Notes: generated from the letters alone by a model not told the origin. Positions 1-64,000 are shown, counted from the first letter of the stretch. The stretch: 64,000 bases of DNA from an uncultured Actinomycetes bacterium (GCA_963725665.1 CAVRZA010000001.1:64001-128000), one strand, 5' to 3'. Translations and numbers: made by a program.

Positions 1-7
1 CGCTCCC

Positions 8-1513
8 GTGCCCGGGACTCGTTGGGGCTTGATCGCCGTCGAGAACTGGTCGACGCTGATTAGGCCGTTTCAAAGATATCGCACCTTCCTGCTGGTCCTC
101 CTCGTCCTCGGCCTGCTGATCCCTTCGCTGGTGGTGCTGCTGGGCGTTCGCCGCCTGACGCGGCCCGTATCCGCCCTCTCGGAGGCGGCCCGGCGGGTGG
201 CCAAAGGCGACTTCGAGCACTCGGTCACCATCAAGACCCACGATGAGCTCCAGGAACTAGCCGAGCAGTTCAACGACATGTCCGCGCAGCTTCGCGACTC
301 CTACGCTGAGCTCGACAAGCGGGTGGCCTCCCGCACACAGGAGCTCGCCACCCTCAACGCCGTGGCGGCCGTGGTGAGCCAGTCGTTGAACCTGGAACGG
401 ATACTCGCCGATGCCCTGGCGAAGATCATCACGGAGCTGGGCTTCGAGGCAGGAGTGGCCTTCATCATTCCCGAGAGCGACAGCCCAGAAGGGGGGGTGA
501 GGCTGGTGACCTCGAGGAACATCTCCGCGGAGGTGATGCCCGTTCTCAGAAGCGAAGCCTCCACGGGCCTTGGGCAGCGCTTGCGAGCTCTCGGGGGGCA
601 GGCCCAGGCACTGCCGCTCGGCAGACTGTTCTCTAGCGACCTCGCGACTTCTCTCGGCTCCGCCGGCTGGGAGTCTGCCGTGCTGATCCCGGTCACCGCC
701 AAGGCAACGGCGTTCGGTGGCCTGGTGCTCTTTGCCGCTCAGACGCCTGAGTTGACTCCCGAGCAACTCACCTCGCTCTCGGGCCTGGGGAACCAGATAG
801 GGATGGCGGTGGACAACGCACGCCTCTATGAGCAGGCAGAGGAGTCCGCGGCGGCGATAGAAAGGAACCGGTTGGCCCGCGACCTTCACGACGCGGTGAG
901 CCAGACCTTGTTTTCAGCTTCGGTCATCGCCGAGGTGCTTCCCAGGATCTACGAGCGTGACCCGGAGCAGGGCAAGCAGAGGTTGGAGGAACTGCAGCAG
1001 CTGACCCGAGGGGCGCTGGCGGAGATGCGCACGCTGCTTCTCGAGCTGCGACCTGCCGCCCTTGCCGAGGCGAACCTCCCCGATCTGCTTCGGCAACTGG
1101 GCGAAGCGGTGGCGGGACGCTCGCGAATCCCCGTCGACGTGCAGGTAGACGCTGCTGTGGGCCTCCCGGCCGAGGTCGGCGTGGCGCTGTACAGGATCGC
1201 GCAAGAGGCGCTCAACAACGTGGCCAAGCACTCGGGGGCCGAGCACGGGCAGGTGAGGTTGCACGAGTGCGGCGACGACGAGCGCCCGGCGCTCGAGCTC
1301 GTCGTCGCCGACGACGGTTGCGGCTTCGACCCCGATGTCGTCCGGCCCGGCAGCCTCGGTCTCGGCATCATGACCGAACGGGCGGAGGCGATAGGCGCCC
1401 GACTCCAGGTGGAGTCGGTCCCCGGGGAAGGCACGCGCATCCGGGTCGTCTGGCGTCACGATCCCTTGCCCCGCTCCCCCCGCGTCGAGAGCTCTCTTCA
1501 GACAGCCGACTGA
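8..1513 (+). CDS. Sensor histidine kinase, NarX/LiaS-type (HAMP-GAF-HisKA_3-HATPase), 5' end outside window
   Basis: TM helix, then HAMP (LTRPV...DELQELAEQFNDM), H-box ERNRLARDLHDAVSQTLF, N-box QEALNNVAKHS, DDGCGF and GLGIM G-boxes. Confidence 0.93.
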   Translation: MPGTRWGLIAVENWSTLIRPFQRYRTFLLVLLVLGLLIPSLVVLLGVRRLTRPVSALSEAARRVAKGDFEHSVTIKTHDELQELAEQFNDMSAQLRDSYAELDKRVASRTQELATLNAVAAVVSQSLNLERILADALAKIITELGFEAGVAFIIPESDSPEGGVRLVTSRNISAEVMPVLRSEASTGLGQRLRALGGQAQALPLGRLFSSDLATSLGSAGWESAVLIPVTAKATAFGGLVLFAAQTPELTPEQLTSLSGLGNQIGMAVDNARLYEQAEESAAAIERNRLARDLHDAVSQTLFSASVIAEVLPRIYERDPEQGKQRLEELQQLTRGALAEMRTLLLELRPAALAEANLPDLLRQLGEAVAGRSRIPVDVQVDAAVGLPAEVGVALYRIAQEALNNVAKHSGAEHGQVRLHECGDDERPALELVVADDGCGFDPDVVRPGSLGLGIMTERAEAIGARLQVESVPGEGTRIRVVWRHDPLPRSPRVESSLQTAD

Positions 1514-1516
1514 CAA

Positions 1517-1532
1517 CTGGCCAGCTGGCCAG
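1517..1532. promoter_or_regulatory. 16-bp palindrome, candidate NarL/LuxR-family operator (copy 1)
   Basis: CTGGCC-AGCT-GGCCAG upstream of the receiver gene; related 6-4-6 palindromes at 2175 and 5040. Confidence 0.55.
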
Positions 1533-1647
1533 GACGAGAACCCGCCAAGTGCCGATGGCCCAGGTCGCGTGGTTGCTCCAGACTCGCAAAGGAGAGACCC
1601 AGCGGCCCCTCCCGCAGCAGGTAGGGAACGACGACCGGAGGCGACGA

Positions 1648-2031
1648 ATGCGCATCGTGCTGGCAGACGACGAGCAGAAGGTCCGCTCGGCCCTGCGCCT
1701 GCTGCTCGAGGAGCTGACAAAGGAGTGGGTCGGCTCCCTGTGCGAGCACCGCTGCCATGTCGTGGAGGCACCCTGCGCCGAGGTGGTCGTTCGAGAACTC
1801 AAGAAAGAAGCGGCCGATCTCCTGTTGCTCGATTGGGAGCTTCCCGGCATGGCCGCCGGCGAGCTGGTCGACGAGGTCCGCGAGCTCTCGCCGGGCTGTG
1901 TCATCGTGGCGATGAGCGGTCGCCCTGAGGCCGCGCGTGCTGCAGCCGATCGGGGTGCCGACGCCTTCGTCAGCAAGAACGAGCCTCCCGACAGGTTGGT
2001 GAGCACCCTGCTGCACCAAGTCGCGGTCTGA
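1648..2031 (+). CDS. Stand-alone response regulator receiver domain
   Basis: MRIVLADD, LLLLDWELPGM (phospho-Asp), GADAFVSK; GGAGG RBS at 1637; no HTH output domain. Confidence 0.88.
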   Translation: MRIVLADDEQKVRSALRLLLEELTKEWVGSLCEHRCHVVEAPCAEVVVRELKKEAADLLLLDWELPGMAAGELVDEVRELSPGCVIVAMSGRPEAARAAADRGADAFVSKNEPPDRLVSTLLHQVAV

Positions 2032-2057
2032 CTCCGCAGCAGAAGGTCGTTGAGCTG

Positions 2058-2081
2058 GGGCACGTCCGTCAGGACGTGCCC
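2058..2081 (+). terminator. GC-rich hairpin after receiver gene
   Basis: GGGCACGTCC-GTCA-GGACGTGCCC perfect 10-bp stem. Confidence 0.55.
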
Positions 2082-2174
2082 GTTCAGTCTTGCCGGGCGC
2101 CGATGAAGGATAGCGGCCTGGACGGTCTCACAGGGGCACGAGAGCCTGCCGACGCGGCGCGACCACAGCGTCAC

Positions 2175-2267
2175 CTAGTCGAGTGACCAGGCCAAAGACT
2201 GTCCCCCTCGCCAGTGCCGATTCCCCCCGCCCGGCGGGCGTGGTGCGCCCGCCCTCGCCGTTACTCT
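2175..2267 (+). promoter_or_regulatory. Promoter module copy A: palindrome plus -10 TACTCT
   Basis: CTAGTC-GAGT-GACCAG at 2175, GACTGTCCCCC, -10 TACTCT at 2262; same architecture and 87-nt offset as 5040-5132. Confidence 0.65.
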
Positions 2268-2318
2268 GACATGCAAGCAGACCGGGCACGAGTGAACAGA
2301 GCCAAGAGGGGGTGTGTC

Positions 2319-2570
2319 ATGAAGCAGGCCGAGGTCTCCAGGGTTCATCGGAGACGCCAGGGCCGCGAGGAGTACAGGGCTCAGGTGACGCGTCCGCAGA
2401 ACGACATCAACGAGCGGCTCGATGCGGTGGTCCGGCGCTTTCTTGAGCGCTCCTCGCAGCGGGGGTTCGATCAGCCGGCGGACGAGGACTACGCGATGCG
2501 CTGGGCCATCGCCCGCCACCTCAGGATCCAAGCAAGGTCGGTGAAGGGGGAGCATCATGTCGCAGCGTAG
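2319..2570 (+). CDS. Small hypothetical protein (83 aa), paralog of 5179-5364, overlaps MMPL start
   Basis: GAGGGGG RBS before ATG 2319; C-terminus FDQPADEDY...QARSVKGEHHVAA aligns with the 5179 ORF. Confidence 0.6.
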   Translation: MKQAEVSRVHRRRQGREEYRAQVTRPQNDINERLDAVVRRFLERSSQRGFDQPADEDYAMRWAIARHLRIQARSVKGEHHVAA

Positions 2571-4950
2571 GAGCGCGCGCAGGCACTCGGACGAGAAGAA
2601 GAGGCGGGTCGCCGGCTTCACCGAGCGCCTCGCCAGAGGGAGCGCCACCCATCCCTGGCGCACAATCGGCATCTGGGGGGCGCTCATCGCGGTCGCCTTT
2701 CTCGCCGTCGGCTCGCTCCTTGGCAGCGGGCTGACCTCAGAGATGAAGTTCCGCGGCAGCGAGCCCGGCAGCGTGACCGCCGACCGTCTCATCCAGGAGC
2801 GTCTCAGCGGACCGCACAAGGTCACCGACTTTGTCATCGTCAAGTCGGCCACCCGCACCGTCGACGACCCCGTCTTCAAGGGCTACGTCATAGGTCTCGC
2901 GACGAAGATCGAGGCCCTCGGGCCGGGGGTGGTCGCCGACGCCTCCAGCTTCTACCTCACCAAGGATCCCACGCTGGTCTCCAAGGACAAGCGCTCGACG
3001 CTCATCCCTGTGACCATGGCCGGCGGCATCGACGATGCCCTGAAGAACGTCGACAAGGTGCATGAGACGGCGGTCGCCGCGCAGGCCGACGGGTTTACCA
3101 CCGCGCAGGCGGGCGAGGCCAGTCTCAACGAGATGTTCACCAAGCTGGCGGAGTCCGACCTGCAGCGCGGGGAGATCTTCGGCATCCCCGCCGCACTGAT
3201 CGTGCTGGTCGTCGTGTTCGGCGCCGTGCTGGCGGCATGCATGCCCATCGTGTTGAGCCTGATCAGTATCGCCCTGGCTCTCGCGCTCACGGCTGTCATT
3301 GGCCAGGTCTACCCGATGAACACCTTTGTCCTGAACATCCTCACCATGATGGGTCTGGCGGTGGGCATCGACTACTCGCTCTTCGTCATCAGCCGCTACC
3401 GTGAGGAGCGCGCCCGCGGCCTGGAGAAGATCGACGCCATCGCCGCCACCGGCGCCACCGCCAACCGCGCCATCTTCTTCAGTGGCATGACCGTGGTTCT
3501 GGCCATGATCGGCATGGTCATCGTGCCGCTCGACATCATGATCAGCATGGGTGTCGGCGTGATGCTCGTGGTCTTCACGACCCTGCTCACCGCGCTCATC
3601 GCGCTGCCCGCCGTCATGAGCGTGCTGGGCGACCGCATCAACGCTCTGCGCGTGCCCTTCCTCGGGCGCGCGGCCGCCAAGCGTGCCAACGGGGACGGCG
3701 GCGTCTGGGAGCGTCTCGCCCACAGCATCATGCGCCGCCCCGTGGCGTGGCTGAGCGTGGCCGTCACGGCCCTGCTGGTGCTCGCCTCCCCGGTCCTCAT
3801 GATGAACACAGGGAGCAACACCCAAAGCGCCGCTCACCTGCCCGACTCCCACTACGCCAAGCAGGGCTGGGACATCCTCGGTCGTGACTTCTCGCTCGGC
3901 AAGGCCAACCCGCTGATGATCGTCGTCGACGGCCCCGCCGCTTCGGCGCAGGTCAAGCAGAGCATCGCCCGTCTCGAGGCCGCCATGAAGAGCGACGGGC
4001 GCTTCGCTCCCGTCCAGGTGACCGTCAACAAGGCTGGCGACCTGACATTGCTGACCACCGCCTTGGCCGGTGATCCCGTGGCCGACTCCACACAGGCGCT
4101 CGTGAAGCACCTGCGCAGCGACATGATCCCCGCGGCGTTCGCCGGCAGTCCCGCCCAGGTGTACGTCACCGGCACCACGGCGGGCGTGGTCGACTACCTG
4201 GGGTTCTTCGACACCTGGCTGCCGATCGTGCTTCTCGTCGTCCTCTCGCTGAGCTTCATACTGCTTCTGGTGGCCTTCCGGTCGATCGTGGTGCCGGCAC
4301 AGGCCATCGCCATGAACCTGCTCAGCGTGGGCGCCTCCTACGGCCTGCTGGTGCTCGTGTTCCAGAAGGGCGTCGGCGCCAAGCTCCTCGGCCTGACGCA
4401 GGTCGAGACCATCGAGGCCTGGGTGCCCCTGTTCCTCTTCGCCCTGCTCTTCGGCCTCTCGATGGACTACCAGGTCTTCCTGCTTAGCCGCATCAAGGAG
4501 CGCTTCGACCGCACGGGTGACACGCGCGAGGCAGTCGGGTACGGCGTCGGGCGGACCGCCGGCATCATCACCGGCGCGGCCGCCATCATGGTCTGCGTCT
4601 TCGGCGGCATGGCGACCGGTCAGCTGGTGATGTTCCAGCAGATGGGCTTTGGCCTGGCCGTCGCGGTCTTCATCGACGCCACCATCGTGCGCACGATCAT
4701 CGTCCCCAGCGCCATGGCCATTCTGGGCGAGCGCAACTGGTACCTGCCGCGCTGGCTAGCGTGGCTCCCGAACGTGAGCGTCGAAGGTCACGCCTACGAG
4801 CCCGATGGCGAGGTCCCGCAGACGGAGGCTCCCGAGCGCGCGCCGTCGGCCGAGCCGCAGCGGCGTCCGGGAACGGGTCCGGTCCCGGCTCTCCGCCCGG
4901 CTCCCGACGTCGCCATGCGACGGGCTCCGCGTCCCGACCTAGAGCACTAG
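2557..4950 (+). CDS. MMPL family (RND superfamily) transporter
   Basis: GLAVGIDYSLFVISRYREE and FGLSMDYQVFLLSRIKE signature motifs, two TM repeats, 797 aa. Confidence 0.95.
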   Translation: MSQRRSARRHSDEKKRRVAGFTERLARGSATHPWRTIGIWGALIAVAFLAVGSLLGSGLTSEMKFRGSEPGSVTADRLIQERLSGPHKVTDFVIVKSATRTVDDPVFKGYVIGLATKIEALGPGVVADASSFYLTKDPTLVSKDKRSTLIPVTMAGGIDDALKNVDKVHETAVAAQADGFTTAQAGEASLNEMFTKLAESDLQRGEIFGIPAALIVLVVVFGAVLAACMPIVLSLISIALALALTAVIGQVYPMNTFVLNILTMMGLAVGIDYSLFVISRYREERARGLEKIDAIAATGATANRAIFFSGMTVVLAMIGMVIVPLDIMISMGVGVMLVVFTTLLTALIALPAVMSVLGDRINALRVPFLGRAAAKRANGDGGVWERLAHSIMRRPVAWLSVAVTALLVLASPVLMMNTGSNTQSAAHLPDSHYAKQGWDILGRDFSLGKANPLMIVVDGPAASAQVKQSIARLEAAMKSDGRFAPVQVTVNKAGDLTLLTTALAGDPVADSTQALVKHLRSDMIPAAFAGSPAQVYVTGTTAGVVDYLGFFDTWLPIVLLVVLSLSFILLLVAFRSIVVPAQAIAMNLLSVGASYGLLVLVFQKGVGAKLLGLTQVETIEAWVPLFLFALLFGLSMDYQVFLLSRIKERFDRTGDTREAVGYGVGRTAGIITGAAAIMVCVFGGMATGQLVMFQQMGFGLAVAVFIDATIVRTIIVPSAMAILGERNWYLPRWLAWLPNVSVEGHAYEPDGEVPQTEAPERAPSAEPQRRPGTGPVPALRPAPDVAMRRAPRPDLEH

Positions 4951-4963
4951 TTCCCCCGCCCCC

Positions 4964-4993
4964 GGCCGGGGCGGCCATCTGGCCGCCCCGGCC
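4964..4993 (+). terminator. Hairpin after MMPL gene
   Basis: GGCCGGGGCGGCCA-TC-TGGCCGCCCCGGCC. Confidence 0.6.
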
Positions 4994-5039
4994 TCCCCGC
5001 GCCGGTAGTGGATCCAGATAAGCCCTCTGCTGGCCCCGC

Positions 5040-5132
5040 CCAGTCGACTGACTAGGTGAAGGACTGTCCCCCCTGCCAGCTCAAAGTCTCCCCACTAGGC
5101 GGGCGCGCTGAGACAGGTCAAGCCTCTACCCT
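5040..5132 (+). promoter_or_regulatory. Promoter module copy B: palindrome plus -10 TACCCT
   Basis: CCAGTC-GACT-GACTAG at 5040, GACTGTCCCCC, -10 TACCCT at 5127. Confidence 0.65.
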
Positions 5133-5178
5133 GACAGTGCAGACGAAGCAAACGAAGGCACGAGAGAGGGAGTCCGTC

Positions 5179-5364
5179 ATGTCGCCGCTCGACACACACC
5201 GCAGGGCGATCTGGTCCTCGTCCATCGATGGGCCAGCTCAGCGCAAGCACACGACTCGCCCTCGACGCCCAGACTTCAACGAACTGGCCGCTGAGGAGTA
5301 TCGGCGCGCGCTGCGTTCCCTGCTCCAGGCCAAGGGCGAGCACCAGTACAGGCTGGCGGCGTGA
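5179..5364 (+). CDS. Small hypothetical protein (61 aa) ending KGEHQYRLAA
   Basis: GAGGGAG RBS; same promoter module and C-terminal motif as 2319-2570. Confidence 0.6.
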   Translation: MSPLDTHRRAIWSSSIDGPAQRKHTTRPRRPDFNELAAEEYRRALRSLLQAKGEHQYRLAA

Positions 5365-5398
5365 TGGCGTGGAAGAGCCCCGCAAGGTTGGGGCAGTG

Positions 5399-6043
5399 AT
5401 GGAAGCGGTCTTGGAAGCAAGCCTGCATGCCGATGCCCCTGCTGCGCAATCAGCAAGGAAGCACGGCCCGCTCAGTCTTTGCCTGGCCGTCAGCATTCTC
5501 GCCACGGTGGCGCTGGTGGCGCTCTTGGCCACCGGCGCGCTCAACGCCTTCAGCGGAGTCGATCAGCTGGCGCGTGCATCGATCCCTGGCGTTGTCAGCG
5601 TGAACGCCCCGCGAGCGGCCGAGATGGTCGTCTACCACGAGGGTGGCGTCCCCGCGAGCCTCAACGAGCTCGGGCTCCGCGTGCGCGGGCCCGACGGAGT
5701 CACCGTGGCAACCAAACCCTACGGCCTCGATCTCCGCTATCAGCACGACCACCAGGTTGGGACGGCCGTGGCGAGCTTCACAGCTCCAGCCGCCGGACGC
5801 TATCTCATCTCAACGACAGCGGCCGAGCTCGGAGCGCGACTTGCCGTGGGGGGCGACCTCGGCGCGGCGATAATGCTCACCGATTTGGCCACTGTCGGCG
5901 TCGGTCTCGCGGCACTCACCGCTATCGCCGTCGTCGTGGCCCTCGCGCTGCGGCGCTCGAACGGGAGCTCGAGACGGCGACATGCCGACGATCTTGGAGG
6001 GAGATTCCGGAGGGCGACACCGCCGTTCTCCTTCGCGGACTAG
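5399..6043 (+). CDS. Hypothetical membrane protein (2 TM flanking an extracytoplasmic beta domain)
   Basis: N- and C-terminal hydrophobic helices; FTAPAAGRYLI beta-strand motif. Confidence 0.65.
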   Translation: MEAVLEASLHADAPAAQSARKHGPLSLCLAVSILATVALVALLATGALNAFSGVDQLARASIPGVVSVNAPRAAEMVVYHEGGVPASLNELGLRVRGPDGVTVATKPYGLDLRYQHDHQVGTAVASFTAPAAGRYLISTTAAELGARLAVGGDLGAAIMLTDLATVGVGLAALTAIAVVVALALRRSNGSSRRRHADDLGGRFRRATPPFSFAD

Positions 6044-6126
6044 ACGGGGTGGATGGAGCGAACAATGACTGGTCTCGCCAAGGCAACGGCATCCGCGACT
6101 GTAAATACGCGGTGCCGAGGCAGGGA

Positions 6127-6186
6127 ATGGACTCATATAGGAAGACTGCCGTGGCAGTGGGAGTGCTGAGCGCCGCGGTGCCGTGA
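6127..6186 (+). pseudogene. N-terminal remnant of a DUF4386-like gene
   Basis: MDSYRKTAVAVGVL matches the N-terminal RKAAITVGALF of the downstream gene, then stops. Confidence 0.4.
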
Positions 6187-6209
6187 GGGCCGACAAGTGG
6201 GAGGGCAAC

Positions 6210-6963
6210 ATGGACGCAGTCATCACCAGAGAGAGGCCTCGCGCGAGGACGCGAGGCGAACGAGCGCCGGCGGCCGACGCCGCCCTGCGGCGTCGCAAGG
6301 CCGCAATCACGGTGGGCGCGCTGTTCATCATCGGGGACATCGCCGGCGTCCTGAGCTACGTCGTGACCGGAGGTCTGCTGGACGGGCCGGACGCCCTCAC
6401 CAAGATCGCCGCGAACCAGAGCCACCTGGCGCTGGGGGCGCTCCTGGTGCTGACCATGGGCCTGGCGCTGGCCATGATCCCGGTCGTGATGTATCCGATC
6501 TTCAAGAAGTACAACGAGGTCCTGGCGCTCGGGACCGTCGTCTTCCGGGGCGCGCTCGAGACCGTCGCCTACACGGCCAGCGCAGGCTATCTGGCTGGTG
6601 CTCCTCGAACTCAGCCGGGAGCACCGGGCGGTGGCGTCTGCCGGCGCTCCGCACGTCCAGACACTCAGCGGGCTCCTCGTGGCGACGCAAGGGTCGGTCG
6701 CCACCTGGCTCACTTCCATCGTCTTCAGCCTCGGCGCCCTGATGTTCTACTACCTCTTCTACCAGTCGCGGCTCATCCCCCGCTGGCTGTCGGTCTGGGG
6801 TCTCGCCGGTGCCGCCCTGTACCTGGCCACGCCGTTGCTGGACATGTTCGGCCACGGGTTCGGCGTCCTGATGGCCCCCCTGGCGGTGGCGGAGATCGTC
6901 CTGGCCGTCTGGCTGATCGTCAAAGGGCTGGCCTCACCGGGCCCTGAGGAGGCGGCTGCCTGA
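6210..6963 (+). CDS. DUF4386 family membrane protein (one frameshift near 6590)
   Basis: RKAAITVGALFII, YPIFKKYNEVLALG, YQSRLIPRWLSVWG, EIVLAVWLIVKG split over two frames. Confidence 0.8.
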
Positions 6964-7050
6964 CCGATTGTTCGAGCTGATGCAGATAGCCGACGGGCCA
7001 AGGGCACGATTGGAAGTACGTTGGCCCGCCATCTAGACGAAGGGGAAGGA

Positions 7051-7500
7051 ATGAACACAAGCAAGAAGACCACTGGAATGGAAGATATGAAAGCAAGACT
7101 CTCAACACTCTGGGTTGTGGTCATGTTCAACATGGTCTTCGCGGACATTCTCACCTTCATCAAGCCTGGAGCGCTGCAGGAATTGTGGGCCGGACAAGCG
7201 GGCGTGCAAATCACCCAGGGGCTTCTGCTGGTGTTCGCGCTACTCCTGGAGATCCCGATTGCGATGATCTTCGTGTCTCGCATCCTGAAGCCCGGGCCCA
7301 ACCGCTGGGCGAACACCGTTGCAGCGGCAATCACCACGGCGTTCGTGGTAGGCGGCGGGTCGCTGACTCCTCACTACGTGTTCTTCGCGACCGTAGAAAT
7401 CGCGTGCATGGCGCTGATCGTCCGGTCCGTGTGGACGTGCCGCCGCTCAGAGACCGTCGCCGAGCGTCGGGACGAGGTGCCTGCGCCGGTCGCCTGGTAG
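7051..7500 (+). CDS. DUF6326 family membrane protein
   Basis: KARLSTLWVVVMFNMVFADIL, LLEIPIAMIFVSRIL, NRWAN, YVFFATVE. Confidence 0.75.
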   Translation: MNTSKKTTGMEDMKARLSTLWVVVMFNMVFADILTFIKPGALQELWAGQAGVQITQGLLLVFALLLEIPIAMIFVSRILKPGPNRWANTVAAAITTAFVVGGGSLTPHYVFFATVEIACMALIVRSVWTCRRSETVAERRDEVPAPVAW

Positions 7501-7527
7501 TCGGGACAGTCCCGATCCTGAAGGACT

Positions 7528-7561
7528 CGAGGGGGCGGTCGACTGCTCGACGGCCCCCTCG
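7528..7561 (+). terminator. Hairpin after DUF6326 gene
   Basis: CGAGGGGGC...GCCCCCTCG stem. Confidence 0.55.
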
Positions 7562-7835
7562 TCGTCTTGGCGGACGCACGATGGTCGGGAAGCCCGCGAG
7601 TTGCTGAGAGGTTGCCGAATCTGCGGGAAGCCGCAGGCTCACCCCTCGAAGCGGCGACCCGGCGAGCGCCCCCGAACAGACCTGTTGCCGCCTCTCAAGG
7701 GCGGTAACGAAGTAGTTCTCCAGATGGCTCCGTGAGCGTGGAGGGAGGGAGTGGGCTCACTCTCCCTACCCGTCGCTGCAACCACCGTGCAACCCCCTGG
7801 TGCCTGTACCGGCTCCTTCGAAGGGCTGCTCGAGT

Positions 7836-7973
7836 CTGCGGGTATGCGGGCACGGGCGGGTACGTGGGGAAGCCCGATCGACGAATCGTCACGTCGATTC
7901 GAGTCCGCGTGCCGAAAGCGCTTAGCGTCGGACCGGCTCTCAGAGACACCCGCACCTCCCCGCATACCCGCAG
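7836..7973. repeat. 15-bp perfect inverted repeat enclosing 108 bp
   Basis: CTGCGGGTATGCGGG (7836-7850) and CCCGCATACCCGCAG (7959-7973). Confidence 0.7.
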
Positions 7974-8166
7974 CTCCTGACCGCCTGAAGTGTCTTCACG
8001 GGCAGGCCTCGATGCGGGGAGGTCTTCCGCGGCCCACGAAAGGTTCTCCTTCGCACTCTCGGATACCGAGGCGTATTCGGGGCCGTCTGCGGGCTCAGAG
8101 GATGCGGGAAGGCAACCGAGACGCCAGGCGTGACGGGAGGGGGTGCTCTCACGGAGCGTGCGGCGG

Positions 8167-8301
8167 CCGGTGGTCTTCGGCTCCGGTCGCCCGTTCTTCG
8201 CCACCGGCGGCCTGGCCGAGCCGCTGCGGCCAGAGAACCCGACCAGGATCGTGCCAGGCGACCGGGTCACCCACTTGGTCTACGAGGTGTGCACGGGATA
8301 G
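8167..8301 (+). pseudogene. C-terminal fragment of a second DHFR/RibD_C-family gene
   Basis: PVVFGSGRPFFATGGLAEPLRPENPTRIVPGDRVTHLVYEV; upstream in-frame stop at 8131. Confidence 0.6.
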
Positions 8302-8876
8302 CGCAGATGCGTGACACCCACACCGGTGACGACTGTCGGATTCCCGAGGACGACCGGTGTGTTCGCGAGGTGGTCGAACAGCCGCACTCCTGCGCCTAGC
8401 AACACGGCAGCCAGATCGATGTGGATCTCGTCGAGCAGCCCGGCGTCCAGGCACTGCTGGATCGTTTGGGCGCCGTGCACTCCCACGGACTTCGGGCCAG
8501 CAGCCGATTTCGCTCGAGCAACGGCGCTTTCGATGCCGTCGGTGACGAATTGGACAGTCGAGTTGGGTCGCGGCCATCCGGCGGGGATGTGGTGGGTAAG
8601 TACGAATGCTGGTCCCCAAGCGTGATTTCCACCCCAGCCTTGGGCGACGTCGAAAGTGCGTCGACCGGTGAGCACGGCACCAAGTCCGGACGTGAGACCG
8701 CGAAGGTGCTCGGCGCTCGGCCCGGACACCTTGAACGTCATGGGGTCCGACCCTCCGGTGTGGATTTCGACGTCCCCCGAGGTGAAGTACCAGTCGAACA
8801 CTTCGGCCACGCCATCGTTGAGGTCGGCGATGTAGCCGTCGAGCGACATGGACATGATTGCGACAACCTTCGACAT
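8280..8876 (-). CDS. Dihydrofolate reductase / RibD C-terminal family protein (cassette gene)
   Basis: MSMSLDGYIA, GRRTFD, GLLDEIHIDLAAVLLGAGVRLF, GVTHLRY; AAAGGA RBS; follows attC R' at 8944. Confidence 0.9.
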   Translation of the reverse strand: MSKVVAIMSMSLDGYIADLNDGVAEVFDWYFTSGDVEIHTGGSDPMTFKVSGPSAEHLRGLTSGLGAVLTGRRTFDVAQGWGGNHAWGPAFVLTHHIPAGWPRPNSTVQFVTDGIESAVARAKSAAGPKSVGVHGAQTIQQCLDAGLLDEIHIDLAAVLLGAGVRLFDHLANTPVVLGNPTVVTGVGVTHLRYPVHTS

Positions 8877-8943
8877 TGCGATGTTCCTTTCGAGGGGTGG
8901 AGACTGCGTTCAGGGGATCGCGCGCTGTCCTCCCGGATCGTCC

Positions 8944-9030
8944 GCCCAACGTGTCGCGCATAACCTGCGCGGGCCGCGGCTGGACTCTCCTACAGACCTT
9001 GGCCGCGTCAGGTTGACGCGCTTGTTGGGC
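8944..9030 (-). mobile_element. Integron attC site (87 bp)
   Basis: Minus strand GCCCAAC-AAGCG-CGTCAACCTGACGCGGCC...GGCCCGCGCAGGTTATGCGCGACAC-GTTGGGC: RYYYAAC/GTTRRRY ends with bulged L boxes, just after DUF1801 stop. Confidence 0.88.
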
Positions 9031-9057
9031 GTCACCGCGAACCTGTGCGATGCCCCG

Positions 9058-9501
9058 TCACGACTTGCCCCAGCCGGGCAACTGACTGGCTTGCTTCACC
9101 CATGCGGCGAACTGCTCCTCGTCGAACTGGTCGTCCTCGTAGATGTTGAGGTAGCGCACGTTCTCGTCTTTGGACTCGCCCGGCGGGACAGGGTCCAGCG
9201 ACGTACCGTTGAAGAAGGCCACTTTCACGTACTTCGCGAAGCAATGGAAGTTGAGGAACCAGCCCTGCCCCTCCATGCCGTAGAAGGGCGAATTCCAGCG
9301 CACCGCCTTCTTCACGTCCGGGACGGTGCGCACGATGATCGAGTCCAGGCGACGTCCGACGTCGCTCTTCCAGCCCGGCATGGCGGCGATGTAGGCCTGT
9401 ACGGGAGCGTCGCCGTCGGCCTTCGCGATCTGAGGATTGCCGCCGGAGAGGAGGACCGGCTCCGCTGCCTCTCCGGACTTCTTGGTCACCTTGTCCGCCA
9501 T
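9058..9501 (-). CDS. DUF1801 domain protein (cassette gene)
   Basis: LLSGGNPQIAK, MPGWKSDVGRRLD, KAVRWNSPFYG, WVKQASQLPGW. Confidence 0.9.
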   Translation of the reverse strand: MADKVTKKSGEAAEPVLLSGGNPQIAKADGDAPVQAYIAAMPGWKSDVGRRLDSIIVRTVPDVKKAVRWNSPFYGMEGQGWFLNFHCFAKYVKVAFFNGTSLDPVPPGESKDENVRYLNIYEDDQFDEEQFAAWVKQASQLPGWGKS

Positions 9502-9567
9502 TGCTCACACTCCCGACCCGTAGGCTCACCGACAACGTGATGATTCCCCTGGCGGATGCGTCAGTAC

Positions 9568-9672
9568 GCCCGACGGTGTGGCGCATCAGCTGCAATGCGC
9601 CGCTGCTCGCCGTCTTCAAGCCCGAGACTAGCGTGTCCGCGGCGTATTGTCTGCTCGATGCGCTTGTTGGGC
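9568..9672 (-). mobile_element. Integron attC site (105 bp, R' GTCGGGC variant)
   Basis: Minus strand GCCCAAC-AAGCG-CATCGAGCAGACAATACGCCGC...GCGGCGCATTGCAGCTGATGCGCCACACC-GTCGGGC. Confidence 0.82.
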
Positions 9673-9811
9673 GGGCGCCGTAGCAGGCCAGACCGTAGGA
9701 CCCGGGAAGCTACGAATCGGGCGAGCATGACCGTGCGCGGGCCCAGCCCCCCTCGAGCTGGAGACGGTGCAGGTCGGCACTCGAGGGCGGGTAGCTGAGA
9801 GGCGAGCTGGT

Positions 9812-10140
9812 TCAGGGCCCGTGTGTCGGAGGCTGTGATTGGGGGGAGCCGGTCATCTTCAACGCGACGATGATCAGCCACGTCGCCAGCATCCCCGCTG
9901 TCAGCAACTCCTGAATCGCGACTTCAGGCCAGGGCCACACCGACCACTGATTGACGACCCCAGACCAAGGCCACGTCGTAACCCAGATAATGCGTTAAGG
10001 AGCCCGAAGACCAGCGCCATGGAGCCGACACGGCGAGAGCCGAGCGCCCACGACAAGAATCCGTATGCAAGCATCGTGATGGGGATCATGAGGAATAGCA
10101 CGCCAGAAACCACGCGGTGGACTGCTTCTGCTATGACCGC
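9812..10140 (-). pseudogene. Fragment of a membrane protein (DUF998-like)
   Basis: AVHRVVSGVLFLMIPITMLAYG...IQELLTAGMLATWLIIVALK in broken frames; no intact start. Confidence 0.35.
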
Positions 10141-11288
10141 GTCCTGAATCGGAAGTCACGCTTCGGTTCTGGAGTGGGGCGGAGGAGATGCTTCTCCGCA
10201 AGCAGGCGATCCATCGCCGGATCGGGTCGCCAGGGGAAGTCGAGGAATGCCCAGTCTATCTCGATCTCTTCTTCACCCACTCGAGATACCGCCAGTCCCA
10301 CCTGACGCTGCAGTCCCCAGTCGTACTTGGCCGCCAGCGTGTAGTTGCGGAGGGCACTCACCCGAGTTTCATACTTGTCCCGGGGCACTGGAACCACGCA
10401 GAAGCCGGTTTTGCGCCGCGGCACGAGCATGCGCGCCGGCAGCTGGAGGTACTCCCCTCCAGCGCTTTTCGAGGGCCCAGTCGAGCAATCCACGAAAACC
10501 GCGCATGTGCACCCGGTTCATGTACGCAAACTCGTCGAGTATCCGGTATAGGAAGTCGCCTGTTGTCGCCGTCGATGTAGAAGACCTTCTCGCCGTACTT
10601 GTTCAGCATGTCCCAAGGTCGAACGACTCGACGTCGTGCAGGGCGTCATCCAGAAGGACCCTGACGGCGTCGTCATCGAGAGTTCCCGAGGGATCTTCGG
10701 CGATGAAGGCGGCCAAGAGGCGCGCTTCATGGTGCTGCCAGGGCGTACCCTGAAGAAGGACCTGCTCGCGGAAGGCGAAGTAGTCTGCGATCTCGGAAGG
10801 CAGAGCCAGGATACGGCAGACCTCAAAGAAGTCTCGGATGTGCAGGAGGTGCACAAAACCGGCCTTGCTGCTCTGTCTGTGACTGGTGCGAGCAAGCAGG
10901 CGGGGCGGGGTTCTGCCGCATGAGTAGAGCGCAACCGGAACGATCGGCGCCTCGGGGCCGGCAAGGTCTCGAATGTGGCCGCGCTGGTTCGGATCCTCAG
11001 ATCTGGCTCGCGCTCGAAGAAGCTCTTGGTGTCGGCGAGTTGCCTGCACGCTTCCTTGAGGACCTCGTGCTTGAACCACCGCTCAATGGCGGCATCGGAG
11101 CCGTCAGCGCGTATGTCGCGCTCCTTCGCCTGAAAGGCCAAGATCGCTTCCGGCAAGAGAGCGATATGGTCCGCGAGCTCGTACTCTTGGCCGGAGGTGG
11201 ACCGGAACTGGTTGCCTGCAAAGGTGAACTCCCGGAGGAAGATGTTCCCGCCGATCTCCGCAAGCAAAGCCTCAAGGTCTGTGCCCAA
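10131..11288 (-). CDS. Hypothetical protein with N-terminal PD-(D/E)XK-like nuclease motif (about 390 aa, several frameshifts; cassette gene)
   Basis: ELADHIAL...AFQAKER motif; ORF pieces 10518-11339, 10603-11079, 10358-10609 and 10131-10493 join into one protein; TTG start 19 nt after attC R'. Confidence 0.6.
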
Positions 11289-11306
11289 AGCTCTCCGACT
11301 CTTTCC

Positions 11307-11375
11307 ACCTAACGTCAGGCGCGTGAGGTCATGGCCCACTGACCTTCTGGCCGAAGGTCATGGGCCGACAGCGCC
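11307..11375 (-). mobile_element. Partial attC site (R'/L' arm and central hairpin kept, R'' arm eroded)
   Basis: Minus strand GGCCCATGACCTTCGGCCAGAAGGTCAGTGGGCC...CTCACGCGCCTGAC-GTTAGGT. Confidence 0.55.
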
Positions 11376-11838
11376 AGTCGTCACTTGAGGTCCGACGCTC
11401 GAGCAGTCGACTGCCGTCGTTCGTGACTATGTACACGGCGTCGATGATCGTGTCAGCATGGCCGGAATCGTCGGACAAGCTGGAGCCTTCCTCTTTGAAC
11501 GTCAGGTAGCCGAACTCAACGAGGTGATTGACGAGAAAGGGCATGGCCACGACCCGACCATGGCGGTAGGCCTCCTTGAGGGCGTTTAGGCCCGGTCTTG
11601 TCAAAGTCTTGACGACGAGCCGACGCTTCATGTCGCGGAGAAGGTCATTGCTCGCTCCCTTGCCGTTGTGATGGGAGACATGGCAGTTGTGGCACAGCAA
11701 GATCTTGTTGTCGTAGGCCTCGCTCGTCGGCTTGGTTTGCTGGAGATGATGCACTGTCAGCACGCGGCTATCACGCAGGCCGCAGAGCGCGCAACTGCCA
11801 TCGGTCTCGAGGTACAGGAGTTCATCCGTAGTCGCCAT
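11329..11838 (-). CDS. HNH endonuclease (cassette gene; true stop may be near 11381)
   Basis: CALCG...LTVHH...NKILLCHNCH zinc/HNH motif; GGAGG RBS. Confidence 0.85.
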   Translation of the reverse strand: MATTDELLYLETDGSCALCGLRDSRVLTVHHLQQTKPTSEAYDNKILLCHNCHVSHHNGKGASNDLLRDMKRRLVVKTLTRPGLNALKEAYRHGRVVAMPFLVNHLVEFGYLTFKEEGSSLSDDSGHADTIIDAVYIVTNDGSRLLERRTSSDDWRCRPMTFGQKVSGP

Positions 11839-11854
11839 GGAGCCTCCGATCCGG

Positions 11855-11916
11855 AGCCAACGTCGACGGTATCAGGGCTACGCTAGGCGCTGTTCGCCCG
11901 GATGTCGTTGTTGGCC
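11855..11916 (-). mobile_element. Short integron attC site (62 bp)
   Basis: Minus strand GGCCAAC-AACGA-CATCCGGGC...GCCCTGAT...GTTGGCT between the HEPN and HNH genes. Confidence 0.7.
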
Positions 11917-13257
11917 TGTCACCCAGGGCACAAGCACCTCGTCTTCGCCCTTCCACCCCTTCCAAGCGCGCCGTGCGTAGTGGCCGGTGTGACCACATGC
12001 GGCGAGAATAGCCAAGTCCAGGTACTGCAAGGCTAGCTGCGAGCACTCGTACCACGTCATCCCGTTGAGCGAGCCAATGACGGTTCGGTTATCTTCTGTG
12101 GCGTGGACGATCGCGTTGCGCACGCGTGCAATGACTCCCGGCCCGTCGAAGGCGTCGCCTTGGCACAAGCCCGATAGACTGGTCATGTAGTCGGGCACCA
12201 TCGCCGGGACGCCGATGTGCTGCAGAAGCACGCGTATCCGGCCTGCTGCTGACAAACGCCTGAAGTCGGTCCGGGTGTGCAGTCGGCTCAGTCTCGACAA
12301 GCAGCACCCAGGCCAGCATGTCGAGTGCGACCTGCGAGAGGACCACCGTGGCCTCTAGGCCGAGCGCTGGTGAATTGGCTTCGACAAGCCAGTGGACGGA
12401 GGAGTTGAGTGGACCCCTCCACGCTGGGTCGTTCCACTTCTTCACGAAACCGGCGAAGAGATTGGAAAGCTCCAGCCGTTTCTGCTCGGGCATCCATGTC
12501 GTGACCGGGCGGCTTTCGTCAATGTCCCACGAGCCGTACTCGCGCCAGGCGACTTCGTCATCGGTGAGGCGGCAAGCGGGAATAGGGGGCCCGCCCACGC
12601 GCCGCGCAGAAACCCGAACCACAGGAAAAGCATGTTGAGGGTCTCATGAGCCTCAGCGATAGTCATTTCGCTCATCGCGGGACGCCATTCACCGACGTGG
12701 GTGATGACGAATCCCGAGTCGCGCTTTGCGGCATTACTAAGCTCACGCGCCTCAGGGATCACGTCCAAGATGCATTCGCCTGAGTCCGCTGCAACTCGCA
12801 TTCGACCGGACATGCTTCCACGCGACCCATGCATCTCATAGGACACGCCTTCACCAATGTAGCTCGGGAAATTGGCGAGACAGAACCGCAACGTCTGAAT
12901 CGGAGGCTTGCCGAAACTGATCGGCTCCGCGACAACGCCTTGGACATTGGGCTCGGTCCCAAGAGCCATACTCGTTACGAGCACCGGTGCCTCAAAGTGA
13001 GGTTCCTCGCACTTGAGGGACCAGCCAGATTGGGAGTCCAGTCTCGCCGCCTGCGAGTAGGCGCCGCCAAAGACAAGCGCCGCGGATGGCAGCCAGCGAA
13101 AGATGAGGTCCGAATCGACAAAGCCCGCGGTGTCACCGATCAGCTCAAATGGCCCAGGCAGAGCTCTAATTGGTTCGTTGAGCGCACGCATTTCGACGTG
13201 CGGCTTCAGTCGTTCAGGCGGGCTATCCGGTGGGTCGGTCACCGTCCACTCCTCCAC
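11878..13257 (-). CDS. HEPN-domain protein with large N-terminal domain (ApeA/YopA-like; two frameshifts; cassette gene)
   Basis: C-terminal RNAIVH (RxxxxH) HEPN RNase motif; ORFs 12442-13257, 12089-12622 and 11878-12300 are colinear. Confidence 0.72.
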
Positions 13258-13465
13258 TCAACCAAGCTAACATCGATTCTGCAGTCTCCATATGGCGATG
13301 ACGCCACCGTCCGCCGTCTTTGGCACGACCGCTGCAACTCTACTGGAGTCAGGAGCCTGGCACGGGCGAAACTCTCGCTCTCCCGAGCGACTTGTCCAAG
13401 TGCGCACTCCAACACCCGTGAGTGCACGCGAGTGCCACCTTGTACTATCACGTCACGCTGAGTTC

Positions 13466-13492
13466 GGTTGCAGGAGGGTTGCAGACGGGTTG
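13466..13492. repeat. Tandem TGCAACC repeats (candidate tyrosine-integrase arm-type sites)
   Basis: GGTTGCAG-GAG-GGTTGCAG-ACG-GGTTG; related copies at 7776-7794 and 59322-59337. Confidence 0.5.
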
Positions 13493-13558
13493 TGGAGGGG
13501 TCCTCGGCGAGGGTCTCGACGACGACGCAAAATCCCTGCATCTACGCCTGAAGAGGGC

Positions 13559-13634
13559 TGGTAGCGCATACCGGATTCGAACCGGTGTTACCGCCGTGAG
13601 AGGGCGGCGTCCTAGGCCCCTAGACGAATGCGCC
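13559..13634 (-). tRNA. tRNA-Glu (CTC)
   Basis: GGCGCATTCGTCTAGGGGCCTAGGACGCCGCCCTCTCACGGCGGTAACACCGGTTCGAATCCGGTATGCGCTACCA cloverleaf, encoded CCA. Confidence 0.97.
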
Positions 13635-13650
13635 ACGCGAGGCTGTCTAC

Positions 13651-13724
13651 TGGCTGCGGGACAAGGATTCGAACGTCGATACCGTGGTCCAGAACCACGT
13701 GTCCTACCATTAGACGATCCCGCA
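13651..13724 (-). tRNA. tRNA-Gln (CTG)
   Basis: TGCGGGATCGTCTAATGGTAGGACACGTGGTTCTGGACCACGGTATCGACGTTCGAATCCTTGTCCCGCAGCCA; one C-C mismatch in T-stem; upstream TGCTATCCT extended -10. Confidence 0.93.
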
Positions 13725-13818
13725 GCGGAACGGCGCAACAGGATAGCACGGTGTCCCTCGGTCAGTGAAGTCGCGCGAGCCTCGGCACCGGCGGCGGCAC
13801 TTCGGGTACGCTTTCCCT

Positions 13819-14199
13819 GTGTCCCACGCAGACGAGCACATCACCGACCCCCGCGTCTTCCGCCTGAGCGTCTCGAGCGGTCCGGGCTACGTGCTCTTCG
13901 GTTGGGACTATCCGGGCTCGACGCTGCTCGAGGTGAGGGTCGTCCGATCGACTGAGGCGTTCGCCTCAGACTCGGACGACCCCGCCCGCCCGGTCGGTCA
14001 GCGCATCGTCTTCCAGGGTGTCGCGGGCTCGTTCCGCGACACCGACGTCGTCGACGGGGAGCGCTACTTCTACACTGTCTTCGCCCGCCGTCCGGAGGAC
14101 CTCGAGTGGACGCGGTGGGGCCGGCACAAAGTAGTCGCCGGCCGGCCCCATAGGCCGGGGCTCGTCGCACGGTGGCTGGCGCGCCTGCGCCGCGGGTAG
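13819..14199 (+). CDS. Small hypothetical protein, fibronectin type III-like (paralog 1)
   Basis: VLFGWDYP...VVRS...VFQG...FRDTDVVDGERYFYTVF, shared with 14694-15098. Confidence 0.65.
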   Translation: MSHADEHITDPRVFRLSVSSGPGYVLFGWDYPGSTLLEVRVVRSTEAFASDSDDPARPVGQRIVFQGVAGSFRDTDVVDGERYFYTVFARRPEDLEWTRWGRHKVVAGRPHRPGLVARWLARLRRG

Positions 14200-14289
14200 T
14201 GCTCGGCGTCGCTGAGGCTGGGTGCTGACGAGTCGCCGGCGCCGGAGCGGCTGAGGCTCGCTCCGGTCCTTCCTTCCTGCGGTTCTGGC

Positions 14290-14530
14290 CTACCCGACGT
14301 GCAGCAGCCTGCCGACGAGGCCGCTGCGCCACACGAGGCGCACCAGCAGGGCCCACGCCACGGCAGCCCCACACACGACGGCCCATTCCCATGTCGTCAT
14401 CGTCGAGAGTTCGAAGAGGTGTCGCCCGAGGGGCAGCGCGCAGATGCCGGCGAAGAGGGCCAAGAGTCCGACGGCGGTCAGGGTGGGCCGCCAGTCCCCG
14501 CGCAGAGGCGCGCCGCCGGTGAACCACGCG
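14290..14530 (-). pseudogene. C-terminal fragment of a cation-transporting P-type ATPase
   Basis: WFTGGAPLRGDWRPTLTAVGLL...LGRHLFEL...W.LLVRLVWR resembles the last two TM helices of CtpE-like ATPases; no upstream domains. Confidence 0.4.
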
Positions 14531-14693
14531 GTCGCAGCGGCCCTCCTCTGGTCGCCGCTCAGTCTACAGGCCGCTTCCACGTGTTGCCGGAGCAGCGGGG
14601 TGAACGAGTGAACGCACCGCACCGGGCGTGGCCCCTGTCCCTGCTGTAGGCTACGCGCAGGTCACTCAGCGCAAGGACGCAAAGGAGCGGGCG

Positions 14694-15098
14694 ATGGGTC
14701 TCTTCCATCACGAGGGTCACATGATGAAGCACTTCCACGCCAAGCACGGGGACGGCTGGGTGGTGCTCAAGTGGCAGGCGCACGACGCGCTCGAGGAGTG
14801 GAAGGTGCTGCGCTCGCGTGGCGAGTTCGCGCAGACGGTCGAGGAGGCCGACGACCCGGTCGAGACCGGACAGCGCCTCGTGTACGAGGGCAAGGACACC
14901 GACATCCAGGACACCGACGTCGAGGACGAGGTGCAGTACTACTACACGGTCTTCGGGCGCGAGCCGGAGGGCGAGTGGATCGGTCAGGCCGAGGTCAAGG
15001 TGACGCCGAACGGCGAGGCGACGTGGTCGCACTCGGAGGCCGAGCATGCCGAAGGCAAACGGCTCGGCCTCTCGGCCATCGGGCCACACCTGACGTAG
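14694..15098 (+). CDS. Small hypothetical protein, FnIII-like (paralog 2)
   Basis: AAGGAG RBS; GWVVLKW...KVLRS...LVYEG...DTDVEDEVQYYYTVFGRE; strong GC3 bias. Confidence 0.75.
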   Translation: MGLFHHEGHMMKHFHAKHGDGWVVLKWQAHDALEEWKVLRSRGEFAQTVEEADDPVETGQRLVYEGKDTDIQDTDVEDEVQYYYTVFGREPEGEWIGQAEVKVTPNGEATWSHSEAEHAEGKRLGLSAIGPHLT

Positions 15099-15280
15099 CA
15101 AGGCAAGCTGCAGCTCCGGCCGATCGCGCTTTGAGCCAGTGAGGAACCACGCCGCAGCGAGGGGTTCCCGACGAGTCCTATCGGGTACGATGCCTTCCGG
15201 ATGAGATGCGGCATGCGTCGCTCGAGCTTCGTCTCGGCGCACATGCCGCATCTCCTTCCGCGACAGCGAGAGGAGGCTCG

Positions 15281-15685
15281 ATGAGTCTGTTGCGATCCGG
15301 GAGAAACGGGCATCGTCTGCGTCGTTTTCGAGCCAGGCGCGGCTGCGGCTGGGTGGTGCTGAAGTGGCGAGCCCACGAGTCGCTCGCCGACTGGCGCGTC
15401 CTACGGTCCCAGGTCGGTTTCGCCGGAACGGCGCACGAGGCGGCGAAGCCCGGTCTGCTCAGCTACTCGTCTACGAAGGCTCCGACGAGCGAGGTGCAGG
15501 ATCGGGACGTCATCGGAGGACATGCCACTACTACTACACCGTCTTCGGGCGAGAGCCGGGCGGCGAGTGGCTCGGCCAAGCGGATGTGAAGGTCACGCCC
15601 AAGTGCGAGATCTCGTACACAGCGCGAGAACCCGGCCGAGGGCGAACGACTGAGTCTCTCAGGGATCGGGCCGCACCTGACGTAG
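15281..15685 (+). pseudogene. Degenerate tandem duplicate of 14694-15098 (paralog 3)
   Basis: GWVVLKW, LLVYEG, YYYTVFGREPGGEW in shifting frames; ends with the near-identical ATCGGGCCGCACCTGACGTAG. Confidence 0.7.
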
Positions 15686-16139
15686 AGTGGCGGCGGGTCG
15701 CGCCGCAGGCGCGACCCGCCGAAGACGCCTCGCGAGCTCCGCCGGCTCCTCGACCGTCCAGTCGCCGCTCGATCAGCTCGATCCAGTTGCCGTCGGGGTC
15801 GGCCACGAAGGCGATGCGCGGTCCCTCGCCCTGCAGGGGCGCCGGCGGCCGCCCGACCTCCTGCCCGCCACCCTCGATGACGCGCTTGTAGGTGCCGTCG
15901 AGATCGTCGACGTGGAAGGCGAAGTGGCCGAAGCGCTCGCCGCCGTCGTAGGGCGTGTCCTTGCCCCAGTTGTAGACCAGCTCGATGGCGAAGTTGCCCT
16001 CGGGCGGCTCGACGAACACGAGGGTCGCCTTGTTCTTGGTCAGCTCGCTGCGGCGCGACTCACGCATGCCGAGGAGCTCGTAGAAGCGGACCGCCGCCTC
16101 GGGGTCTTTGGTGCGCGTCGCTACGTGTACGAACTCCAT
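15534..16139 (-). CDS. gloA: Lactoylglutathione lyase / VOC family protein (true end probably near 15750)
   Basis: HVATRTKD...RFYELLGM...IELVYNWG...FGHFAFHVDD...DPDGNWIELIE. Confidence 0.85.
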   Translation of the reverse strand: MEFVHVATRTKDPEAAVRFYELLGMRESRRSELTKNKATLVFVEPPEGNFAIELVYNWGKDTPYDGGERFGHFAFHVDDLDGTYKRVIEGGGQEVGRPPAPLQGEGPRIAFVADPDGNWIELIERRLDGRGAGGAREASSAGRACGATRRHSTSGAARSLRDSVVRPRPGSRAVYEISHLGVTFTSAWPSHSPPGSRPKTV

Positions 16140-16393
16140 GTCGTCTCCATCCTGTCGCCGCCGGCTGAGTAGGTTCTTCGTACCCACCCTTGCTGTCCTC
16201 TATCCCGGTCGCGTGCGTGGCGTCCCGCAGGGTAGTTGGCCAGGACGGGGCTGAGCGGCAAGGCGGGAGCACGATCGCTGTTCTCGATGGTTGGCTTCTG
16301 CAACTACCTAGAACACCGCAACCCTACCCGGGAGGACCCGATCGGCTCGCCGATCGCGGGCTGCGAGTCCGTCTGGGGCGATATACTCGCCGC

Positions 16394-16921
16394 GTGCCAC
16401 TGATCGCTTACGGGGACAGGACGCCGCGCGTCGCCAGGGACGTCTTCATATGGCCGGAGGCGGTCGTGATCGGCGACGTGGTGCTCGAGGAGGGCGTCAA
16501 CATCTGGCCGGGGGCCGTGCTGCGCGGCGACGTCGAGCGCATCACGATCCGCCGGCAGACGAGCTTCCAGGACAACTCGGTCGCCCACAGCGACCCCGGC
16601 TGTCCCGTAGACATCGGCCCGGACTGCATCGTCGGGCACCTCGTGATCGTGCACGGGGCGCGCGTCGGCGCGGGCTGCCTCATCGGCATGGGCAGCACCC
16701 TGCTCAACGGCTCGGTGATCGGCGCCGGCAGCATCGTCGGCGCCAACGCGCTCGTGACCCAGGGCAAGGAGTTCCCGCCGCGCAGTCTCATCATGGGAGC
16801 GCCGGCCAAGGTCGTGCGCGAGGTGACCGACGAAGACATCGCGGTGCGGCTCGCCCTCAGCGAGCGCTACGCGCGGCGCTCGGCCGAGTACCTGCGCATG
16901 GGGCTCGGGCTCCAACTCTGA
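16394..16921 (+). CDS. Gamma carbonic anhydrase family protein
   Basis: VIGDV, GAVLRGD, QDNSVAH, VGHLVIVHG hexapeptide repeats; TATACT at 16382. Confidence 0.92.
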   Translation: MPLIAYGDRTPRVARDVFIWPEAVVIGDVVLEEGVNIWPGAVLRGDVERITIRRQTSFQDNSVAHSDPGCPVDIGPDCIVGHLVIVHGARVGAGCLIGMGSTLLNGSVIGAGSIVGANALVTQGKEFPPRSLIMGAPAKVVREVTDEDIAVRLALSERYARRSAEYLRMGLGLQL

Positions 16922-16946
16922 GGGAGGCGCTCCGCCCGCGGCACCG

Positions 16947-18153
16947 ATGGACCTCTACGAACACCAGGGCAAGCAGCTCTTCGCCGAGTTCGGCATCCCG
17001 GTGCTGCCCTCGGAGCTCGTGCGCAATGTCGAGGAGGGGCGGCGAGCGGCCGGCCGTCTCGGCCGGCCGCTCGCCGTCAAGGCGCAGGTGCTGCGCGGCG
17101 GCCGGGGCAAGGCCGGCGGCGTGCGCATCGTGCGCGACGGCGACGAGCTCGAGCAGGCGCTCGACGCGCTGCTCGGCATGACGATCGGCGGGCAGCGCGT
17201 CGAGAGCGTGCTGCTCGAGCAGGGCGTCGCCGTCGCCCGCGAGTTCTACCTCGCCGTCGCCCTTGACCGCGGCGCCAAGAGGCCCCTGCTGCTCTTCTCG
17301 ACGCAGGGGCGGCATCGACATCGAGCAGGTGGCGCGCGAGGAGCCCGAGGCGCTGCGTCGCCTGCACATAGACCCGCTCACGGGGCTGCAGGAGTTCCAG
17401 GTGCGCGACCTGGCGCTTCTGGGCCGGCTTCTCGGCCGACGAGCGGCGCGCGTTCGCACACATCGCGCGCGCCGCCTGGGACCTCTATCGCGCCAAGGAC
17501 GCGACCCTGGTCGAGATCAACCCGCTCTGCCAAGAGGAGTCGGGGCGCTTCGTGCCCCTCGACGCCAAGGTGACGATCGACAGCAACGCGCTCTACCGTC
17601 ACCCGGAGCTCGAGCGTCTGCCCGGTTTCTCGCCGCTGCAAGGAGTCGACGACCCGCGCGAGCTGCGTGCGCGAGAGGCCGGCGTGACCTACGTGGGGCT
17701 TGACGGCGACATCGGCATCCTTTCCAACGGGGCGGGGATGGTCATGAGCGTCCTCGACCAGGTCGTCGCCGGCGGCGGCAGGCCGGCGGACTTCCTCGAC
17801 TTGGGCGGCGGCGCGCGCGTACCGCAGATCGCCGCCGCCCTCGACGTGATCCTCTCCGACGCGCGCGTGCGCGTCATCCTCGTGACGATCTTCGGCGGCA
17901 TCACGCGCTGTGACGAGGTCGCCCGCGGTCTGCTCGCGGCGCTCGAGCAGTCACGGCGCGCGGGTCCCGGTGGTCGTGCGCCTCGTGGGGACCAACGCCG
18001 AGGAGGGTCGAGCTCTGCTGGAGGCGGCGGGGCGAGCCGACTTGCACCCGATGGCGACGCTCACCGAGGCCGTCGCGAAGGCGGTCGCGGTGGCGAAGGA
18101 GAGGGAGCGGGTCGACGGTGACCCCAAGGTCCGCGCGCGAGACCGCGCCGTGA
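16947..18153 (+). CDS. sucC: Succinyl-CoA synthetase beta subunit (several frameshifts)
   Basis: [60 protein letters not shown]. Confidence 0.92.
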
Positions 18154-19057
18154 GCATCCTCGTCGATTCCTCAAGCAGGGTCGTCGTCCAAGGCATCACC
18201 GGGCGCGAGGGGAGCTTCCACGCGGCGCGCATGGCCGCGGCCGGCACGACGGTCGTCGCGGGGACCTCGCCGGGCAAGGGAGGGCAGCGCGTCGCCGTCG
18301 GGTCCGCCGCGGACGGCTCGCCCGCAACCATCCCCGTCTTCGACACGCTCGCCCAGGCCGTCGCTGCGACGGGCGCCGACGTCTCGGTGGTGTTCGTCCC
18401 GGCCCCGGCGGCGAAAGACGCCCTCTTCGAGGCGGCCGACGCCGGCATTGGTCTCGTCGTCTGCGTGACCGAAGGCATCCCCGTGCGCGACACGGTCGAG
18501 ATCGTGGCCCAGCTCGAGCGTCGCGGCGTGACGCTCATCGGACCCAACTGCCCCGGTGTCGTCTCGGTCGGCGCGTGCAACGTCGGCATCACGCCCGACG
18601 ACATCTTTACCCCCGGGACCGGTGGGGGTCGTGTCGCGCAGCGGCACGCTCATGTACCGGATGGTCCTCGACCTCACGCAGGCGGGTCTCGGGCAGACGA
18701 CCTGCGTCGGCATGGGCGGCGACCCCGTGCACGGCGTCGGCTTCATCGAGTGCCTGGAGCTCGTTCGAACGTGACCCGGCGACGAAGGCCGTCGTCATGA
18801 TCGGCGAGATCGGTGGCGACGACGAGGAGCGCGCGGCGGCTTACGTGCGCGAGCGCGTGACCAAGCCGGTGGTCGCCCACCTCGTCGGCTTCACCGCCCC
18901 GCCCGGCAAGCAGATGGGACACGCCGGCGCCATCATCTTCGGCGGCGCCGGCACGGCGGCGGCCAAGGCCGAGGCTCTGGAGGCGGCCGGCATCCCGGTC
19001 GCTCGCGCTCCCTACGACGTGCCGGCCCTGGTGCGGGCCGCGCTGTCGGGTTCGTAG
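18150..19057 (+). CDS. sucD: Succinyl-CoA synthetase alpha subunit (two frameshifts)
   Basis: SILVD...VQGITG, TEGIP, GPNCPG, VSRSGTL, GEIGG, MGHAGAI (phospho-His). Confidence 0.93.
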
Positions 19058-19067
19058 AACGGAGGCC

Positions 19068-19484
19068 GTGAGCGTGTCGCGGCCGGCGCGTCGCACGGGG
19101 CGGGCCGTTGCGGCGGCGCCGCTCGCGGCCGGCGCCATCCTGGCGATCCTCTTCATTGGCTTGCTGCTCGTGCTGCTCGTGTCGGGGTCGGTGGGCTCGG
19201 CGGGCTGGTCGGTCGCCGACAGTCCCTTCGTCCTCGCCTTCACGTTGTTCCTGCTGGAGGCAATCGCGGCGGCCACGGGCATCGCGGCCGTGCTGGCCAT
19301 CCGGAGTGGAGGCACGCGCAGGACCTGGATCGTACTCGGCGCCGCCGGCGGGTTGCTCGCCGTCATCCCTCTCGTGTGGTTCGCCGATCTCGGCCGCGCG
19401 CTGGTGCTCGCGGCGCCTTGCGCGTACCTTGCGGTCTACGCCGCCGTCACGGTGTGGAGGGCCGGGAGGCGCGCACCGCGATGA
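19068..19484 (+). CDS. Hypothetical membrane protein (4 TM)
   Basis: GGAGG RBS, four hydrophobic segments, follows sucD. Confidence 0.6.
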   Translation: MSVSRPARRTGRAVAAAPLAAGAILAILFIGLLLVLLVSGSVGSAGWSVADSPFVLAFTLFLLEAIAAATGIAAVLAIRSGGTRRTWIVLGAAGGLLAVIPLVWFADLGRALVLAAPCAYLAVYAAVTVWRAGRRAPR

Positions 19485-19651
19485 GCGATGCGTCGCGGCG
19501 ACCACCCGACGGCCCTCTTCTTGTCCAAAAGGTGCAGACCGGCGCTCATGCCGCGCTTGCTCGTCCTCTTCATGCGCGTGTGCGCGTGTGCTAGTTTCAT
19601 GAGACGCCAAAACGCCGGGCTTCTGCCGCCGACGATCGAAGGAGAGTCCTC

Positions 19652-21340
19652 ATGCCCGACCAGGAACACCAGCCCACAGTCGAGGAGCTCAAGGCGAAGG
19701 CCTACCAGCCCATGGAAGACGCGATGAAGCTCCACCCCTTCTACCGGGGCAAGATCGAGACCACGCTGAAGTGCTGCGTGCGCGACTTCAACGACTTCGG
19801 CATCTGGTACACGCCGGGCGTCTCCAAGCCTTGTCTCGAGATCAAGGACGACCCCGAGAAGGCCTACGAGCACACCAACAAGTGGAACACGGTGGCCGTG
19901 ATCAGCGACGGCACGCGCGTGCTCGGTATGGGCGACATCGGCCCCAAGGCCGGCCTGCCGGTCATGGAGGGCAAGAGCCTGCTCTTCAGGTACCTCGGCG
20001 GCGTCGACGGCTTCCCGCTCATGGTCGACACCAAGGACCCCGACAGGTTCATCGAGTTCGTCAAGCTGGTGCAGCCGGGGCTGGGCGGCGTCAACCTCGA
20101 GGACATCGCCCAGCCGAAGTGCTTCCGCATCCTCGACACGCTGCGCGAGGAATGCGAGATCCCGGTCTGGCACGACGACCAGCAGGGCACGGCCTGTGTG
20201 ACCCTCGCGGGCCTGGTCAACGCCCTCAAGGTCGTGGGACGCAGGATCGACGAGGTGAGCATCGCCTTCATCGGCTCGGGGGCGAGCAACGTCGCCATCA
20301 GCCGCCTGATCTTCGCCTACGGCGCCGACCCCGAGAAGTGCCGCATCGTCGATTCGAAGGGCATCCTGCACAGGGGCCGCGACGACATCAAGAAGGTCAA
20401 AGACGAGTGGCGCGACAAATGGAAGTACTGTCAGATCACCAACGCCGAGCAGCGCACCGGCGGCATCGCCGACGCGCTGAAGGGCGCCGACGTCTGCATC
20501 GCACTTTCGAAGCCGGGTCCCGACACGATCGAGAAGGACTGGATCAAGGCGATGGCGGCGGATCCGATCGTGTTCATCTGCGCCAACCCCATCCCTGAGA
20601 TGTGGCCCTGGGACGCCAAGGAGGCCGGTGCGGCGGTAGTCGCCACCGGCCGCAGCGACTTCCCCAACCAGGTCAACAACTCGGTCGGCTTCCCGGGCAT
20701 CTTCCGCGGCACGCTCGACGTGCGCGCCAAGACGATCACCGACGAGATGTGCATCGCGGCGGCCGAGGAGCTCGCCAAGGTAGCCGAGGACAAGGGACTC
20801 TCGGCCGACTCCATCATGCCGACGATGGACGACTGGGAGGTCTTCCCGCGCGAGGCCGCGGCCGTGGCGATGAAGGCCATCGAGCAGGGCATCGCTCTGC
20901 GCAAGGACCTCACCTACGAGCAGGAGATCGCCGAGGCGACGGCCATCATCGCCCGCGCCCGCGGCCTCGTGCAGGACGCCGAGGCCCTGGGCTACATCAA
21001 GATGCCCGAGGGTAGCCACGCGCCGGCGCCGACGATGCAGGCGCTCAAGGCGGTCGCTCGCGGGGCCGGCGATATCGCTGCCGACCTCGCCGGAAAGGCC
21101 GCGGACCGCGCCCGCCCGACGGTGCAGAAGGCGACCGACCGCGTAGGGCCGACGGTGCAGAAGGCGACCGAGCAGGTCCGGCCTACGGTGCAGAAGGCGA
21201 CCGAGCGGGCGCAGCCGACCGTGCAGAAGGCGACCGAGAGGATCGAGCCGGCGGTGCAGAAGGCCATCGACGCCACCCGCAAGGCGGCCAACGACGCCCT
21301 CGAGGCGATCCGCAAGGCGACCGAGCGCAAGAAGGACTAG
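19652..21340 (+). CDS. NAD(P)-dependent malic enzyme with C-terminal 11-aa repeat extension
   Basis: YTPGVS, SDGTRVLGMGDIGP, VMEGK, NLEDI, HDDQQGTA, ATGRSDFPNQVNN. Confidence 0.95.
   Translation: MPDQEHQPTVEELKAKAYQPMEDAMKLHPFYRGKIETTLKCCVRDFNDFGIWYTPGVSKPCLEIKDDPEKAYEHTNKWNTVAVISDGTRVLGMGDIGPKAGLPVMEGKSLLFRYLGGVDGFPLMVDTKDPDRFIEFVKLVQPGLGGVNLEDIAQPKCFRILDTLREECEIPVWHDDQQGTACVTLAGLVNALKVVGRRIDEVSIAFIGSGASNVAISRLIFAYGADPEKCRIVDSKGILHRGRDDIKKVKDEWRDKWKYCQITNAEQRTGGIADALKGADVCIALSKPGPDTIEKDWIKAMAADPIVFICANPIPEMWPWDAKEAGAAVVATGRSDFPNQVNNSVGFPGIFRGTLDVRAKTITDEMCIAAAEELAKVAEDKGLSADSIMPTMDDWEVFPREAAAVAMKAIEQGIALRKDLTYEQEIAEATAIIARARGLVQDAEALGYIKMPEGSHAPAPTMQALKAVARGAGDIAADLAGKAADRARPTVQKATDRVGPTVQKATEQVRPTVQKATERAQPTVQKATERIEPAVQKAIDATRKAANDALEAIRKATERKKD
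21116..21270 (+). repeat. Five 33-bp tandem coding repeats (PTVQKATE/D-xxx)
   Basis: CCxACGGTGCAGAAGGCGACCGA units at 21116, 21149, 21182, 21215 and 21248 (last one diverged). Confidence 0.92.
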
Positions 21341-21348
21341 CGGAGAGG

Positions 21349-21401
21349 GGCGGGGGTGCGGCGGCGACGCGGCGCTGCCGCGCCGCCGCCGCACCCCCGC
21401 C
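21349..21401 (+). terminator. Long GC hairpin after malic enzyme
   Basis: GGCGGGGGTGCGGCGGCG...CGCCGCCGCACCCCCGCC. Confidence 0.6.
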
Positions 21402-21458
21402 GCCGAGTCTGTTCGACCGGCCGGCGCGAGGTCCGGGCGGTGGGCTGAAGGGAGCGGC

Positions 21459-21965
21459 ATGACCCTCTGGGCGCGCATCCGCCGCACTCCGAGCTGGTGG
21501 ATCCCCATCGTCCTCGTCGTCATCGTCTGCGTCGCGATCCTCGTACAGGTCATCGCGTGGGGCTCCGAGGAACCGGGTCCGAGAGCGACAATGAGTCCGA
21601 GCGCGGCGACGACCAGGAGCCACTCGTACCAGTCGGGGCCGGAGAGCTTCGTGCAGCAGCTCCGTGCGGGCCGCGTGGACATGGTGGTCATCGACGACCT
21701 GTCCGAGACGATAGACGTGACGCCGAAGGGACCGGTCGTCGAGCACTATCGCGTGAGCTATCCTAGCCTTGAGGAGCTGATCACGCTGCTGGCCGAGCGC
21801 TCGGGCGTCGCGGTGCGCACGAAGGAGCCGCCCTTGTGGACCGGCCTCCTTGCCTATCTGTTGCCGTTGGCCCTGGTCGCCGTCGCCGGTGGCACACTGG
21901 GTTACGTGCTGGGACGCCGTCGCGGCCGTCGAGAGGCGATCGCAGCAGCCGGCTCACCTGAGTGA
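21459..21965 (+). CDS. Small 2-TM protein resembling the FtsH N-terminal extracellular domain
   Basis: TM - SFVQQLRAGRVDMVVI - LWTGLLAYLLPL TM; no AAA or protease domain. Confidence 0.55.
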   Translation: MTLWARIRRTPSWWIPIVLVVIVCVAILVQVIAWGSEEPGPRATMSPSAATTRSHSYQSGPESFVQQLRAGRVDMVVIDDLSETIDVTPKGPVVEHYRVSYPSLEELITLLAERSGVAVRTKEPPLWTGLLAYLLPLALVAVAGGTLGYVLGRRRGRREAIAAAGSPE

Positions 21966-21978
21966 GGGGGAAAGGACC

Positions 21979-22842
21979 ATGCCCACGTCTGCCGCAGTCC
22001 GCGAGCTCGATGTGAGCGTCATCACCGACGCCGTCCGCGAGCTCTGCATGGAGGCCAACTACGACCTCCCCGACGACGTCTACGCCGCCTTGCAGGCCGG
22101 CAAGGAGGCCGAGGAGTCGCCGGTCGGCAGAGCCGTCTTCGACCAGCTCGTCGAGAACGCCGACATCGCCCGCCGCGACCGCGTGCCGATCTGCCAGGAC
22201 ACCGGCTTCGCCGTCTTCTTCGTGAAGCTCGGTCAAGACCTGCACCTCGTCGGCGGTGACTTCGCTGCGGCGGTCAACGAGGGCGTGCGTCAAGGCTACG
22301 TCGAGGGCTACTTGCGCAAGTCGATCGCCGAGGAGCCGGCGCAGTCACGGCGCAACACCAAGGACAACACGCCGGCCGTGATCCACACCGAGATTGTGTC
22401 CGGCGATGCGGTCGAGATCTGGATGATGGCCAAGGGCGGCGGCGCCGAGAACATGTCGAGCCTCAACATGCTCAAGCCTTCGCAGGGCTGGCAGGGCATG
22501 GTCGGTGCGGTCGTCGACACGGTCTCACGCGCCGGCTCCAACCCGTGTCCGCCGGTCGTCATCGGTGTGGGCATCGGCGGCACCATCGACATGGTCACCG
22601 TGCTGGCAAAGAAGGCGCTCTTGCGCGATGTCGGCTCCGTCCACCCCGACGAGCGCATCGCGGCGATGGAGGCCGAGCTTCTCGAGAAGATCAACGCCCT
22701 CGGCATCGGGCCACAGGGGCTGGGCGGCACGCAGACCTGTCTGGGCGTCTTCATCGAGGAGATGCCCTGCCACATCGCCAGCATGCCGCTGGCCGTCAAC
22801 GTGCAGTGCCACGCCCAGCGCCACAAACACGTCGTGTTGTAG
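21979..22842 (+). CDS. Class I Fe-S fumarate hydratase, alpha subunit
   Basis: PICQDTG, NTKDNTPA, KGGGAEN, NPCPP, GIGPQGLGG, CHIAS, CHAQRH. Confidence 0.95.
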   Translation: MPTSAAVRELDVSVITDAVRELCMEANYDLPDDVYAALQAGKEAEESPVGRAVFDQLVENADIARRDRVPICQDTGFAVFFVKLGQDLHLVGGDFAAAVNEGVRQGYVEGYLRKSIAEEPAQSRRNTKDNTPAVIHTEIVSGDAVEIWMMAKGGGAENMSSLNMLKPSQGWQGMVGAVVDTVSRAGSNPCPPVVIGVGIGGTIDMVTVLAKKALLRDVGSVHPDERIAAMEAELLEKINALGIGPQGLGGTQTCLGVFIEEMPCHIASMPLAVNVQCHAQRHKHVVL

Positions 22843-22857
22843 GGAGGGGAGAAGCAC

Positions 22858-23413
22858 ATGGCCGTCAAGGAGATCAGGACCCCCCTCACAGACGAGGTCG
22901 TCGAAGGTCTGCATGCCGGCGACGAGGTCGCCATCACCGGCGTGGTCTACCAGGCGCGCGACGCCGCCCACAAACGGCTCGTCGAGCTTCTCGAGACGGG
23001 CGAAGCGATGCCGTTCAACCTGCAAGGAGCCGTCGTCTACTACATGGGACCGTCGCCGGCGAAGCCGGGCAACGTCATCGGCTCCGCCGGGCCCACGACT
23101 AGCGGGCGCATGGACGCCTACGCGCCCAAGCTGATGGCGAAGGGTCTCAAGGGGATGATCGGCAAGGGCCTGCGCACGCCCGAGGTCAAGGAGGCCATGA
23201 AGCAGCACAAGGCCGTCTACTTCGCGGCCACCGGCGGCGCCGGGGCAGCTGCTCGCGCAGCGCATCGTCGCCAACGAGATCATCGCCTGGCCCGAGCTCG
23301 GCGCCGAGGCCGTCGCCCGCCTCGAGGTGAAGGACTTTCCCGCCATCGTCGTGAACGACTGCCACGGCGGCGACCTCTACGAGGAGGGACGCGCGAAGTA
23401 CGCCAAGGTCTAA
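22858..23413 (+). CDS. Class I fumarate hydratase, beta subunit (frameshift near 23250)
   Basis: ARDAAHKRL, GPTTSGRMD, MIGKG; other frame continues ELGAEAV...DFPAIVVNDCHGGDLY. Confidence 0.92.
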
Positions 23414-23428
23414 CGCGCAGAAGACGGG

Positions 23429-23455
23429 CGCGGGCGGGGGCCGCCCCCGCCCGCG
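23429..23455. terminator. Hairpin between convergent genes
   Basis: CGCGGGCGGGGG-CCG-CCCCCGCCCGCG. Confidence 0.6.
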
Positions 23456-23472
23456 TCCGCGCCGAGACGCGG

Positions 23473-24735
23473 CTAGCGCACGTATGCCGCCAGGAACTCG
23501 TCCCAGTGCGTCTGGGCGGCGAAAGCGAGCTTGGTGCGGTAGTAGACCCAGTCGTTGCCCGGGTTCCAGGAGGGGTCGAGCTGCTTGCGCGTCTTCGGCC
23601 ACCAGATGGCGAGCCCCTGGCAGCGGTCGTAGGTGAAGCCGTCGATCCGCCCGATACGGAACCAGTCGTAGGTGACATCGGCGAGGACCGCGTCCATCAC
23701 CGCCGTGCAACTCGCTTTGAGCGCGGGGCTCTTCACGCGCGCGCGGATCTGGCGTGCGGCGTTGAAGAGATCGCGCTCCCCGTCGCCGTAGTAGAAGCGC
23801 TGGCTGGCCGCCCGCGCGGCGTCGTAGGCGCGGCGGTTGGCGCGTAGTCCGCTCTTGAGAGCGATCGCCCAGCGATCGACTGCGGCGACGAGATCGTCGA
23901 AGCGGACGTCGAGGGCGATCGACGAGAAGGTGAGGCTGTCGCCGCGCGCGGTGGCGGCCATGTTCGTGCCGAGTTGCTCGGGCGTCCACCAGGGGTAGCG
24001 CTCCAGATTGGCGACGAACTTGTCGTACTGCAGACCCTCCCAGTTCGTGTACTCCTCGGAGCCGACCATCACCTGCGCGTATGGTCTGACCGTCGCGGCC
24101 GCCTCGACAAGCTGCATGTTGCAGCAGTCCCAGCCGATGACGCCCACGGGTCCGCACGTCTGCAGAGCGGCCGCCAGTTCGTCCTGGTTGAGGGCGTTCT
24201 TCGAGGTCCTGTCCCACATGGTCTGGCCTCTGAACCACATGTAGCCGTGGTCCCAGAAGACGAGGGCGTAGTTCGCGGCGGGGTAGTTGGTCTTGGCCCA
24301 GGTGACGAAGTCGATCACCGTCTGCGGATCGCCCATGTCGCGCTCGCCCCAGTCGGCCACGGCGTCGGTGGGCGTGGCGGTGATGCCCTGCATGCAGTAG
24401 AAGAGCTTGGTGCCGGTCCAGTCGCCTCGGGACTTGTCGTAGCCGGGCGTGCGGTCGGCGACGCAGACGACGTTGACGTCGGCGTTGGAGCCTGGTTCAC
24501 ACAGCTCGCGCTCGATGTCGAGCGTGACGTACTTCTCGAGATCGTTGTCGCCGTCGATGTAGACCATGATCGTCCAGGCCTTCTGCGGCAATGGCGTGCC
24601 CAAGGTGATGGCCGAGGCGGCGGAGGAGACGGTTGCTGCCGAGGCGCTCGAGGCCGACGCGAAGCATATGCTGATGGCCACAACGCAGGCGAGCAGAAGA
24701 AGGGTGTGTGGCCGACGACTGCGGACGACGTTCAT
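23473..24735 (-). CDS. Secreted clostripain-family (C11) cysteine peptidase
   Basis: Signal peptide; WTIMVYIDGDNDLE, YPAANYALVFWDHG (His), WDCCNM (Cys), GSEE. Confidence 0.9.
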   Translation of the reverse strand: MNVVRSRRPHTLLLLACVVAISICFASASSASAATVSSAASAITLGTPLPQKAWTIMVYIDGDNDLEKYVTLDIERELCEPGSNADVNVVCVADRTPGYDKSRGDWTGTKLFYCMQGITATPTDAVADWGERDMGDPQTVIDFVTWAKTNYPAANYALVFWDHGYMWFRGQTMWDRTSKNALNQDELAAALQTCGPVGVIGWDCCNMQLVEAAATVRPYAQVMVGSEEYTNWEGLQYDKFVANLERYPWWTPEQLGTNMAATARGDSLTFSSIALDVRFDDLVAAVDRWAIALKSGLRANRRAYDAARAASQRFYYGDGERDLFNAARQIRARVKSPALKASCTAVMDAVLADVTYDWFRIGRIDGFTYDRCQGLAIWWPKTRKQLDPSWNPGNDWVYYRTKLAFAAQTHWDEFLAAYVR

Positions 24736-24933
24736 GACGTGCCCCCCTGCTCTTGGCCGAGGCGAGCGGTGTATCCAGTACAATCGTAGTCGGAGACGAC
24801 GCGGGCGGCAATGCGACGAGTCGCGGTGGGATGCGTGATTGACCCCCCGCGACCGGCCCAGGGCCGGCCTTCGTGCGGCTTCCACGCGCCTGTAGCGTTC
24901 GCGCCAACATCGATCGTCCACAGGGGGGAGACT

Positions 24934-26565
24934 ATGGCTACATTAGCGGCCGCTCCGAGGAAATCCAGGCGTCCCCGATCAGTGCCGGCGGCGATCATCG
25001 GCCCGAGCGCCGCGCGGACGTGGCCTCGGTTCGTCGCCCCTCTGCTGCTGCTCGGTCTCTGTTCGCTCCTGCTCATGGCGCCGGGAGGCGGCGCTTTTGG
25101 CGCGACTAAGCGTGCTGTGCCTGCGGTCCCCGTGCAGCTCAAGGTGATGGCCTTCAACATCGAGGTGGGCGGCACTCTCGTCAGCTTCGACAAGGTCGTC
25201 GAGGCCATCCAGGCGAGTGGTGCCGATGTGGTCGGTATCGAGGAGGCGCAGGGCCACATGGCCGCGCTCGCGCGCGAGCTCGGCTGGCCCTACTTCAGCG
25301 CGCGCCTACAGATCGTCTCGAAGTATCCGCTCATCGATCCGCCGGGGAGCCAGGGCCTCTACACTTTCGTCCAGTTGGCCCCCGGAGCGGTCGTGGCCAT
25401 CGAGAACGTCCACCTGCCCTCCGACCCGTACGGTCCCTACTGGGTGCGAGACGGCAAGACGGTCAAGCAGGTCGTCGCGATGGAGAAAAGGGTCCGCCTG
25501 CCAGCGATCCAGGCGCAGCTGGGCCTGCTGCCTTCGTTGCTGGGCGGGGGGATCCCGGTGTTTCTGACGGGCGACTTCAACGCTCCCTCGTGGCGCGACT
25601 GGACCGCCGCCATGGTGGGCGAGCGGTTCCAGATCAAGTACCCCGTCGCGTGGCCGGTGAGCTTGGCCGTCGAGGCGGCGGGTTTCCATGACTCGTTCCG
25701 CGATGTCCATCCCGACCCGGTCACGGATCCGGGTCTGACGTGGTGGGCGAAGAAGCCCAAGGTGGCCGTCTCCGGCGAGAACTTCGGCAGCCGCGATCCG
25801 CGGGACCGTATCGACCTCGTCTACGCCGCTGGTGCGGCGGCGACGACGGCGAGCCAGATCGTCGCCGAGGCGAGCGACCCAGAGGCGAGCTTCACGGTGA
25901 CGCCCTGGCCCTCGGATCACCGCGGCGTGGTCTCCACGTTCGACGTGACTCCCGCTGCGCCCCCGGTGCTGGTCGCCGTCGATCGGCGACTCGTGAAGGT
26001 CGGCGTCCCGCTCAACGTGACCTTCCACTCCCCGGGCGGGCCCGGTGAGTCGGTGGCCATCGTGGCGGCGGGTGGAGATCCCGCGGCGCCCGCGGCCGAG
26101 CAGGCGACGGGCGCCGGCGCCCCGACCGACGGCACGCTTTCGTTCGCGACCGCTGACCTGGCGCCCGGCGCCTACGCTGCCGTCCTCCTCGACTCCAACG
26201 ACGCCGTCCTCTCGCGCAGCAAGTTCTGGGTCAAGACGAGCACGGCTCTTCCGCACGTCTGGACGGCAAAGGGTGTCTATCGCGTGGGCGAGCCCATCAC
26301 CGTCCGCTGGAAGCAGGCCCCCGGCAACCGCTGGGACTGGGTCGGCGTCTACCAGCGCGGCGCCAACCCTAACGTCGCCTGGTACATGCTGTGGGGCTAC
26401 ACGAGGGCATCGATCGCCGGACAGGCGATCCTCGATCGCACGCCGCCCTCCTTCGGCTACGGTCTCCAGCCGTGGCCCCTGGCGGCGGGCAACTACAGCG
26501 TCTACCTGCTGCGGGACGACGGCTACCACGTCCTCGCACGGAACGTCTTCCGGGTGATCCGCTGA
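24934..26565 (+). CDS. Secreted endonuclease/exonuclease/phosphatase family protein with C-terminal beta domains
   Basis: VMAFNI, VGIEE, GDFNAPS, DRIDLVY, WPSDHRGV. Confidence 0.9.
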   Translation: MATLAAAPRKSRRPRSVPAAIIGPSAARTWPRFVAPLLLLGLCSLLLMAPGGGAFGATKRAVPAVPVQLKVMAFNIEVGGTLVSFDKVVEAIQASGADVVGIEEAQGHMAALARELGWPYFSARLQIVSKYPLIDPPGSQGLYTFVQLAPGAVVAIENVHLPSDPYGPYWVRDGKTVKQVVAMEKRVRLPAIQAQLGLLPSLLGGGIPVFLTGDFNAPSWRDWTAAMVGERFQIKYPVAWPVSLAVEAAGFHDSFRDVHPDPVTDPGLTWWAKKPKVAVSGENFGSRDPRDRIDLVYAAGAAATTASQIVAEASDPEASFTVTPWPSDHRGVVSTFDVTPAAPPVLVAVDRRLVKVGVPLNVTFHSPGGPGESVAIVAAGGDPAAPAAEQATGAGAPTDGTLSFATADLAPGAYAAVLLDSNDAVLSRSKFWVKTSTALPHVWTAKGVYRVGEPITVRWKQAPGNRWDWVGVYQRGANPNVAWYMLWGYTRASIAGQAILDRTPPSFGYGLQPWPLAAGNYSVYLLRDDGYHVLARNVFRVIR

Positions 26566-26578
26566 TGGAGCTCGCGCG

Positions 26579-28006
26579 ATGAGAGGTCGTCTCTTCATTG
26601 CCGTCGCGGTGCTGGCGCTGGCGTCGCGCTGCTCCCGAGCGGTCGCCTTGGCAGCGGGTGCGCTACCTCCGGGCGGTTCGGCCGTCAGGCACGTGACCGC
26701 GGGATCGGGGCAGCTCGCGACGCAGCGCGTCGCCGCCGCAGCGACGCCCGCGGGGGCCTCGATGCTGGCCGCCCCGCGCCTCGGCATCGTCACGAACGGG
26801 CCTTGTACCGTCTCGGGCGTCGTCCAGGACTTGTCGGGGGCGCCGGTCGTAGATGCGACCGTGGAGTGGGGCTACTACGACGCGCAGGGGGACTGGGTCT
26901 TCGGCAACGAGGTCAAGTCGCAGGCCGACGGCTCTTTCAGCTTCGACGGGGTGCTCGCCACGACCGACGGCGAGCTCGACGTGTATCTGTCCGGTGAGGC
27001 CGGCTACCAGGCTTCGAGCCTAACCTTCAGTGCCCCTCCCGCGGAGAACGACTTCGTGCTGCGGCCCGGCGTCGTGCCCTTCACCACGACGCGTGCGAGC
27101 AGTTCGCTCTGGAACTACTGGGACGGCGTCGTCGTCGGGACGCTGGGGTCACGGGGTGGCGCCACGACGACCCTCGGGGAGACGGGCAGTGCCTACGTGA
27201 TGCCGCCCGACTACGACCGCGCCGTGGTCTACTACTTCGCCAACCAGGCGGTCGAGTGGGTCGGCGGCTCCCTGATACCCGTGGCCGCGGGGGGTACAGG
27301 CGGGACTCCGATCGACGTCTCCCAGGACGAGGCGCAGTCGGTCCTCATCACGAAGCCATACTGGGCGTCCGGCAGGCCGGGCAAGTCGATCAGGCTACGT
27401 ATGGGCAACTGGCCGGCGGGCTGGCAGGCCGCGTTCTACGGCTACTCGGAGTACCCCGACTCGCATCCCGAGAAGGTGTTCGGCGCGACCTACAGGTCGA
27501 GCGGAGCGGCGGCCGTGGTCTCTCTCCACATCCCGGCCGACGCGACACCAGGCTACGACTTCCAGGTCCACGCCAACCGCTCCGACACCGCGGACTCGGC
27601 CCTCGACATCAACGACTTCTTCCAGGTGTGCACGCTGAAGTCGAGCCGGACATCCGTGCGCTCCGGCGCCGCGATCCGGCTCAGCGGTCGGGTGCCGCTC
27701 GCAGGGCATTGGGGGAGCAAGCTCGCCCCCTCCGGCAAACGAGTGACCATCTTCAGTCGGACGACGGCCCCGTCGGGGCAGCCGACGAACTGGACGTTTC
27801 CGAAGGGCTGGACCAAGGTGGCGACGGTCTGGACCACTCGCTCCGGCGCCTACCACTCGGCCTACCTGCATCCCAAGCGCTCCACCTGGTACATCGTGCG
27901 CTACCCGGCGTCCTCGAACGCCGCGATGAGGCAGTGGTATTGGAAGGCCTTCACCTCATACCTGAAGGTGCGCGTCTACCAGGGCGGCGCGGTCCTTCCG
28001 AGGTGA
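26579..28006 (+). CDS. Secreted hypothetical protein with carboxypeptidase regulatory-like and Ig-like domains
   Basis: Signal peptide; VSGVVQDLSGAPVVDATV...DGSFSF. Confidence 0.7.
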   Translation: MRGRLFIAVAVLALASRCSRAVALAAGALPPGGSAVRHVTAGSGQLATQRVAAAATPAGASMLAAPRLGIVTNGPCTVSGVVQDLSGAPVVDATVEWGYYDAQGDWVFGNEVKSQADGSFSFDGVLATTDGELDVYLSGEAGYQASSLTFSAPPAENDFVLRPGVVPFTTTRASSSLWNYWDGVVVGTLGSRGGATTTLGETGSAYVMPPDYDRAVVYYFANQAVEWVGGSLIPVAAGGTGGTPIDVSQDEAQSVLITKPYWASGRPGKSIRLRMGNWPAGWQAAFYGYSEYPDSHPEKVFGATYRSSGAAAVVSLHIPADATPGYDFQVHANRSDTADSALDINDFFQVCTLKSSRTSVRSGAAIRLSGRVPLAGHWGSKLAPSGKRVTIFSRTTAPSGQPTNWTFPKGWTKVATVWTTRSGAYHSAYLHPKRSTWYIVRYPASSNAAMRQWYWKAFTSYLKVRVYQGGAVLPR

Positions 28007-28240
28007 GAGCGGCGTGAGGCGCGGGCGGCTCGGCGCCTAGGCCTAGGCGCCGAGCCGCCCGCGGATCCGACTACGCGGCCCGTCGCACCGCCCGCGGGCC
28101 GCCCTGCGCGGGCGCGGCGCCCGCCCCCCGCTCCTCTTGCCCGTCGTCTTTCACCCATCGCTTGCGCCTGCTATCGTTGTGCACCAGTCCGGGCGGCCCC
28201 GTGCCGCCGTTTGTTTGCAGGAGCAGGGTAAAGCTCTCAA

Positions 28241-29917
28241 TTGATCGAGCACGACCTCCTCATCGTCGGGGCCGGCCTCGCCGGTATGCGCGCCGCCATC
28301 GCGGCCACCGACGCCGGTGTCGACGTCGGCGTGCTCACCAAGGTGTATCCGGTGCGCAGCCACACCTGCTGCGCCCAGGGCGGCATCAACGCGGCGCTGG
28401 GCGACGACGACTCCTGGGAAGCCCACCTGTTCGACACGGTCAAGGGTTCCGACTACCTCGGCGACCAGGACGCCATCGAAGCCCTGTGCAAGGACGGACC
28501 GCGCGACGTGATCGACCTCGAGCACATGGGTTGCCCCTTCTCGCGCACCGACGACGGTCGCATCGCACAGCGGCCCTTCGGCGGCGCCGGCTACCCGCGC
28601 ACCGCATACGCCGCCGACATCAGCGGCTTCGTGATCCTGCACACGCTGCACCAGCAGTGCCTGAAGCGTGGCGTGCGGTTCTACGAGGAGTGGTTCGTCA
28701 CCCGCCTGGTGATGAACGAAGGCAAGGCGGCCGGCGTGGTGGCCATCGAGGTGCGCAGCGGCCGGCTGCGGGAGCTGCGCGCCAAGGCCGTGCTCTTCGC
28801 CGCCGGTCCTTCGAGCCGCGTCTATGAGAACTCCTCGAACTCGGTGGACTGCACCGGCGACGGCGTGGCGATCGCCTACCGCGCCGGGCTGCCGATCATG
28901 GACGTGGAGTTCGTGCAGTTCCACCCCACCGGCCTGCGCAACGGCGTGCTCGTCACGGAGGGCGCTCGGGGCGAGGGAGGGATCCTTCTGAACGCGCTCG
29001 GCGAGCGCTTCATGAAGAAATACGCGCCGACCAAGATGGACCTCGCCTCGCGCGACGTCGTCTCGCGCGCCGAGGCGCAGGAGATCGCCGAGGGACGCGG
29101 CTTTCCGGGGGGCTTCATCCACCTCGACCTGCGCCCGATCGGCGCCGAGAAGATCAAGCACGATCTCTTCCAGGTGCGCGAGCTCTCGATGGAGATCGCC
29201 GGTGTGGACCCCTGCGAAGAGCCGATCCCGATCAAGCCCACGCCGCACTACTTCATGGGGGGCATCAAGGTCGACGTCGACGGAGCGGCGCCGGGCACCG
29301 AGGGTTTCTTCGCCGCCGGCGAGGTGGCCTGCGTGAGCGTGCACGGTGCGAACCGTCTCGGCGGCAACAGCCTGCTCGAGGGGCTCGTGTTCGGCAGGCG
29401 CGCGGGCGAGGCCGCGGCGGCCTTCGCGGCCGGCCTCGCCCGCGCGCCCGAGTTCCCCTCGTCGGCCCTGCCCGAGGTCGAGGCCGAGATCACGACCCTC
29501 GTCGCGCGCGACGACGGCGAGCGTCAGGCGCCCATCCGCGCCGCTCTGCAGGCGCTCATGAGCGAGAAAGCCGGCATCTACCGCTCGGAGGAGTCTCTCC
29601 GTGAGGCGCTCGAGGGCGTACGCGACCTCAAGGAGCGCTATGCGCAGGTGCGCTGCGACGACAAGCGGCGCTTGTTCAACACTGACCTGTTGCAGATCCT
29701 CGAGACGGGCCACCTGCTCGACATCGCCGAGTGCATCTGTGTCGGGGCGCTCGCCCGCGAGGAGAGCCGCGGCAGCCACGCGCGCACCGACTTCCCCGAA
29801 CGCGACGACGTCGCTTGGCTCAAGCACAGCCTGTACCGGCACACGCCCGATGGTCCCCGTCTCGACTACGCTCCGGTGACCATCACCAGGCACGCTCCCG
29901 AGACCAGGGCCTACTGA
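28241..29917 (+). CDS. sdhA: Succinate dehydrogenase / fumarate reductase flavoprotein subunit
   Basis: [16 protein letters not shown] (FAD-His), [37 protein letters not shown]. Confidence 0.96.
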
Positions 29918-29955
29918 TGGTCAGGGGCGTCCGCGACGTGAAGGTCACCTACTGA
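29917..29955 (+). CDS. 12-codon mini-[15 protein letters not shown] coupled by TGATG overlaps to sdhA and sdhB
   Basis: CCTACTGATGGT repeated at 29910 and 29948. Confidence 0.4.
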   Translation: MVRGVRDVKVTY

Positions 29956-30938
29956 TGGTGCAGGCGACGCTCGAGATCGGGCGCTTCGACCCCGGCCGTG
30001 ACCCGCAGCCCTACACCCAGCGCTTCACGGTCGAGCTCGCCGACGGCTCGACCGTGCTCGAGGCGTTGATGGCCGTGCAGGAGAACCAGGACGGCAGCCT
30101 GGCCTTTCGCCGCGCCTGCCGGCACGGCATCTGCGGCGCTTGCGCGATGCGCATCAACGGCTGCGCGCGCCTCGCCTGCAACACCCAGCTCGCGGACGTC
30201 GTGAAGCAGGCGGCGCTGATCTCGGAGCGGAGGGCTGAGGACGGTGCCGCCGTCATCGTCGCGCCGCTGGCGAACATGCCGGTCGTCAAGGACCTCGTGA
30301 CCGATCTGGAGGTGTTCTGGCGCAAGATCCGTCGCGTGCGGCCTTGGCTCGCGCCGCCCGGGGCGCCGGCCGATCCCGACCGCGAGCGGCTCATGACCCC
30401 GAGCGAGTGGGACGAGGTCGCCCAGGCCGTGTTGTGCCTAGAGTGCGGCGCCTGCTACTCGGCGTGCGAGTCGCTCACCGCGAGCCCGGAGTTCATCGGC
30501 CCGACCGCCCTCACCCAGGCCCATCGCTTCGTCGCCGACCCGCGCGACGGCGCGGCCCGCGAGCGCCTAGCCGATCTCTCCGACGAGCACGGCCTGTGGG
30601 AGTGCACGCGCTGCTTCGCGTGCACGGAGCGCTGTCCCAAGCACATCCGCGTGCGCGAGCTCATCGCCGAGCTCGGCGGCCTCGCCTACGGCGACCGCCT
30701 GCGCGACGACCCGGCCGTGCGCCACGCGGAGGCGTTCGTCGCCTCGCTGAGGGAGAGCGGGCGGCTGAACGAGGCGACGCTCGGCGTGAGGTCGCAGGGG
30801 GTGGCCTGGACGGTCCGTCACGCGGCGCAGATCGCTCGCCAGGCGCGGGCCGGCAAGCTCGCTTCGCCGCGGCCCGCGCCCATCGACGAGCACGAGACGC
30901 TCAGAGAGATCATGCAGCGCGCGGAGGACTCGCGGTGA
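29955..30938 (+). CDS. sdhB: Succinate dehydrogenase / fumarate reductase Fe-S subunit with C-terminal extension
   Basis: CRHGICGAC...C [2Fe-2S]; [11 protein letters not shown]; [12 protein letters not shown]. Confidence 0.93.
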
Positions 30939-31822
30939 GCGCGTCGAGCTACGCCTACTACCCGGGGTGCTATCCCAAAGGGAGCACGCGCGAGCTCGAC
31001 GTCGCCACGCGGCTCACGTGCGAGGCCTTGGGGATCGTCCTGCACGAGATGACCGCCGCACCCTGTTGCGGCGCCGGCGACGTGCAAGAGATCGACGCGC
31101 CGCTGAACGCGGCGGTCAACGCGCTTACGCTGGCGCAGGCCGAGCGCGCCGCCGAAGACATCCTGACCATCTGCAACGTCTGCAACCTGAACCTGCGCCA
31201 GGTCAACGCCGAGCTCCGCGACGACCCCGGCGAGCTGGCGCGCGTCAACAAGGTCCTGGCGACGGTCGGCTACGGCTACCGGGGCACGGTCGAGGTGCGG
31301 CACCTCCTCTGGGTGCTGGCCCGCGACGTCGGCCCCGAGCGCCTCACCGCCGCGGTCAGGCGGCCGCTGCAGGGCCTGCGCGTGGCGCCCTTCTACGGCT
31401 GCCAGGTGCTGCGCCCGAGCGCCATCAACGACTTCGAGGACCCCGACGACCCGCGTTCGCTGGAGACGATCGTCGCAGCGTGCGGCGGAGTGCCGGTCGA
31501 CCACGAGCGCAGGACGGCGTGCTGCGGCTGGCCCGTCGTCATGGCGCGCGAGGACGGCGCTGTATGGATGGCGGCGCAGGTGCTGGCGAGCGCCAGGGAG
31601 GCCGGTGCCGACTTGATCGTCACGCCGTGTCCGCTCTGTCACGTCTCGCTCGACGGCTACCAGGCGAGCGCCGAGAAGATGCTGGCCGACGAGCTGCGGC
31701 TCCCGGTAGTGCACCTGCCGCAGCTCGTCGGCCTCGCTCTCGGCGCCTCGCCGCGTGAGCTGCGCCTCGACAAGCACGTGGTGCCCACGGCGCCGGCGTT
31801 GCGCAGGCTCGCCCCGCGCTAG
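30935..31822 (+). CDS. HdrB-like CCG-domain subunit (SdhE/MfrE-type)
   Basis: YYPGC, CCGA, CNVC, FYGCQ, CCG, CPLC; GTGA overlap with sdhB. Confidence 0.9.
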
Positions 31823-31866
31823 GGGCTCGCCGAGGGGGCTCGCCCCGCGCTGGCCGATCTCTCCTC

Positions 31867-33384
31867 CTACCCCGCCCGCGGCCTGAAGACGTAGAGGCGC
31901 ATGTAGGCCGCGACGACGATGGCGTGGTCCGTCGCCGAGACCGGGGCGTAACGCCCCTCGGAGAAGCGCCAGCGGACGCGGCCCGTGCGTGCGTCGAGGC
32001 CGTAGGTGCGGTGGGCGAGGTTGGAGAAGTAGACGGTGCCGCCGACGACCGACGGTCCCCCCGAGATGGCGCCCCTCGAGGCGAAGCTCCAGCGCACCGC
32101 GCCCGTGCGCAGATCGAGGGCGTAGAAGACGCCGGAGTAGGAGCCGACATAGACCCTGCCATGCCAGATCGCCGGCGACGAGTACACGTAGGCGCCCAGC
32201 GGACGCGACCACAGCAGGCGCCCGCTCGAGGCCGAGAAGCAGTAGACGGCGCGGCCGCTGCTGTTGGGGAAGACGACGCGACCTCCTGAGACCGCCGGCG
32301 TGCCGTAGAAGTTGCCGGCGCCGTGCGCGCGCCAACGCACGGCGCCCGTGCGCGCGTCGAGCGCGTACGCCGCGCCGTCGTAGCGGCCGATGTAGATGGT
32401 CCCGCGGGCGTAGGCCGCGCTCGAGGTGATCTTGGCGCCCAGGTGGGCGCGCCAGCGCACGCGTCCGTCGCGCTTGTCGAGGGCCCAGACGTTGCCGTGC
32501 CAGTCCCCGACGTACAGGAGGTTTCCCACCACCAGGGGAGAGGATTCGGTGGGGCCGACCGCGTTTCGTCTCCAGACGTCGTGACCGCTGAAGCAGTCGA
32601 TGGCGCGCACGGAGCCGCTGAGGAGGGTGAAGTAGGCGATGCGCCCGCTCACGGCCGGCTGCGAGGCGAAGTCGGAGTTCGTGCGGCGTTTCCAGACGAG
32701 CTTACCGTCGGCGAGGCGGCGCGCCACCATGTACCGGTGCTGGACGTTGTAGATGGCGAGCCCATAGGCCAGTGTCGCTGGGAACTCGAGCATCCCCCAC
32801 GACGGACTCTTCCAGAGCAGCCTGCCGGGCAGGCCGACGTCCAGCGCCGCCGCGTGGTGCGTGCGCGCGGCGTCGTAGCCCCACGTGGTCCACTGCGTGG
32901 CCGTGCGGTAGAGCGGGATCGTGACGCGCCCCTGCCTGTCGGCTCGCGTCTGCAGGGGGAACGTCGAGTAACCCGCGTGCGAGGGCGTGATGCGCAGGCG
33001 CTGTCGTGCTCGCCGCGTCTCGACCACGGCAATGCCCTGGGCGTCGGTCTGCACCACGGACTTCACGGTCGTGACGTCCCTTGGGGCCGTGACCACGAGG
33101 CGCACCCCCGCGAGCGGCCTCTGCGTGCCGCCGTCGACGACGCTGAGGGTCACCTGGTGCGACGGGGTGGCTGACGGAGTGGGGGTTGGGCTGGGGGTGG
33201 GGCCGGCTGGCGGCGGCGGCGTGCCGGAGGAGCCGCAGCCGGCCAGCCCCACCCCGACGATGATCAGTCCGCTGAGTGCCGCGGCGCGCAGTGCATGAGC
33301 GCCGCGCGGGGCGGCCGACCCGGCGCGCGAGCGCGACGAACGGCGGGCACGGCCGAGCAGGGTCCCGGGGACGGCGTGGGCGGT
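31867..33384 (-). CDS. PQQ-like beta-propeller repeat lipoprotein (start uncertain)
   Basis: Lipobox LAGC, PT-rich linker, repeated SSPA...YALDARTGAVRW blades. Confidence 0.85.
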   Translation of the reverse strand, partial: TAHAVPGTLLGRARRSSRSRAGSAAPRGAHALRAAALSGLIIVGVGLAGCGSSGTPPPPAGPTPSPTPTPSATPSHQVTLSVVDGGTQRPLAGVRLVVTAPRDVTTVKSVVQTDAQGIAVVETRRARQRLRITPSHAGYSTFPLQTRADRQGRVTIPLYRTATQWTTWGYDAARTHHAAALDVGLPGRLLWKSPSWGMLEFPATLAYGLAIYNVQHRYMVARRLADGKLVWKRRTNSDFASQPAVSGRIAYFTLLSGSVRAIDCFSGHDVWRRNAVGPTESSPLVVGNLLYVGDWHGNVWALDKRDGRVRWRAHLGAKITSSAAYARGTIYIGRYDGAAYALDARTGAVRWRAHGAGNFYGTPAVSGGRVVFPNSSGRAVYCFSASSGRLLWSRPLGAYVYSSPAIWHGRVYVGSYSGVFYALDLRTGAVRWSFASRGAISGGPSVVGGTVYFSNLAHRTYGLDARTGRVRWRFSEGRYAPVSATDHAIVVAAYMRLYVFRPRAG

Positions 33385-33417
33385 CATATACAATGCCCTC
33401 ATGGAGAGAGACCCGCT

Positions 33418-33987
33418 TTGACCTGGGTGTGGGCGATAGGACGCCTCTTGGGCCTATCGACGGCCGCGGGCATCCGCGCCTCGCTCGTGCTGGCCGTCAT
33501 CGGCATCCTCGGCCGCGAGGGCTGGGGTATCCACTTGTCGGCCGGTTTCCTGTGGCTGCAGACCTGGATCGCCATCGTCGTCTTCATAGTACTCGCCATC
33601 TTCGAAGGGTCCTTCGACAAGGTGCCCACCTTCGACCGCTTGCAGAACCGTCTCCTGGTGCCCTGGCGCATCGCCGCCGGCGCTATCGCCGGCGGCGCCG
33701 TGATGGCTCACGGCACCACCGGCCTCATCATCGGCCTCGTCGGCGGGGGCGCTCTCGCCTATCTGGGCATGTACGTGAAGTTCGCCATCCGGCCGCGCTC
33801 GACGACGAGCGGCGCGGCCGTCGGGCTGATCAGCCTGACCGAGGACCTGGTGGCCTTCGCCACGGCCGTCCTCACCGGTCTGCTGGCTCCGATCGGCTAC
33901 GTCTTCTTCGCGTGGACGCTCTGGCTCGTCGAGCGTTTGCGGCGCCGGCGCAGCGCGAAGTACAAGGGCCTGCGCGTGCTGCGCTAA
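33418..33987 (+). CDS. DUF4126 family membrane protein
   Basis: GLSTAAGIRASL, E..FDKVP, SLTED. Confidence 0.75.
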   Translation: MTWVWAIGRLLGLSTAAGIRASLVLAVIGILGREGWGIHLSAGFLWLQTWIAIVVFIVLAIFEGSFDKVPTFDRLQNRLLVPWRIAAGAIAGGAVMAHGTTGLIIGLVGGGALAYLGMYVKFAIRPRSTTSGAAVGLISLTEDLVAFATAVLTGLLAPIGYVFFAWTLWLVERLRRRRSAKYKGLRVLR

Positions 33988-34016
33988 AGCGCGCCGCGGC
34001 CGAGCGAGGTCTTCTC

Positions 34017-34694
34017 GTGGACGACGCAGGCAAGCTCGCCGACCGCCGGCTGCGGATGGTCGAGGAACAGATCGTGCGCCGCGGCGTCACCGACGCCAAC
34101 GTGGTCGCGGCCATGCGGTCCGTGCCGCGTCACCTCTTCTTGCCCCCCGAACGTGAGCACGAGGCCTACGCCGACGAGGCGCTGCCCATCGGCCACGGCC
34201 AGACCATCTCGCAGCCCTACATGGTCGCGCTGATGACGCAGCTCCTGGGGCTCGACGTGCGCAAGAAGATCTTCGATGTCGGCAGCGGCTCGGGCTACCA
34301 GACGGCGGTGCTGTGCGAGATGGCGGGCGAGGTCTTCGCGATCGAGCGCATCCCCGAGCTGGCCGAGCGCTCGCGAGCCGTGCTCGAGAAGCTCGGCTAC
34401 GACAACGTGACCGTCATCACCGGCGACGGCACCATGGGCTTGCCCGAGCAGGCGCCCTTCGACGCCATCTTGGTCGCGGCCGCAGCGCCGGAGGCGCCGC
34501 GGCCGCTCCTGGGGCAGCTCGCCGACGGCGGCCGCCTCGTGATCCCCTTGGGGCCGGTGCACCGCGAGCAGATGCTCACCGTCTTCACGCGCGAAGGGAC
34601 GGGCCTCCGCCGCGACGAACACGTCTACTGCCGCTTCGTGCCCCTGATCGGCGAGGAAGGCCTCGGGGGCGCTCAAGGCGACGGAGCGGTGTGA
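34017..34694 (+). CDS. pcm: Protein-L-isoaspartate O-methyltransferase
   Basis: VPRHLF, AYADEALPIGHGQTISQPYMVA, GSGSGYQ, APFDAI, RFVPL. Confidence 0.95.
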   Translation: MDDAGKLADRRLRMVEEQIVRRGVTDANVVAAMRSVPRHLFLPPEREHEAYADEALPIGHGQTISQPYMVALMTQLLGLDVRKKIFDVGSGSGYQTAVLCEMAGEVFAIERIPELAERSRAVLEKLGYDNVTVITGDGTMGLPEQAPFDAILVAAAAPEAPRPLLGQLADGGRLVIPLGPVHREQMLTVFTREGTGLRRDEHVYCRFVPLIGEEGLGGAQGDGAV

Positions 34695-34709
34695 GGCAGG
34701 AGGCCCACG

Positions 34710-35012
34710 GTGGCCGACGAAGCTGAAAGGATGCCTGTGGACGACGTCGCGCGGCGCTTGCGGGTGCACGGCCTCGTGCAGGGCGTCTACTACCGTTACG
34801 CGACGCGCCAGGTGGCGAGCGTGCTGGGCCTCTCGGGGTGGGTGGCCAACCGCCGCGACGGCAGCGTCGAGGCGTTCGTGCAGGGGCCGCCGGAGCACGT
34901 CGAGGAGCTGATCGCCTGGTGCGGTGAAGGACCGCGCGGGGCGCGCGTCGAGCGCGTCGACGTCGAAGACGCCGCGCTCGACGCGCGCCTCACCGGCTTC
35001 GGCATCAGGTGA
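34710..35012 (+). CDS. acyP: Acylphosphatase
   Basis: VHGLVQGVYYR, GWVANRRDGSVE, WCGEGP. Confidence 0.92.
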   Translation: MADEAERMPVDDVARRLRVHGLVQGVYYRYATRQVASVLGLSGWVANRRDGSVEAFVQGPPEHVEELIAWCGEGPRGARVERVDVEDAALDARLTGFGIR

Positions 35013-35080
35013 GCGTGGAAGACGAGGGCTAACGGCCGCCGTTTGGGCGGCCGATGAGCAGATACGAGAGAGTAGGTAGG

Positions 35081-35755
35081 ATGGCGAGCCGCACGCGCGT
35101 GACACTGGAGAAGGTCCGCAAGGACCCCGAGACGAAGGCGTTCGTCAAGAAGGCCGACGAGAACCTCGAGAAGCTCGGCTACACGGAGCATTCGACGCGC
35201 CACGCCGGCCTCGTGGCGCACATCGCCGAGAACATCCTTCTGCGTCTCGGCCACCCCAAGCGCGAGGCCGAGCTGGCCGCCATCGCCGGCTACCTGCACG
35301 ACATCGGCAACGTCGTCACCCGGCTCGACCACGGCATCGCATCGGCGCTCATCGCGCGCGAGATCCTGGAGCAGCTCGGGATGCCTGTCGAGGAGTATAC
35401 GGAGGTCATGGCCGCCGTCGGCAATCACGAGGAGGAGTACGGCGAGCCGGTCAGCGCCATCGCCGCCGCGCTGATCCTGGGCGACAAGTCCGACGTGCAC
35501 AAGAGCCGCGTGCGCAATCTCGACCCCAAGACCTTCGACATACACGACCGCGTCAACTTCGCCAGCCAGAAGTCGTTCGTGGCCGTCAACGCCGAGTCGA
35601 GGACGATCACGCTCCTACTCGAGATCGACACCACCGTCTCGCAGGTGATGGAGTACTTCGAGATCTTCCTCTCGCGCATGGTGATGTGCCGCCGCGCGGC
35701 GAGCTTCCTCGGCTGCGACTTCAACCTGGTCATCAACGGCACGCGGCTGCTGTAG
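35081..35755 (+). CDS. HD-domain phosphohydrolase
   Basis: GYTEHSTRH, GYLHDIGN, GNHEE, DKSDVH, FDIHDRVN. Confidence 0.9.
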   Translation: MASRTRVTLEKVRKDPETKAFVKKADENLEKLGYTEHSTRHAGLVAHIAENILLRLGHPKREAELAAIAGYLHDIGNVVTRLDHGIASALIAREILEQLGMPVEEYTEVMAAVGNHEEEYGEPVSAIAAALILGDKSDVHKSRVRNLDPKTFDIHDRVNFASQKSFVAVNAESRTITLLLEIDTTVSQVMEYFEIFLSRMVMCRRAASFLGCDFNLVINGTRLL

Positions 35756-35869
35756 GAGTCCACAATGAGCCCCGTGGCATCCAGCAGGAGCCGTGACTAC
35801 ACGATAGGGGAGCGCACGCGACCCATCCCGCGGCGCACGAAGACGAGAGACGACTACGGAGGTGGTCAC

Positions 35870-36127
35870 ATGGCAAAGCGAAGGAAGAGGGGCGGCCTCC
35901 TGTTCGGGCTGCTCGTCGGCGCCGGGATCGCGCTGCTTCTGGCGCCCAAGACGGGCAAGGAGCTGCGCAATCAGCTCTTCGGCGGGTCGCTCGACGAGCA
36001 GCGGTCACGGCTGCAGGACGCCGTCGGGGCCGGCCGCGAGTCGGCCGAGAAGCGTGCCGAGACCCTGCGCGCGAAGATCGAAGAGACGAGGCAGCGCCTG
36101 CGCGAGCAGATGGGTGACTCCGCCTAG
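35870..36127 (+). CDS. YtxH domain protein
   Basis: GLLVGAGIALLLAPKTGKELR; GGAGG RBS. Confidence 0.88.
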   Translation: MAKRRKRGGLLFGLLVGAGIALLLAPKTGKELRNQLFGGSLDEQRSRLQDAVGAGRESAEKRAETLRAKIEETRQRLREQMGDSA

Positions 36128-36152
36128 CCACCCGCGCGTGTCTCCAGGGACT

Positions 36153-36998
36153 ATGCGGGCGGCGGCCGCGCTGAGCGCGGCCGCCGCCCTCGGTCTGTCG
36201 TACCTCCTCTTCGAGTCGCAGTGGTTGCGCCGGGTCGAGCAAGAACTGGGGATCCCCGGGCTCCCGCACGAACTCGATGGGTTCACCGTGGCCCAGCTCT
36301 CCGACCTGCACGTGGGGTTCGTGCCGAGCTTCAATGTGCGCACCTTGCGCAAGGCCGTGGCCGTGCTCCACGCCGCGCGCCCTGACCTGATCGCCGTCAC
36401 CGGCGACCTCGTCACCGGCAGCGGGCGCCTCGAGGCCCTGCGGGCCGAGCTCGCCCGTCTGCGTGCGCCCCACGGCGTCTTCGCTGTGCTCGGCAACCAC
36501 GACCACGCCGAGGCGAAGTTCGTGCCCGTTCGGCCGCCCTCGCCCGAGGAGCTGGGCCGCCTGACCGAAGGGGCGGGCGTCAGGCTGCTCACGAACGAGT
36601 GCGTCACGGTGCCCGTCGGCGCGGCGGCGGTGCAGGTCTGCGGCGTCGACGACGTGCAACACGGCTACGGCGACCTGGCGGCGGTCGAGGCTCGCCTCGA
36701 CCGCCGCCAGGTCGTACTCCGCCTGCTCCTGAGCCACTTCGGCGAAGTCGCCGCGCGCGTGGCGCCGGGCGACTTCGCCCTCATCCTCTCTGGGGATACG
36801 CACGGGGGGCAGATCTGCCTTCCCTGGTTCGGCGGGCGCGTGATGTTGAGCAGCCCGCGCGCCGAGTTCCGCGAGGGCTTCCATCGCCGCGACGGCGCGC
36901 TCGTCTACGTCACGCGCGGCGTCGGCACGAGCTTTCTGCCCTTCCGCTTACTCTGCCGCCCCGAGGTCGTCCTCTTCCGCCTCAGAGCGGCACGGTAG
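36153..36998 (+). CDS. Metallophosphoesterase (YkuE-like)
   Basis: SDLH, TGDLV, GNHDH, SGDTHGGQ, VTRGVG, CRPEV. Confidence 0.9.
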   Translation: MRAAAALSAAAALGLSYLLFESQWLRRVEQELGIPGLPHELDGFTVAQLSDLHVGFVPSFNVRTLRKAVAVLHAARPDLIAVTGDLVTGSGRLEALRAELARLRAPHGVFAVLGNHDHAEAKFVPVRPPSPEELGRLTEGAGVRLLTNECVTVPVGAAAVQVCGVDDVQHGYGDLAAVEARLDRRQVVLRLLLSHFGEVAARVAPGDFALILSGDTHGGQICLPWFGGRVMLSSPRAEFREGFHRRDGALVYVTRGVGTSFLPFRLLCRPEVVLFRLRAAR

Positions 36999-37013
36999 GC
37001 GGTAGCCTGAGGC

Positions 37014-38183
37014 TCAGCCCCCCCTGACGGCGCGCAGCGCGCGCGCCGGCCACGGCGCCACCTCGAGGATCGCCGCCGTGGGACAGATCTCCGTGCAGGC
37101 GTAGCAGCGCACGCAGGGGTCGTCGTCGAAGACCGGCACGGGGTCCAGCGTGATCGCCTTGACGCCGCAGATCTCGACGCAGTTCCCGCACCTGGTGCAG
37201 GCAGAGGCGTCGACGAGCCGGGGACGAGCGCTCAGGAGGCTGCGCGACAGCCGTCCCAGGGTGGCCGGTGCGGGTGTGGTCGCGCCTCCCTGCGTGCCCT
37301 CGAAGTCGCGCGTCGAGGGCTCGAAACCGTGGTCGCGTGCGATAGGGTCGCCGGCGAGGTCGTAGGGGCGGTGGAGGTCGATCAGGCCACGGCGCTCGGC
37401 GGCGGCGAGGGTGTGGACGTAGTGGTAGCGATGGTCGGTGCGGTCGGCGAGGGCGGCGTCGAGCGCGATGGCGTCGCGGGCCGCGAAGAGCGACTCCATC
37501 CGGCGCGGACGGCCGCTTCCCGGCCCCTTGCCCTCCATGGCGACGACGGCGTCGATGACGGAGAAGCGCGGCCGCAGGGCGAGGTAGAGGTCGAGCAGCA
37601 TGTCGGCGAAATCCTCGCGTCGCTGAGCCTTGACGTGGAGCTGGGCCTTGAGCAAGCCCGGGACACAGCCGAAGGCGAGCTTCACGCCGCCGGTGAGGCG
37701 CATGAGGCCGTGCGTCTTCAAGGGGCCCACCTGCACGATGGCATCCGCCTCGGTGAAGCAACGGCAGACGGTGAACGAGCGGAAGAGCCTGCCCTCGGGG
37801 GCCTCGATCCTGACGGTCTCGGCATCGGCGTGGACGGCCTCCACGCCCTCTTCGGCGCAGACGCCGGCGATGCCCGCCTCGGCGTAGGCCTTCATCACGG
37901 CGCCTTCGCGCCCGGTCCCACCGGGGCTGTCGGCGACGAACGGCAGCGCGCCGGCCTGCTTGAGGGCGCGCAGCACGACGCGCAGGGTCTCCGGGTTCGT
38001 GGTGACGACCTTCTCCGGCGCCGCGGCGCGGAGCAGGTTGATCTTGACGGCGACGCGCTCGCCGGGCGAGACGATCGCCGGCCAGCCCCCGAAGGGGGCG
38101 ACCAGGCGCTCGACCGACCCGGCGAGCGCGTCGCCGTAGCTTGCCGTGACGTGGGAGACCAGCGCGGGACCTGCCGACTGCAT
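37014..38183 (-). CDS. DUF362 domain protein with two 4Fe-4S motifs
   Basis: VKINL, LKTH, MEGKGP, CTRCGNCVEIC, CVRCYACTEICP. Confidence 0.88.
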   Translation of the reverse strand: MQSAGPALVSHVTASYGDALAGSVERLVAPFGGWPAIVSPGERVAVKINLLRAAAPEKVVTTNPETLRVVLRALKQAGALPFVADSPGGTGREGAVMKAYAEAGIAGVCAEEGVEAVHADAETVRIEAPEGRLFRSFTVCRCFTEADAIVQVGPLKTHGLMRLTGGVKLAFGCVPGLLKAQLHVKAQRREDFADMLLDLYLALRPRFSVIDAVVAMEGKGPGSGRPRRMESLFAARDAIALDAALADRTDHRYHYVHTLAAAERRGLIDLHRPYDLAGDPIARDHGFEPSTRDFEGTQGGATTPAPATLGRLSRSLLSARPRLVDASACTRCGNCVEICGVKAITLDPVPVFDDDPCVRCYACTEICPTAAILEVAPWPARALRAVRGG

Positions 38184-38250
38184 GGCCCTCAGTCTAGCCT
38201 GTCGCACCGTTGCGTGCAGCAGGACGCACGACAGCGGCGCGCAGAGGGCG

Positions 38251-38979
38251 CTAGGAGTTGGCGGTCTGTCTTGTCAGCCAAGCCGGCGGCTTGAGGTAGA
38301 GCCAGAGCACCCCGAGCGTGTAGACGAGAGCGATGGGAAGGGCGGCCTCTTCGATCGTGTCGCTGCCGAGCAGCTCGCCGACCTCGCGCAGGCCGCTCAC
38401 GAGAAGGTAGGCCGAGAAGGCGAGCAAGAGAAGGCTTGTGATCCTGAAGAAGAGGCCGATGTCGAGACGCCTGCCGCCCTGGTACACGACCACGCCTAGA
38501 GTGACGGCGACGGCAAGGCCGGCCAAGCCGCCGACCAAGGTCGCGGCCGCCGAGCTTGCGCCGCTGGCCGCGAAGAGGAAGAGCGCCATCTCGATCCCCT
38601 CCCGCACGACGGCCACGAAGGCCAGCCAGAAGAGGGCCCTGCCCCCCGCGGCGAGGGCGGCGCCTACCTTGTTGCGCAGACTGGATGACGCGGCAGAGCT
38701 CTGCTTGCGCATCCAGAAGATCATCCAGGTAAGCAGCGCGGCGGCGGTCAGCATCGTGGCGCCCTCGAACACCTGCTCCGCGGTGCCTTCGAGCTCCCGT
38801 CCCGTCGCGAAGAGAAGGGTCGCCGCGGCGATGCTCACGAGCGTCGCGAGGCCGACGCCGACCCATACCCTGCGCCGGGCGTCTCCCGCTTGCGCGGAGC
38901 GCAGCGTGGCCAGCACGAGCCCCACGATGAGCGCCGCCTCGAAGCCTTCGCGCAGGGTGACGAGGAGCGAGCCGATCAT
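38251..38979 (-). CDS. FTR1 family iron permease
   Basis: Two REGxE motifs (LREGFEA, VREGIEM); multiple TM. Confidence 0.93.
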   Translation of the reverse strand: MIGSLLVTLREGFEAALIVGLVLATLRSAQAGDARRRVWVGVGLATLVSIAAATLLFATGRELEGTAEQVFEGATMLTAAALLTWMIFWMRKQSSAASSSLRNKVGAALAAGGRALFWLAFVAVVREGIEMALFLFAASGASSAAATLVGGLAGLAVAVTLGVVVYQGGRRLDIGLFFRITSLLLLAFSAYLLVSGLREVGELLGSDTIEEAALPIALVYTLGVLWLYLKPPAWLTRQTANS

Positions 38980-39012
38980 GGAGACCGCCTTTGGGTAGGG
39001 GGAGCAACCGTC

Positions 39013-39031
39013 GTATGTTAGGCTAGCCTAA
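39013..39031 (-). promoter_or_regulatory. DtxR/IdeR iron box upstream of FTR1
   Basis: Minus strand TTAGGCTAGCCTAACATAC versus consensus TTAGGTTAGCCTAACCTAA. Confidence 0.8.
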
Positions 39032-39053
39032 AGTGGCGTCGGCGTAAAGGTCG

Positions 39054-39644
39054 TCAGAGCGCGGCCACGGCGCCGGCCACGACGGCGTAGTGGTAGGGAA
39101 GGGGCGGGCCCGGCGCAAGGGCGCGCCGCACGTGCAGGCCCATCGAACGCACGATGGCTTCGGTGCGCTCCAGCGAGAGCACGTGGGCCGCGGGTGGCCC
39201 GACGGGGCGCTCGATCGGAGCCCAGTCGACGATCACGAGGCGGCCGTCGGGCGCGAGGAGCCGCCTCATCTCGGCCAAGGCCTCGGTCTCGTCGTAGAGC
39301 TCGTGCCAGACGTTGACCGCCAGCACCACCTCGGCGGCCCCCTCGGGCAGCGGCACCTTGTTGGCCTTCGTCGCGACGATCTGCACCCTGGCGGCCAGCT
39401 TGGGCGTCAGCTTGGTCGCCAGGATATCGAGGAGATCACGGCTCAGGTCGACGGCGATCACGCGGCCGCGCGGCAGCGCGGCCGCGATGGGCAGGGTGTA
39501 GACGCCTGTGCCCGCGCCGTAGTCGACGACGGTCTCAACGCCAGTCAGGCCGAGCAGGTCGACGACGACGTCGGGGTGCTGCCAGTCGAGTCGGTCCGGG
39601 TCCTCGAGCTTGGCGGACTTGGCGGGGTCGAACTTACGAGCCAT
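39054..39644 (-). CDS. Class I SAM-dependent methyltransferase
   Basis: VVDYGAGTG, AVD, RLLAPDGRLVIVDW, GPP. Confidence 0.9.
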   Translation of the reverse strand: MARKFDPAKSAKLEDPDRLDWQHPDVVVDLLGLTGVETVVDYGAGTGVYTLPIAAALPRGRVIAVDLSRDLLDILATKLTPKLAARVQIVATKANKVPLPEGAAEVVLAVNVWHELYDETEALAEMRRLLAPDGRLVIVDWAPIERPVGPPAAHVLSLERTEAIVRSMGLHVRRALAPGPPLPYHYAVVAGAVAAL

Positions 39645-39957
39645 CGGCGCCGGGAGACGCCTGCAGGCATTGGGCGTACTTGAGGAAGGTCTCCAGGGCC
39701 CGCTCGATGGCCACCTCCGACGAGGCGTCCTCCTCGTCGAGCAAGCACTCGCGCACCTTGGTCGTGATCAGGTAGATGCCGACGCGGTCGAGCGCCGCTC
39801 TGGTAGCCGCGAGCTGGGTGAGGATGTCCTCGCAGTCCCGGCCCTCTTCGATCATACGCTGCAGACCGCGCGCCTGGCCCTCGACCCGGCGCAGCCGGTT
39901 GAGGATCTTGTCGACCTCTTCGAAATCGGCCTTTGCGCTCTTGAGGTCTTCGTTCAT
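39634..39957 (-). CDS. CsoR/RcnR family repressor lacking the Cu-binding His (CstR-like)
   Basis: NRLRRVEGQARGLQRMIEEGRDCEDILTQ...TTKVRECL. Confidence 0.88.
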   Translation of the reverse strand: MNEDLKSAKADFEEVDKILNRLRRVEGQARGLQRMIEEGRDCEDILTQLAATRAALDRVGIYLITTKVRECLLDEEDASSEVAIERALETFLKYAQCLQASPGADGS

Positions 39958-39965
39958 GGCCCGAC

Positions 39966-39984
39966 TATACCCCCGGGGGGTGTA
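39966..39984. promoter_or_regulatory. CsoR-family operator overlapping the -10 of the repressor gene
   Basis: TATACCCCCGGGGGGTGTA: C-tract/G-tract pseudo-palindrome with AT flanks. Confidence 0.8.
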
Positions 39985-40058
39985 ATGGGCAACGTGATAT
40001 CCTTGCTGCCCCTGCGCCGGTGACGATGTCGGCGATGTAGGGGGTACAGACACGCGAG

Positions 40059-41090
40059 ATGCAGAACCTTGGGCCACAACCGCGCTTGATGGCGGCGGGC
40101 GGCGGGGCGGAGGCGCGCGGCGCCTCCGCCCCGCCGCCCGCCGCTCCGTCCCCACCCGAGCCCGCACCTGAGCCCACGCCCCCGTCGCGGCGGCCTCGCT
40201 GGCTCGGCCGCCGCACCCTCGTCGGCGTCAGCGTGGCGATCGTCGTCGTCCTCGTGGTACTTGCCCTCACCACCGGCCTTGCGACCGATGTCCGCACCCT
40301 CATCGCCGACGTGGCGAAGTGGGTCGAGCACCTCTTCGCCGAGTACGGCTACCCGATCGTGTTCCTCGCCGTCCTGGGCGAGAGCGCGGGTTTGCCGCTC
40401 CCCGGCGAGACCATCCTGCTGATCGCGGGTGTCGCGGCCCAGCACGGCAGCCTCGCCTTGCCGGTCGTGTGGCTGCTCGGCGCCACCGCCGCGATCGTGG
40501 GCGACAACCTGGGCTACTGGGTGGGCCACTACGGCGGCCGGCCGTTGCTGATGCGCTACGGGCGCATCCTGGGAGTGCACGAGAGAGAGCTGCGCATCCT
40601 CGACAAGTACTTCGAGGTGCACGGGGCGAAGACCGTCTTCCTCGGGCGGTGGGTCATCTTCCTGCGGGTCTGGGCGGCCCTCTTCGCCGGCGCTGCGCGC
40701 ATGAACTGGAAGCGCTTCTTCATCTACAACGCGCTCGGCGGCACGGCCTGGGTCATCTCGATGAGCTCGCTCGCTTACATCTTCTCGTCCAGCATCAGTA
40801 GGCTGAAGGGCCTCTTCGGGGTCGTCGCCTGGGTACTGGCCTTCGTGGTGGCGGGGTTCGTCGTGGTGTTCGTCGCCCGCGAGCAGCGCAAGAATCTCGA
40901 GAAGTACGCACGCGAGGACGATGAGGCCGAGGGGACCGCGGCTTCTACGGCGAGCGACGGGCCCGCCGACGCGGGGCCCGCCGCGCCGGCGACGACCGAC
41001 GCGGCCGACGCCGAGTCGCGACCCAACACGGCCGACGCCGAGCCGGAACCTACTCAGGACAAGGGACCGTCGCCCGGTAGCGTTCCTTGA
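40059..41090 (+). CDS. DedA family protein with low-complexity termini
   Basis: ESAGLPLPGETILL, GDNLGYWVG, FLGRW, AGAARMNWKRFFIYNALGG. Confidence 0.92.
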   Translation: MQNLGPQPRLMAAGGGAEARGASAPPPAAPSPPEPAPEPTPPSRRPRWLGRRTLVGVSVAIVVVLVVLALTTGLATDVRTLIADVAKWVEHLFAEYGYPIVFLAVLGESAGLPLPGETILLIAGVAAQHGSLALPVVWLLGATAAIVGDNLGYWVGHYGGRPLLMRYGRILGVHERELRILDKYFEVHGAKTVFLGRWVIFLRVWAALFAGAARMNWKRFFIYNALGGTAWVISMSSLAYIFSSSISRLKGLFGVVAWVLAFVVAGFVVVFVAREQRKNLEKYAREDDEAEGTAASTASDGPADAGPAAPATTDAADAESRPNTADAEPEPTQDKGPSPGSVP

Positions 41091-41910
41091 GTTCGTTGAG
41101 CACGTCGTCAGGGATCGCACGGCCCTCGGCCCCGACCCCCAACACCACGTTGGGCTTCACCGCGCCGTGGAAGTCGGAGCCGCCCGTGGCGACCATGCCG
41201 TTGCGTGCCGCGATGTCGAGGCAGAGCCGCGTCGTGGCCTCGTCGTAGGTGCCGTAGTAGCACTCCAGGCCGGCGACGCCTCCCGCTGCCGCCGAACGCA
41301 CGATGCGCTCCAGCTCGATGGCGTCGACCGAGATGATCCCCGGGTGCGCAAGCGAACCGATCCCACCCGAACGGCGCAGCAGGCGGACCGCCTCGGACAG
41401 GGCGAGGCGGCGGCGGTCGACGTAGGCCGGGGCGCCCTTGCGCAGGAACCGCTCGAAGGCCTCCTCGATCGAGGAGACGTAGCCGCGCTGGCGCATGACC
41501 TCGCCGATGTGCGGGCGCCCTACGGCGCCGCCATCGGCGACCCGCGCCAGCGCCTCCGGCTCCACCGGGAAACCCAGCTCGGCCAGCCGTTCCAGGATGC
41601 GCGCGTTACGCACGTCGCGGTAGTGGCGCAGCTCCGCCAGCGCCGCGTGCAGCTCCTCGGTCGGCAGCTCGCAGAAGAAGTAGCCCAGCAGGTGGAGGGT
41701 GCGGTCCTCCCACTCGAGGCTCAGCTCGACACCCGGGACGACCTCGATGCCGAGCCGCTCGCCCGCGGCGAGGGCCTCCTCGAGCCCGTCGACGGTGTCG
41801 TGGTCGGTCACGGCCACGGCGCTCAAACCGAGATCGCGGGCGAGCTCGACGAGCTCGGTCGGGGAGACGGTGCCGTCGGAGTGGGTCGTGTGCGCGTGCA
41901 GGTCGATCAT
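41050..41910 (-). CDS. PHP domain protein (TrpH/YciV-like)
   Basis: DLHAHTTHSDG, TDHD, GVE, HLLGY, GRPH, AHP, GGSDFHG. Confidence 0.93.
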   Translation of the reverse strand: MIDLHAHTTHSDGTVSPTELVELARDLGLSAVAVTDHDTVDGLEEALAAGERLGIEVVPGVELSLEWEDRTLHLLGYFFCELPTEELHAALAELRHYRDVRNARILERLAELGFPVEPEALARVADGGAVGRPHIGEVMRQRGYVSSIEEAFERFLRKGAPAYVDRRRLALSEAVRLLRRSGGIGSLAHPGIISVDAIELERIVRSAAAGGVAGLECYYGTYDEATTRLCLDIAARNGMVATGGSDFHGAVKPNVVLGVGAEGRAIPDDVLNELKERYRATVPCPE

Positions 41911-41981
41911 CTTCTGGCCTACCGTACCACGACCGGGGCGCGGCGCGTTTCACGCGCCGCGCCCCAGGTAAGATACCGACT

Positions 41982-43055
41982 ATGCGCATCGGAATCATCG
42001 CTCCTCCGTGGTTCCCCCTGCCTCCCAAGGGCTACGGCGGCATCGAGCTCGTCGTCTCGCTTCTCACCGAGGGCCTCGTGCGCAATGGGCACAACGTGAC
42101 GCTCTTCGCCAGCGGCGACTCGGTCACGCTCGCGAGACTGTCGTCCGTCTTCTCGCGCGCGCCCAGCGAGCAGATCGCCACCGGCTTTCACCTCGAGGTG
42201 CTGCACGCCCTCGAGGCCTACTCGCACGCGCGCGAGTTCGACATCATCCACGACCACGACGGGCTCGCCGCGCGGTCGATGGGCGCCCTGGTCCACCGTC
42301 TCGTGGGCACCCCGGTCGTGGCCACGTTGCACGGACCGGCCGACTCGGGCACGCTGCTCTCCCTGGGTGTGCTGCGCGAAGCGGTGCGCTTCATCGCCAT
42401 CTCCGAGTACCAGCGCTCCGGGTTCCCCGACCTGCACTTCATCGGCACGATCCCCAACGGCATCGACGTCGACGGCTACCCCTTCTCGAGTGAGAAGGAC
42501 TCCTACTTCCTCTTCATCGGGCGCATGTTCGCCGACAAGGGTGCGCACACTGCGTGCGAGGTCGCGCGCCGGCTCGATGCGCGGCTGATCCTCGCCGGCA
42601 AGCTGAACGAGGACGCTGAGCGGCAGTACTTCGCCGAGTACGTCGAACCCTTCCTGAACGACAAGATCTTCTACCGCGGCGAGGTCGAGCACGACGTGAA
42701 GCTGGAGCTCTACCGCCGCGCCAGGTGCACGCTCTTTCCCATCCAGTGGCCCGAGCCCTTCGGCCTGGTGATGATCGAGTCGCTGGCCGCCGGCACGCCG
42801 GTCATCGCCTTCCGACGAGGGTCGGTGCCCGAGGTGATCGAGCACGGCCGCACCGGGTTCATCGTCGAGACCGTCGACGAGATGGTCGACGCCGCCAAGC
42901 ACATCGACGAGATCGACCCCGCGGAGTGTCGGCGCGCGGTCCAAGAGCGCTTCGGCATCGTCCCCTTCGTGGCGGCGCACGAGGAGGCCTACCGGCGCAT
43001 GCTCGACGAAGGGCCCGAGTGGTCCACATTGAGCATGCCGGGCCCCCTCGTCTAG
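41982..43055 (+). CDS. Glycosyltransferase family 4
   Basis: PPKGYGGIE, TLFASGDS, KGAH, EPFGLVMIESLAAGTPV. Confidence 0.93.
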   Translation: MRIGIIAPPWFPLPPKGYGGIELVVSLLTEGLVRNGHNVTLFASGDSVTLARLSSVFSRAPSEQIATGFHLEVLHALEAYSHAREFDIIHDHDGLAARSMGALVHRLVGTPVVATLHGPADSGTLLSLGVLREAVRFIAISEYQRSGFPDLHFIGTIPNGIDVDGYPFSSEKDSYFLFIGRMFADKGAHTACEVARRLDARLILAGKLNEDAERQYFAEYVEPFLNDKIFYRGEVEHDVKLELYRRARCTLFPIQWPEPFGLVMIESLAAGTPVIAFRRGSVPEVIEHGRTGFIVETVDEMVDAAKHIDEIDPAECRRAVQERFGIVPFVAAHEEAYRRMLDEGPEWSTLSMPGPLV

Positions 43056-43138
43056 CGAGGACGGGACGGTCCAGCCGGTGGCTGCCCAGTCGTCGGCGCA
43101 GTCACCGAGGTCGCGCGGGCACGACCGCTCGCTGCGCC

Positions 43139-45244
43139 CTAGAGCGCTGTAGCGCCGTCGTGGACTCGAGCGGCGGCCGCGTCGAAGAAGGCCGACACGA
43201 CGTCCGGGTCGAACTGCGACCCGGAGTTCCTGCGTAACTCCGTCAGCGCCTCCTCTGAGGGCATGGCCTTGCGGTAGGGGCGGTCGGACGTCATGGCATG
43301 GAAGGCGTCACAGGCGAGAAGCACGCGTGAGCCCAGGGGGATCTCGTCGGCGGTCAGCTGGTCGGGGTAACCGCTGCCATCCCAGCGCTCGTGCGCCGAA
43401 CGGACGATGCGGGCGACGGGGCGCAGATACTCGATGCGCGAGATGATGCGCTCGCCGATCACGGTGTGCTCGGCCATCACGGCGAACTCGTCGTCCGTCA
43501 GCTTCCCCGGCTTGTTCAGGATGGTGCCGGGGACCCCGATCTTGCCGATGTCGTGGAGGACGGCAGCATACTGAAGCTGGCGCTGCTCGCCCTCGCTGAG
43601 GCCAAGGCGCCGGCCCACGGCCGTCGCCATGCTCGCGAGGCTGTCGGCGTGCTCGGCCGTGTAATGGTCCTTCGCCTCCATGGCTGCCGCGAGGGCGGTG
43701 ACCGTCTGCAGGTTGATGGCGTCGAGCTTGGCGTAGACCTCAGCGTGCTGCAGCGCGACGGCGATCTGACCGGCGATCGCCCCGAGCAGGGCGAGATCAC
43801 CTTCGTTGTAGAAGCCACCGTCGTTCGTTCCCAGCGCCAACGTCCCCGCTAGTCTGCCGTTGGGAGCGATCGGGGCCGCAACCAGTGTCCCGGCATCGTC
43901 GCCGTCCGCACCGCGCTTCCCGCCCAGGGCCGGCTCTCCCGTGGCGCTCACCGCGGCGGCGAGGTGATCGGCGGCCGCCTGTGCGCCGTCGGGGTCACCG
44001 TAGCTGGTAGTGGCGCTCAGACCGAAGGGTTCCTCGTTCAAGTAGAGGATCGCGAAGTCGGCCGAGAAGACTTCGGCGACCATCTCGGTAAGGCGGCGCA
44101 GCTCCGTGCGCACGTCGGGCATCTGGGCAAGCGTCTCGCCGAAGGTGTTGAGGCTGGCGATCTCGACCGACAGCCCGCGGATCTTGCCCGCCATGGTCTC
44201 GAGCTCGTGGTTGACACGCTCGGACATCGTGTTGAACGCGACCGCGACCTCGCCGATCTCGTCGTTCGTCTTCACCTCGATGTGCTGGTGCGTGTCGCCG
44301 CGCGCGATGGCGGCTGCGGCCTGCGCCAGCCGCCGCAGCGGGCGGCCGATCATCGCCGTCACCAGCGCGCCGACCGCGATCGCGACGATCAGGGCGGTGA
44401 CCATCGCCAGGGCGCCGGTCGCCCGCAGTGTCGCGCCCGTGACGGCGACGTAAGAGCTCTCGACGCCGAGGCGGATCAAGCCGTGGAGCTCGCCGGCGCG
44501 GTCGCGAAGCTGCGTAAGGACGATGGTGGCAGCGCCGTCTGTGAACGGCATGCCCGGCTTGATGTTGGCCGGCAGCGTCGTGGGCACACCCATCGCCGAC
44601 GAAGCGACGAGACGACCATCTGAGTAGAGGCTGATCCGGCTTGCGCCGGTGTACTCGGCGACGTTTGCGAGCAGCTCGGAATCGATGGGCCGACCGAAGA
44701 CGACCGCTCCCCGTCTCGCCGAGCCTGGCGCCTTCGCCTCTACCACAGGACCGGCGCTGACGATGTAGGCATGGCCGTTGACGGTGGCGATGTCCCAACC
44801 CTTGGCCCCCTCGGTTGCGGCGGCCGCCACGATGGGCAGGTCGAACAGCGACGGAGCGCGCGCGAACTGCCCGCCTGCCGACACGATGTGGCCGTCCAGG
44901 GTGAGGACCTGGGCGCCCTTGAAGGCGGTGTGACTGGGGACCCAGAGGGTCACGTTCTTCTCTATCCACGCGACGTCGGCGTCCGCGATCGCTTTCGTGA
45001 GGAGCGTCGATTCGCCGATCGAGATGACCTGGTCCATGCCGTGGAGGCCCTCGTTACGGAGCGTCGCCATCATCGCCTGGCTGCGGTTGCTCATCTCGAG
45101 ACGCTCCTGCTGCTGCAACGCCTGCGAGGTGGAGCGGAAGCTCATGAAGGCGAAGACGGCGAGTGGCACGAGGGCCACGAGCACGAAGGCGATCAGCAGC
45201 TTGCGGCGGATGGTCAGTGCCGAACGGAGTCTACGCGTCGTCAT
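43139..45244 (-). CDS. Membrane HD-GYP phosphodiesterase (extracellular sensor-HAMP-GAF-HD-GYP)
   Basis: HAMP DEIGEVAVAFNTM; LHDIGK, HERWDGSGYP, DRPYR. Confidence 0.92.
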   Translation of the reverse strand: MTTRRLRSALTIRRKLLIAFVLVALVPLAVFAFMSFRSTSQALQQQERLEMSNRSQAMMATLRNEGLHGMDQVISIGESTLLTKAIADADVAWIEKNVTLWVPSHTAFKGAQVLTLDGHIVSAGGQFARAPSLFDLPIVAAAATEGAKGWDIATVNGHAYIVSAGPVVEAKAPGSARRGAVVFGRPIDSELLANVAEYTGASRISLYSDGRLVASSAMGVPTTLPANIKPGMPFTDGAATIVLTQLRDRAGELHGLIRLGVESSYVAVTGATLRATGALAMVTALIVAIAVGALVTAMIGRPLRRLAQAAAAIARGDTHQHIEVKTNDEIGEVAVAFNTMSERVNHELETMAGKIRGLSVEIASLNTFGETLAQMPDVRTELRRLTEMVAEVFSADFAILYLNEEPFGLSATTSYGDPDGAQAAADHLAAAVSATGEPALGGKRGADGDDAGTLVAAPIAPNGRLAGTLALGTNDGGFYNEGDLALLGAIAGQIAVALQHAEVYAKLDAINLQTVTALAAAMEAKDHYTAEHADSLASMATAVGRRLGLSEGEQRQLQYAAVLHDIGKIGVPGTILNKPGKLTDDEFAVMAEHTVIGERIISRIEYLRPVARIVRSAHERWDGSGYPDQLTADEIPLGSRVLLACDAFHAMTSDRPYRKAMPSEEALTELRRNSGSQFDPDVVSAFFDAAAARVHDGATAL

Positions 45245-45429
45245 GCGGTTCGATCTCGTCGCTTCCTTTGTGGGGCGCCTGCTGACCTTATCGGCCAGAA
45301 GGCGCGATGGCTTTCGCGCTTTTTCCCTGATACGCGCGTGTGACTAGACGAATGTACTGCCCGAGTCGGTGCGCGGGCGGTCTCATCCCCGCTTGTCGGG
45401 GGACTCGAGAAGGACGGTAAGGTTCGGCC

Positions 45430-46837
45430 ATGCCCCTGCCCTACGACGACGTCCATCTCATCGCCGACCCTCTCTACCGCTACATCCGCATCACGGTGGG
45501 CGGGGGAGCGGGCGAGACGACCGAGGCCGACATCATCGACCGGCCCTGGGTGCAGCGGCTCAAGCGCATCCACCAGCTGCAGAGCGCCTGGTGGGTCTTC
45601 CCGACGGCGGAGCACAGCCGCTTCGTGCACAGCCTGGGGACGATGCACCTCGCCGGCGAGCTCGCACGCCAGGTCTACCCGACGCTGCGCGAGGTCGAGT
45701 CGGGCGCTCCCTCACTGCCGGTCGTCGAGGAGACGCTGCGGCTTGGCCGGCCTCTTGCACGACGTCGGCCACGGTCCGTTCAGCCACTTCTTCGACGAGG
45801 AGGTCCTCTACCCGCGCTTCGGGCTCGACCACGAGCAGCTCTCGCAGCTCATCATCGTGGAGGAGCTGGGGGAGGCCGTAGAGGGTCTGCGCAGGAGCCC
45901 GAGCGGTCCGTTCGGCGCCGGGGAGGGCGTCGATCCGCGACACGTGGCGCACCTGATCCGCGCCGGCGCGACGGACGTCCCCGAAGAAGAGCCGCCGGCG
46001 CCGCGTTGGGTGGAGCTCCTGCACCGCGCGCTGTCGGGCGCCGTCACCGTCGACAACATGGACTACGTGCGCCGCGACGCCTACCAGTGCGGGGTCGCCG
46101 CCGGGCCCATCGACGTGGACCGCCTGATCTACTACACGTTCTGTACCGAGGAGGGGCTGACGTTCCACAAGCGCGCCCTGAGCTCGCTGCGCGCCTTCTT
46201 GAACGCACGCTTCTACATGTACGAGAACGTCTACTTCCACCGCATCTCGCGCGGCATCGACCTGCACCTCATGGAGATCTTCCCGGCCACGATGCGCCTT
46301 CTGCTGCCGGACGACCCGCGCTTCGACCGTTCGACGTACCAGCGACTCACCGAGTGGTGGCTCTTCGACGCCGTCGAGCGCTGGCTCGAGGAGCCGGCGG
46401 GAAGCGAGAAGCGGAGCCTCGCCGAGGAGTGGCGCGCCATCATCCACCGCGACGTGAAGTACCGCATGGTCTTCGAGCAGTCGATCGAGCGCCAGCAGCC
46501 GCTGCCGGCGATGCGCGACCTGACGCGCGAGGAGTTCGGGGCGGGGATTCGCGAGGCGCTGCCGGCGGCGCTCAAAGACCTCGTCTTCGCCGTCGACATC
46601 GCCTCGCAGGATCCCCGCCCCCTCAACCCGATGACCGGCCCCAAGCGGCTCCCGGTCTTCGACCCGGCCACGGGCCGCGTGGCCGACGAGCTGCTCAGCG
46701 GGATCCTGGAGTTCGTGCCCGCCAAGGCACATCTCTACCGCGTGTTCGCCACCGACCACACGCACGACCGCGAGCTCTCGCAGGCGGCTCGGGTCGTCCT
46801 CTCGCGGGTCGGGGAAGCCAGCCTCACCAACCTGTGA
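45430..46837 (+). CDS. HD-superfamily dNTP triphosphohydrolase-like protein (frameshift near 45745)
   Basis: QRLKRIHQL, AEHSRFVHSLG, LLHDVGHGPFSH, DNMDYVRRD, MYENVYFH. Confidence 0.88.
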
Positions 46838-46927
46838 CCCTCGCGACGCGGGCCGCAGAGGCTTCTGCTACCATGGAGCCGGTGGTCCGCCTCGTGGTGC
46901 CGCCGAGGTGGCACGAAAGGGGGTACC

Positions 46928-49424
46928 GTGACGCGCTGCGCCGTCTTCGTGTTCGCTGGACTCTCCCTGCTCGCGACGCTGCTCACGCTACCGGCTGTGG
47001 CTGCCGGCGCCGCCGTGCGGCAACGACCGGCAACGGCCGTTGCCGCCGCAACGGCGCCCGCAGCCTCGCCGGCCAAGTGGACCTACGCCATCTACGCCAA
47101 CGCCGACAACGACACCGAGTACTGCTGGTCCCGCTTCACGTTGCCTGCCCTCGAAGGCCCTGCCTGCCTCGCCCGACGTCAACGTCGTCGCCATGGTCGA
47201 CTGGTCGAGCGTCAAGAAGGGCGTACAGCTTCTCAAGATCTCGGGCGGCACTGTGCAGGTGGTGGCCCGCTGGCCCGACAAGGACTTCGGCCTGGGCGCC
47301 ACGTTCGAGTGGTTCCTGCGGCAGGTCAGCAGCCGCTTTCCCGCCGAGCATCTTGTCGTCAGCGGATGGGATCACGGCTACGGCTGGCGCTACTTCTCTC
47401 ACGACTTCACCTCGGGCCATCGCATCACGATGCCCCAGCTCCGGGCGGCCATCGTCGGCGCCGGCGTGCCGATCGACGTCCTCGCGTTCGACGCCTGTAA
47501 CATGGCCGACGTGGAGGTGGCCTACGAGATGGCGCTGACCGGGCGCGTCTCCTACATGGTCGGCTCGGAGGAGACGATCGACTCCGACGGGTTCCCGTAC
47601 GACGGCATGCTGGCACCGCTGCTCGCCGACCCGGCGCGAACACCCGAGCAGGTCGTGAACGACATGCTCGCCGGCTGGCAGCGCTACTACGATCCGGTGC
47701 GCTGCTTTAACCTCAACAACCTCTCGGCCATCGACCTCGCCAAGATCCTGCAGGGTCGGGCCGATCTGCGCGCCTGGATCGCGCGGCTGCGGACCGACCT
47801 GCCGCTCTACCGCGCCCGCTACGCGGTCGCGCTGCGACACAGCATCTACGCCTACGACTCGTGGCACGTCGATCTGGCCGATGTCGCGTCTCGTCTGGCT
47901 GCCGACACGGGCATCGACGACGTCGAGCTCAAGACGCTGTCGTCGACGGTGGCCGCCACAGCGCGTGGCGCCGTCGTCGGCGTGACCAACCCGGCCTACT
48001 CGCGGCGCTTCACCGGCATGACGCTGTGGTGGGGCACCGGGAGTGACTGGCGAGAGTATCGCGACGCCTACGGTCGGCAGGTGGCGTTCGGCAAGGACCT
48101 GGGTTGGGCCTCGTTCCTGCGTGCCTACAACGCGGGCGTGCGCGGGCCCACGAACGCTCCCTTCCCGCTTCTGGGCCGTACCACTTGCAGCCTCACCGAT
48201 ATCGCCTTCGCCGACGCGGCGCACGGGTGGGCGACCGGCTACGACGAGATCGCCAATCTGGCGGTCATCCTGCGCACCACAGACGGTGGCAAGCACTGGA
48301 GGACTTACCGCCCCGATTGGCTCTACAGCTACACGACCAGCTCCCTTGCCGTCGTCGACGGTCGGCGGGTCTGGGCGGTGGACAGCGCCGCCTACACCCC
48401 AAGCACGGACGGGTGTGACGGAAGTGCGATCCTGCGCACCTCGGACCGCGGCGCGCACTGGTCGTCGAGGATGCGCGGCGCACCCAAGTACCTTTCCGGG
48501 GTGGACTTCGTGACCCCAAGAAACGGATGGATCACCGGCGTCGACGATACTCTCCTGCACACCACCGACGGCGGCGCCCACTGGACGTCCGCCGGCACGC
48601 CTTCCAACTGCGACCTGTGGTCGGTCGACTTCATCGACGGCGGACACGGCTGGGTCGTGGGCGGCGACGCGGCGCTGATGCAGGGGGCCATCCGGCACAC
48701 CGACGACGGCGTCACCTGGGTCACGCAGAAGACCGTCACGGGCTCCGTCATCTACGGGCTCGACGCCCTCGACGGGTCACGCGCCTGGGCGGTCGGCGGC
48801 GATCCGGTCGCCGGGACCGGCGTGATACTTCACACCGGCGACGGGGGCACGACCTGGGACGTGCAGTACGGCGCCGCCGATGCGCCGTGGCTGAGCGATG
48901 TCACCTTCATTGACGGATCCACGGGATGGGCGGTCGGCGCGCGTGGAACGGTGCTGCGGACGATCGACGGCGGAACGAGCTGGCAGGCGGTGGACCTGGG
49001 CACGACGGCCGACCTTACAGCCGTCTCCTTCCCCACCAGTCAGGACGGCTGGATCGTTGGCGACACGGACCGCCTCTACCACACGTCTGATGGCGGCGCG
49101 ACCTGGGAGCTCGTCCGCGCCGACGTCGTCGGCCCGACGACGTCGGCGCCGGAGCCCGCCAAAGTGCGTCGGGGAGCGACCGCCGTGCTCCAGTACCGCG
49201 TCAGCGACGCGATAAGCCCGACCGCCGCCGTCGCGATCAGGATCGTGCGCTCTGGGACTGTTGTGAAGACGCTCGCGCTGGGCACGCAAACGACCGGCGT
49301 CACGCACGTCGCGAGGTTCGTCTGCCGTCTGGTGCGAGGGACGTACCGGTTCCGCGTCTCCGCTCGTGATGAGGCCGGCAACGCGCAGAGCAGGCGGGGG
49401 TCGAACACGCTGACCGTGCGCTGA
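46928..49424 (+). CDS. Secreted clostripain-family peptidase fused to YCF48/BNR beta-propeller and Ig-like domain (frameshift near 47155)
   Basis: KWTYAIYANADND, WDHG, FDACNM, GSEE; repeated TTDGGxxW. Confidence 0.85.
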
Positions 49425-49470
49425 TCAGGCCGGGCCGTGAGCGCGGCGCTGGCGCGACGAAGGGGGAGCC

Positions 49471-50757
49471 ATGGGAACTGGAGTGACGCTTCATCCATCG
49501 CAGCGGCGCACGATCGTCGCGCTGCGAGGACTTCACCCGAGGGTGACGAGGCTCACCCCGCGGGTGTTGGTCGTGACCGTGGCGCTGCTGCTGGCGGCCG
49601 CCCTCTCTCCCGCACGAGCCGCGGCCGAACCGGCTCCTCAGGCCAAGTGGACCGTCATGGTGTACATGTGCGGCGACAACAACCTCGAGCCGTGGATCAC
49701 ACACGACATCGACGCGGAGATGGCGGCGGTCGGCTCGAACGCCGACGTGCAGGTCGTCGCCCTCGCCGACCGCAGCCTCGGCCACGGCACCGATGACGGC
49801 GACTGGACCGGCACCCTGCTCTTCAACGTCGCCAAGGGCATGACGGCGACTCCCGAGAGCGCCGTCGCCGACTGGGGTGAGCGCGACATGGGCTCGCCGC
49901 AGACCCTGATCGACTTCGTCACCTGGACGCGCGCGAACTATCCTGCCGACCGGTACGCCCTCATCTTCTGGGACCACGGCTGGGGCTGGTGGCCGGGCGA
50001 GACCATGGTCGACGAGACCAGCGGAGACACCCTCGACATGGATGAGATCCGCCGCGCCATGGACGCAGCGGGGGGCGTCAACATGGTCGGTTTGGAGACC
50101 TGCCTGGGGCAGATGATCGAGGTCGATGCGGAGTTTCGCGGCTTCGCCCGCGCCATCGCGGCCTCCGAGGACTCCACCGGCTACACGACCTTCGACTACC
50201 GTCAGATTCTCAGTGCGCTCCAGGCCACCCCGACGATGACGGCGGCAGAGCTCGCCGTCGTCGCGGCGAGGAGCATGAAGACCGGCCACGACAAGTGGAC
50301 GCTGACGGCGTCGGCGGTCGCACTGAACAGAAGCTGGGACTCGCTCGCGAGCGCCGTTAGCGACCTGGCGTGGGATCTCGCCTACGGGCTGCCGAAGTAC
50401 CACAAGGCCTACGCCGTCGCTCGCCGTCACGCGGCCATGCCGCCCCAGAGCTACCCTGAAGTGAGGGACCTGTACGACGTCGCCCGGGAGCTGAGGTCGC
50501 ACGTCGGGTCGGCACTGATCAAGAGAGACTGCACGAGGGTGCTCGTGTCGCTGCGCAAGGTCGTCCTCTACGAGTGGAGCACCCCGGCGGAGGGTGACCT
50601 GCACGGTATCAGCATCTTCTGGCCCAGCGCGCCCGCGCCGCCGCGCCCGGGCTCCAGCTTCTCGCAATGGGTCGGCTTTCCCTACTACTGTTCCCAGCTC
50701 ACGTTCACGCGGATGACGTACTGGGGCGACTTCCTGACCGCCTGGGGGGCGAGATGA
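49471..50757 (+). CDS. Secreted clostripain-family peptidase (start may be downstream)
   Basis: WTVMVYMCGDNNLE, YPADRYALIFWDHG, LETCLG; close paralog of 23473-24735. Confidence 0.88.
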   Translation: MGTGVTLHPSQRRTIVALRGLHPRVTRLTPRVLVVTVALLLAAALSPARAAAEPAPQAKWTVMVYMCGDNNLEPWITHDIDAEMAAVGSNADVQVVALADRSLGHGTDDGDWTGTLLFNVAKGMTATPESAVADWGERDMGSPQTLIDFVTWTRANYPADRYALIFWDHGWGWWPGETMVDETSGDTLDMDEIRRAMDAAGGVNMVGLETCLGQMIEVDAEFRGFARAIAASEDSTGYTTFDYRQILSALQATPTMTAAELAVVAARSMKTGHDKWTLTASAVALNRSWDSLASAVSDLAWDLAYGLPKYHKAYAVARRHAAMPPQSYPEVRDLYDVARELRSHVGSALIKRDCTRVLVSLRKVVLYEWSTPAEGDLHGISIFWPSAPAPPRPGSSFSQWVGFPYYCSQLTFTRMTYWGDFLTAWGAR

Positions 50758-52731
50758 ACCGTCGCGCAAGGATCGTCGTAGTCGCCGTCGTTGCCGCGTG
50801 CCTGGTCGCGGGGCTTCAGCTCGTGGCGGAGGGAGCCGCGTTTGCCCGTCCATCAGTCGGCCCATCGACCGCCGTCCGGTCACCGTCGGCCGGCGGATGG
50901 AGTACGGCCTTCGTGCGCGTGAACCAGGTCGGGTATCCCTCGGGCGCGCCCAAACGCGCCTACCTCATGTCGACCTCTGCCACCGCCGGCGCGACCTTCG
51001 TCGTGGTCGACGGCGCGGGCGCGATCGCCTACTCGGGCACGGCGGGCGCGAACCTCGGCCGGTGGAACGCGAAGTACCCCAACGTCTTCCCTCTCGATCT
51101 CTCGTCGGTGACCGCGCCGGGCGTCTACAAGATCGTCGTGCTCTGGCCCGCGACGGCGGTCTCGCCCAGGTTCACGATCGACAGTGGCACGAACGTCTAC
51201 TCGGGCGCGCTGGCGAACACGTTGCGCTTCTACCAGGTGCAGCGCGACGGCGCCGACTTCGTCCGCTCGGCGTTGCGCAACGCCGCGGCCCACTTGAACG
51301 ACCGCCACGCGATGACGTACGCGACGCCGAAGGTCGACGCCGACGGCGTCTTCCGCGGCGACCTGAAGGCTCTCGGCGTGCGCCGCAACGCGTCGGGCGG
51401 CTGGTGGGACGCGGGCGACTATCTCAAGTTCGTCCACGCGACCAGCTACACGGAGTCGGTGCTGCTCTGCGGTGTGCGTGACTTCCCGGCTCAGATGGGC
51501 GCCGCTTCGGGCACGTCCGACTTCACGGCCGAGGCGAGGTTCGGTGCCGACTGGCTGCTGCGCATGTGGGACGACAAGACGAAGACGCTCTACTACCAGG
51601 TCGGCATCGGCAGCGGCAACGACAAGACCGCCGGCGATCACGACATCTGGCGCCTGCCGCAGAAAGACGACACCTACCGCAAGGGCGATCCGCTCTACCG
51701 CTACATCCGCCATCGGCCGGTGTTCCGCGCGGGGCCGCCGGGATCGAAGATCAGCCCCAACCTGGCCGGACGCGACGCCGCGGCTCTGGCCGAGGCCTAC
51801 CAGGTGTTCAAAGCGAGCGACCCGGCTTTCGCCGGCAAATGCCTGCTGGCCGCGCAGCACATCTACGACCTGGCGAACACGAACCCGCGGCGACTCACGA
51901 CGGCGATCCCCTACGAGTACTACCCGGAGACCGAGTGGCGCGACGACCTCGAGCTGGGCGCCACCGAGCTGTACCTGGCCGTCGCGGCCGGCGGTCTCCC
52001 CGCGGGAGTGCCGCACACCGACCCAGCCTTCTATCTCTCCGAGGCGGCGCACTGGGCGCGCGCCTACATCGACGGGCCCGAACGACGCCGCCGACACGCT
52101 GAACCTGTACGACGTCTCCGGGCTGGCCCACTTCGAGCTCTATCGGGCGATCACGCAGGCTGGGGACCCGGCGGGTCTCGAGGTGACGAAGGCCGATCTG
52201 CTCGCGGACCTCAAGAAGCAGCTCGACAAGGCGGTCGCGCAAGCCGGGACCGATCCGTTCCAGTTCGGCTTCGCCTGGAACCAGTGGGACACGACCACGC
52301 ACGGGGCCGGCCTGGCCGTCATGGCGAGCGAGTACGACCAGCTCACCGGCACGACGGACTACGCCGAGTGGAGCAGCCGCTGGCTGGCGAACATCCTCGG
52401 GGCCAACGCGTGGGGGTCGTCCTTCATCGTCGGCGATGGGACCAGGTTCCCTCGCCGCCTCCAGCATCAGGTCGCGAACCTGAAGGGGACGCTCAATGGC
52501 AAACCTCCGGTGCTGCTGGGGGCGTGCGTGGAAGGGCCCAACAGCGACCAGGACAGCGGCGCCATGCCCAACATGCGGCTGGGTCCGCGCGCCGACTTCT
52601 TCAAGCAGTTCAACGGGCACGGCGCGAAGTGGCGCGACGCGGTGCAGAACTACCCCAACACCGAGCCGGCCATCGACCTGACCGCGCCGAGCGCGCTCGC
52701 CTTCGCGCGCATGATGGCGGGTCTGTACTGA
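50754..52731 (+). CDS. Glycoside hydrolase family 9 with N-terminal Ig-like domain (frameshift near 52080)
   Basis: VRVNQVGY, GGWWDAGDYLK, WRDDLELGA, LGANAWG, NTEPAID. Confidence 0.9.
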
Positions 52732-52732
52732 T

Positions 52733-52777
52733 GGCGAGGCGGCGGGGGCCCCGGGACGGGGCCCCCGCCGCCTCGCC
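52733..52777 (+). terminator. 21-bp perfect-stem hairpin after GH9
   Basis: GGCGAGGCGGCGGGGGCCCCG-GGA-CGGGGCCCCCGCCGCCTCGCC. Confidence 0.7.
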
Positions 52778-52893
52778 GCGGTCCTCTCCCAGCCACCCGG
52801 TGACGGTCTCGCGGTGGCTGCAGCCGTGCCGCGACCGCTCTCGGCACGGTTTCGAGGTGGTAGAGTGCGCGCGACGGCGGCAAGGAGGAGTCG

Positions 52894-54086
52894 GTGGGGG
52901 CGGTTGCTCTTGCGCGGGTGCGGCGCTACGACATCGACTGGCTGCGCATCGCCGCCGTCCTGCTGCTGATCCCCTTCCACACGGCGCGCGTGTTCAACGT
53001 CGGCGAGGAGTTCTACGCGAAGAACGACCCGATGAGCACCGCGCTGCAGCATTTCATCTACTTCGTCTACCCGTGGCACATGAGCCTGCTCTTCTTCCTC
53101 GCCGGCGCCGCGTCGTGGTTCGCCCTCGGTTTTCGTAGCAGCGGCCGATACGCGAGCGAGAGGCTGAAGCGCCTCATGGTGCCGTTCCTCTTCGGCCTGC
53201 TCGTCATCGTCCCGCCGCAGGCCTACATCGGCATGCTCACCAACAGCGCGGCGGATCGCTCGTGGTGGAGCCAGTACGCGTACTACTGGACGAACTGGAG
53301 CGATCCCCAAAGCTACGCCGGGCCGTGGACGCCCGGGCACCTCTGGTTCATCCTCTTCCTCTTCGTCTACTCGCTCCTGGCTCTGGGGATCTTCCTGTGG
53401 CTGCGCCGCGGCGGTCACCGGCTCATCGACTGGTTCGCGCGCGCCTGCCGCTTCCGCGGCATGGTCATACTGCTGCCCGCCATTCCTCTGCTCATTGAGA
53501 AGTCGGTGAACCCGATGGACGACCTCAGCGGACAGACGCCCGTCGGCTTCTTCCTGCTTTTCGTGCTGGGCTTCGTCATGGTCGCCGACGAGCGCATCGT
53601 GGCGGCCGTAGACCGGCATTGGCGCTGGGTGCTGCCGCTGGGCATCGCCTTCATGGCCGTGCGCGCCGGGCTCTGGCCGCACACCGACGAGTGGCCCGAC
53701 CCGAGCTGGCAGGACACGCTCGTCAACTGGTTGATGTACGTGTTCGGCGTCTGGATGATGATCGTCGGCCTGCTGGGGCTGTGCCACCGCTACGTCAACC
53801 GCGCGAATCGGGTGTACCGCTACGCGACCGAGGCCGCCTACCCCTTCTACATCCTGCACCAGACGGTGATCGTGCTCCTGGCCTACCTCGTCGTGCAGTG
53901 GGGCGTCGGCATCCCGGCAAAGTACACGATCATCGCCGTTGCGTCGTTCTGCCTGACGCTGGCCATCTACGAGGTCGCCGTGCGGCGCTGGGGCCCGTGC
54001 GCTTCCTCTTCGGCATGAAGCCGAAGAGGAAGCGCACGGTGGAGGCCGTGCCGGCAGAGCGCGTCGCCGAGCCGGCGGCGCGCTAG
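52894..54086 (+). CDS. Acyltransferase family 3 (OpgC-like; frameshift near 53995)
   Basis: RRYDIDWLR, MSLLFFLAG, ERLKRL, GHLWF, YPFYILHQ; C-terminus RFLFGMK in other frame. Confidence 0.9.
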
Positions 54087-54295
54087 CCTGGCGCCTTCGG
54101 ATGTCGGCGGCGCGGTAGCCGGCGCACTCGACTGCAGTCGGCGGCGCGCCGGCCGGGCGCACTCGACCCCGCGCCGGCGGCGCCAGTTCGCCGTGCTGCG
54201 CGTGCCGTGTTTCGCGTGCGCGCGTCGACCCGTCGCTTTTCTTAACACGCCCCATCGGCTTCGAGGCGCAAGCGAACGGGCACAAGGGCAATAGC

Positions 54296-55126
54296 ATGAC
54301 TGCTACGCCTCCCGCCGACCTGGCCCTCGACGCCCGCCGCGAGATGCCGCGCGAGGCCTGCCGCATCGTCGATGCGGCACGCGCGCGCGGCATCGCGCTG
54401 CGTCTCCTGGGCGGCCTCGCCGTGCGCGCACACTGCAGCGAGATGGCCTTCTGCGACCGCGACTACGCCGATCTCGACATGGTCGGACGACGCCGGCAGA
54501 TCAGGGAGATCGCGGAACTGTTCGTCGATCTCGGCTACGGGGAGAACCCGCGCGCCCGGATGAGCACACGCGGACGCCAGCTCCAGTTCACCCGCGCTTG
54601 CGAACACGCCGACGCCGGTCTCGGTGTCTCGGTGCATCCCGACGACCACGTCGACGTCTTCCTCGACGTCTTCAAAATGGATCACGAGCTCGACCTGGGA
54701 GACCGCTTCGAGCTCGCGGACGAGTACACGTTGCCGGCTAACGACCTGCTGCTCACCAAGCTGCAGATCCACAAGACGAACGAGAAGGACCAGCGCGACA
54801 TCCTCACGTTGCTCAAAGACATGGAGCTGGGGGAGGACGTCCAGCAGGACAGGGCCGCGGACGTGATCGACGTGCTCTCCCTCGCCGGGCAGTGCGCTTC
54901 AGATTGGGGCCTGTACTACGACGTCGTGACGAACCTGGAGCGAACACGGGTCGCGCTCGATCGCTACGAGCTGGCCGCGGAGGAGCGTACGCGCCTGCGC
55001 GCGGCCCTCGACCGGCTCGGTCGGGCCATCGACGAGGCGCCCAAGTCGAGGGCCTGGCGCAGGCGCGCCAAGGTCGGCACGCGCAGGCCTTGGTACAACG
55101 AGGTCGAGGACCAGGACGAGGAGTAA
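54296..55126 (+). CDS. Nucleotidyltransferase-fold hypothetical protein
   Basis: LRLLGGLAV...DYADLD pol-beta-type motif; LLLTKLQI, KDQRD. Confidence 0.75.
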   Translation: MTATPPADLALDARREMPREACRIVDAARARGIALRLLGGLAVRAHCSEMAFCDRDYADLDMVGRRRQIREIAELFVDLGYGENPRARMSTRGRQLQFTRACEHADAGLGVSVHPDDHVDVFLDVFKMDHELDLGDRFELADEYTLPANDLLLTKLQIHKTNEKDQRDILTLLKDMELGEDVQQDRAADVIDVLSLAGQCASDWGLYYDVVTNLERTRVALDRYELAAEERTRLRAALDRLGRAIDEAPKSRAWRRRAKVGTRRPWYNEVEDQDEE

Positions 55127-55174
55127 GGCTCGGAGCTGCGGGCCCCGACTCTGACGGCCCGCGCGTGACGAGCC

Positions 55175-55822
55175 TCAGCCGGACGATGGGCGCGCGATCC
55201 TCTCTGCGGCGGCTCGCTGTTCGCGCTCCACCTCGTCGCGTACACAGCAACCCACGACGTGGTCGTTGACCATCCCGTAGGCCTGCATGCCGGCGTAGAG
55301 CGTCGTCGGCCCGAGGAAGCGGAAGCCACGCCGGCGTAGCTCTCGAGCGAGGGCCTCGGCCTCAGGCGTCTTCGCCACGTAGTCGGCCATGCGCCTGATG
55401 GGCTCCTGCCGTTCGGGGCGGTACGACCAGAGGAAGGCCGCCAGCGAACCGTGCTCCTCGACGAGCTCCAGGGCGAGGCGCGCGTTGCGCACGGCGGCCT
55501 CGATCTTGCGCCGGTTGCGCACGATGCCGGCATCGGCGAGGAGCCGCTGCACGTCGTCCTCGCCGTAGCCGGCCACCGTGGCGATGTCGAAGCCGGAGAA
55601 CGCCACGCGGAAGGCTTCACGCTTGCGCAGGATGGTCAACCACGAGAGGCCGGACTGGAACCCCTCCAGGCACAGCCGCTCGAAGAGCTCGTTGTCGTCG
55701 AGCAGCGGACGGCCCCACTCCTGGTCGTGGTAGGGCGTATAGTCCGCGGAGCCGACGGCCCAGAAACAGCGCAGTCGGCCGTCGGCCCCGCGCGCCAGAG
55801 CATCCGAGGTGGTCGCGTTCAC
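55175..55822 (-). CDS. tag: DNA-3-methyladenine glycosylase I
   Basis: YHDQEWG, LEGFQSGLSW, IVRNRRKI, FLGPTT, GMVNDH..C. Confidence 0.95.
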   Translation of the reverse strand: MNATTSDALARGADGRLRCFWAVGSADYTPYHDQEWGRPLLDDNELFERLCLEGFQSGLSWLTILRKREAFRVAFSGFDIATVAGYGEDDVQRLLADAGIVRNRRKIEAAVRNARLALELVEEHGSLAAFLWSYRPERQEPIRRMADYVAKTPEAEALARELRRRGFRFLGPTTLYAGMQAYGMVNDHVVGCCVRDEVEREQRAAAERIARPSSG

Positions 55823-55931
55823 ATTGGGAGCCTAGCAGCCGGCGGACGTCGTTGCGCGTCGGTTACTCGCCGGCAGAGCCAGCCACGGCCGGGACGCCGC
55901 TCGCACGCTCGGCCGCTTGGCTCCGCGGCGC

Positions 55932-56315
55932 TCAGGCGGTCCGATAGACCACCTCAAACCGATTGCCGCTGGGATCCCGGAAGAAGAACGCGTAGTAGCT
56001 CGGGTCGTATTCGGGACACTCGCGCGGCCCGCTCTCGACCTGCGCGCCGGCGGCGCGGGCGATCGCCGCCACCCTGTCGACCTCGTCGCGGCTCTCGGCC
56101 CAGAAGGCGATCCTGTTCTCGTTGGGCACGTGGCCGCGGTCTTCGGTGATAGCGAAGTACGCGGCCGAGGGCAGGCTGCCCTCGGCCGCCCAGCCCTTCC
56201 ACGTCTCGCCGTGGTACACGTGCACGAACCCCAAAGCTGGGAGCAGGGCGGCGTAGAAGGGCAGGGCCTCCTCCATGTCGCCGACACGCAGATCGATGTG
56301 GCCGAAGCGGTTCAT
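55932..56315 (-). CDS. VOC family protein
   Basis: GHIDLRV, RIAFWAESRDEVD, YYAFFFRDPSGNRFEV. Confidence 0.9.
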   Translation of the reverse strand: MNRFGHIDLRVGDMEEALPFYAALLPALGFVHVYHGETWKGWAAEGSLPSAAYFAITEDRGHVPNENRIAFWAESRDEVDRVAAIARAAGAQVESGPRECPEYDPSYYAFFFRDPSGNRFEVVYRTA

Positions 56316-56396
56316 CCCGGGCCCTCCCTTGTGGCCGACCTCGTCTTTCGCCGGTGCGGGGAGCAGTCTACCTGAGGCGCTATACTGGGCCTCCGT

Positions 56397-56472
56397 GGGC
56401 CGCTAGCTCAGATGGGAGAGCGCCGCCTTTGCACGGCGGAGGTCAGGGGTTCGACTCCCCTGCGGTCCACCA
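56397..56472 (+). tRNA. tRNA-Ala (TGC)
   Basis: GGGCCGCTAGCTCAG...TTTGCAC...GGTTCGACTCCCCTGCGGTCCACCA; G3-U70 pair; TATACT at 56381. Confidence 0.97.
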
Positions 56473-56602
56473 CCTCGCTTACGCTCGTTTGCAGCGGGGT
56501 ATAGCGAACGCCCCGCGTGTGAACACCGTGGCGGGGTTCAGTGGCAGGATGACGAGGTCGCGGACGCGGGGCGGCGGGAGGTCGTGCTGCCGGCGGGGCG
56601 CG

Positions 56603-57697
56603 CTACGGTCGTCCGACCGTTCTTCGCGTCGTATGCGACGACATGACATCGGCGCCGGATCCCCGAGACTCCGCCGGCCGGACGGCGCACCCGGCGTTCA
56701 GTCCGAGCTCTGCTCCCGGCGCGACGACGATGACGATGTTGCCCAGCTTCTGCTCCGTCTCGGCGTACCGGTGGGCCTCGGCCATCTGGTCGAGGGGGTA
56801 CTGGCGGTCGATGATGGGTCGGAGCTTCCCGGCCTCGACGAGCTCCGTGACGGCGCGCAGGTGCTCGCCCGTGCCGGTGCCCGAGCTGAAGACCATCTTC
56901 TTGTCGCCGGTCAGCGAGGTCCAGAGCCCGCGGATGAACTGGGACGTGTGCGGATTGGCCACCACGTACCGCCCGCGGGGACGCAGCAGGCGGACGACGC
57001 GGCCGAAGGGCGCCCGGCCGACGACGTCGAAGACGATGTCGAAGTTCCCCGCGCCGTCCGTGAAGTCCCGTTCGGTATAGTCGATGACCTGGTCAGCGCC
57101 GATCTCGCGGAGCATCTCGAGCTTGCCGGTGCTGTCGACGGCGACCACCTCGGCGCCGGCATGCTTCGCCAGTTGGACCGCGTAGGTTCCGAAGCTCCCG
57201 CCGGCGCCGATGATGAGGACCCTCTGCCCGGCGCCGATGCCGCCCTTGCGCAAGAAGCGAAACGCCTCCGTCGCGCCGTAGGGGACGGCGGCGGCCTCGG
57301 CGTAGCTCATGGCCGCCGGCATGGGGGCCACGACGCTGCCGGCGCGGCGTCCGCCCACACGGACGTACTCGGCGTACGCCCCGAGTCCGATCCCGGTCGT
57401 GCCGTAGACGCGGTCTCCGGGCGCGAAGGAGGTCGCCCCGTCACCGAGCGACTCCACCTCGCCGGCGAACTCCTGGCCCAGGATGCGGACCCGGGGCCTC
57501 ACGACGCCGAACGCCAGACGGAGGGGGAGCCAGATCCACGCAGGGAACTCGAACCGGCGGATCTCGCAGTCCGCCCTGGAGACCGTCGTGGCGCGGATGC
57601 GGACGAGCACCTCGCCGTCCTTCGGGCGCGGCTTCTCGACCTCCTCGAGCTTGAGGACGTCCGGGCCGCCGTAGGCTGTGCAGACGATCGCCTTCAT
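56603..57697 (-). CDS. NAD(P)-dependent alcohol dehydrogenase / quinone oxidoreductase (MDR family)
   Basis: MKAIVCTAYGGPDVL, EFAGEVE, GAYAEY, GAGGSFG, IDRQYPL. Confidence 0.92.
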   Translation of the reverse strand: MKAIVCTAYGGPDVLKLEEVEKPRPKDGEVLVRIRATTVSRADCEIRRFEFPAWIWLPLRLAFGVVRPRVRILGQEFAGEVESLGDGATSFAPGDRVYGTTGIGLGAYAEYVRVGGRRAGSVVAPMPAAMSYAEAAAVPYGATEAFRFLRKGGIGAGQRVLIIGAGGSFGTYAVQLAKHAGAEVVAVDSTGKLEMLREIGADQVIDYTERDFTDGAGNFDIVFDVVGRAPFGRVVRLLRPRGRYVVANPHTSQFIRGLWTSLTGDKKMVFSSGTGTGEHLRAVTELVEAGKLRPIIDRQYPLDQMAEAHRYAETEQKLGNIVIVVAPGAELGLNAGCAVRPAESRGSGADVMSSHTTRRTVGRP

Positions 57698-57941
57698 GAA
57701 TACCTCGCAGTCCCTCGCAGTCGCGTGCGCCCTGTCGGGGCCATTCTCTCGCACCTTCTGCCCTGACGCCCCGGAGTCTTGCCGAGGCCGGCGGCACGCG
57801 GGAAGGCGGCGGCTACATGGTGCGGCCTGTTCCTGACCAGGCATTCCCGACGTGAGGAGTTCGAGCAGGACGACAGTCCACGGGCGGAGCGGGGAATGGC
57901 AACTCATCGAGAGGCGATCAGCCGCACGACCTCTTCACGAA

Positions 57942-57985
57942 GGTTCGAGAGTTGTCCCCTTAGGTCCACCAGCCTGCTTACGCTC
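57942..57985 (+). repeat. Degenerate copy of tRNA-Ala 3' end and flank (att-like)
   Basis: GGTTCGA...TCCCCT..GGTCCACCA...GCTTACGCTC versus 56448-56486. Confidence 0.55.
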
Positions 57986-58140
57986 AGACGCAGGCGTTTC
58001 TCGCTCTCCATCTACCGCACCTGACCCTTGGGAGGCCCTGTTCGCATCCGGTCGGCGAGACCGAAGCGAGGGCGAATCTGATCTTGTCCCCTTCTGGAGC
58101 TTCGTTCCGCCCCGGGGCGGTGACCGCATCGAGCGCTAAC

Positions 58141-58250
58141 CCCTTCGTCTACGTCGCTGACCAATCTCACGTCAAGGAGGAGTTGCAGCCCTACGACTGG
58201 TAGCGCGACCTTGTGGTACGCGGTGCGCGAGAGCATGGGCTGCCCGTAGT
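58141..58250 (+). pseudogene. C-terminal fragment of a gamma-glutamylcyclotransferase-like gene
   Basis: FVYVADQ...LQPYDW*RDLVVRGAREHGLP with TAG where the family usually has Tyr. Confidence 0.5.
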
Positions 58251-58345
58251 CAGACCAGTGGAGACCTCGGCTGCCAATTCCTTGAGCCCAGTGCTTGCAG
58301 GCCGTTTGCTGGACAGGTCTCTTGACCCACTGCACAAAGCTGGCT

Positions 58346-59269
58346 ATGAACGACCCACGGCGAACGAAGGGGGAGGCGGAGACGGCAGCTCGACCCTGGT
58401 GGCGCGGGCCGCGGGACGGGGCATGGCGGTTCACGCAGGCCGCGGCGGCAGGCGGCCTCACCCGCATGGCCGCCGCCCTCACCTACTACCTTGTGCTCGC
58501 CATCTTCCCGGCGCTGCTCATCGTCGCCGGCCTGCTCGGCGCGGTCGGTCTCTCGCCGCAGAGCGTCGCTGCCCTGCTTGACGCCGTCGCCGCGGTGGGC
58601 CCGGACTGGGCCGTGGGCTTCGTGCAGGGCACCCTCTCCAGCGTGCTCTCGGCCCGCGGCACGTCCCTCGCGCTCGGCGCCGGCGTGCTGCTCGCGCTGT
58701 GGACCGCCTCCAGCTACGTGTCGGCCTTCCTCTGGGCGGCGCAGCAGATGGAGGGCCGGCAGCCGCGATCCTTCCTGCGGGAGCTGCCCGTGCGCTTGGG
58801 CCTCGCGCTGCTCCTGCTTCTCCTGCTGGCCGCGTGCGCGGCGGCGATCGTGGTGGCGGGGCCGTTCGCCAAGTGGCTCGGCGATTTGCTGGGCCTAGGC
58901 GACGCCGTGCTCACGGCCTGGTCGTGGCTGAAGTGGCCCTTCCTCTTCGGCGTCGCCTTGCTCGTGCTGCTGCTCCTGTATCGCGCTGCAGCACAACACG
59001 GGACTCGCTGGCGGAGCCAGATCGCGGGCGCGGCCGCCGGCGTGGTCATCGTGCTCGTCGTCTCGGCGGGCTTCAGCGTGTACCTGAGCCATTTCGCCTC
59101 CTACAACAAGGTCTACGGAGCCCTCGCCACCGGCATCGCCTTCCTCGTGTGGGCGTGGCTTGTCAACGCTGCCGTGCTGCTGGGTTTCCTGGCGATGGCC
59201 ACTTGGGAGCAAGGCGCGAGAACGAAGCGGGATGGCGCGTCGAACGCCGAGCAGGAAGCCGACCACTGA
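58346..59269 (+). CDS. YihY/virulence factor BrkB family membrane protein
   Basis: AAALTYY..LAIFP, LWTAS, LKWP, YNKVYGAL. Confidence 0.9.
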   Translation: MNDPRRTKGEAETAARPWWRGPRDGAWRFTQAAAAGGLTRMAAALTYYLVLAIFPALLIVAGLLGAVGLSPQSVAALLDAVAAVGPDWAVGFVQGTLSSVLSARGTSLALGAGVLLALWTASSYVSAFLWAAQQMEGRQPRSFLRELPVRLGLALLLLLLLAACAAAIVVAGPFAKWLGDLLGLGDAVLTAWSWLKWPFLFGVALLVLLLLYRAAAQHGTRWRSQIAGAAAGVVIVLVVSAGFSVYLSHFASYNKVYGALATGIAFLVWAWLVNAAVLLGFLAMATWEQGARTKRDGASNAEQEADH

Positions 59270-59896
59270 CGCCACCACAAGGGAGCCGTCTGTGAACATC
59301 CGCAGGTTGCGACACTTCCCGCAACCCGTCTGCAACCAGACTCAGCGGCAGTAGCTAACGCCTTCGCTCACCAGGTAGCCTTCGGACGCGAGGAGGCCTT
59401 CCGTTGCCTTCCCGCGCCTCTCACCCGCGAGACGGCCCAGGGTGCTTCTCGATATCTCAGAGCGCTTCGGAGATACCCTCCGTGGGCTAGAGAAGGCCTG
59501 TCTTGGGCCAGATCATGACCAGCCTCTCGCCGATCGGCTCAAGGGTTTGCGTTTGCAGGCTGTTTGCAGACGGGTGACCGAGCCTACGTCGCGGCCGCAT
59601 TCCCACGCTTGCTGCGGCGCCCCCCAGCTCCCTCTGACCTACGCCCCCCCAAGGCGGCGCCGGTTTCCCAAGCTGGACGGTTGCCGAGCTGGGCGAGATG
59701 GTGAACCAAGCCGGGCACGGTGCTCGTGATATCGTCCTCGTGCCCCAACGGGCTCTCGAAGGGGGAAACCAGTGCTACGACACGCTCTCGTCTGTCTCTT
59801 CTCTGCGCCGGCGTTCGATGCTGCGGCCTACGCCGACGGCGGCAGGACTCGGTCAGCCGGCAGCAGGCCGTGACCCCCGCCACGTAGGCTCAGAGC

Positions 59897-61060
59897 GTGA
59901 TGGACGTCGTAGAGCGCTACCTCCTCCTCTCGCTGCGCCTCGGGCGCCACATCGACGGCTTCGTCGACTTCTACTACGGCCCGCCCGAACTTGCCGAGCG
60001 GGTCGTGGGCGAGGAGCCGGCCGCGCCGGGGACACTCGCCGACGAGGCGCGGGAGCTCGTCCGCTCCCTCGGCGACCTCGGCGACTCGCAGCGCGAGCGC
60101 TGGCTCGCGGCGCAGCTGGAGGGCCTTGCCGCCGTCACCGAGCGGCTCGACGGTAGGCCAATGTCGTACGCGGAGGAGGTGCGCCGTTGCTACGGCATCG
60201 ATCTCGACCCCGCGTCCGAGGACGAGCTTGCGGCGGCGCACCGGCGTCTCGACGAGCTGCTCCCGGGCCCGGGCCCCCTGGGCGAGCGCTTCCGCGCGTG
60301 GCGCCGAGAGCGCGAGCTGCCGCCAGACGCCGTCCTCCCGGCGATGGAGGCACTGACGACGGAGCTGCGCCGGCGCACCAACGCGCTCTTCGGCCTGCCG
60401 GAGGGCGAGGCGGCCGAGATGGAGCTCGTCTCGAACGAGCCCTGGGACGCGTTCAACTACTACCTGGGCGGCAGGCGCAGCCGGATCGCCCTCAACACCG
60501 ACCTCCCCTTGCGGGCGGAGGTACTGCCCATCGTCGTGGCCCATGAGATCTACCCGGGCCACCACACGGAGAACGCGCTCAAGGAGGCCCTGCTCGTCGA
60601 CGGTCGCGGGCACCTCGAGCAGGCGATCGCCCCGGTGGGGACGCCGCAATCGCTTGTCGCGGAGGGGATCGCGACCACGGCGCTGGACATCCTCGGCGAG
60701 GAGGCGGAGGTCGCGTGCGCGCAAATCCTCGCCGGCTTGGGCGCCGGCTACGACGTAGAGCTGGTGCGCGCGGTTCGCGAGGCCGAGCAGCCGATGTGGC
60801 GCGTCGACGACTGCGCCGCGCACATGATCCACGTGCAGGGCCGCGATCTCGACGACGCGCGCGCGTTCGTGAGCCGCTGGTCGCTGCGCCCGCCGGACGA
60901 GGTAGAGAAGACGATCGAGTTCGTCACCCACCCGACCTGGCGCGCGTACGTCGTCGTGTACGAGACGGGGCGGCGGCTCGTCGAGGCGTGGACGGCGGCT
61001 GACCCTGCGCGCTACCGGCGACTGCTGACCGAACAGCTGACCACCACGGATCTGCAATAG
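59897..61060 (+). CDS. Hypothetical metallopeptidase-like protein (DUF885-related)
   Basis: AHEIYPGHH and downstream EG motif; TAGGCT 6 nt before GTG. Confidence 0.7.
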   Translation: MMDVVERYLLLSLRLGRHIDGFVDFYYGPPELAERVVGEEPAAPGTLADEARELVRSLGDLGDSQRERWLAAQLEGLAAVTERLDGRPMSYAEEVRRCYGIDLDPASEDELAAAHRRLDELLPGPGPLGERFRAWRRERELPPDAVLPAMEALTTELRRRTNALFGLPEGEAAEMELVSNEPWDAFNYYLGGRRSRIALNTDLPLRAEVLPIVVAHEIYPGHHTENALKEALLVDGRGHLEQAIAPVGTPQSLVAEGIATTALDILGEEAEVACAQILAGLGAGYDVELVRAVREAEQPMWRVDDCAAHMIHVQGRDLDDARAFVSRWSLRPPDEVEKTIEFVTHPTWRAYVVVYETGRRLVEAWTAADPARYRRLLTEQLTTTDLQ

Positions 61061-61159
61061 GCGCACACGGTCGCGTCAAGAGGAGGCCAGGGAGTGCTGA
61101 CCTCCGCCCCCCAACGGCGGCGCACGACGACCCCAGCCTCAGCGGCGCTGGGCCGCATG

Positions 61160-62587
61160 CTAGACGGACACGGCAGCCGTGATTACGTCCAGTTCGCGCA
61201 CTTGATCGGCTGAAAGCAGCGGCCCACGCTCGTCGGCGAGTGCAAGAACCTCGCGCACCCGTTCGCACGCCACGTCGTACTCGGTGCGTCCTACCTCCTG
61301 CCATTTCTCGTAGGACAATCGCGAGGCAATCGAGGGGAGGAACTGCTCCCCGGCACGAACGCGGCGCCTGGTTTCCTTCTCGCGCAGGTAGTCGCCGCTG
61401 AAGCCGACCCGCTCGATCATGTCGGCCATGATCGTCTCTGGCGTGATCTCAACCTCGCCCAAGATGCGCTTGATCATCTGGGCTATCTCGTTGTCGATGA
61501 TGATTTGCGGCAGAGACAAGACACCGGCGCCGTTCAGTAGCCCTATCCCTCCTGTCATGAGGTCTGCGCCACTCGACGCGACTACCAAGCCCTTCAACGC
61601 CTTCTCGAAGCCCGCTTGAACTCCCGCGTACTTTGCATCGGTGGCGAGGGCTGGTGCCAGGGCTGGGACCCCCAGGTAGTGCGAGACCTCAACACAGGCC
61701 GCAGATATCTGCCCCGCCTCCAGAGCAGCAAATGCGAAGGTCGTTGTACGCATGTCGAGGACCCCGGCGCAGGCTCCCATCATCAGAGGCGCTCCGGGAC
61801 AGCTCAACTGCACGGCAGTCGCCGCACCGAGGAACTCGGCGATGTTCATGACGACTGCCCCCGCGACGGTGATCGGCGCCGTGCCTCCGGTGGTTGGCAT
61901 CGACAGGATGTTCACCGGGAACCCGTGCACAGCCATCTCGATGCAGGCATCGAGCGCCGGGCCGTGCGCCTGCATCGGCGACGCAGTGGTGGTGATGAAG
62001 CTGACGCGTGGGCGGTGCCGCCGGCTCTCGAGATCGCCGCCGACCACTTCGGTCATCCGAAGGATGGGATCTACCTGTGACAGGTCCTCTATCTGTACCT
62101 GTACATGCTTGCCTGTTGAAGCCAGCGTTGCGGCGATCTCCACCACAATGCGGCCCTGGGGCGGACAGTCGTTGCCCGCCACAATCGGCCAGATGATGTC
62201 GACCGCTGACATCGAGTCGAGGACAGTTGTCGCTTTGCGGAGATCCTCGACCGTCGTCGACCGGTACGCCCCAGTTTCGAAGTCAATGGTCCTACTGGCT
62301 TGACCGGAGTTGAGAAAGTGGATGCTTCCGTCTAGGACACAATCGCGGTCCGGCGTCGCGCCGCCTAAGACATAGCTGTGGGGCATCGTGGCCAGGGCAC
62401 ACTCAACGAGGCGTCGGGGAATCCGGGCAGTCCCTGTTTCACGATCGACAGCTGCGCCGGCGTTCGCCAGCGTCTCCAGCGCCCTTCCCGGCCCGAACCG
62501 CATCCCCATGTGCTCAAGCAGGCTGACCGCCTCTTCGTAGACTAGTGCTCGCTCCTCTTTCGTCGTCCACCCGACGCGTGCTCTCAC
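61160..62587 (-). CDS. mttB: Trimethylamine methyltransferase (MttB) family protein, non-pyrrolysine
   Basis: GGTAPITVAGAVV..IAEFL, DMRT, TDAK...QAGFEK, IIIDNEI; no in-frame TAG. Confidence 0.88.
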   Translation of the reverse strand: MRARVGWTTKEERALVYEEAVSLLEHMGMRFGPGRALETLANAGAAVDRETGTARIPRRLVECALATMPHSYVLGGATPDRDCVLDGSIHFLNSGQASRTIDFETGAYRSTTVEDLRKATTVLDSMSAVDIIWPIVAGNDCPPQGRIVVEIAATLASTGKHVQVQIEDLSQVDPILRMTEVVGGDLESRRHRPRVSFITTTASPMQAHGPALDACIEMAVHGFPVNILSMPTTGGTAPITVAGAVVMNIAEFLGAATAVQLSCPGAPLMMGACAGVLDMRTTTFAFAALEAGQISAACVEVSHYLGVPALAPALATDAKYAGVQAGFEKALKGLVVASSGADLMTGGIGLLNGAGVLSLPQIIIDNEIAQMIKRILGEVEITPETIMADMIERVGFSGDYLREKETRRRVRAGEQFLPSIASRLSYEKWQEVGRTEYDVACERVREVLALADERGPLLSADQVRELDVITAAVSV

Positions 62588-62740
62588 CGCCAGCCTCCCA
62601 TTCCGAAGCTATCGATCACTGTTGGTCGAAGACTCTCGGACAGCCACTGCACGATGTGCAACCGGCGCGACCCTCCTTCTTGCTCCTGAGATCGTCGGTG
62701 ATGTGACGAGTCGAACGCTGTCGCGAGGATCAGTGTTCCC

Positions 62741-64000
62741 TTAGGCCTCTTCCTCTGGGCGCCGACGCCGTCGCAGCATCACCACGGTCACGCCGGCAAT
62801 CACCGCCGCCACCGCAATGCCCCAGATCCACGTCAATGACTTGCCCCCCTCGGCAACGGCCTTCGGCGCCACATCCAAATAGGATTTCTGGGTGTCCTGT
62901 GTCATCACAACTGGACCCTTGCCGTTGAGGGTGCGCAGCCACCCGGTCCACTTCTCCGTGTTGTACGCCTGCAGCAGCGTCGGGTACGCGATCACGGACT
63001 CGGGGCAGTTCTCGTACATGACCTTCTGCGCCTCCATCACGAACTGGGCGCGCTTGTCTTTGTCGAGCTCCTGGGCTTGCAGCTCGTAGAGGCGGTCGAA
63101 CTTCGCGTTCGACCAGCAGGGCTCGTTCCAGTTCTCGATCTGGCTTGTCGTGAAGGCGTTCAGCGTCTGGCCGGGGTCGTCGTAGCCGTACCAGGTCCAG
63201 AAGTACATGTCGAAGTCGGGGGCGTATGTGTCGCCCTTGTAGTTCCAGATGCGATCGGTCAGGAAGCCCTCGTCCACGACCTCGTATCGGATGTCGAGGC
63301 CGATGTCGCGAAACCAGCCGGTGATGAGCTTGCCCGCGGCCTGCTCCTGGGTCGACGCGGTGAGGGCCCACATCCGAAGCCTGATCGGTTTCCCCTTGTA
63401 CTCGCGTAGGCCATCGCCGTTCGTGTCGGTGTAGCCGGCCTCATCGAGCAGGCTCTTGGCCTTCTCGGGGTCGAAGGTGCGCAGCACGCCGGCCGGCGGC
63501 TGCCAGTGGTAGTCGGGGTTGGTCCAGCAGTCCGGCGTCAAGACAGTAGTGCCCGGGATCGCCCTGCCGTTGTAGGCGATCGAGACCAGTTGGTCGCGGT
63601 CGATTGCGTAGTCTAGTGCGACGCGAAACTTGGGGTCGCGCAGTGCGGGGTGCCCAAGTGAGGCGGCGCGTGCGTAGCCGTTGTAGTCCAGGTAGTCCCA
63701 GTTGAAGAGGAGGTAGGAGATGGCGTTGATGCCGGGTGTGTTCTTGAGCCTCGCGAAGTCGCCCACCGTGATCTGGTGCGCCGCGTCGATCCGGCCGGCC
63801 TTGAGATCCATGACCATCGTGCTCGGGTTCCTGTAGTAGATGAGCATGAGTTCGTCCACGGCCGGTGCGCCCAGAAAGTAGTCCTTGTTGGCCTCCATGC
63901 GAACGTACTCGCCGCGCTTCCACTCCACGACCTGGAACGGGCCGCTCCCGATCACGGGCGGGTCGTTTCTGAACGTCGTCGCCGCTGCCTTGGGCGGGAT
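62741..64000 (-). CDS. ABC transporter peptide-binding protein (family 5) with C-terminal TM anchor, 5' end outside window
   Basis: IGSGPF, LRDPKFRVAL..AIDR, FDPEKAKSLLDEAGY; C-terminal hydrophobic helix followed by RRRRR. Confidence 0.92.
   Translation of the reverse strand: MPPKAAATTFRNDPPVIGSGPFQVVEWKRGEYVRMEANKDYFLGAPAVDELMLIYYRNPSTMVMDLKAGRIDAAHQITVGDFARLKNTPGINAISYLLFNWDYLDYNGYARAASLGHPALRDPKFRVALDYAIDRDQLVSIAYNGRAIPGTTVLTPDCWTNPDYHWQPPAGVLRTFDPEKAKSLLDEAGYTDTNGDGLREYKGKPIRLRMWALTASTQEQAAGKLITGWFRDIGLDIRYEVVDEGFLTDRIWNYKGDTYAPDFDMYFWTWYGYDDPGQTLNAFTTSQIENWNEPCWSNAKFDRLYELQAQELDKDKRAQFVMEAQKVMYENCPESVIAYPTLLQAYNTEKWTGWLRTLNGKGPVVMTQDTQKSYLDVAPKAVAEGGKSLTWIWGIAVAAVIAGVTVVMLRRRRRPEEEA

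What the first reader, a model, noticed from the sequence alone, without database searches (positions are those of the whole stretch)
8280..13271. Hidden integron cassette array (CALIN) in a tRNA-Glu island of a probable actinobacterium
Seen: co-oriented minus-strand genes are separated by attC-like hairpins at 11855-11916, 11307-11375 (partial), 9568-9672 and 8944-9030. The three complete sites start with an R'' ending in AAC plus a 5-nt spacer, have bulged L boxes and end in a GTT-type R' (GTC at 9568). Each downstream gene starts within about 70 nt of R'. No integron integrase is in the window. Established: integrons are mostly described from Proteobacteria and a few other phyla and are rarely reported in Actinomycetota. 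Inference: this lineage has its own cassette system, and the array was either carried into a tRNA island or is serviced by an IntI in trans.
Basis: partly seen in the sequence, partly recalled or inferred. Interest (0 to 1): 0.85.

Follow-up and report, generated by a model that had tools for sequence, protein, structure and literature searches.

The report
Integrase-less integron cassette array, Thermoleophilia
This is a partly decayed integron gene-cassette array that has lost its integrase, sitting next to a tRNA gene in an uncultured soil actinobacterium whose relatives often carry complete integrons, in a phylum usually described as almost free of them.

Summary
Two of the four hairpins (8941-9033 and 9565-9675, minus strand) are genuine attC sites. 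A covariance model built only from hairpins beside integron integrases in other genomes scores them at 71 and 43 bits (E 3e-17 and 1e-9). The same model finds 5 of 5 classical class-1 attC sites and nothing in 5 control genomes. The third site (11852-11919) is marginal at 13.6 bits. The fourth keeps only an R' half.

The cassette between the two strong sites (a DUF1801 gene) recurs at 80-95% DNA identity in 12 of 88 related genomes. In two of them it sits between attC sites of an array, one of which lies beside intI. In the one pair aligned base by base (G081), homology starts at the upstream R' core.

This genome has no integron integrase (best 86 bits against a cut-off of 265). Yet 47 of the 89 genomes of its Thermoleophilia family pass the cut-off, and in the relatives examined the arrays lie downstream of intI on its strand.

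The array abuts tRNA-Glu. An exact 50-nt repeat of the tRNA's 3' half lies 16.8 kb away. It is a known kind of element in an under-reported lineage.

The parts
8941..9033 (-). attC site 1. R'' is GCCCAAC at 9030-9024 and R' is GTTGGGC at 8950-8944. This is the attC of the DUF1801 cassette.
   Evidence: R1 69.7 bits, E 7e-17. R2 71.4 bits, E 3e-17 on the minus strand against 14.6 bits on the plus strand. Fold -30 kcal/mol, z -4.5.
9565..9675 (-). attC site 2. R'' is GCCCAAC at 9672-9666 and R' is GTCGGGC at 9574-9568. Its R' marks the start of the DUF1801 cassette.
   Evidence: R1 38.1 bits. R2 43.0 bits, E 1e-9. A C at the third position of the GTT core (GTC) is seen in 3 of 93 attC sites beside IntI.
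8944..9574 (-). DUF1801 gene cassette. The ORF is 9501-9058 (147 aa).
   Evidence: Pfam DUF1801, E 3.7e-16. Over 9576-9013 it is 87.5% identical (492 of 562) to a cassette between two attC sites in the G081 integron; flanks are 39-56% identical. Found in 12 of 88 other family genomes at 80-95%. Lies between two strong attC sites in G021.
8280..8876 (-). RibD_C-family (dihydrofolate-reductase-like) gene after attC 1, with no attC of its own. It is either the last cassette with a lost site or flanking DNA.
   Evidence: Pfam RibD_C, E 8e-9. No model hit between 8280 and 8940. An 84% match in G037:C9 has no attC nearby.
9724..10122 (-). 3' fragment of a cassette gene, truncated at its 5' end.
   Evidence: 93% identical to G041:C6, where the full gene follows an attC (L128 2616-2712, 21.2 bits). 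Window homology starts in mid-gene.
10131..11339 (-). Gene of unknown function, split over overlapping reading frames.
   Evidence: ORFs. No Pfam, PADLOC or NCBIfam hit. The ESM Atlas returns only 'hypothetical protein' clusters. 65% DNA match in G025.
11307..11383 (-). Possible attC relic. The R' half is intact (GTTAGGT at 11313-11307) and R'' is degenerate (TGACGAC).
   Evidence: 8.2 bits, E 0.95, R' half only. Strong unrelated inner hairpin, z -4.4 to -5.1.
11329..11838 (-). HNH endonuclease-like gene.
   Evidence: Pfam HNH, E 1.2e-4. Partial NCBIfam matches below cut-off. 74% DNA match in G057.
11852..11919 (-). Weak, diverged attC-like site. R'' is GGCCAAC at 11916-11910 and R' is GTTGGCT at 11861-11855.
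   Evidence: 11.3 bits, E 0.13. 13.6 bits, E 0.054. A counterpart of 16.1 bits follows the homologous gene in G072 and is itself followed by a 36.5-bit attC.
11878..13257 (-). Gene of unknown function at the head of the array, split over three overlapping frames.
   Evidence: ORFs. No family hit. 71% DNA match to G072:C22.
13559..13634 (-). tRNA-Glu(CUC). Its 3' half (13557-13606) is repeated exactly at G000:C1:60774-60823.
   Evidence: ARAGORN and Rfam. 50-nt match at 100%, sequence shown.
6183..7500 (+). Two cassette-derived genes, DUF4386 and DUF6326, convergent with the array. Only the 5' arm of the attC after DUF4386 remains (6958-6983).
   Evidence: Pfam. 86-92% DNA identity to G082:C15 (the contig that holds its intI), G081 and G079:C5. 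attC sites follow the gene in G081 (27.7 bits) and G079:C5 (22.2 bits). Alignment.

Best explanation
The window holds a CALIN, that is, a cluster of integron attC sites lacking an integrase. It is the remnant of a gene-cassette array of the kind that integron integrases build.

Shown:
- On the minus strand the order runs from tRNA-Glu through an unknown gene, a weak attC, an HNH gene, an attC relic, an unknown gene, a truncated cassette fragment, attC 2, the DUF1801 cassette, attC 1 and a RibD_C gene.
- The two strong sites have the canonical attC plan: an RYYYAAC/GTTRRRY inverted core, an imperfect L-box stem, and a bulged C on the top strand (a G on the recombined bottom strand).
- They belong to the same attC family as arrays that lie 3' of bona fide intI genes, on the same strand, in other genomes of this Thermoleophilia family.
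- The DUF1801 cassette is a module with its own distribution. It is more similar between genera than the one conserved flanking gene compared in the same genome.

Inferred:
- The cassettes were captured by IntI-catalysed recombination of folded single-stranded attC sites, either in an ancestor or in a donor.
- This genome then lost intI, or received the array without it.
- The array is now static and decaying. The signs are one 5'-truncated cassette, one attC reduced to its R' half, one reduced to its 5' arm, and a last gene without a site.
- The array lies at the tRNA-proximal end of a 16.8-kb segment bounded by exact 50-nt repeats of the tRNA-Glu 3' half. It therefore probably arrived with, or inserted into, an integrative island.
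For: The models were built without any sequence of this genome. R1 comes from 11 attC sites of four relatives and R2 from 93 attC sites of 24 loci. They hit 8941-9033 and 9565-9675 at 69.7/38.1 and 71.4/43.0 bits.

R2 recovers 5 of 5 expected class-1 attC sites (aadA1, aac(6')-Ib-cr, catB3, blaOXA-1, arr-3) on the cassette strand at 19.3-40.1 bits. The best off-target hit is 14.2 bits.

R2 finds 0 hits at E <= 0.01 in 5 genomes (about 17.5 Mb) of class families in which no IntI was found. It finds 6-15 hits in 4 of 5 IntI-less genomes of the same family.

On the 93 sites, 91.3% of pair cells are paired, against 28-33% when the partners are slid. There are 243 compensatory cells against a shuffle mean of 78. 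The bulged C is present in 87 of 93 sites, and the AAC/GTT core letters in 86-91 of 93.

TIGR02249 passes its cut-off in 47 of the 89 family genomes, at up to 489 bits, and in 0 of 14 control genomes. The G079 IntI aligns over its full length to V. cholerae IntI4 (PDB 2A3V), E 2.7e-91.

49 attC hits lie in the five loci 3' of intI and none in eight loci 5' of it. 92 of 93 hits are on the intI strand.

Cassette sharing is shown. In G039 the cassette is 94% identical, while a conserved flanking gene is 77% identical.

The own genome has 11 attC hits at E < 0.01 in R2. One search adds one more on C4. Together they form four same-strand clusters and two single sites.
Against: - IntegronFinder's own attC model could not be run, and Rfam gave no hit.
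- Only two sites are secure. The segment 9.7-13.3 kb rests on a marginal site (E 0.05-0.13), a relic and a truncated fragment.
- The unpaired central spacer is 2 nt against 5 nt, not the roughly 5/6 nt of class-1 sites.
- The attC of the DUF1801 cassette diverges from the G081 copy after its 5' arm. G039 and G062 show no detectable attC after the cassette.
- RibD_C, HNH and the 10251-11282 segment have no attC near their homologues elsewhere.
- No recombinase gene was found in C1:38-78 kb, so the 'island' has repeats but no integrase.
- Synteny with G067 around the tRNA is not clean.
- Recombination activity is untested.
Confidence: 0.85

Rival explanations
1. Only the DUF1801 unit is integron-derived. 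On this view it is a single cassette with its two bounding sites, perhaps inserted off-target. The 9.7-13.3 kb segment (HNH and two unknown genes) would be ordinary cargo of an island integrated at tRNA-Glu, not cassettes.
For: Sites 11852-11919 and 11307-11383 are not significant. G+C drops to 0.61 only over 9.5-13.5 kb. Homologues of HNH and of 10251-11282 have no attC nearby. An exact 50-nt tRNA repeat bounds the segment.
Against: The homologue of the head gene in G072 is followed at the same relative place by a weak attC (16.1 bits) and then by a 36.5-bit attC. Window 9724-10122 is a fragment of a gene that follows an attC in G041. All genes are co-oriented with short gaps. The segments have separate distributions among relatives.
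Confidence: 0.25
2. The array is still active and is serviced by an integron integrase that lies in an unassembled part of the genome, on a plasmid, or arrives transiently on incoming DNA.
For: The assembly has 12 contigs and is 97.5% complete. Two sites are intact. GTC cores occur in 3 of 93 sites beside IntI. One weak attC lies 1.5 kb from a contig end (C11:669367-669437).
Against: No TIGR02249 match exceeds 86 bits in 3.73 Mb, and tblastn with a family IntI finds only Xer-like genes. Several sites and one cassette are truncated. IntI-less genomes with several CALINs are common in the family, 4 of 5 tested.
Confidence: 0.1
3. The hairpins are not recombination sites. They would be a lineage-specific intergenic repeat or terminator family that merely resembles attC.
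For: They lie at gene ends on the coding strand and fold stably. Rfam gave no hit. No functional test exists.
Against: The same model recovers 5 of 5 classical attC sites. In the relatives examined the sites cluster 3' of intI on its strand. They are absent from 5 genomes of IntI-free families. In the G081 alignment, homology between copies of the cassette starts at the R' core. There is no T-run, and the terminator scan gives 2 sites against 3.3 expected.
Confidence: 0.03

Closest known systems
CALIN (cluster of attC sites lacking integron-integrase), as defined for IntegronFinder (PMC4889954, PMC9024848; passages read)
   Same: There are two or more attC sites on one strand within 4 kb, cassette-sized spacing (532 nt between sites), promoterless short leaders and no intI nearby.
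   Different: The element was detected with a lineage-built model, not with IntegronFinder's own. The host is Actinomycetota, for which those papers report only 'a few CALIN' and no complete integron. Part of the array is decayed.
Integrons with an 'inverted' integrase, where intI and attC lie on the same strand. This layout is named as the second known type in the methods of PMC13323075. Treponema and Chlorobium as classic examples are recalled, not checked.
   Same: In the relatives, arrays lie 3' of intI on its strand. 92 of 93 attC hits are so oriented, and there are no hits on the 5' side.
   Different: The window itself has no intI. The hosts are Thermoleophilia and Coriobacteriia.
Class 1 mobile integron attC sites (aadA1, blaOXA-1, catB3, arr-3, aac(6')-Ib-cr cassettes on plasmids NZ_LT985321.1 and NZ_LR822053.1)
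   Same: Both share the RYYYAAC/GTTRRRY cores, the AA after R'', the 'ATC' with a bulged C in L'', and the strand polarity. They are cross-recognised by model R2 at 19-40 bits. The G079 IntI is 55.9% identical to IntI1.
   Different: The class-1 unpaired spacer is longer. Three pairs that are paired in the Thermoleophilia sites are unpaired there. intI1 is divergent from its cassettes. Class-1 cargo is antibiotic resistance, whereas here the cargo is DUF-type and unknown genes.
Vibrio cholerae sedentary chromosomal integron (IntI4/VchIntIA, PDB 2A3V)
   Same: The IntI of relatives aligns full-length at E 2.7e-91, including the integron-specific segment. The arrays are chromosomal and hold many cassettes: 15 attC hits in 18 kb of G079.
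   Different: The arrays seen here are far smaller, attC sequences are heterogeneous, and intI is co-oriented with the cassettes.

Membership tests
integron attC recombination site | Inverted core sites R'' (RYYYAAC) and R' (GTTRRRY) at the two ends | tested here: met
   GCCCAAC/GTTGGGC at 9030-9024 and 8950-8944. GCCCAAC/GTCGGGC at 9672-9666 and 9574-9568, with one core letter off; a C at that position is seen in 3 of 93 reference sites. The weak site has GGCCAAC/GTTGGCT.
integron attC recombination site | Imperfect hairpin with an L box and an extrahelical base that marks the bottom strand | tested here: met
   The model alignments place a bulged C on the top strand (G on the bottom strand) after the invariant T, in both strong sites. 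The same column is C in 87 of 93 reference sites.
integron attC recombination site | Recognition by an attC covariance model, with strand polarity matching the cassette genes | tested here: met
   The lineage models give 71.4 and 43.0 bits on the coding strand and 14.6 bits on the other strand. The same model finds 5 of 5 class-1 attC sites. IntegronFinder's attC model itself could not be run.
integron attC recombination site | Cassette boundaries at the G|TT of R' (modules exchanged at that point) | tested here: met
   Homology with the G081 cassette begins at the upstream R' core: 79-89% inside against 49-56% upstream. The downstream end is less clean, since identity falls after the 5' arm of the cassette's own attC.
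integron attC recombination site | Recombined by an integron integrase as folded single strand | not testable with these tools
   This needs a recombination assay.
CALIN | At least two attC sites close together on one strand and no integron integrase nearby | tested here: met
   Two sites lie 532 nt apart. The best TIGR02249 score in the genome is 85.9 bits against a cut-off of 265, with none in the window.
complete integron | intI gene with the integron-specific segment next to attI and the array | tested here: not met
   Absent from this genome. Present in relatives. attI was not identified anywhere.
tRNA-integrated genomic island | Direct repeat of the 3' part of the tRNA at the far end | tested here: met
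   50 of 50 nt are identical at C1:60774-60823, and two further diverged copies lie near C1:47950 and C1:38205.
tRNA-integrated genomic island | Integrase gene inside the island | tested here: not met
   No PF00589 or PF00239 match lies in C1:38-78 kb.
tRNA-integrated genomic island | Composition unlike the genome | tested here: inconclusive
   G+C is 0.60-0.62 over 9.5-13.5 kb against 0.68 for the contig. The rest of the 16.8-kb segment is near the genome value.

The most novel reading that the evidence does not exclude
Two families of Thermoleophilia, and also Coriobacteriia-type MAGs, may maintain their own chromosomal integrons with a co-oriented integrase. If so, this would be a native integron system in Actinomycetota, the phylum that the integron literature treats as nearly integron-free. 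Cassettes appear to move between genera: up to 95% DNA identity, against 77% for a conserved flanking gene in the one genome compared. Integrase-less genomes such as this one keep several orphan arrays, one of them at a tRNA-Glu integration hot spot. That placement suggests cassette arrays can hitch-hike on tRNA-targeting islands.
Probability: 0.55. Interest if true: 0.75.

Novelty: new member of a known kind. Interest (0 to 1): 0.6.

Why it matters
[quoted passage not shown] A 2026 permafrost study still notes their 'virtual absence' in Actinomycetota (PMC13323075).

Here the element in the window is tied, by site structure and by a shared cassette, to a Thermoleophilia family in which 47 of the 89 genomes pass the curated IntI cut-off. 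In the relatives examined, cassette arrays lie on contigs 0.15-2.1 Mb long.

That gives a high-G+C, Gram-positive-type lineage in which to ask why integrons are rare in the phylum. It also supplies a set of attC sites and integrases for testing host factors. Finally, it shows that integrase-less arrays persist and decay there.

The window element itself is an ordinary CALIN in mechanism and carries no resistance genes.

Tried and rejected
- Rfam, at gathering and at E <= 10, gave only tRNAs and chance hits. I do not know whether Rfam holds an attC family.
- Exact and near-exact pattern scans for RYYYAAC...GTTRRRY found few sites and missed most real ones. Motif scans with mismatches were swamped by noise.
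- The repeat finder on the loci 5' of intI gave only G+C-rich noise.
- I first looked for arrays on the 5' side of intI, as in class 1 integrons. None are there.
- I tested whether relatives' integrons sit at tRNA-Glu. No tRNA-Glu or tRNA-Gln lies in the 11 loci scanned.
- Cargo function: Pfam, PADLOC, NCBIfam and the ESM Atlas gave nothing for the unknown genes.
- The promoter scan found none. The terminator scan found 2 sites against 3.3 expected.
- tblastx synteny around tRNA-Glu with G067, G081 and G039 was too rearranged to fix the island limits.
- No remnant of intI was found near any of this genome's arrays.
- The window hit at 17136-17234 on the plus strand (21.2 bits) lacks the AAC/GTT cores. 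I treat it as off-target.


Full report
**What is there.** The window lies at C1:64001-128000 of a 3.73-Mb, 12-contig assembly that is 97.5% complete. As single-stranded DNA they fold better than dinucleotide shuffles:
- 8940-9035: -30 kcal/mol, z -4.5.
- 9560-9680: z -4.0 on the plus strand and -2.8 on the minus strand.
- 11850-11920: z -2.2 and -2.8.
- 11300-11385: z -4.4 and -5.1.

The genes around them run on the minus strand:
- RibD_C, 8876-8280.
- DUF1801, 9501-9058.
- HNH, 11838-11329.
- Two unknown genes split over overlapping frames, 11339-10131 and 13257-11878.

tRNA-Glu and tRNA-Gln follow at 13559-13724, also on the minus strand. G+C falls to 0.60-0.62 over 9.5-13.5 kb, against 0.68 for the contig.

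**Is there an integrase?** The curated integron-integrase model TIGR02249 (cut-off 265 bits) reaches only 85.9 bits in this genome. Those hits are two Xer-like genes on contig 3, and nothing lies in the window. tblastn with a family IntI agrees.

The same model passes its cut-off in 47 of the 89 genomes of the same family, at up to 489 bits. It rings in 0 of 14 control genomes at E <= 1e-30. In an even sample of 251 genomes of the class it passes in 35:
- Family f1: a match at E <= 1e-60 in 26 of 45.
- Family f4: 11 of 45.
- Family f6: 1 of 24.
- Nine further families: none.

Public titles call three of the same-family genomes 'uncultured Thermoleophilia bacterium'. The 345-aa IntI of G079 aligns end to end with V. 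cholerae IntI4 (PDB 2A3V, E 2.7e-91), including the integron-specific KYPNAP...RHH segment. It is 55.9% identical to IntI1.

**Arrays in relatives, and an independent model.** I first looked 5' of intI, as in class 1 integrons, and found nothing. The hairpins lie on the 3' side, on the intI strand.

Eleven of these hairpins, from G079, G039, G054 and G036, aligned well. Their consensus is an R stem, a 2-nt against 5-nt spacer, and an L stem with one bulged base. From these I built model R1, which contains nothing from this genome.
- R1 found 49 sites in the five loci 3' of intI.
- It found none in eight 19.5-kb loci 5' of intI.
- It found four in other loci of this genome.

Over 27 loci it found 93 sites, of which 92 are on the intI strand. 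Those loci include Coriobacteriia and other Actinomycetota, and more weakly other phyla. These 93 sites gave model R2.

On the 93 sites, 91.3% of pair cells are paired, against 28-33% when partners are slid. There are 243 compensatory cells, a count reached by 0 of 500 shuffles. That alignment was fitted to the model, which favours the structure. The bulged base is C in 87 of 93 sites, the T before it is invariant, and the AAC and GTT core letters are kept in 86-91 of 93.

**The window against these models.**

| Site (minus strand) | R1 | R2 |
|---|---|---|
| 8941-9033 | 69.7 bits, E 7e-17 | 71.4 bits |
| 9565-9675 | 38.1 bits, E 3e-8 | 43.0 bits |

The plus strand of the first site reaches only 14.6-15.0 bits, so the top strand is the coding strand.

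With filters off, 11852-11919 scores 11.3 bits (E 0.13) and 13.6 bits (E 0.054). The site at 11304-11332 matches only through its R' half, at 8.2 bits and E 0.95.

**Controls.**
- R2 recovers all five attC sites expected in two class 1 integrons, on the cassette strand. The scores are aadA1 40.1, aac(6')-Ib-cr 31.1, catB3 26.3, blaOXA-1 23.4 and arr-3 19.3 bits. The best off-target hit is 14.2 bits.
- R2 finds nothing at E <= 0.01 in five genomes (about 17.5 Mb) of class families in which no IntI was found.
- R2 finds 6-15 clustered sites in 4 of 5 IntI-less genomes of the same family.

The two strong sites are therefore attC sites by every sequence test I could run. The third is in the grey zone and the fourth is at best a relic.

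**Cassettes behave as modules.** The DUF1801 protein has a 92%/81% identical copy, in two reading-frame pieces, in the G081 integron. That copy lies between attC sites at L033 16829-16924 and 16182-16289, a few cassettes from intI.

In the DNA alignment, identity is 87.5% (492 of 562) over window 9576-9013. It is 49-56% upstream and 39-47% downstream. The homology begins at the R' core of the upstream attC, GTCGGGC here and GTTGGGC in G081. It ends after the 5' arm of the cassette's own attC.

A DNA search of the family finds this cassette in 12 of 88 other genomes at 80-95% identity:
- In G021 it lies between attC sites of 71 and 64 bits.
- In G039 and G062 only the upstream site is detected.
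- In G039 the cassette is 94% identical, while a conserved gene beyond the tRNAs is 77% identical. This points to recent exchange.

The other segments each have their own scattered distribution:
- RibD_C in G037 (84%).
- Window 9724-10122 in G041 (93%) and G003 (80%).
- HNH in G057 (74%).
- The head gene in G072 (71%).
- Window 10251-11282 in G025 (65%).

In G072 the head gene is followed by a weak attC (16.1 bits) at the place of window site 11852-11919, and then by a 36.5-bit attC. In G041 the gene matching 9724-10122 follows an attC and is full-length. The window keeps only its 3' part. No attC was found near the homologues of RibD_C, HNH or 10251-11282.

**Decay and setting.** The signs of decay are:
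- A 5'-truncated cassette.
- An attC with a degenerate R''.
- A RibD_C gene with no attC after it.
- On the other strand, DUF4386 and DUF6326 genes at 6183-7500. These are 86-92% identical to DNA of G082:C15 (the contig that holds its intI), G081 and G079:C5. Only the 5' arm of the attC after DUF4386 survives here, whereas G081 and G079:C5 have an attC at that place.

The genome holds further orphan sites:
- C11:456013-457168, three sites.
- C2:227244-228064, two sites.
- C4:341440-342929, three sites.
- C1:545233-545324 and C11:669367-669437, single sites.

The 3' 48 nt of tRNA-Glu plus 2 nt are repeated exactly at C1:60774-60823. Two diverged copies lie farther out. No tyrosine or serine recombinase gene lies in C1:38-78 kb, and synteny with relatives is rearranged. 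The integrons of relatives are not at this tRNA.

**IntI tree.** A quick tree was built from 78 IntI sequences: 77 of the 80 best hits to the G079 protein plus IntI1 as outgroup. Rows with a stop, or with under 280 residues matched, were dropped. The Thermoleophilia sequences fall in a starred clade of 9 rows, all Actinomycetota (SH-aLRT 98). The Actinomycetota label needs 5 changes, against 22.6 when shuffled. The sample is biased towards the query and the method is 'quick', so this is supportive only.

**Literature.** I read passages only.
- Its predecessor found none in Actinobacteria (PMC4889954).
- A review lists Actinobacteriota among phyla with integrons, without detail (PMC8618304).
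- A 2026 study notes their 'virtual absence' in Actinomycetota and describes the inverted-integrase layout in its methods (PMC13323075).
- A 2024 preprint speaks of clades 'previously found without any integrons' (10.1101/2024.07.02.601686).
- Full-text searches for integron plus Thermoleophilia gave 12 papers, none about such integrons by title or abstract. Integron plus Coriobacteriia plus attC gave 0. Related term sets were also tried. None of these found a description of these integrons.
- Supplements were closed and subscription journals are not covered, so prior mention cannot be excluded.

**Verdict.** This is a real integrase-less cassette array of a known kind, partly decayed, in a lineage where integrons are common but apparently not described. 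How attC sites work is established knowledge. That these particular sites recombine is an inference.

Noticed in passing
G000:C1:60774-60823, about C1:47950 and about C1:38205 (outside the window, upstream of its start): There are three partial copies of the tRNA-Glu 3' half, one exact over 50 nt. Each is followed by a C-Y-K-ATCAG motif. This suggests serial integrations at tRNA-Glu. No recombinase gene was found between them.
   Followed up: partly
window 6183-7500 (+): DUF4386 and DUF6326 genes lie convergent to the array and are 86-92% identical to DNA of G082:C15, G081 and G079:C5. The DUF4386 gene is frame-broken, and its true stop lies inside an R''-like GCCTGAC at 6958-6964.
   Followed up: partly
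G000:C11:456013-457168; C2:227244-228064; C4:341440-342929; C1:545233-545324; C11:669367-669437: This genome holds further orphan attC clusters and single sites. C11:457076-457168 is nearly the twin of window site 8941-9033.
   Followed up: partly
window 13417-13556: The stretch just 3' of tRNA-Glu, inside the island, matches several places in G044, G002, G010 and G001 at 77-84%. It may be a conserved end of a family of integrating elements.
   Followed up: no
G000:C1:464000-530000: A cluster of about ten tyrosine-recombinase gene fragments, many matching only the C-terminal part of the domain.
   Followed up: no
window 17136-17234 (+): A 21-bit hit of the attC model in G+C-rich sequence without AAC/GTT cores. 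It is probably off-target.
   Followed up: no
window 10131-11339 and 11878-13257 (-); L033 16765-16324: Genes are split over overlapping frames, and the G081 copy of DUF1801 also changes frame at codon 104/105.
   Followed up: no
plasmid NZ_CP007129.1 (Gemmatirosa kalamazoonensis), 856836-857804: The best plasmid match to the Thermoleophilia IntI (59% identity) lies on a 1.1-Mb replicon of a Gemmatimonadota isolate. It ranks above IntI1, which is 55.9% identical.
   Followed up: no
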